27,736 nucleotides of DNA, from the IMG/VR virus record IMGVR_UViG_3300017747_002235, positions 1 to 27,736 of that record. One strand, given 5' to 3'. The position numbers were made by a program, and so were the translations under genes. Shown here piece by piece: positions 1-27,736 of the stretch; within the stretch, counting starts at the first letter, position 1; each line of letters starts with the position of its first letter. The stretch comes from a virus (taxonomy: Duplodnaviria > Caudoviricetes). The notes beneath the pieces were generated by a model that saw only the letters and a list, made by a program, of their open reading frames with translations, searched no databases and was not told where the DNA came from.

Positions 1-99
1 AATATTGTGCGAATGAATACACAAAATGGTACCTTTGAACAATGTAATGAAAAATTTGTGTGCAAACCGACGGAACTAAAGGAGGTAAAGAATGACTGA
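1..99 (+). CDS. 3' end of a hypothetical protein (partial)
   Basis: Frame 1 is open from base 1 to TGA at 97-99 (NIVRMNTQNG...KEVKND*) and overlaps the start of the next gene. Confidence 0.5.
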   Translation, partial: NIVRMNTQNGTFEQCNEKFVCKPTELKEVKND

Positions 100-256
100 A
101 CAAGATAAAGCATACGAGATAAATGAACTGACACACAGGTTAGAGGCAGCACAGATCCACTTGGGCAAGGTGGAGTATGGGGCACTCCAAGGTAGTATAG
201 AGCTGGCTAGGTTACGGATAAAAGAATTTGAGAGGCAGATCGAGAGGTTGAGATGA
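92..256 (+). CDS. Small hypothetical protein, 54 aa, coiled-coil-like (absent from the ORF track)
   Basis: SD GGAGGT at 81-86 and ATG at 92. Translates as MTEQDKAYEINELTHRL...IERLR*. The stop overlaps the next start (ATGA, 253-256). Confidence 0.75.
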   Translation: MTEQDKAYEINELTHRLEAAQIHLGKVEYGALQGSIELARLRIKEFERQIERLR

Positions 257-438
257 GACTTATTAGTTTGAATTGGAGCGACTACACAGGTGAGGGGAGT
301 GTTAAATACACTACGGCATTCAACGAGGCGCATTGGGTTACGCAGCTTGATATGCTGCAGGACTGCATCGGTGACCTGACCGACAGATACGACGCGATAT
401 TATCGCAACCAGAGGAGAAATTAGATGAAAATCTATAA
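253..438 (+). CDS. Hypothetical protein, 61 aa
   Basis: ATGA coupling to the upstream ORF, GAGG upstream, and it fits the tiled + strand gene array. Confidence 0.7.
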   Translation: MRLISLNWSDYTGEGSVKYTTAFNEAHWVTQLDMLQDCIGDLTDRYDAILSQPEEKLDENL

Positions 439-1075
439 AAATAACTATAGAGACCACTGGCTAAGTCCATACACCATATTGGAGAAAGTGTTCTTCTGGC
501 GTGAGATTGACTATGATGAGCCCATCATTGAGAGGTTTAAGAATGTGCTAATGCCTTTTTGTACAGCACTACATAAGGTTCTTAATATAGTTCACCCCAA
601 GATTGACTACGTTAAGATTGACAGGTGGGATACATGGAGTATGGATTCAACTCTGTCTCCAATCATCTATCAGATGTTGAAACAGCTTAATGCCTCTAAG
701 CATGGTGCGCCTTATGTTGATGATGAAGATGTGCCAGAAGAACTGCGTTCAACGTCAGCACCAGCAAAAGAAAATGAATGGGACATAGATGACAATCATT
801 TTAAACGGTGGGATTGGGCGTTGGCGCAGATGATCTGGTCGTTCGAGCAGTTGAGTTCTGATGATAGTGAGATGGGACAATTCAGTACTGGTGTAAATGA
901 TGTTAAGCACGTTGCTTCCGCATGGGATGCAGAGGGCAAGCCGACATTGTATACTACAGAACCAGGGCCAAACCATACTCTAAAGTTTGATATGGATGGA
1001 TATAAGGCACATACCGCTAAGATTGCTGTCGGTTTAAAGCTATTTGGGAAATATTATAGAGCGTTGTGGGATTAA
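425..1075 (+). CDS. Phage hypothetical protein, 216 aa
   Basis: SD GAGGAG upstream. Long ORF with Trp-rich blocks (IDRWDTWSMD, KHGAPYVDDEDVPEELRS, FGKYYRALWD) that I recall from uncharacterised phage proteins; no function recognised. Confidence 0.85.
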   Translation: MKIYKNNYRDHWLSPYTILEKVFFWREIDYDEPIIERFKNVLMPFCTALHKVLNIVHPKIDYVKIDRWDTWSMDSTLSPIIYQMLKQLNASKHGAPYVDDEDVPEELRSTSAPAKENEWDIDDNHFKRWDWALAQMIWSFEQLSSDDSEMGQFSTGVNDVKHVASAWDAEGKPTLYTTEPGPNHTLKFDMDGYKAHTAKIAVGLKLFGKYYRALWD

Positions 1076-1085
1076 AGGAGAAGAA

Positions 1086-1430
1086 ATGATTACACTAAAA
1101 GATTGGATGGATGGCGTTAAGTATAGAATAACAGACAGTTGGGATTATCAACGGCACTGTTTCGGCTCTAACGCTGTGTGCTTAGAAAGCGAATGGGGGT
1201 GCAAGGAGGGTAGAACCTACACTGCCATTTACGACAAGACATCAATTGAGGTATTCATGGTATGCTCATACTCAAACGAAGACTGTACAGGGCTAAGATG
1301 GCTTAACCCAAGATATAAGGCAGCGTATCTTGCAGAAGAAAAGATCATGGGAATGACTGACATAACGCATTTTACAGAAGTTAAATCACCAGGAGGATGG
1401 TCATGGCTAACAAAACTAATTGGGTTCTAG
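1086..1430 (+). CDS. Hypothetical protein, 114 aa
   Basis: Start moved to ATG 1086, behind SD AAGGAG (1075-1080). Begins MITLKDWMDGVKYRITD. Confidence 0.75.
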   Translation: MITLKDWMDGVKYRITDSWDYQRHCFGSNAVCLESEWGCKEGRTYTAIYDKTSIEVFMVCSYSNEDCTGLRWLNPRYKAAYLAEEKIMGMTDITHFTEVKSPGGWSWLTKLIGF

Positions 1431-1702
1431 TAGAGACTGTCAGCATGTACAGGATGCGTTATGTTATTGAATGCCCAGTCGACCACCCTGAGTATGCGCT
1501 TGATACAGTAACAGCAGAGCAGGCAAAGGAGTTCTCACAAAGTCACATAGGTGAGACGATAATATCTTCTAGGGTTATCTCAGAGGAGGATGCGTTGGCG
1601 TTATGTGGCGTGGACAACCCTATATTTACTACTTGCGTGCCACCAATAACCACAATCAAGAACCACTTCACAAGAATGGAGGACATAAATGCCAGCACCT
1701 AG
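1403..1702 (+). CDS. Hypothetical protein, 99 aa
   Basis: SD AGGAGG (1391-1396) lies 6 nt before ATG 1403. Contains WVLVETVSMYRMRYVIE...EFSQSHIGETI. Confidence 0.75.
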   Translation: MANKTNWVLVETVSMYRMRYVIECPVDHPEYALDTVTAEQAKEFSQSHIGETIISSRVISEEDALALCGVDNPIFTTCVPPITTIKNHFTRMEDINAST

Positions 1703-2048
1703 AGGTACACGAAGCAGCACGCAGGAAAACCGTGACAAGTTAATAAGATATATCAAGCGGCACCCAGGCACCGACAAGGTAGCCATGATGAAGGGCACGG
1801 GGTTAACTATACATCAGATAAATAGTTCGCTTATGAATCTGAGGGCTGAGGTACATACAACGATAGTGGGGCGTGGGGGAGGCAGGACAGGTACGTACCA
1901 TATAAAGGCAGTCCCTATAGGTAAAACAGGTAAACGTGGCGGCGCTAGGCTTATCAGGGCGGGGGAAATAATACGTAGGAAGTATGGCTGCATATCCCCT
2001 GAGTTAAGGAAGTCGGTGTTGAACACAATCAAGAGCGCAATGAACTAG
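1689..2048 (+). CDS. Basic protein, possible winged-helix DNA-binding domain
   Basis: SD GGAGG. The segment RDKLIRYIKRHPG...MMKGTGLTIHQINSSLMNL has a wHTH-like pattern, and the protein is Arg/Lys/Gly-rich. The fold is an inference. Confidence 0.6.
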   Translation: MPAPRGTRSSTQENRDKLIRYIKRHPGTDKVAMMKGTGLTIHQINSSLMNLRAEVHTTIVGRGGGRTGTYHIKAVPIGKTGKRGGARLIRAGEIIRRKYGCISPELRKSVLNTIKSAMN

Positions 2049-2056
2049 GAGGCTGT

Positions 2057-2359
2057 ATGGCAATGACACCAGAGAGCAGAATTAAAAAGCTAATCAAACT
2101 TATACTGACTGAGCGCGGTGTGGTATACTGTATGCCCGCTACGTATGGGTTTGGTTGTTCAGGTGTATCAGACTTCGTTGCTTGCCATAGAGGAGTGTTC
2201 ATAAGCATTGAGGCTAAGGCAGGTAAGGGTACAACCACCGTGCTACAGGACAGATGGTTGGAACGAGTCAGAAGCGCGGGTGGTAAAGCCATCGTGGTCA
2301 ATGGAGATAACATAGAAGAACTAAAAGATATGCTGATCGAGATAGAGGCTTCTGCATGA
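2057..2359 (+). CDS. VRR-NUC domain nuclease (putative Holliday-junction resolvase)
   Basis: TPE...GVSDFVAC...FISIEAKA...LQ..WL....AGG matches the stand-alone VRR-NUC PD-(D/E)XK pattern. SD AGGAGG. Confidence 0.88.
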   Translation: MAMTPESRIKKLIKLILTERGVVYCMPATYGFGCSGVSDFVACHRGVFISIEAKAGKGTTTVLQDRWLERVRSAGGKAIVVNGDNIEELKDMLIEIEASA

Positions 2360-2547
2360 GTGATGACGTAGATAGAGTACAGGAGCAGATGGAGATGATG
2401 GAGTTGATACAAGCAAAGCACCGAAAGGTACCGAAGCTAGAAGCTAACCCCACAGGCTCTTGTCTGAATTGCGGTATAAACATAAAGTCAGGGCGGTGGT
2501 GTGATACAGATTGCCGTGATGATTGGTCAAAGAGGCAGAAGAGATGA
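2356..2547 (+). CDS. TraR/DksA-like C4 zinc-finger protein
   Basis: N-terminal MSDDVDRV resembles the TraR DxxDxA tip. It is followed by a helix, then CLNC-x9-CDTDC. ATGA overlaps at both ends. Confidence 0.7.
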   Translation: MSDDVDRVQEQMEMMELIQAKHRKVPKLEANPTGSCLNCGINIKSGRWCDTDCRDDWSKRQKR

Positions 2548-2966
2548 ATGAGCGAGGGTATCGTATATGCTGCCCCAAATGTAATTACTTAATGCCTAGG
2601 TCAGCGTTTACAAAGCAATGCGGAGGGGTGCATAGAAAGTGCATCACATGTAGGGATGCTGAAAGGTATGCATCATCCGACAGAAGGAAAGCCCAGAAGA
2701 CCCGCGAAACACGAGCAACCACACAACGCAAAGAGACAGTAATAAATCAGATAAAGAAAGAGTTCTCGCGTGAAACCTATCTCAATCATTGGCGACTGAA
2801 AAGATTAAAGGATAACAAGCGCCCCACTAGAGCAACGACAAAGAGTATAGAGGCACGTACTAAGGCACAGGAGAAGTGGCAGACAGCGCTCGACGAAGTA
2901 TCGAGAAGAGTAGAGGCAGGGGAGAACCTAACAACAATACAGGATTACTTCGAGGAGGAGCCATGA
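2544..2966 (+). CDS. Hypothetical basic protein with an N-terminal Zn-finger-like motif
   Basis: ATGA-coupled start at 2544. CPKC...CITC is followed by an Arg/Lys-rich helical region. Confidence 0.7.
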   Translation: MNERGYRICCPKCNYLMPRSAFTKQCGGVHRKCITCRDAERYASSDRRKAQKTRETRATTQRKETVINQIKKEFSRETYLNHWRLKRLKDNKRPTRATTKSIEARTKAQEKWQTALDEVSRRVEAGENLTTIQDYFEEEP

Positions 2967-3298
2967 GAACAGTACACCTGAACCAACAACAAATGGATAT
3001 ATGTAAGAAGATGGGCGTAACACCGCAGGCATACGCAAACGAAATACGCACCCAAGACGAGGAGGCATTAGAAATGTATAAGTACGTAGTACATATTGAA
3101 AGACAGAAGGTAGAAATTACATCGCTTGATGACACTAGACTGCCCCTCTCACATGCATTAACAACACCCTATAAGAACTTAGAGGAAGTCCCAGAAGAAC
3201 TGCGAAACAAAATCAAGCAGTTGATGTGGTGTGCCGAGTCGGATGTATATGATGGGTTAGGTGTGAAGGTAAACGATAAAACTTATTGGGTAAGCTAA
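2963..3298 (+). CDS. Hypothetical protein, 111 aa
   Basis: SD GAGGAGG and an ATGA overlap at 2963-2966 define the start. Confidence 0.75.
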   Translation: MRTVHLNQQQMDICKKMGVTPQAYANEIRTQDEEALEMYKYVVHIERQKVEITSLDDTRLPLSHALTTPYKNLEEVPEELRNKIKQLMWCAESDVYDGLGVKVNDKTYWVS

Positions 3299-3300
3299 AC

Positions 3301-5157
3301 ATGAATATAATAACACTAGACTTTGAAACGTATTACAGCAAGACCTACGGGCTTACCAACCATACTATGGAGGAATACATTCGTAGTGAGCAGTTCGAGG
3401 TCATCGGGGTATCTACCAAGGTTGAGGATGGAGAGATTAAGTGGGTCACTGGAGACTTCCGCGCCATCAAGAAACACCTGAACTCATTGGATTGGAACAA
3501 CCACCTACTACTAGCACAGAACTGTGCGTTTGATGCAGCTATCCTTAAGTGGAAGTTTGGCATTGAACCCGTAGGATACCTAGACACAATGAGCATGGCA
3601 CACGCAATGCATGGCTTGTCCGAATCCTCATCTCTGGCTAACTTAGCCAAGCTATACAACCAAGAAGACAAAGGCACAGCAGTACTCGCAGCGATAGGTA
3701 AACACAGGGCGGACTTCACCCCCGAGGAACTGGCCGACTATGGGGACTACTGCAAGCACGACACCGAGTTAACCTATAACATCTTTCACATAATGATGAA
3801 GACCTTCCCCAAGGCAGAACTGCGGGTGATCGACCTGACCATACGGATGTACGCCAGACCAGTGTTGATGCTAGATGCGAAGTTACTCATAACCGACTTA
3901 TCAGACATCCGAGCGGCCAAACGTGGGTCCTTGCTAACATTGATGAGCGCATTGGGGGTTAAGAGCGAGGTGGGGTTGAAGAAGCACCTTATGAGTAATG
4001 ATAAGTTTGCCGAACTACTAACAGAATATGGAGTAGCGCCTCCCACCAAGATAAGTCTCACGACAGGCAAGGAGACCTGGGCATTCGCAAAGACCGACGA
4101 GGAGTTCACCAACCTGATGGAAGGCGGGGGTTCTGATTCGATTATTGCAACGATGGTGGCTACCCGACTAGAGAATAGATCGACCATCCTAGAATCCAGA
4201 ACAGAAGCATTCGCAGAGATAGCCGAGCGTGGGGCGTATCCTTTCTCATTAACATACTCAGGTGCAAAGGTAACGCATAGATGGTCAGGGTTCGGTACCA
4301 ACCCGCAGAACTTACCTAGAGGCTCAACACTACGCAGGGCTATCATGGCACCGAGTGGATTCTCATTGGTAGTAGCTGACTTGAGTAACATCGAGTTGCG
4401 CTTAGGCTTGTGGATGGCGAAGCAGCTAGACGCGGTACAACAGATACGTGATGGTGTGGATCTATATAGGGTATTTGCATCCGAGGCATTCAATATTCCC
4501 TATAAGAGCATAGGCAAGGACAGCATAGAGAGGTTCGTTGGTAAGGTGTGCCATCTGTCGTTACTGTATCAAACAGGTGCACCTAAACTCAAAAACACTA
4601 TCCGCATACAAAGCAAGGGCAAGATAACAATAACCGATGCCCAGGCAGAACGGTTTAAGTCTTTGTATAGGGAGAAGTATGTCAATGTGGTCAACGCATG
4701 GCGCGATGGGGAGGAGATACTAGAGTGGATAGCAGCGAAGAAAACCCACACAGCCTATGGCTTTCTACCAATATTAGGCACAGGAGGCATACTAAAACCA
4801 AGTGGATTACTCCTACCATTTCCAGGTTTAGCGAGGGGTACACAGGGGGACTGGACGTACAATATCAAGCGAGGACGTGCAACCACGTCCGATAAAGCCT
4901 ACGGAGGCAAATGCTTCCAGAGGTGCGTACAGTCGCTGGCCAGAGACATCATGGCGGAGCATGCGATACAAATAAATAGTAAGTATTATGTTGCAGGGTT
5001 GGTGCATGATGAGGTAATATGTGTAGTGCGTGACGATGAAGTAGAAGCAGCAAAGGCGTTCATCGAAAAGACAATGCGCACGCCACCTAAATGGGCAGCA
5101 GACCTGCCATTGGATTGTGAAGTAGGTTCAGGAAAGAGATACGGAGATGCTAAATAA
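3301..5157 (+). CDS. Phage family A DNA polymerase with N-terminal 3'-5' exonuclease
   Basis: ExoI LDFET, ExoII QNCAFD, ExoIII YCKHD. Polymerase motifs NPQNLPR, A (ADLSNIELR), B (RFVGKVCHLSLLY) and C (VHDEV). No 5'-3' exonuclease domain. Confidence 0.95.
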   Translation: MNIITLDFETYYSKTYGLTNHTMEEYIRSEQFEVIGVSTKVEDGEIKWVTGDFRAIKKHLNSLDWNNHLLLAQNCAFDAAILKWKFGIEPVGYLDTMSMAHAMHGLSESSSLANLAKLYNQEDKGTAVLAAIGKHRADFTPEELADYGDYCKHDTELTYNIFHIMMKTFPKAELRVIDLTIRMYARPVLMLDAKLLITDLSDIRAAKRGSLLTLMSALGVKSEVGLKKHLMSNDKFAELLTEYGVAPPTKISLTTGKETWAFAKTDEEFTNLMEGGGSDSIIATMVATRLENRSTILESRTEAFAEIAERGAYPFSLTYSGAKVTHRWSGFGTNPQNLPRGSTLRRAIMAPSGFSLVVADLSNIELRLGLWMAKQLDAVQQIRDGVDLYRVFASEAFNIPYKSIGKDSIERFVGKVCHLSLLYQTGAPKLKNTIRIQSKGKITITDAQAERFKSLYREKYVNVVNAWRDGEEILEWIAAKKTHTAYGFLPILGTGGILKPSGLLLPFPGLARGTQGDWTYNIKRGRATTSDKAYGGKCFQRCVQSLARDIMAEHAIQINSKYYVAGLVHDEVICVVRDDEVEAAKAFIEKTMRTPPKWAADLPLDCEVGSGKRYGDAK

Positions 5158-5350
5158 AGATAAAGAATACCAACTGAAGTTTGATATGCACAGGGTTCGG
5201 TTGGCAGAAGCACGAGGGCGCAGGGTTGCACCTTGCTACGAAGACAATGGGTATGAGGCATGGGACGTACAAGAGATTGTAATACAGTGCATTCACGAGA
5301 CACAAGAGCACAGGCCTCGCGGCGGATGTGGAAAACCTAAACCTTTCTAA
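5147..5350 (+). CDS. Hypothetical protein, 67 aa
   Basis: Overlaps the polymerase stop and fills the gap to the next gene. No motif recognised. Confidence 0.5.
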   Translation: MLNKDKEYQLKFDMHRVRLAEARGRRVAPCYEDNGYEAWDVQEIVIQCIHETQEHRPRGGCGKPKPF

Positions 5351-5361
5351 GGAACATATTA

Positions 5362-6021
5362 ATGGCCTATAGCTACTCTGCAATCAAGGATTTTTACAAC
5401 TGCCCACGTAAGTACTACGAGACCCGCATACTTAAGAAGTGGCCTAAGGAAGAGAAGTCCGAGCAGATTATCTACGGCGAGGATGTGCACAAGGCACTGG
5501 AAGAACACATCACCATTAGCAAACCCTTAGGACCGCATTCAAGGTACCAAGCCACGATGGACACACTAATTGCCATACCTGGTGAGAAGATGCCTGAGGT
5601 GCGCATGGCGCTGAATGAGGAACTAAAGCCTGTTGACTTCTTTGCAGCAGATGTATTCATCCGTGGGGTAGCCGATCTAGTTATCATAGACAGGGATAAG
5701 AAGCGAGCCACTATATTCGACTACAAGACGGGCAAGGCTAACTACCCCGACCCAGAGCAGCTAGAGTTGATGGCGCTGATGGTATTCAGGTTGTTCCCAG
5801 AGATAGAAGAAGTAAAGGCCGCGCTGCTTTTCGTAGTGCACAACAAAGTAATACCCGCTGCATATGAAAGGAAAGACGAGAAAGCTAAATGGAATAAATG
5901 GGGTATAAAGATAGCAAACATAGAGAATGCACAGGACTCAGGTGTGTGGAATGAGAATCCCACAGGGCTTTGCGGTTGGTGCGTAGTTAGAGATTGTCCA
6001 CATTTTAGAGAAAGGAAGTAA
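5362..6021 (+). CDS. Cas4/RecB-like PD-(D/E)XK exonuclease
   Basis: SYS...CPRKYY, RGVADL, DYKTGK, QLELMA and C-terminal CGWC....C give the 1+3 Cys arrangement of Fe-S Cas4-like nucleases. Confidence 0.9.
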   Translation: MAYSYSAIKDFYNCPRKYYETRILKKWPKEEKSEQIIYGEDVHKALEEHITISKPLGPHSRYQATMDTLIAIPGEKMPEVRMALNEELKPVDFFAADVFIRGVADLVIIDRDKKRATIFDYKTGKANYPDPEQLELMALMVFRLFPEIEEVKAALLFVVHNKVIPAAYERKDEKAKWNKWGIKIANIENAQDSGVWNENPTGLCGWCVVRDCPHFRERK

Positions 6022-6022
6022 C

Positions 6023-6295
6023 ATGCCGCGTAAACCAAACCTACCCAAAGGCGACCCAGAGTGGAAGCGTGAATGGGAATACCAGAAGAGAACAGGAGAA
6101 GATAAGAAGCAATTAGTACGTGCTAAAGCACGCGCCCTATACGACAAGGCAGGCATCGACCGCAAGGGTAAACAGATTGACCACATCATACCACTAGAGA
6201 ATGGTGGGACTGCGGCTAAGAGCAACCTGAGGCTGACATCGGTCAATGCTAACGAGAAGCGTAACCTGCATAAGAAAGGCGAGAAGAAATCCTAA
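6023..6295 (+). CDS. Small HNH (HNN-type) endonuclease-like protein
   Basis: IDHIIPLENGG...SNLRL......N is the beta-beta-alpha-metal signature. SD AAGGA. Confidence 0.8.
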   Translation: MPRKPNLPKGDPEWKREWEYQKRTGEDKKQLVRAKARALYDKAGIDRKGKQIDHIIPLENGGTAAKSNLRLTSVNANEKRNLHKKGEKKS

Positions 6296-7851
6296 TGGAG
6301 ATTCTGGACAACAAAGCACTACTACTCGTAGTTAGAAACCCAGATAGATTCACCAGCATCATAGAAAAAAGTAAGTACCTAGGAGAAGTCGGCGAGGGAT
6401 TGCATGAGATAGTAGTTAAGTGGGACCACGAGAATGTGGATGCACTGACCCGCCTAGGTATTAAGAACGTACCCTCAACCATACTCAAAGAATACAAGTG
6501 GAGTGGTAGGTTCATTCCAATGGAGCACCAGAAAGTCACAGCATCGTTTATTGTGGCGAACCATAAGTGTTTTGTGTTCAATGAGCAGGGGGTGGGGAAG
6601 ACGGCCAGCGCTGCGTGGGCAGCGGATTACTTGCTAAAACACAAACAGATAAAGCGGGTACTTGTAGTGTGCCCGTTGTCTATTATGAAAGCAGCTTGGC
6701 AGCAGGATCTATTTCAGGTGTTGCCCCATCGCTCGGTAGGTATAGCACACGGGACACCAAAGACACGCAGAGAGATTATTCAAGGCAAGTATGAGTTCGT
6801 AGTTATTAACTATGACGGGATTGAAATAGTTATTGATGAGATTATGGCTGCCGACTTCGACTGCATCATTGTGGATGAGGCTAACTATCTGAAGAACCCG
6901 CGCACAGAACGGTGGAAGATGTTTAACAGGCTCACCAAAAGAAACGCCAGGTTGATACTGATGACGGGAACGCCCGCTGCGCAGTCCCCCGAGGATGCCT
7001 ACGGTCTTGCTAAGTTAGTGTGCCCCCAGAACGTACCACAGTATATCGGGGCGTGGCGGGATTTAGTTATGCAGAAGCTGACACAGTTTAGATGGACTCC
7101 TAAACCTAGGGCGAATGACATTGTGTTTAAGGCGCTGCAGCCCGCGATACGGTATACCAAAGAGGATTGCTTAGACCTACCAGATATGGTGTATGAGGTT
7201 CGTGAGGTGCCGCTGACCGCGCAGCAAGAGAAGTATTACAAGATACTCAAGAATCAGCTGTTAGTAGAGGCAGCGGGGGAAGAAATAACCGCAGTAAACG
7301 CGGCGGTTAAGTTGAGTAAACTCCTACAGATATCTTGCGGTGCGGTGTATAGTGACGCGGGTGAGACGGTTCACTTTGATGTGTCTAAAAGGTTGCATGA
7401 ATTAGAGGCGGTGATCGATGAAAGCCTGCGCAAAGTAATTGTGTTTGCTCCCTTCACCCACACCATAGAGGTTATATCTGCTTTCTTGCAAAAGAAAAAT
7501 ATATCCAACAGCGTAATTAACGGCAAGGTGTCAATGCCAAAACGGACTAAGATAATCCACGACTTCCAGAATAGTGTGCATCCTAGGGTGCTTATCATCC
7601 AACCACAGGCGGCATCACATGGGATTACTTTAACTGCGGCGAATACTGTGGTGTGGTTCGGGCCTACCGCTAGTGTGGATACTTACTTACAGGCAAACGC
7701 TAGGGCACACAGGAAAGGGCAAGACCACAAAGTTACCGTGGTTCTGCTACAGGGCAGCCCTGCGGAGCGGATGGTTTATAAAATGCTTAATAGTAAGGTC
7801 GAGCACCATCAAAAACTAGTTGATTTATATGCCGAAGTATTGAATGGATAA
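6295..7851 (+). CDS. SNF2-family (SF2) helicase
   Basis: Motif I EQGVGKT, Ia VVCPLS, II DEAN, III MTGTP, V GITLTAA, VI QANARAHRKGQ. Confidence 0.93.
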   Translation: MEILDNKALLLVVRNPDRFTSIIEKSKYLGEVGEGLHEIVVKWDHENVDALTRLGIKNVPSTILKEYKWSGRFIPMEHQKVTASFIVANHKCFVFNEQGVGKTASAAWAADYLLKHKQIKRVLVVCPLSIMKAAWQQDLFQVLPHRSVGIAHGTPKTRREIIQGKYEFVVINYDGIEIVIDEIMAADFDCIIVDEANYLKNPRTERWKMFNRLTKRNARLILMTGTPAAQSPEDAYGLAKLVCPQNVPQYIGAWRDLVMQKLTQFRWTPKPRANDIVFKALQPAIRYTKEDCLDLPDMVYEVREVPLTAQQEKYYKILKNQLLVEAAGEEITAVNAAVKLSKLLQISCGAVYSDAGETVHFDVSKRLHELEAVIDESLRKVIVFAPFTHTIEVISAFLQKKNISNSVINGKVSMPKRTKIIHDFQNSVHPRVLIIQPQAASHGITLTAANTVVWFGPTASVDTYLQANARAHRKGQDHKVTVVLLQGSPAERMVYKMLNSKVEHHQKLVDLYAEVLNG

Positions 7852-7869
7852 ATAAATACTAAATAATGC

Positions 7870-7898
7870 TTGCGTAGACTAAGTGATATTGATATACT
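7870..7898 (+). promoter_or_regulatory. Sigma70-type promoter
   Basis: -35 TTGCGT (7870-7875), 17-nt spacer, -10 TATACT (7893-7898) with extended TGn. An AT-rich UP-like tract lies at 7849-7866. It sits in one of the few intergenic gaps. Confidence 0.75.
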
Positions 7899-7926
7899 CC
7901 CTATCCGAGTACAAAAAGGGGGTGTG

Positions 7927-8325
7927 ATGAGTGTGACAATCGACGGATTAGTTGCTATAGACCAGAAGATGGGCGTGGCGATAAAGAAGTTGGAAGAAGA
8001 AGTGAAGGGTATAGAAACACAACGAGAGGAGATACGAACGGCAATAATGGAGTTAATGAAGGAGCAGGGAGTTGAGTCGGTGCGTACAGCACACGGCACA
8101 GTTACTAGGACAATTAAAGATAGATACTGGACTAGCGATTGGTCTGTGCTACACCAATTCATTTTAGATCATGGGGCAGTAGATTTATTAGAGCGTAGAG
8201 TGCAGCAGAACAACATGAAAGACTGGATAGCTGCGCATCCTACGGATTACCCACCAGGGTTAAGTATTGATAGAACGTATGCGCTATCTGTCAGAAAGCC
8301 AAAGAGGGAAGCAGATGACAAATAG
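7927..8325 (+). CDS. Phage replication-module protein, 132 aa (N-terminal coiled coil)
   Basis: Start moved to ATG 7927 behind AAGGGGGTG. A coiled coil is followed by SVRTAHGTV...DW...FI...DLLERRV...PPGL, a pattern I recall next to SSB genes in such phages. Function unknown. Confidence 0.8.
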   Translation: MSVTIDGLVAIDQKMGVAIKKLEEEVKGIETQREEIRTAIMELMKEQGVESVRTAHGTVTRTIKDRYWTSDWSVLHQFILDHGAVDLLERRVQQNNMKDWIAAHPTDYPPGLSIDRTYALSVRKPKREADDK

Positions 8326-8518
8326 AGGGATGTCTATTCCACAAACTATGGAGTATTTACATGTTAGTTTACCTACATTAGCAAGATGGAGAGCGCTGCG
8401 AATAGGCCCTGCATTTAGCAAGGTGGGTGGTAGGGTGACATATAGTTTGGAAGACTTAGAGCGTTTTGTTAAAGAGAGTTATATTACTTGTTCAATTCAA
8501 AATAAAGGAAATATATGA
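8315..8518 (+). CDS. Excisionase/MerR-like HTH protein (HTH_17/AlpA-like)
   Basis: MSIPQTMEYLHVSLPTLARWR...GPAFSKVGGRVTYSLEDLERF is a typical Xis-like winged HTH. SD GAGG. Confidence 0.85.
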   Translation: MTNRGMSIPQTMEYLHVSLPTLARWRALRIGPAFSKVGGRVTYSLEDLERFVKESYITCSIQNKGNI

Positions 8519-9393
8519 GCACCAATGTTACGTTGTTTTCATCCGCAGAGACTTCAGTAGTACCGCAGCACATCTTAGACAGAGGGCTAAGTACCGCAAC
8601 ACAAAACTTAGTTAGTTCTGGGGCCGACCGCAAACGAATTACTATTAGAGCAGGAAAGTTTCGTCTGGAAGTAAACGGTGCCGAGCTAATGACCAGCCCA
8701 AACAGCACAATGGATGTGGTAATTGTTAGAACAGCAGCGAACAACGCGCGTACTTACTACGAGTCCGCGTATGAGCCAGATAGTAAAGCCGCGCCTGATT
8801 GCTCTTCTGCGGATGGTGTTAACTCAGACCCTTCAGGCGAGAACGTGCAATCACTGACATGCGCAGTATGTCCACAAAACGCGAAGGGTTCTGGCAAGGG
8901 CGATACCAAGGCTTGTAAGTTCAGTAGGCGGTTGGCGGTTGTTATGGCCAATGATATTGGGGGTGACGTGCATGCGTTAAAGTTGTCATCAACAGCAATA
9001 TTTGGTAAGGGTGACGGGTCTACAATGCCTTTGGAGACATATGCTCGACTACTAAAAAGCAACAACGTAAGTATCGACTATGTCATTACAAGACTGCACA
9101 TCGATGATTCCGACCACAACATGCCTGCTAAACTTGCTTTCTCTGCCGCAGGGTATCTATCAGACGATGATATAGGCACTATAAAGGCTCAAGGTGAGTC
9201 GCAGGTTGCTGCTGGGATTACTGATGTTCAGATTGTTAAGAAGGCAAAGCCTGTGGAAGTCGCAGTGCCTAAGAAAAAGGCCGTAGTGAAAGCTGTGGTA
9301 GCCGACGAGGACAATATCCCAGAGCCTGTGATTGCTAGTGCGAAGACATCTAGAGAGACAGCGCTTAAAGATACAATCGACGCCTGGGGTTAA
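8515..9393 (+). CDS. Putative single-stranded DNA-binding protein
   Basis: RITIRAGKFR...RTYY...PDCSSADG...CAVCPQN.KGSG...KAC..SRRLAV (Cys cluster), followed by a Lys/Val/Ala-rich flexible tail ending AWG. Located between the helicase and primase genes. The CDS is certain; the function is inferred. Confidence 0.7.
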   Translation: MSTNVTLFSSAETSVVPQHILDRGLSTATQNLVSSGADRKRITIRAGKFRLEVNGAELMTSPNSTMDVVIVRTAANNARTYYESAYEPDSKAAPDCSSADGVNSDPSGENVQSLTCAVCPQNAKGSGKGDTKACKFSRRLAVVMANDIGGDVHALKLSSTAIFGKGDGSTMPLETYARLLKSNNVSIDYVITRLHIDDSDHNMPAKLAFSAAGYLSDDDIGTIKAQGESQVAAGITDVQIVKKAKPVEVAVPKKKAVVKAVVADEDNIPEPVIASAKTSRETALKDTIDAWG

Positions 9394-9409
9394 TATAGTT
9401 TAACTCTGC

Positions 9410-9437
9410 TAGCCCCCACATGTGTGGGGGCTATTTT
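9410..9437 (+). terminator. Rho-independent terminator after the SSB-like gene
   Basis: TAGCCCCCAC-ATGT-GTGGGGGCTA, a perfect 10-bp stem, followed by TTTT. Confidence 0.8.
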
Positions 9438-9454
9438 ACCCTTGGAGAATATAA

Positions 9455-9547
9455 ATGAATGAAGAGAACGAAGCGGTACCGACAGAAGAAGTAACACCAC
9501 CAGAGAAAGACACAGACCCAGTACAATTAGAATTCGACTTCGGATAG
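9455..9547 (+). CDS. Unannotated 30-aa acidic peptide ending QLEFDFG
   Basis: SD GGAG (9444-9447) and ATG 9455. Translates as MNEENEAVPTEEVTPPEKDTDPVQLEFDFG*. It fills the gap and stops 6 nt before the primase ATG. Confidence 0.7.
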   Translation: MNEENEAVPTEEVTPPEKDTDPVQLEFDFG

Positions 9548-9553
9548 GGGATT

Positions 9554-12433
9554 ATGGATACGCTCATAGAAAGCGTAGTACCTTCTACTGGTTTTTACTG
9601 CCTGACCACAATACAAAACGATGCACCACGCCAAGTATTTTTTAGTGACAGGACTGAATTAGTTAATGCGGGTATTACAGCATCAAAGGCTGGGAAGAAT
9701 GCATATTATGCAATGGCTTCCTTTAAGGATAGTTCATCACGAACACAGAAGAATGTAAAAGAGCTCAAGGCTTTTTGGCTAGATGTAGATTGTAAAGATA
9801 AATCCCCTACGGTTGATTACGCAACCAAAGAAGAGGGACTCGCGGCTATACAGGATTTTTGTAACACAAAGGATTTACCGCAACCGACAATAGTAGATTC
9901 AGGTAATGGGTGGCATGTGTATTGGCCGCTTACCACGGCAATTAGCAAGGATGTGTGGCAACCAGTCGCAGAGAAACTAAAGGCAGTATGCCTTGCAGCG
10001 GGGCTTAGGATTGACCCTGTATGCACAGCAGACAGCGCTAGGATCTTGCGTATACCTAATACATTGAACTATAGATTCACCCCACCAACCCACGTGCAGA
10101 TGCATACACAAGGGGTTGAGGTGGACATCGATGAGTTCATAGCGCAGATAGACGAGGTATATGTTCCTCCTAAGCAGCTTGGTGGGCTCAACATACCAGG
10201 GAAACGACCAGACCGCCCAGTAAGCGCAACTACTTTGGCCTTGGCAGGTAACTCTAAGTTATCCTTTAAACAGCTTCTAATGCGTGGCCTAGATAAAGGT
10301 GGGTGCGCACAGATAAACTACGCTGTGGAAAACCAAGAAGATGTAAGTGAGCCTATGTGGCGGTCGGTGTTGTCCGTTGCCCAATGCTGTGACGATGCCG
10401 AGAAGGCGATCCATATGGTGTCGAATAAGTACTCAGGCTACGATGCCGCAAAGACTATAAGGAAAGCAGCGGAAACCACAGGCGCGCATAGTTGTGCTGT
10501 ATTTAACTCTCAGCGGCCTGGGGTATGTATGGAGTGCCCTTTCTGGGGGAAGATAACAAACCCATTAAAGCTATGTGTAGAAGTAGTAACAAGCGCGGTC
10601 CCAATGACGGTCGCAATAAAGAAGAAAGCGGAGGTGGTTAATGTAGAGAAAGAAGCAAGCAGTGGGTTTGATCATGAGGCAGCGGCGGCGGCGCTAGCAA
10701 AGTTCTATGCCGCTAAGTTATTAACCACGATACCTGTACCCCCTGCTCCGTACTCTCGAGGCGTGAAAGGTGGTATATACAAGAAGATGAAGTCAGAGGA
10801 TGGTACGTTTGAGAATGTATGTATCTACCCAAACGACATCTATGCTTATGGACGGGTATTTGATGCAGACATAGGAAGCCAGGATATATTGTGTAGGTTA
10901 CACATGCCGTTGGATGGTGTGAGAGATTTCGCTATACCGCTAGCTGTGATAGGACCTAACGCAGAGTTTAGAAAGATAATATGTGGGCAAGGGGTGGCAG
11001 CAGGGGAAAAGACTATTGCCGAACTAAGTAGTTATTTAATCGCATCAACACAGGAGTTACAACATATGCAAAAAGAAGAGAAAGCACGCAACCAAATGGG
11101 TTGGCAAGAAGACGGAAGTTTTGTCGTAGGGGAACGTGAGTATTCAAAAGCGGGTATCCGCAACTGCCCACCATCAGCTACAACAATTAACTACCACCAC
11201 ATGTTCCAGATTAAGGGGACTATGGAAGAGTGGCGTAAGATGCCCGACCTATACAACGCACCAGGTTTTGGCATACACCAATTTATATTTTTCTTGGCCT
11301 TGGGGTCACCGTTGCTAGCTAAGATTGCTCAACCAGGTATCCTAACAACCATGATTAGTGATGAGTCAGGTATCGGCAAGACTACACTGAGCAAACTATG
11401 CAACTCTATATGGGGGCACCCACAGGACATGATGTCCATGCCTAACGATACTATCAACGCAGTAGCGCACCGTATGGGGGTCTTTAACAGCCTATCTTTA
11501 TCTATCGATGAGATAACCAACAAGAGCCCAGACGAATGCAGTAACCTAGTCTATATGGGCACCCAAGGCAGGGGCAAGGAACGTATGGCAGCTAGCTCGA
11601 ACACTGAGCGGGTGAACACAACTAGATGGCACCTCAATACTATTGCCAGTGCCAACGCATCCCTACGGGATAAGATATCTTCCCTGAAGGCTTCCTCAGA
11701 AGGTGAGAATATGAGGTTGTTTGAGTTTGATATGCGCGGCACGCCCGTACTGGATAAGGCACATGCAGATAAGGTATTTCGTTTGATGGACACCAACTAT
11801 GGGGTTGCTGGGCACCTATGGGCTTCGTGGATGGTTGCTAACTCAGGGACTATCGAGGCGCTGTTCACCCAGACACAACTGAAGTTGGATAAGAAGTTTA
11901 AGTTTACTAACAAAGAACGTCATTGGTCTACTACATTTGCTGTGGCTTATACCGCAGGGTGGATCTGTAAGGAGCTTGGTATACATAACTGGGATGTAGC
12001 TGCTAACATTGAGTTCATGGCTGGCGAGGTAAGCAAGATGCGTGGAGAAGTACAAGGTTGTGTTACTGAGTTTAGCACGCTGATATCTGACTTCTTGACT
12101 GAGAACCACGGGGACATCCTAGTCATCAATGACCTGCCTGATGTAATGGGGCTTCAAGCACCACCGCAGAATAGGAATATCAACCGCATTATGGCGCGAT
12201 ATGAACCTGATACAGGCAAGCTATTTGTTTCGGCGGCGGTACTACGGGACTACTGTGTGAAAAGGCAGTTCTCGCTGAACAGCTTAAAGGCATTGTCTGG
12301 GGGTAAGACGGTATCTAAGCGACTGGCTTCTGGGACTGGTGTAGTTTCTGGTGTCTGCAAAGCTATTTTGTTTGATACTAAAGCCATTGGAATTGATATG
12401 AACATCTGGCAGGATGCACCTAGAGCTGCCTGA
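9554..12433 (+). CDS. Primase-helicase: AEP (RepB'-like) primase fused to a DUF927/Cch-like helicase
   Basis: AEP motifs WLDVD, SGNGWHVYW and D.ARILRIP. Cys cluster HSC...CMECP. QMGW, Walker A ESGIGKTT, Walker B SIDE, QGRGKER, NYGVAG. Confidence 0.9.
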   Translation: MDTLIESVVPSTGFYCLTTIQNDAPRQVFFSDRTELVNAGITASKAGKNAYYAMASFKDSSSRTQKNVKELKAFWLDVDCKDKSPTVDYATKEEGLAAIQDFCNTKDLPQPTIVDSGNGWHVYWPLTTAISKDVWQPVAEKLKAVCLAAGLRIDPVCTADSARILRIPNTLNYRFTPPTHVQMHTQGVEVDIDEFIAQIDEVYVPPKQLGGLNIPGKRPDRPVSATTLALAGNSKLSFKQLLMRGLDKGGCAQINYAVENQEDVSEPMWRSVLSVAQCCDDAEKAIHMVSNKYSGYDAAKTIRKAAETTGAHSCAVFNSQRPGVCMECPFWGKITNPLKLCVEVVTSAVPMTVAIKKKAEVVNVEKEASSGFDHEAAAAALAKFYAAKLLTTIPVPPAPYSRGVKGGIYKKMKSEDGTFENVCIYPNDIYAYGRVFDADIGSQDILCRLHMPLDGVRDFAIPLAVIGPNAEFRKIICGQGVAAGEKTIAELSSYLIASTQELQHMQKEEKARNQMGWQEDGSFVVGEREYSKAGIRNCPPSATTINYHHMFQIKGTMEEWRKMPDLYNAPGFGIHQFIFFLALGSPLLAKIAQPGILTTMISDESGIGKTTLSKLCNSIWGHPQDMMSMPNDTINAVAHRMGVFNSLSLSIDEITNKSPDECSNLVYMGTQGRGKERMAASSNTERVNTTRWHLNTIASANASLRDKISSLKASSEGENMRLFEFDMRGTPVLDKAHADKVFRLMDTNYGVAGHLWASWMVANSGTIEALFTQTQLKLDKKFKFTNKERHWSTTFAVAYTAGWICKELGIHNWDVAANIEFMAGEVSKMRGEVQGCVTEFSTLISDFLTENHGDILVINDLPDVMGLQAPPQNRNINRIMARYEPDTGKLFVSAAVLRDYCVKRQFSLNSLKALSGGKTVSKRLASGTGVVSGVCKAILFDTKAIGIDMNIWQDAPRAA

Positions 12434-12620
12434 TGGGGGGTCGATAGACCTACCTATGGAGGCTATGGTAATTAAGGATAGCCTCTTTGTTCCAACACTT
12501 AAAGCTAAGGAGATGCGGGCAGTACTGAGGGAAGCAGCGGCAGAGATAGAAATAAAGCTGTACCTCAAGACCGCCATCGTTGATGGTTATTTAGGAGTTT
12601 TGCTGCGGAGGGTGGAGTAG
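12414..12620 (+). CDS. Hypothetical protein, 68 aa (last gene of the + arm)
   Basis: Overlaps the primase end and stops just before the terminator. Confidence 0.65.
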   Translation: MHLELPDGGSIDLPMEAMVIKDSLFVPTLKAKEMRAVLREAAAEIEIKLYLKTAIVDGYLGVLLRRVE

Positions 12621-12626
12621 TACTTT

Positions 12627-12651
12627 GGGGGTCCTTAGGGACCCCTTTTTT
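12627..12651 (+). terminator. Rho-independent terminator at the convergence of the two arms
   Basis: GGGGTCC-TTAG-GGACCCC followed by TTTTTT. The U-tract is present only for the + strand transcript and overlaps the stop codon of the opposing gene. Confidence 0.85.
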
Positions 12652-15600
12652 ATCTCTTGTTTGCGTCATCTAGGCTCTGGCGTATACGGTGTATATCATT
12701 TAGCATGCGGTCTTTTGCATTCCGTATATTCTCCAGCACTTCCTCTTTGTCTGGTCTTTGCTCCAGGCTCCTGCCCCGCATGGTGCGTTCTGCAGCATTT
12801 AGTTCCGTAAGCTTAGTGCCTATTTTATTGACCGCAGAGCTTGTCCAGTCTGATAGGTATGCCTTGTTCTCTTTAACGAAAGCAGGTAGTTCATCAGCCC
12901 TACCCTTCTCTATTATGGATTTATAATCCCCGCGCACTTGAGCTACATGATTCTTTAATTCGTAGAACGCTTCCATATCCCCAGAAGGGTGTGTGTTGCC
13001 GCCAATTATAGAACCAACAACAGGCCATTTATTCATTGGCACTTTACTGTCTGACATGAGCACATTACTAAAGTCTCCTATAGCTGCGCCTACTAACCCC
13101 AAATGACCTTGCAAGTAATGGTCGATATGCACAGGAGACAGCCCCGGGATGTTTAGAGCTTCCCCGACAATTTTGGCCAGCTCGGATGTTGTGCTGTTAG
13201 TTTGAAATTGGGGGGACAAGTTTTTATTGTGGCTACCAACAATAGGCTTCATTGTATGCCAGTCGTAGTTAGTAACAGCCTCGATCTCTGGTTTAAACAA
13301 GGTAGGTATAGGGGTAAGTCCAGCTGCAATTTCGTACGACTTCTTTAGTACCCGCCCAGCAACCACTGGATCTTCCAACACCTTACCACTGCCACCACTG
13401 AATATCATGGAACGAGTCATACGCTCAATCAGAACTTTAAACGGGCGTAGTTCTTGGGGCACAGATATTTTTGTACCTATCCATAAGTTATCATCACGTT
13501 GGTCGTCGGTCTTCTTCTCGTAATCATCATCACCACTACGCATCGCTGCATAGGCTGCCACAAACATGGCATATTTAGTTAGTTTAAAGAGCAGTGCGTT
13601 CCTCCCTGCTGCGGTACTTACACCCGTCAAACGTCCTCTAGCGGCAGCTATGTCGCGCGCCCAGCCCTGTATAGGTGGGTTAATAAAGGGCACGAGAGCC
13701 CTCAGATAGGCTAGGGATTGAGACGTACCTACCTGTTGGTAGGGCATGTACCTGTTGGCGCGGATCGCGGCTGTGCTCTCTGCTAGCTCTTCTGATACCC
13801 CCTGGGCGAGCAGCTCTTTTTTAGCAGCATCAAATATAGCTTCCCTGGCACCCAAGTCACTGCCGTGCGCGAGGCGCTCGAAGAAGAACGCAGTCTTACG
13901 CCACCCCTTCTTATTCTTACCAGTGTATACGTCCTCTAGGGCTTGGGCGTCCATAGTATCCTTTTGCCCAGTAACACCGAAAGACTTGAGTATCTGTGCT
14001 GTCCTTGTGGGAGTACGGAATTGGTTATTAAAGATCGATGTCCAAGTATCTTTTGTATACCGCAGTAAGGACGCATCTTTATTACCAGCCACTAAGTACG
14101 CACGCATACTATCTTGCCACGCCTGGTTAAACACAAACTGGGGCATACTAGTAACCCCATGCCTTAAGGCTGCTGAGGCGTACTTCATTGCTGTGATAAT
14201 GCTTCCTGTTGCAACGGGCGGTGAGGCAAATGCTGCCACATCTAGTGGGTCGTTTAGGATGAAGTCCTGAGGCATGCCCTCCCTGTATATAACTACAGTA
14301 AGGTTCTTATGTTTTTCCTCATTAGTTAGTGGGGCTGTAGCCCATCTCCCGGCGCCCAGCTCTTCGAGCATATTAGCCATATGGATAGCTGCGTTGTTCT
14401 TTATCGCACGCTGCATCATCCACGACATATTCGCGCTGAAGTTTTGTATTGGATCAGCCACGAGCAAATCAGAACCGTGTATACGGAACTCCTTACCCAT
14501 ACCCAACAACCCACGCCCTGCCCTTATGTGGTTCTTGTTGGCATCGAACAGATCTTTCTCTTGCACGCGGTACATAGGTACGTAGTCAGCGTTCTCTAAA
14601 TACTCAGCCGCTTGCTCTTCTGTGTACAGCCCTGTACCTACCATAGTCTGTAATAGTGGCGCGCGCATCTGGTTACGGATCTTATCCATCTCAGCAAAAC
14701 CTGCGGCAAACTCACTTCGTGCTAACTTAGCATCTGCAGCCTTCTTCGGATCGCTTGTCCAGTCAGATACATTCACTTTGCTGTCTTCATACTCACGTAC
14801 TTTTTTAGCCCAGTTCTTAGGCTTGTTAGCTGTTAGTTCTTCTATCTTTCTATCTAGCTCGACGTTCCTTGCTTCCAGGCTATCGTATCTTGGGCCGTAC
14901 CAACCCTTTACAAGCATGTCATAGGCACGTTCCGCGCCGTATTTTTCAGTAGCTTTCGCCAGAGTTTCATGCCACACACGAGTAAGGTCAAGGATGTTTG
15001 CACCTTCTACCCCCCGCCCTGCGCGCATTATCCCGCTCTTCTCTAGTATCAACCTACCCAGCATCAATGCATCTTGGGATATACCTATGAAGTTAGTCGC
15101 TGCTTGGGTAATTAGATCTCCCCTGTGGATACCTTGAGCATTGAACTCGCCCATCTTTGCGTCTAGGGCTTTCCGTTCCGCAGAGTAAGTATTTGATATG
15201 AGCGCATTGCCTATACGGTCAAGAAGCTTCCTGAGGAAACCCCAGATACCGCCCTTACCGTTGTACACACCCCGTATAGCCGCAGCAGCAGATTCCTTTG
15301 TAGGCTTGCGGTAGGTTACATCGCTAAAGCCGTATTCCTCTTCTGGTGCTTCTTCATCAACCGCGTTGTGGATTTCTGGTTCTTCTGGTGGTTCCACTTT
15401 TGGTTCTGCTTGCGGCTCCCCTTCTGCTTGTGGTTCTGCTTTCACTCCAGGCTCTGCTTTCGCTTCGGCGCGGGGTTGTGATATAGGGCCTTCCAGTGGT
15501 GCAGCTGGGTCAAAGGAAGATACTCTTGCGGCTCCATACACCAGGCTAACAATGTCATTGGTAGTAAGTGCGTGGAGGTTGAGGTCTATCTTTCTAAGCG

Positions 15601-18385
15601 TTTCAGATATACCCGCCCACAGATTCTGCAGCCAAGTAATAACCGCGTTTCTTTGTTTTGTAAGTCCTGTTAGCGCCTCTATTCCATACTTCTCTATAGC
15701 GTACTGAGTAAAGTAAGCAATCGACTCTTCGCTATATTGCTCTGAGCCCCGTGTATATTTAAGTCCTTCTACGTGGCGTATTGCTTTTTTAGCAAGTTCC
15801 ACATGCACAGCATTTTCTTTTGTTATTGTTTGCTTTGCCCAAAAAGATATTTGGCTCGCCAACCGATCCCTACGCCCCGCGCCAATTAGCTTCTTTAGAC
15901 TTGTGTGCACGCCATACTCGTGCATTATCAAGGCCGTCTCTTTACCTTTTGGTATCCTGTTGGCTATATAAACGTCCTGCCCAGTCGCCACCACCACAAA
16001 AGCTCTAATGCCTGGGTTATCGATTGCCTTCTGGCGTATCACCTCGTTGATCGCTGGATCAGGGTGGGCCTCATAAGCATCTCTAGCATCGTTTATTATG
16101 ATAGGCTTATTTTTGCCTCTATAGCCTTCTGGGAATAATTTATTAAATGCCTCCATGAAGGAAGCTGCAGTAGATTTTTCACCCCTTGCTGGTTTCTTAC
16201 CGCGCTGGTACCTGATTGGTTCGTTGTCTTCTTGCGCGCTCTTTTGTATGTTCTCCGCTGCCGCTGCTTCGCGTGAACGCCTGCTCAGTGCTTCGGTATT
16301 GATTTTATCCGCGAGCCAATTAAATGCATTGGGGGATTTTTCAGGGTCTACCTTTGCAATACTCTGTTGCTCTGCGGGGGTTAGCTCATCGAAAGGTACT
16401 GTACCATCCCAAGCCGCTCTTGCACGTGCAATTAGTGGACTGCCCCCTCGCTTGTTGCTAGCTCCAGCTCCTTTACCAGGTCGTCCAGCAGGAGCGCCAG
16501 TGTCTCCCAGTCCTCCAGCGTTAGTTTCTTGAGCACCTTCAGGGACGGTTGCCTGTCCTCCGAGATCGCCAGGAATGCCTGAGTCAGTTCCTTCCCCGAC
16601 AGCCGCAGTTCCCTGGGCTCCAGTACGATCAATACCGTTTTCTCCATAGCCGCTTTCCTTGTCAAATAGTCCAATCTGGTTGGCCGCGCCTTCGGGTGCT
16701 TCTGCTGTGGCTTCGGGGCCAGCATTTATTTCTGTTCCTTCGCCCTCCGCGACCTGCTCTACTCCTGGTATATCGAGCTGCACCCCTTCACCGCGGGCCT
16801 CTCCGCCTTCTTGCGCATTGCGTATTATCTGCAATGCTTTTTGAGCATTCACATGCCCGTTTGCTGCTGCCAATTCCAACAACTTTATAGCTGCTGGTAT
16901 GTCTTGTTTAACGCCCTCACCTTTTACATACAGCGAGGCTAAGTTAAACTGTGCATCTGCAAACCCCCTGTCCGCTGCGCGCTTATATAGTGTTGCAGCT
17001 ATGGTGGTATCTTGTGGTACTCCCTGCCCGTGATAGTACATATTGCCAAGGAAGTTTTGGGCAGACTTATCTCCTTGTGCTGCGGCAGTTTGGTACTCTT
17101 TAGCTTGCGCTACGACCGCTGCTTGCTTTCTATCTATTTCTTCTTGCGCTGCTCGCTCACGCTGCTGCATCTCTTCAAATGCTTTTCTCTGCACTTCAAG
17201 CGATTTTCTCTGCGCCTCATCGCGCTGACGCATCTCTTCTTGAACTTTCTGTTGCGCTTGGCGGTCTACCAGTTCTTGGTCGTAGTCAATGCCTTTTTCT
17301 TCTAGTAGCTTTTGGCGGTTCTCTGTTGCTTGCTTCTTTAGTTTCTCTATGGCCTCTATCTCAGCAAGCTGCGACTTAGCAGGATTCTGCAAGGCATTCA
17401 TACCACCACCTAGGGCGGAGCCAGCTAACGCACCTTCTACACCCGCCCGGGCAACCCCCTCAAGTATCGGCTTACCTTCCGCCCAGTTCTGCCACATCTG
17501 TTCCTGCATGCCTTGAGGTAGCTCTTGTAAGATACCTTCGACTAAAACCCCAGACCCTATTCGGGCAGACAAAGATTTATCGGCTGCAGCTTTAAATGCC
17601 GCAAGCTCCGCCGCGGGTAGTTCGCCCCCAAGCACTGCTCTTTCTAATGTTTGGACACCAAACCTACCTGCTAAGTGCTGTGCTGCGCCACCAATACCTG
17701 CTGTAAACAAGCCCGCCCCAGCCGCTGCCATTGCTCTAGTCTGTGGGTCAACGCCAGGTGCTTCTTCTTTTATTTGTTGTCCTACTTGTCCTGTAGTTGC
17801 AAGACCTTCACCACCGCCCAAAGCAACGCCACTACCTACCTCGCGCCCAAAATACTTACCTGCAGCTTTAATGCCCTTACCATAGACACCGCCGCTGATC
17901 ATTCCAGGCACGCTACCTACTATATTGCCCAGTGTGGCTCCTGGGTTCAGTGCAACAGTTTTAGCAACATTACCCCATGTTGTTGGGTCTAAGGTCAGCG
18001 AAGGGGATTCCCAGGCTTCGGTTAGTTCCTGTTGGCTTTGTTGACGGCCTGGGGAATACTCTGCTTTTGCCGCCTCTGCTTTATCACTTGGGTGGAACCC
18101 TGTCTTACCAGCTAACCACTCACCAGCCTCAGTAACTGGACTTCCCTCATAACCCATTAAGTGCCCGGGGGTGTCAAGTAATTCTGCAGTCTGTCCGGGG
18201 AGGTTTAGGAACCCCCGCTTTATGTCGGTCGCAAGATCCCCACCAAGCCCAGTGTTTTGGTTTTTGTTTGGGGCTGGGGGTACATGCAGTGTTTCTAGGT
18301 ATTTAGCCAACGTCCGGACGGCTTCACCATCTCCCGCATTACCTGCGTTTATTATCGCCGAATGTATATCATCTATATTGCTCAT
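12650..18385 (-). CDS. Large polyvalent internal virion/ejection protein (Sel1 repeats, zincin-like metallopeptidase motif, LPD38-like C-terminus)
   Basis: 1911 aa and last gene of the structural arm. Gly/Ala hydrophobic N-region, coiled coil, Sel1 repeats (~17087-16832), acidic linker, HEYGVH...EESIAY (15922-15713), and C-terminal DDDY...VPQEL...KP.IE...NY....PIV...TSELAK...SP..IDH..QG.LG (~13531-13005). Confidence 0.85.
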   Translation of the reverse strand: MSNIDDIHSAIINAGNAGDGEAVRTLAKYLETLHVPPAPNKNQNTGLGGDLATDIKRGFLNLPGQTAELLDTPGHLMGYEGSPVTEAGEWLAGKTGFHPSDKAEAAKAEYSPGRQQSQQELTEAWESPSLTLDPTTWGNVAKTVALNPGATLGNIVGSVPGMISGGVYGKGIKAAGKYFGREVGSGVALGGGEGLATTGQVGQQIKEEAPGVDPQTRAMAAAGAGLFTAGIGGAAQHLAGRFGVQTLERAVLGGELPAAELAAFKAAADKSLSARIGSGVLVEGILQELPQGMQEQMWQNWAEGKPILEGVARAGVEGALAGSALGGGMNALQNPAKSQLAEIEAIEKLKKQATENRQKLLEEKGIDYDQELVDRQAQQKVQEEMRQRDEAQRKSLEVQRKAFEEMQQRERAAQEEIDRKQAAVVAQAKEYQTAAAQGDKSAQNFLGNMYYHGQGVPQDTTIAATLYKRAADRGFADAQFNLASLYVKGEGVKQDIPAAIKLLELAAANGHVNAQKALQIIRNAQEGGEARGEGVQLDIPGVEQVAEGEGTEINAGPEATAEAPEGAANQIGLFDKESGYGENGIDRTGAQGTAAVGEGTDSGIPGDLGGQATVPEGAQETNAGGLGDTGAPAGRPGKGAGASNKRGGSPLIARARAAWDGTVPFDELTPAEQQSIAKVDPEKSPNAFNWLADKINTEALSRRSREAAAAENIQKSAQEDNEPIRYQRGKKPARGEKSTAASFMEAFNKLFPEGYRGKNKPIIINDARDAYEAHPDPAINEVIRQKAIDNPGIRAFVVVATGQDVYIANRIPKGKETALIMHEYGVHTSLKKLIGAGRRDRLASQISFWAKQTITKENAVHVELAKKAIRHVEGLKYTRGSEQYSEESIAYFTQYAIEKYGIEALTGLTKQRNAVITWLQNLWAGISETLRKIDLNLHALTTNDIVSLVYGAARVSSFDPAAPLEGPISQPRAEAKAEPGVKAEPQAEGEPQAEPKVEPPEEPEIHNAVDEEAPEEEYGFSDVTYRKPTKESAAAAIRGVYNGKGGIWGFLRKLLDRIGNALISNTYSAERKALDAKMGEFNAQGIHRGDLITQAATNFIGISQDALMLGRLILEKSGIMRAGRGVEGANILDLTRVWHETLAKATEKYGAERAYDMLVKGWYGPRYDSLEARNVELDRKIEELTANKPKNWAKKVREYEDSKVNVSDWTSDPKKAADAKLARSEFAAGFAEMDKIRNQMRAPLLQTMVGTGLYTEEQAAEYLENADYVPMYRVQEKDLFDANKNHIRAGRGLLGMGKEFRIHGSDLLVADPIQNFSANMSWMMQRAIKNNAAIHMANMLEELGAGRWATAPLTNEEKHKNLTVVIYREGMPQDFILNDPLDVAAFASPPVATGSIITAMKYASAALRHGVTSMPQFVFNQAWQDSMRAYLVAGNKDASLLRYTKDTWTSIFNNQFRTPTRTAQILKSFGVTGQKDTMDAQALEDVYTGKNKKGWRKTAFFFERLAHGSDLGAREAIFDAAKKELLAQGVSEELAESTAAIRANRYMPYQQVGTSQSLAYLRALVPFINPPIQGWARDIAAARGRLTGVSTAAGRNALLFKLTKYAMFVAAYAAMRSGDDDYEKKTDDQRDDNLWIGTKISVPQELRPFKVLIERMTRSMIFSGGSGKVLEDPVVAGRVLKKSYEIAAGLTPIPTLFKPEIEAVTNYDWHTMKPIVGSHNKNLSPQFQTNSTTSELAKIVGEALNIPGLSPVHIDHYLQGHLGLVGAAIGDFSNVLMSDSKVPMNKWPVVGSIIGGNTHPSGDMEAFYELKNHVAQVRGDYKSIIEKGRADELPAFVKENKAYLSDWTSSAVNKIGTKLTELNAAERTMRGRSLEQRPDKEEVLENIRNAKDRMLNDIHRIRQSLDDANKR
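15375..15470 (-). repeat. Degenerate coding repeats (AEP/EP linker)
   Basis: Encodes AEAKAEPGVKAEPQAEGEPQAEPKVEPPEEPE, with repeated GGTTCTGCTT-like units on the + strand. Confidence 0.6.
16432..16647 (-). CDS. Candidate overprinted gene (71 aa, +1 frame) nested in the giant protein's linker
   Basis: AAGGA lies 8 nt before ATG 16647. The product is Leu/Glu-rich and amphipathic (MEKTVLIVLE...LTLEDWETLALLLDDLVKELELATSEGAVH). The host frame is Gly-rich low complexity over the same interval. Confidence 0.55.
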   Translation of the reverse strand: MEKTVLIVLEPRELRLSGKELTQAFLAISEDRQPSLKVLKKLTLEDWETLALLLDDLVKELELATSEGAVH

Positions 18386-18388
18386 AGA

Positions 18389-20896
18389 TTATGATTTAAA
18401 TTTATCTATCATTGCCTGAACTGCGGGTGGTGCTCCTGTACTAGCAGTGTTTGTACTAGCTGTTTGTGTTGGCATAGAAACCCCCATTACCTCGGCATCA
18501 TGTTTAATAAAGGCACCCATTTGCGATATAATAGCCTGCACTTGTTTTTGTGCATTTTCTTTTTCGGTCACCGACAGCATTGGATTTTCCGCTATTTTTT
18601 CCGCTGTCTTCAGCATCTCACTGAGTAACCCTTTCGCTTGCGCTATGATTGCTCGTTTTCCTGTAATATCGGCATTTTTGTAGTGCACGAGGCTTGCATT
18701 AAATGATTGTTCGTTGTGCGCAATCTCTCCAGCAAGCTTCATCATACCTGCCTTCTCTGCTCTGTTAGCAGTGTTGAAGGAGTTCTTTGCACCGAATATT
18801 TCTTTAGCCAATTCATTCTGTGCTTTCTGTGTGGCCTGCATGCTACCTATAGCACCCTCAGCACCCGCAGTTAACGCAGTTAAGAACGAAGCTCTTCCAG
18901 CAGGGTTCCCCGGTCCTCCACGGTCCATCAGCCCTTTTCCTAAACCAATCGCCATATCAGCCAGTTGGTTTTTCTTCAACCTTGCAGATTGCCCCTCTAG
19001 GTTTTTGACATATTCATTGCTTATATCCTTTCCTTCGTTATCACCCATAACACCTTGAAGGTTTTTCACTCGAGTTGCGTAGTCTACTAAGGGCGCGTAC
19101 GCAGGATAATTCATTTCCTCCGATGGTTTTGCTGTTGTTGGTGCTAAAAGAGCAATACCTGTCTTTTGCGCCTCGTCTTTCTTCTGGGCGGCTGCTGTTG
19201 CTGCTGTCTTTGCTGGTGTCGCACCGGCCAGAGCAAATTTAGTAGATTGTTTTTGTTTTTCAGCTTTGGCTAGCTCGTCTTTTGTAACGCTAGCTATCTC
19301 ATCTGGGAGCGCGCCTGCATTACCTTCACCGTGGTCAAGTCGTTTCTTTATGTTAGCTTGCGCTGTCCGGTCAATTTCTTGAGCTACTTTATCAAATGTC
19401 TTTTGTTGTTCTGGATTTAATATTGCAAGTCCTTTGGTTACGCGCTCATCCCATCCCTTGGCGTACTGCGTATATTTCTTTGGATCGTCGGCTATTATCC
19501 CCGCATATTTGGCCTTTCTAGCTGCAATAAGCGCTGCTGGATTGTCACCATTCTCTGCAAGAATCTTCTTAGCAAAGGGCACACCTTGATTTACAGCTGC
19601 ATCAAACACAATCTTTTGCGCGTCAGGAGACAGGTTGTCAATGCCTGGAACAGTATCCCAATACCTAGATCTATATATTTCTTCTGCTTTTTCTTTGGTT
19701 AGATTTTTAACATCTACATCTGGGTTTGCTGTTTGGTTAATACCAAAGTTTGTTACTCCCTTTCCTGCGTCGTCCTTAACCATTCCCCCTTCAATATCCA
19801 TAGTCCGCGCGATTGCCGACCTAGCTCCAACTCCTGGTAGTAATTTTATTCCTGCTGCTGGTACTTCTTTTGGTGTTGGTACTACTTTTGGTGTTGGTAC
19901 TACTTCAGCTATCCCTCCTGGTGGTACTTCCGCCGACACATTTCGTGCTTGTGGAGCCGCAACTACGGGTGTAGACTCTGCTACTGCTGGTGCTGGTGTA
20001 GACTCTGCTACTACTGGTGTTGGTGCTGGTGTTGGTGCTGGTGTTGGTAGTCCTGCGATGCCAGGTAACCCGGATGTTGGCACATTGTCGGACGCTGTCA
20101 TCTCCGTTAGGTCTGTTGGTAGTCCTCTATCTGAGAGCTGCTCATAGGTGCTTCGGGAAGTCTGGTCTATTATAGGTGTTTGCTCGGTCAACTGCTGCAT
20201 AGGTTGGGCATCGAGCGATGGCATAGGGTAGTCTTTGTTGAGCGCTGCGCGCTCTTCTGCTTTTACAGGACGCGCGGCCATCTCCCTATATGCTTGCTTC
20301 TCTTCTTCAGACATACCGACAGCGCGACGGAGTAGTTCCTCAATATCTGTTGGTTGTACATTTGCTCCTGGATTTGGGTACTCAACTGGATTCTGTTCCC
20401 CACCCCCAACAACAGAACCGTCTGTTACACCACTAAACGCAACTATCCCACCACCTGCAAAGCTACGTTCGTCTATACCTGTTGGCAACCCACCGACGCC
20501 TTGATCCAGCGAAGCAGTTTGTTGTGGAGGCATCCCTTGCGGCATTCCTTGTGGCATTCCTTGTGGCATTCCTTGTGGCATCCCTTGTGGTGGTAAACCT
20601 GCAATACCTTGTGGCGCTTGCATCTGCGCCATTTGCATCTGCGCTGCTTCTTGTAGTACTTGTGGGGACACGGTCAGCGCAAGTTGTTCTGCTTGCTTTG
20701 CTTGCCTCGCTGCTTGTGTTTGGTTTTCTACATCCTGCACTACTGTAGTGGTAGGTTTGGGGGCTTCGGCTTTTGACTTGGCTGCTTCCACCGCCTTGCT
20801 ATCATATATAAGTTTCTTTAGCGCATTGGGCATAGCCCCATTAGGGGCCGTATCTTTCGCTATTGTCTGTAGCTGGGTTGTGTTATACATTGTCAT
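18389..20896 (-). CDS. Internal virion/ejection protein with a GH108 muramidase domain
   Basis: 835 aa. DIEGG...GVTNFGI...KNLT.E.A..IY...YWD...FDAAVNQG...GWDERV (~19820-19439) matches the glycoside hydrolase 108 pattern, flanked by Pro/Gln-rich linkers and helical regions. Confidence 0.85.
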   Translation of the reverse strand: MTMYNTTQLQTIAKDTAPNGAMPNALKKLIYDSKAVEAAKSKAEAPKPTTTVVQDVENQTQAARQAKQAEQLALTVSPQVLQEAAQMQMAQMQAPQGIAGLPPQGMPQGMPQGMPQGMPQGMPPQQTASLDQGVGGLPTGIDERSFAGGGIVAFSGVTDGSVVGGGEQNPVEYPNPGANVQPTDIEELLRRAVGMSEEEKQAYREMAARPVKAEERAALNKDYPMPSLDAQPMQQLTEQTPIIDQTSRSTYEQLSDRGLPTDLTEMTASDNVPTSGLPGIAGLPTPAPTPAPTPVVAESTPAPAVAESTPVVAAPQARNVSAEVPPGGIAEVVPTPKVVPTPKEVPAAGIKLLPGVGARSAIARTMDIEGGMVKDDAGKGVTNFGINQTANPDVDVKNLTKEKAEEIYRSRYWDTVPGIDNLSPDAQKIVFDAAVNQGVPFAKKILAENGDNPAALIAARKAKYAGIIADDPKKYTQYAKGWDERVTKGLAILNPEQQKTFDKVAQEIDRTAQANIKKRLDHGEGNAGALPDEIASVTKDELAKAEKQKQSTKFALAGATPAKTAATAAAQKKDEAQKTGIALLAPTTAKPSEEMNYPAYAPLVDYATRVKNLQGVMGDNEGKDISNEYVKNLEGQSARLKKNQLADMAIGLGKGLMDRGGPGNPAGRASFLTALTAGAEGAIGSMQATQKAQNELAKEIFGAKNSFNTANRAEKAGMMKLAGEIAHNEQSFNASLVHYKNADITGKRAIIAQAKGLLSEMLKTAEKIAENPMLSVTEKENAQKQVQAIISQMGAFIKHDAEVMGVSMPTQTASTNTASTGAPPAVQAMIDKFKS
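19857..20049 (-). repeat. Coding tandem repeats (PTPA, VAESTP, VVPTPK)
   Basis: 12-nt GGTGTTGGTGCT units, a duplicated GGTGTAGACTCTGCTACT at 27-nt spacing, and an 18-nt TTTGGTGTTGGTACTACT duplication. Confidence 0.75.
20529..20590 (-). repeat. 12-nt tandem repeat x5 encoding (QGMP)5
   Basis: GGCATYCCTTGY occurs five times in tandem on the + strand. Confidence 0.9.
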
Positions 20897-20908
20897 TATA
20901 TATTTACC

Positions 20909-21988
20909 TTATGATTTCGCGTACGCGCCCAACCCGGCAATGCCTAGTCCTGCTAATTGTGCTGTTTGATTAGCTGGGCTTGTGTAAGTTGTTTGCTGCC
21001 CTGAGACACCTTGCGTTCCGTGTACTTGAGCATTCATCCAATCCAACTGCTTCTTCTCCCAGTCTCTAGATTCCATTGCAGTCTGATAGTTGATATTATC
21101 AATCTGTTGTTGCAAGGCTTGCTGTTCCGCAGCGCTTCCTGCTTGGGCTTTGAGGCGTTCCAAGTTAGAGGTTTGTTGTTGCGCAGCCAGTGCACCTTGA
21201 GCTTTAGATGTATCAACACCAGCACCCAGACCTGTGGAGTAGATGTCTTTACCCAGACCCGCAGCATACTGCTGACCTTGTTGTGTCTGTTGTTGCGCAG
21301 TGAGGTTAGCTGCTTGGTTTGCTTGTTGTGCTTGCAAGTTCCTCGCTTGATCCTGAGTAAATTGACTGAATGCAGTATTATACCCTTCTTGTCCGCCTTT
21401 ATTTTGAATATCAGATAGCTGTCTGTTGAGCAAGTCTTGGTTTGTTGACTGCATGAGGGCTTGTCTAGCCCCGCCAAACGTACCACGGCCTGCGGCCTGC
21501 ATAGCTACATTTGCTTTTTGCTGATCTCCAGCACGTTGTGCTTGTGCTATTGTCCCTGAAGTCACTGCTTGTTGGTAGGGGTTCATATACTGCTGGGCAG
21601 CATAAGGTGTAAATTGTTGCGTGCCAACATTCTGTGCAGTAGTTGTTTGCGGTTGATAGTTCAGCGCTTGGTTTAACCCTGATACTGCGCTACCGTAGCC
21701 TAGATTCTGCCCTGCTTGTAGCCCTGTCTGCGACGAACCAAAACCTCCTGGGGATTGTAGCCCTGCAATATTTTGTTGTACTTGTTGTTGCCCAGGAGTA
21801 AACCCAGCGGTTCTCTCGCCGGTGTATGCCTCAAATGGTTTTACACCTGTAACATTACCACTTGCATCGGTATTGTATATATTCTTACCCGCAGACTGCA
21901 GTTGCTGTTGATAGAATGGCTTCGCCCACTCAGGCACATTAGAGGTTTCTGTTTTTTGTGTTTGTTGTTGTGGTGAATCGCCGCCCAT
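20909..21988 (-). CDS. Gln-rich internal virion/DNA-pilot-like protein
   Basis: 359 aa with SD AGGAG. MGG start, VPEWAKPFY, YMNPYQQAV, GTFGGARQA, Q-rich helices and a Gly/Ala hydrophobic C-terminus. Located in the ejection-protein block. Confidence 0.8.
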   Translation of the reverse strand: MGGDSPQQQTQKTETSNVPEWAKPFYQQQLQSAGKNIYNTDASGNVTGVKPFEAYTGERTAGFTPGQQQVQQNIAGLQSPGGFGSSQTGLQAGQNLGYGSAVSGLNQALNYQPQTTTAQNVGTQQFTPYAAQQYMNPYQQAVTSGTIAQAQRAGDQQKANVAMQAAGRGTFGGARQALMQSTNQDLLNRQLSDIQNKGGQEGYNTAFSQFTQDQARNLQAQQANQAANLTAQQQTQQGQQYAAGLGKDIYSTGLGAGVDTSKAQGALAAQQQTSNLERLKAQAGSAAEQQALQQQIDNINYQTAMESRDWEKKQLDWMNAQVHGTQGVSGQQTTYTSPANQTAQLAGLGIAGLGAYAKS

Positions 21989-21990
21989 GA

Positions 21991-22404
21991 TTAGCTCCTA
22001 TTGTAATACTTCTGTGTATAACCGCCGCCGAACGCAGGGGCCTGTGGTTGTGGTTGTTGGTATGCTTGCACTACTTGGTACGATGGTTGTTGTGTAGGCT
22101 GTGCAAGCCCCCCTATACCGCTTTGTGGCGCCTGTGGCGCCGGTTGTTGTACTTGCGCCGGTTGTTGTTGTGGTGACCAATTAAATGCAGCATTTACCCC
22201 CGGGCCCATATTTGTAACTGGTGGAGGCATGTTTGCAGGTGTCGGTGGTGCGTATGGGTTCGGGTTCGGCTGCATCTGTTGTGGGTTCGCCGCTGTCTGC
22301 CATGCAGGTGTTGTTCCTGGTTGCGCTGTCGGTGTTGAACTACCTTGCACTTTTGGAGCGGCACTAAATAGATCCTGCATAAAATCCCCGCTACCACCAC
22401 TCAT
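21991..22404 (-). CDS. Pro/Gln-rich low-complexity protein (probable virion-associated)
   Basis: ATGA-coupled to the upstream gene, SD GGAG, 137 aa, tiles the operon. Confidence 0.7.
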   Translation of the reverse strand: MSGGSGDFMQDLFSAAPKVQGSSTPTAQPGTTPAWQTAANPQQMQPNPNPYAPPTPANMPPPVTNMGPGVNAAFNWSPQQQPAQVQQPAPQAPQSGIGGLAQPTQQPSYQVVQAYQQPQPQAPAFGGGYTQKYYNRS

Positions 22405-22811
22405 AATTTCTTCTCCATCATATACCTATCAGTACTACAACCAATCTTCTGCCTATATAGTCTTGCTTGCGCGGCGTTGGCTATGAATTGAATCTTTGTA
22501 GCCCCTTGCGATACCGCCCACTGCTCGACATGCCCAAATACCTCTGTATCAACTATACCTTCCCCACCTAATGCCGTGATGAATGCAATTCTTGTGTTGG
22601 GGTGGTTACTGACCTTAATAGATAAAGCCCCAACAATCGACGCACCATCTACAGCAATCAACATCGTTTCAAACCCCTGCGCTAGGAGCATCTTTCTTTG
22701 GGATACAGTACAATCATCTGGATTAACGGCGTGAGCCATCTCAAAAAAGGATTCTACTCTATCCCAAATACCGTGCACATGCTCAGGCGCTACGACCTGT
22801 ACTTCAATCAT
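22401..22811 (-). CDS. GNAT-fold-like protein in the virion module
   Basis: 136 aa with an alpha/beta pattern: IVGALSIKV...AFITALGGEG...VEQWAVSQGATKIQF...ARLYRQKIG...MEKKL resembles GNAT motifs A/B. ATGA overlaps at both ends. Confidence 0.65.
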   Translation of the reverse strand: MIEVQVVAPEHVHGIWDRVESFFEMAHAVNPDDCTVSQRKMLLAQGFETMLIAVDGASIVGALSIKVSNHPNTRIAFITALGGEGIVDTEVFGHVEQWAVSQGATKIQFIANAAQARLYRQKIGCSTDRYMMEKKL

Positions 22812-23998
22812 GCAGGCATGAACTTACGTGGGTTAATTTGCTTCCCCTGCGCACTGTTTCCTGTCCTAGCTTTTCTTATCTTAGCCAGCATATCGTACAA
22901 CCTGTGAGCTCCGGCCTTAGTGGATCCGTTACCTATATGACTTACTACATCTGCAGGTATCACGAACTCCCCATCAGCCAATGCAGCGGGCTGTTTTCCA
23001 TCTATCTTTGCGGGAATAGAATCACTCATGCCATCACCAGCGCCATCTAGATAGCCGCCTTTGGCAAACCCAGCAAAGTTAGTGTTCGGGTTCTGTGGTT
23101 GGCCTTGGTTTGTAGTCATATTATTTAACCGACCAAGACCATAGCCATCTTGACTAATCGGTGGCCCTTGTGGGTTGTCAGGAGTCCCATACACGCCCAT
23201 TATACCTGCGTTATTTATAGCACCACCAGCAGCAAGCCTCAAAGGTGCAGGCCCACTTAAATTCAATCTAAAGTTGGGGTCGTATGGGTCCTCTACAGGG
23301 AGTCTATATTTATCTTGCCCGCCTATTAATCCAGTAGCCACAGGCATCCCCAACTGCATAGCTGCTTTACCTTGCCCACCCGCTGCTGCTGAAAATGCAT
23401 CCCACGATCCAGGCTGCCCTGTCAACATATTTCCCGCACCACGACCCATATCTGAGAGCCTACCGCCTACTGTGCTTGACCCTCCTGCTGCACCTGGGCC
23501 GCTAGCCGCGGGAGTACCTAGTTGGGCATTATTGCTATATATAGAAGCGCTGGGCTGCGGGGTTCCGCTCACTGCAGGGTTTGCTAAATCAGGCATTGCT
23601 GCCTCTGGTGTTACTGCCGCAGACGGCGCCGCTCCTGCTCCAGCCCCCATGAGAGAACCTCCTAGCTCACCACCACCATAAGCACCGAAACCTGCCATAG
23701 CGCCCTGCATCACGTTACCAGACTTTGCGGCGGTAAGGCCGCCAACAACCAAACCAGTAACAACAGGGGGTATCCCAACAGCTGCACCTGCCAAGCCAAG
23801 CGCTGTCGGAGCCAAGGCTTTAACCGCACCCCTCATGTTAAATGCTTCTGGCATCCCTGTATGGGGATTAGTAGTTAGTGTAGTGCCATGTGACTTAGCC
23901 AGAGCCTGTAACCCCACAACCTCCGAGGGCTGCACATGCATAAGCATTGTGTCACCGTTTCTACCTAACCTAGCTAATTCCTGCGCTGTTTTATGCAT
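22808..23998 (-). CDS. Gly/Ala-rich internal virion protein
   Basis: 396 aa. N-terminal GRNGDTMLMHV.P.E...T.NP.TGMPEAF, hydrophobic Gly/Ala helices, and C-terminal G.GDGMSDSIPA...LADGEFVIPADVV (a motif also seen in tape-measure C-termini). Confidence 0.8.
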   Translation of the reverse strand: MHKTAQELARLGRNGDTMLMHVQPSEVVGLQALAKSHGTTLTTNPHTGMPEAFNMRGAVKALAPTALGLAGAAVGIPPVVTGLVVGGLTAAKSGNVMQGAMAGFGAYGGGELGGSLMGAGAGAAPSAAVTPEAAMPDLANPAVSGTPQPSASIYSNNAQLGTPAASGPGAAGGSSTVGGRLSDMGRGAGNMLTGQPGSWDAFSAAAGGQGKAAMQLGMPVATGLIGGQDKYRLPVEDPYDPNFRLNLSGPAPLRLAAGGAINNAGIMGVYGTPDNPQGPPISQDGYGLGRLNNMTTNQGQPQNPNTNFAGFAKGGYLDGAGDGMSDSIPAKIDGKQPAALADGEFVIPADVVSHIGNGSTKAGAHRLYDMLAKIRKARTGNSAQGKQINPRKFMPA

Positions 23999-24007
23999 CT
24001 TGTGTCC

Positions 24008-24238
24008 CTATGGTACTATGTTCAAAACACCAGCATTATTCCAAACGGAACCGACAGGTAATCCTGTCGCGCTAGTGGGTAGGTTGCGTAGTGTGATAGT
24101 ATCAATTTCTATACCGTTTGTCGAGCCTAATTGTTGAAAGTATTGGTTTAATGTCCGCACTATCTGGTTTAAGTACTGCGCCGAGTATTCTGTGGGTGGG
24201 ATAGGTAGTACAGGGGCTGCAAATGATTTAAGTGCCAT
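24008..24238 (-). CDS. Small tail-associated protein, 76 aa (needle/plug-like position)
   Basis: ATG 24238 immediately follows the nozzle stop. APVLPIPPTEY...YFQQL...LPTSATGLPVGSVWN. The function is inferred from position only. Confidence 0.7.
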   Translation of the reverse strand: MALKSFAAPVLPIPPTEYSAQYLNQIVRTLNQYFQQLGSTNGIEIDTITLRNLPTSATGLPVGSVWNNAGVLNIVP

Positions 24239-24239
24239 A

Positions 24240-26174
24240 TTAACCCCTAGTCCCATCAGCCCGGGCGTCAACCCGAGGCATACCCAACTGCCACTGCACA
24301 CCAACATCGCTTGATGCAATCTTAAAGTTCATCTGCCTTCCCCTAGCTCTAACAAATACTTGATTTGTATATTGATTTATTGTAGCTGTTGTCACTACTG
24401 TGCGGTCTGTTGATACCCCCGATGCGTTAGTTGTGCTGTTTGAAGCACCAGGGAAATTCCTCACCCCAACTGTCATAGTAGCTTCTGGGGTTAGTGGAGC
24501 ACCAGTAACACTGTTAACACTGTCCGAGCTACCAAAGTTTACATCTGGGATAATCCGACGCATAAGCATGAACTTCTCACCATCGTCGATGTCGATATCA
24601 GCGGACTGTATATAGGATGTTATAGGCAGTGGTTCTGCGCCCAAGGGCTGTCCGTCGTCGTGGCCGTTCTCGTGAGTATATACCCAGCCAGCGCCAGTAG
24701 CTACAGGATAAAAGATAACCCCAGCATCCAGCCATGCTGTGCGCTCTAACTGCCCGAAATACCAAATTTGCTCTGCGTAATTATACACTACATACCTGTT
24801 AATCTCATTAGATGTAGCAGAGCAATAGAACCAGATAATCTCATTGAATTGGTTGTTAGTACCTGCAAACACAATCTGCCCTTGGTCTCTATTAAGGTCG
24901 TCAAATATATACTGTCTCAAGGAGCACGGCAGGGTGGATACGGTTCCGTTGTAGCTGTAGAATTTCTCGTTACCCATCCAGTAAGATATGCTGTTAGCAG
25001 TAGCAACCACGTTAGGTCCGAGGATAGTAGAAGACGTTGATATTTCTTGTATCCCGAATACTTCTTGTGTGCCTAGGAACTGCAGTGATGCCAGCGATGT
25101 GTCTGTCCAAACCAATATTTCCTGCCGTGTCCGTGCTGCTGTGATAATATAGTTCCCTGACTGCAGCCGTAAGAACCCCGCTGTGTTAGTTAGTGTCGGT
25201 CTCCAGTCAACAGGTATAGGCCCAGCATCAGCATCCACGTTAGCCCAACGAATTATCAGTGGGTCTTTAGCACCAAGGTAGTTAGGCGCAGCCGCGCCAG
25301 CGTCGTATCCTGTGCAGTTAAAAGCCAACAGATGCCCTGTCGGGGCAAACATAATCTTCGCTACCTGCTGGGGTACAGCAAGCGCTGCCGCATCTGCCGA
25401 CATAAATATAGCGCGGGTTGCGAACGTGGCGTCATAGGTCCACTGGTATATGTAGCTGTCGTTTATATTAAATATGAGGTCGTCAAAGAACTTGTCTTGG
25501 AACTCTAACCTTGCTGGGAGCAGCACCGATATTAATGAGCTTGACCCCCACGTACCGCGGCCCCATGTAGAAGTCCCCCAGCCATATCCTGCAGTGACCA
25601 CACCGTACCCAATATTAATCTGAAACGCTGCTACGATAACTGCACCACCCCCAGCCGCTACTGTAGAAGTAGCTGCCCCCGAGACCACAATACTGAACTG
25701 GTTTGCAGTAATAAAAGTAATTGCAAATTCCTGGTTGAGCATCGGCGCGGTAACGCCACCGACAGCTACTGCCCCACTAAAGGTCACATAGTCACCGTCA
25801 ATAGCCCCATGCCCCACTATATTTACTAAGACTGTGGTAGACAGGTTTGTGGTTTGAAAGCAGTTATTTGTTGTCGGTGTCGTCAGTGTTGCCCGTATCG
25901 GAGTGATGTCGTACAGGTCGGTACCTGTCGATATGTATATCTTTTTGTTTGTACCTATGCACAGGAGCTCTTGCCCGCCACTGGTTGCCCAAGAAAATAG
26001 GCTGCGGCACGACCCTGCATACTGCTCAAATGTTTCTACCTTCCAACCACCAATCTTCTCAGGGAACCCAGAACGGAAACGAATCTTATCGCAGTCGTAC
26101 CAACCCCCTTCAGAGGCATAGTTTGTCTGGTCGCGGTTAAGTCCGGGTTTAAAAACTAATTTAGATAATGGCAT
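24240..26174 (-). CDS. Putative tail nozzle / tail tubular protein B (P22 gp10-like stabilisation protein)
   Basis: 644 aa, beta-rich and Trp-rich (KPGLNR...EGGWYD.DKIRFR.G.PEKIGGW; C-terminal RARGRQ...WQLG.PR.D...DG.R). Lies directly upstream of the internal-protein block. Confidence 0.75.
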   Translation of the reverse strand: MPLSKLVFKPGLNRDQTNYASEGGWYDCDKIRFRSGFPEKIGGWKVETFEQYAGSCRSLFSWATSGGQELLCIGTNKKIYISTGTDLYDITPIRATLTTPTTNNCFQTTNLSTTVLVNIVGHGAIDGDYVTFSGAVAVGGVTAPMLNQEFAITFITANQFSIVVSGAATSTVAAGGGAVIVAAFQINIGYGVVTAGYGWGTSTWGRGTWGSSSLISVLLPARLEFQDKFFDDLIFNINDSYIYQWTYDATFATRAIFMSADAAALAVPQQVAKIMFAPTGHLLAFNCTGYDAGAAAPNYLGAKDPLIIRWANVDADAGPIPVDWRPTLTNTAGFLRLQSGNYIITAARTRQEILVWTDTSLASLQFLGTQEVFGIQEISTSSTILGPNVVATANSISYWMGNEKFYSYNGTVSTLPCSLRQYIFDDLNRDQGQIVFAGTNNQFNEIIWFYCSATSNEINRYVVYNYAEQIWYFGQLERTAWLDAGVIFYPVATGAGWVYTHENGHDDGQPLGAEPLPITSYIQSADIDIDDGEKFMLMRRIIPDVNFGSSDSVNSVTGAPLTPEATMTVGVRNFPGASNSTTNASGVSTDRTVVTTATINQYTNQVFVRARGRQMNFKIASSDVGVQWQLGMPRVDARADGTRG

Positions 26175-26619
26175 TATTGGTTTCTTTTGTGAACATCCTA
26201 TATTCTGCTTCTCTTCTTCTGGTCAAGCCTTTAAGCACTTGGCCACCTGCCTTATTATACTTCAGTATTTCCTTCGCTGCAGCCTGTCTATCTTGTCTGA
26301 GAAGCTTTCGTCTGAGCGTTGATCTCTGAAGTACCCCCAAACCAAGATTAAAGCTAAAGCTGACAAGAGAATCAAACTCAAATTGAGTGAGAGGCACGGG
26401 ACAGTAACGGCGCACACCCTGTTCAAATCTTGCCAAATCTGTTCTAAGAAGTTCATCTATTTCTCCTCGTGTGTAGAGTTGCTTTTCTGGTGCTTCCTTG
26501 CCGTTACCTATTACGTGTCCGTAACCGACAGTCCAAAACTTCGCAGGGCATAGGTAGGGTTTCAACTTACATCCTTCGAACCTTTTAATTAAGTCTATGC
26601 CAGCCTGTGATGTTTTCAT
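26161..26619 (-). CDS. Endolysin, GH24 lysozyme (soluble, no SAR)
   Basis: IKRFEG...YLCPA..WTVGYGH gives an E-x8-C-x5-T triad. Also FDSLVSFSFNLG and GLTRRREAE. Confidence 0.95.
   Translation of the reverse strand: MKTSQAGIDLIKRFEGCKLKPYLCPAKFWTVGYGHVIGNGKEAPEKQLYTRGEIDELLRTDLARFEQGVRRYCPVPLTQFEFDSLVSFSFNLGLGVLQRSTLRRKLLRQDRQAAAKEILKYNKAGGQVLKGLTRRREAEYRMFTKETNNAII
26262..26456 (-). CDS. Candidate nested single-TM membrane protein (64 aa, +1 frame) inside the endolysin
   Basis: SD GAGGAG (26468-26463) lies 6 nt before ATG. Uncharged stretch LSLNLSLILLSALALILVWGYF, followed by a charged tail ending RLQRRKY. Confidence 0.45.
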   Translation of the reverse strand: MNFLEQIWQDLNRVCAVTVPCLSLNLSLILLSALALILVWGYFRDQRSDESFSDKIDRLQRRKY

Positions 26620-26948
26620 AGTGCAATCAATTAGTTACTGTGCCGTTTTAGAGATAGTGTTTCCTCTGCTTAGAGATAATTATGGGAAAACATACTACTT
26701 TTCCCACTTAAAATAAAATACACACTCTAGATACGTCTACCTAGCGATACCTGTACTCAGGTCTGTTTTGCACCCTTGCGGAGTGTTAGTGTTGAGAGAG
26801 ACCACCCGTACTTCTCGCAGAGGAGTGGTGCGTATTAACATTGTAAACTTAACCAAGCCCTACAATCATAGCTAATCGGACAAAAATGTCCGGTTATGCG
26901 TGAAGGTCTTGTTGCATCTCACGTTGCACCACTGCAACATCTTTTGAA
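26620..26948 (-). ncRNA. Putative structured non-coding RNA / cis-regulatory element, family unrecognised
   Basis: The largest gap in the window (329 nt), with no ORF of 60 aa or more. At least eight hairpins plus a long-range closing stem were found by eye. Several contain G-U pairs only on the - strand. Confidence 0.55.
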
Positions 26949-27434
26949 TCATTTCCCGTTAAACGCTCTTGACCCAAACCAAAAGGACAGCACGCTGGCC
27001 CAAACTATCTTCATGTCCTCATCCCACAGCATACTCATAGCAACTGGGAATGTAACGCCTGTACTGATAGAGTAGTAGAAACCAAATATCTCAACAAATA
27101 CTAGGAGACAAAAAAGGCCATAAGTAATAACAGGACGCACCATAGCGCGAGCGTTAATAGCCCAGGTTGACGCTCCCTTACTAATTTCAATATCGTGCTG
27201 ATATAAGGCTTCCCTTTCGCTGCTTGCCGCTTGCGTCTGTATCTCGTCATATTTAATCTCCTCGATTTTAACTTGACTTGCCAACCCTGCCTTCTGTAAC
27301 TCCAACTCCCTGGTCAATTGCAACTGCGCCATCTCTAGCTCGTGTTTCTTGTCTCCCTTATCTTGGAAGAAGTCCATGACCTTAGGCACACCGGCTGTAA
27401 GAAAGCTAACTATAGTAGTAAATAGGGTGAACAT
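26949..27434 (-). CDS. Holin-like membrane protein (GTA 3TM holin-like)
   Basis: Start ATG 27434 behind SD GAGGT. N-terminal hydrophobic helix, coiled coil (KKHELEM), W.INARAMVRPVITY followed by a TM segment, and C-terminal SFWFGSR. Located upstream of the endolysin. Confidence 0.8.
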   Translation of the reverse strand: MFTLFTTIVSFLTAGVPKVMDFFQDKGDKKHELEMAQLQLTRELELQKAGLASQVKIEEIKYDEIQTQAASSEREALYQHDIEISKGASTWAINARAMVRPVITYGLFCLLVFVEIFGFYYSISTGVTFPVAMSMLWDEDMKIVWASVLSFWFGSRAFNGK

Positions 27435-27435
27435 T

Positions 27436-27633
27436 TTATACCTCTGTGATTCCAAACATAGGAATTGATGTTACATGGATTGTTGTGTTCTGCCTTAAGT
27501 TTAGTTTTGTACCGCAGTTAGCGCAGGTGTCAGAGGCAATCTCGCTCTCATCCAAATCATACGAGCATGCACCGCACAACAACTCAACTTCGTGTTTTGG
27601 ATCTGTATCTGTTGCTTCAATTATTGTTTTCAA
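27436..27633 (-). CDS. Small Zn-ribbon protein, ~65 aa
   Basis: CGAC-x13-CANC. The probable TTG start at 27633 overlaps the upstream stop (TTGA) with GGAG 9 nt upstream. ATG 27648 or 27666 are alternatives. Confidence 0.7.
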   Translation of the reverse strand: MKTIIEATDTDPKHEVELLCGACSYDLDESEIASDTCANCGTKLNLRQNTTIHVTSIPMFGITEV

Positions 27634-27736
27634 AGTAATATGCTCCATGTTCCAACTGTTGTCCATTGGTAAATTCTATACCCACCAGATACTGTGATAG
27701 TTGGTGAGCCTGTTACTACTGGTGCTGCATCATATA
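27630..27736 (-). CDS. 3' end of a tail-fibre/glycine-rich-domain-like protein (partial)
   Basis: Open frame YDAAPVVTGSPTITVSGGYRIYQWTTVGTWSILL*, resembling the C-terminal TGSPT...GY.IY.WT..G motif of phage Gly-rich tail proteins. Confidence 0.65.
   Translation of the reverse strand, partial: YDAAPVVTGSPTITVSGGYRIYQWTTVGTWSILL

Follow-up and report, generated by a model that had tools for sequence, protein, structure and literature searches.

What fills the long gap between two neighbouring genes in a phage arm that is otherwise tightly packed? The window, i.e. the whole stretch of 27,736 nucleotides analysed here, is a phage fragment representing about 44% of the genome according to the record's own completeness estimate. 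In the ORF listing the arm's remaining genes touch or overlap their neighbours, as had been described, unlike the 329-nt gap (26948-26620), which has a membrane-type gene on one side and a Pfam phage lysozyme gene on the other:

26949..27434, minus strand: membrane-type gene, 5' of the gap (ORF call; phrog_6637, no Pfam family; hydrophobic segments)
26161..26619, minus strand: endolysin, a phage lysozyme (PF00959, E 7e-41; phrog_7)

A preliminary description of this DNA had placed the gap between holin and endolysin and had read it as one structured RNA of the messenger strand. The endolysin is supported by its Pfam match, whereas the product of 26949..27434 is holin-like and is a putative holin by hydropathy and position. 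Elsewhere in the window, positions 12650-18385 encode a 1,911-aa structural-arm protein with repeat-like segments.

Folding and coding potential of the gap

The ten stems proposed for the gap were all found in place (10/10), and the whole gap folds better than its shuffled versions on both strands. The proposed preference for the messenger strand was not borne out: z is -2.29 on the minus strand (equalled by 3 of 100 shuffles) and -3.00 on the plus strand (0 of 100), so the non-messenger strand folds better. The G-U pairs taken as a sign of RNA are present, but no compensatory change was seen among 13 homologues in any stem of the 5' third. In the proposed multibranch domain (core 26838-26709) pairing is firm, with probabilities of 0.72-1.0, for the closing helix 26836-26830/26723-26717 and for the hairpins 26762-26749 and 26744-26727. 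The hairpins 26829-26801 and 26785-26771 have a probability of about 0, since another pairing is more stable by 4.4 kcal/mol.

The lack of resemblance to a tRNA or a group I core was confirmed, with 0 genes found by ARAGORN and 0 matches to RF00028 at E<=10. Rfam gave 0 matches in the window (best E 7.2 over 26500-27050), the C4 antisense RNA model RF01695 gave 0 matches at E<=10, and Rfam 15 over positions 30-360 of L161, a locus of another phage type, gave a best E of 0.59 with no family above the gathering threshold. No group I insertion signature was seen: the central part of the gap is flanked by non-coding modules, has no terminal G and has variable ends. A decayed protein gene is contradicted by the lack of any ORF of at least 50 aa in the gap and by the short frames of the homologues, which are broken by stops; box positions are invariant among homologues, with no codon-type variation. 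Neither the gap nor parts of it gave a meaningful match in BLAST searches of annotated phages and plasmids.

The gap as a mosaic of short modules

Relatives were collected by scans for both flanking proteins, which gave 160 loci; the close relatives are 19 distinct records with an upstream protein at least 69% identical. In these 19 the gap ranges from -11 to 1,814 nt (at most 3 nt in three records, 49-56 in four, 136-257 in eight and 641-1,814 in four), and in more distant relatives from -1 to 26 nt. Two relatives, L081 and L082, have no gap at all although their upstream protein is 97-98% identical, and the stretch 26872-26681 was held by none of the 160 flank-protein loci. Where a gap is present, it is assembled from a common set of short modules, whose combinations vary between records, are patchy on the gene tree and do not track it. 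The gap is thus a patchwork of short DNA palindromes and not one RNA. In the window the following modules were delimited:

26911..26950, no strand assigned: M3, a palindromic DNA site of four boxes, two direct and two inverted, at fixed spacing; the first box is degenerate here
26875..26892, no strand assigned: M4, a palindrome of hicAB-operator type (also TetR-type and phage) without a -35 box, from bacterial and viral matches
26840..26866, no strand assigned: M5, an imperfect inverted repeat, partly common to L161
26709..26836, minus strand: M6, a 128-nt multibranch core with a T-rich tail, whole in L161 and in one contig of sequencing run X3, and marked by its folding z
26682..26706, no strand assigned: M10, a copy of the palindrome that lies across the -10 box of an AbiEi (DUF6088)-AbiEii operon, a putative AbiEi operator by sequence match
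26647..26680, no strand assigned: M8, a short direct repeat, from the comparison of relatives
26620..26638, no strand assigned: M9, a conserved word just 5' of the endolysin start

The modules also occur at two unrelated loci of other phage types, the L161 group and L302. In L161, M3, M4 and the complete core, along with a portion of M5, lie near a terminase gene; in its relatives L296, L354, L370, L371 and L374 only M3 and M4 are found at this place. L172 has the 3' half of the core and M10, likewise in the lysis gap; L188 and L195 do not differ from the window and are not independent. In L302 the modules stand ahead of another gene, together with short scraps of both flanking genes. These arrangements suggest a gain and loss of modules through recombination where short words are shared. 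An insertion of precisely 190 nt (intron or MITE) was considered and dropped, as L161 and L172 have break points elsewhere.

Several further arrangements were observed. In the third phage type, one intergenic region (L302:630-965) combines the end of the coding sequence for the holin-like product, M3b/M4/M1 and the first codons of the endolysin with at least four more palindromes. A two-hairpin module, M7, replaces M10 in L161:259-313, L084:2547-2600 and the X1-X3 contigs; the window is without M7. In the unrelated phages L285, L308, L309, L312, L361 and L372, M4 is followed between genes by other short modules in changing order. The gene set of the complete relative G015 (L590:11998-12615, 16633-17241) is a different one, with ERF, NinG, Mom and a DruA-like gene, so the lysis cassette and the array move between phage types. 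Free-standing homing endonuclease genes lie in the gap of L083 (2263-2835), L098 (619-1374) and L099 (3277-5092), those of L083 and L098 being of GIY-YIG type, and in L083 and L099 the endolysin start is apparently duplicated ahead of the inserted gene. Of the four relatives with gaps of 641-1,814 nt, two contain confirmed homing endonuclease genes.

M10 at abiE promoters

A first search of 401 Burkholderiales genomes returned two matches, both to M10. In all, 14 bacterial loci were compared with M10, nine identical over 25/25 positions and five over 24/25, the non-palindromic spacer included; in the Burkholderiales family of G397, 13 of the 251 genomes have an M10 match with E no higher than 3e-4, and this family is the best host candidate. 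Downstream of the M10-type sites, DUF6088 was confirmed in 10 of the 12 loci scanned and AbiEii in 2 of 2. The site spans a -10-like hexamer, and in most loci the antitoxin gene starts about 22 nt further on. A rough estimate allowing for palindromy puts the probability of such an M10-abiE match by chance at about 2e-4. M10 is therefore an inverted repeat of the kind found at an abiEi-abiEii promoter, and on the mRNA strand of the phage it also scores as a terminator-like hairpin. By its position, and by analogy with the autoregulation of another abiE, it would be a repressing operator bound by AbiEi; AbiEi autoregulates abiE (PMC7725324).

M4 at hicAB promoters

The bacterial search for M4 used the word with two flanking bases and gave 92 loci, with no ORF called at 23 of them. 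The ORFs downstream of the other 69 comprised 19 HicA, 2 HicB-like, 6 TetR and 42 of other type or without assignment, and at 21 of these 69 loci the M4-type site falls between the -35 and -10 boxes of a hicAB promoter. The mean match to the -35 consensus was 4.4/6 in the 21 hicAB loci, a mean lowered by three loci scored at another site or orientation, versus 2.1/6 in 12 phage copies. Some 140 viral stretches contain M4 as well, frequently as tandem copies and also at operator-like phage positions; its loop is inverted in L092. The palindrome accordingly lies in hicA promoters, as expected of a HicAB operator, but it is not specific for HicB because the same word precedes TetR-type genes (6/69) and forms tandem arrays in phages. 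At L394-L485, a family of HicA-like toxins with scores close to the Pfam cut-off or under it has one promoter palindrome in common across several phyla, which predicts their operator.

Other modules and their host matches

Two modules of the relatives and a variant of M8 were also matched to TA promoters. M1 gave 22 matches versus 4 for its control in 171 genomes, and 8 of the 18 places examined stand directly before an HTH_3 + HipA pair. In several relatives a palindrome of the kind seen at vapBC promoters takes the place of the second half of M8; this M8 variant gave one match versus one for the control, the match standing directly before a MazE-type antitoxin and PIN pair. The position of M1 and of the M8 variant at TA promoters had in both cases been predicted ahead of the search. 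M2 matches a promoter palindrome of DUF4172-Fic type (E 8.5e-4, 1 of 241 genomes).

In M3 the boxes are constant and the spacers variable among 13 homologues, and neither M3 nor M4 shows a two-sided change. The M3 centre gave 14 matches, mostly intergenic, versus 5 for the control, in 12 of 171 genomes of the candidate host family, and these matches stand before porin and other non-TA genes. M3 is thus likely to be a host transcription-factor site. As a side observation, five loci of the G397 family (L554, L555, L560, L557 and L562) have the M3 palindrome before porin or cytochrome-porin-like genes, which may form a regulon; at L557 the M8 word lies 12 nt beyond the palindrome. The genes beside three M3 sites presumably resemble the iron-oxidiser protein Cyc2.

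The remaining parts of the gap have no such counterpart. M5 had no convincing host match in 241 genomes, and M5, M6, M8 and M9 together, over half of the gap, had no credible host match; the same holds for the host search with the palindromes of L302. The bacterial matches of M9 were attributed to chance, as they fall inside the coding region of xseA, and so were most M0-M3 matches and all matches of the L302 palindromes. One match (E 0.016), next to an Abi_2 gene in L524, was too weak to be counted as evidence. No TA family was found among the 24 ORFs of the window and the 57 ORFs of the complete relative G015 (81 phage ORFs).

The core M6 as a candidate RNA

The multibranch domain proposed for 26836-26717 fared better than the gap as a whole. 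M6 is present whole in three contexts, namely the window, L161 and one X3 contig with different flanks, and in X3 the match and the closing helix start at exactly the same base. It folds with z -2.42 as RNA (minus strand) and -0.86 as DNA; in L161, z is -2.75 on the mRNA strand and -2.29 on the other strand, and the outer pair is lost. A z of -2.4 is reached by 5 of 214 tiles of the genome. In the X3 contig, whose depth of 4.5 makes errors possible, one G-U pair becomes A-U, the GNRA loop is still GNRA and the other changes fall in loops or linkers. No two-sided compensatory change was found among the homologues, which are only near-identical ones, and the single one-sided change is that of the low-depth contig.

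Further homologues were sought with little return. Pattern scans of viral contigs for the core returned only the record of L161 (1/1, 1/1, 1/6, 1/52 and 1/2 loci). Among 28 metagenome loci the core was seen in L172 and in two copies identical to the window. With the covariance model R1, one of 50 viral records was matched, and in a set of 92 loci L172 alone; the window has no second copy. The sequencing-run search covered 4 of 22 runs, with no RNA run among the matches listed. Six motifs sought in three supplementary files of the viral candidate RNA catalogue (PMC10690425) gave no match. M6 is therefore a weak candidate for a structured RNA. The proposed domain stands as a unit that travels whole into two other contexts; its role in lysis control is not supported, and L172 holds only its 3' half.

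Discussion

A decoy of host TA operators is the favoured reading

We propose, tentatively and with slightly less than even confidence, that the array is a DNA decoy of captured host TA operators, which would titrate or sequester TA complexes during replication. TA operons are autorepressed through palindromes of this kind (PMC7725324, PMC11594946, PMC7029023). Judged from sequence, the phage palindromes would be bound by antitoxins. As the phage genome replicates, its operator copies would come to outnumber those of the host and would draw antitoxins or antitoxin-toxin complexes onto phage DNA. Toxins might thereby be kept in inactive DNA-bound complexes, and antitoxin-first operons (abiE, hipBA, vapBC) would be derepressed, with more antitoxin synthesis and weaker abortive infection. 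This reading is favoured by the mosaic, by the promoter-position matches of M10 and M4, by those of M1, the M8 variant and M2 of the relatives, by the missing -35 box and by the lack of TA genes in the scanned ORFs. Against it, the array is dispensable, the gap being at most 3 nt in 3 of the 19 close relatives and 49-56 nt in four more; M4 is a generic palindrome, the M8 variant has one match versus one in the control and M2 is found in only 1 of 241 genomes; M3 stands before non-TA genes, and over half of the gap is without host match. In addition, hicAB is toxin-first, so titration of HicB could raise the toxin. A broader form of the proposal, less probable but worth considering, is that bare operators of AbiE, HicAB, HipBA, VapBC and Fic are gathered in an exchangeable array which would disarm abortive infection by DNA titration alone and whose content would record the defence systems of the host lineage.

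Alternative explanations

The array could instead be neutral debris, promoter scraps of host TA cassettes and other genes left at a tolerant hotspot, with the shared words serving only as crossover points. That homing endonuclease genes have entered the hotspot as well (L083, L098, L099), that L302 has scraps of the upstream gene's end and of the endolysin's start beside the modules, and that L172 resembles a crossover at a shared 12-nt word are all consistent with such an origin. Yet the palindromes are kept, trimmed near their ends and without -35 box or coding sequence, the boxes are constant while the spacers vary, and the assigned modules point to a TA promoter in five cases. We consider this explanation rather unlikely, though it deserves to be taken seriously.

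Phages use host repressors in cis, and host repressors bound in the gap could block or tune transcription of the endolysin, tying the timing of lysis to the TA or stress state of the host. The sites lie directly before the endolysin, M3 and M4 directly precede a gene in the L296 group as well, and M10 is terminator-like on the mRNA strand. However, the content of the gap varies from phage to phage and is sometimes absent, the -35 box is lost, and the promoter scan of the gap gave one promoter-like site versus 1.1 expected, i.e. the chance level; five unrelated types of TA operator together are also difficult to accommodate in one circuit. Control in cis is hence a decidedly doubtful explanation.

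It is improbable, too, that M6 is a mobile phage sRNA, perhaps an RNA mimic directed against a defence system, with the flanking palindromes being incidental. The three contexts, the X3 match beginning at the closing helix, the z values of -2.42 and -2.75 on the mRNA strand, the G-U pairs and the T-rich tail would agree with it, and the X3 changes, read by position, keep the helices of the preliminary description. Against this, the further viral scans and the covariance model yielded no extra homologue and no two-sided change was seen; L172 retains half of the domain, the two strands fold alike in L161 with loss of the outer pair, genome tiles reach similar z values (5/214), the depth of the X3 contig is only 4.5, and M4 and M10 are left unexplained.

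Finally, that the whole 329 nt are one ncRNA, ribozyme, intron or lysis leader, as first suggested, is very improbable despite the many hairpins and the whole-gap z of -2.29, and is largely refuted by the relatives, given the mosaic structure, the gapless relatives with a 97-98% identical upstream protein, the better folding of the opposite strand, the lack of Rfam, group I intron or C4 match and a 5' third without covariation.

Comparison with known systems

If the decoy role holds, the array would be a new form of phage mimicry, that of DNA operators; a full-text search, which mostly leaves subscription papers outside its coverage, found no paper on phage-borne TA operator decoys or arrays, and PMC4803016 gives no operator sequences. 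Such an array would be cheap to gain and would cover several systems, and TA autoregulation itself could be tested as a target in the phage-host arms race. An exact operator match might also permit host prediction for uncultured phages, and hairpin-dense intergenic DNA of phages can be stacked DNA operators rather than RNA.

The palindromes of the gap share with the operators of AbiE (type IV), HicAB, HipBA and VapBC their position over the -10 box or between the -35 and -10 boxes of the matched promoters, with matches of up to 25/25. HicB binds palindromes overlapping the -10 box (PMC11594946), and the toxin HipA is believed to be kept in check by its dimerisation within HipA/HipB/operator complexes (PMC7029023). 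The sites described here differ in being phage-borne, without TA genes or -35 box, and in having several types adjoining; their sequences are putative operators. Their resemblance to the PeSL cassettes of T4-like phages, in which PeSL-mediated shuffling is described (PMC2839356), and to boundary sequences (PMC3029335) lies in short conserved intergenic stem-loop modules, variable regions and crossover points. PeSLs, however, are repeated phage promoter and terminator units flanking ORFans, whereas the modules of the gap are promoterless and match host TA promoters; no strong sigma-70-type promoter was found, and each module occurs once, both in the window and in those records that were searched.

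As to function, synthetic transcription-factor decoy sites have been engineered in E. coli (PMC7826281), where extra binding sites titrate a regulator as the array would; here the sites are natural, viral and putative. The closest parallels among phages are the repeats of phage TE pseudo-ToxI RNA, a case of TA mimicry (PMC3475682), and a DarTG antitoxin mimic used in counter-defence (PMC11481870). In these cases, as in the array, the phage carries a copy or mimic of a host TA part, and arrays can expand and recombine; pseudo-ToxI and the DarTG mimic imitate an antitoxin as RNA or protein, whereas the phage array would mimic the DNA operator, and that of several TA families. The known phage answers to TA defence thus mimic the antitoxin itself, and an operator array would represent a different route.
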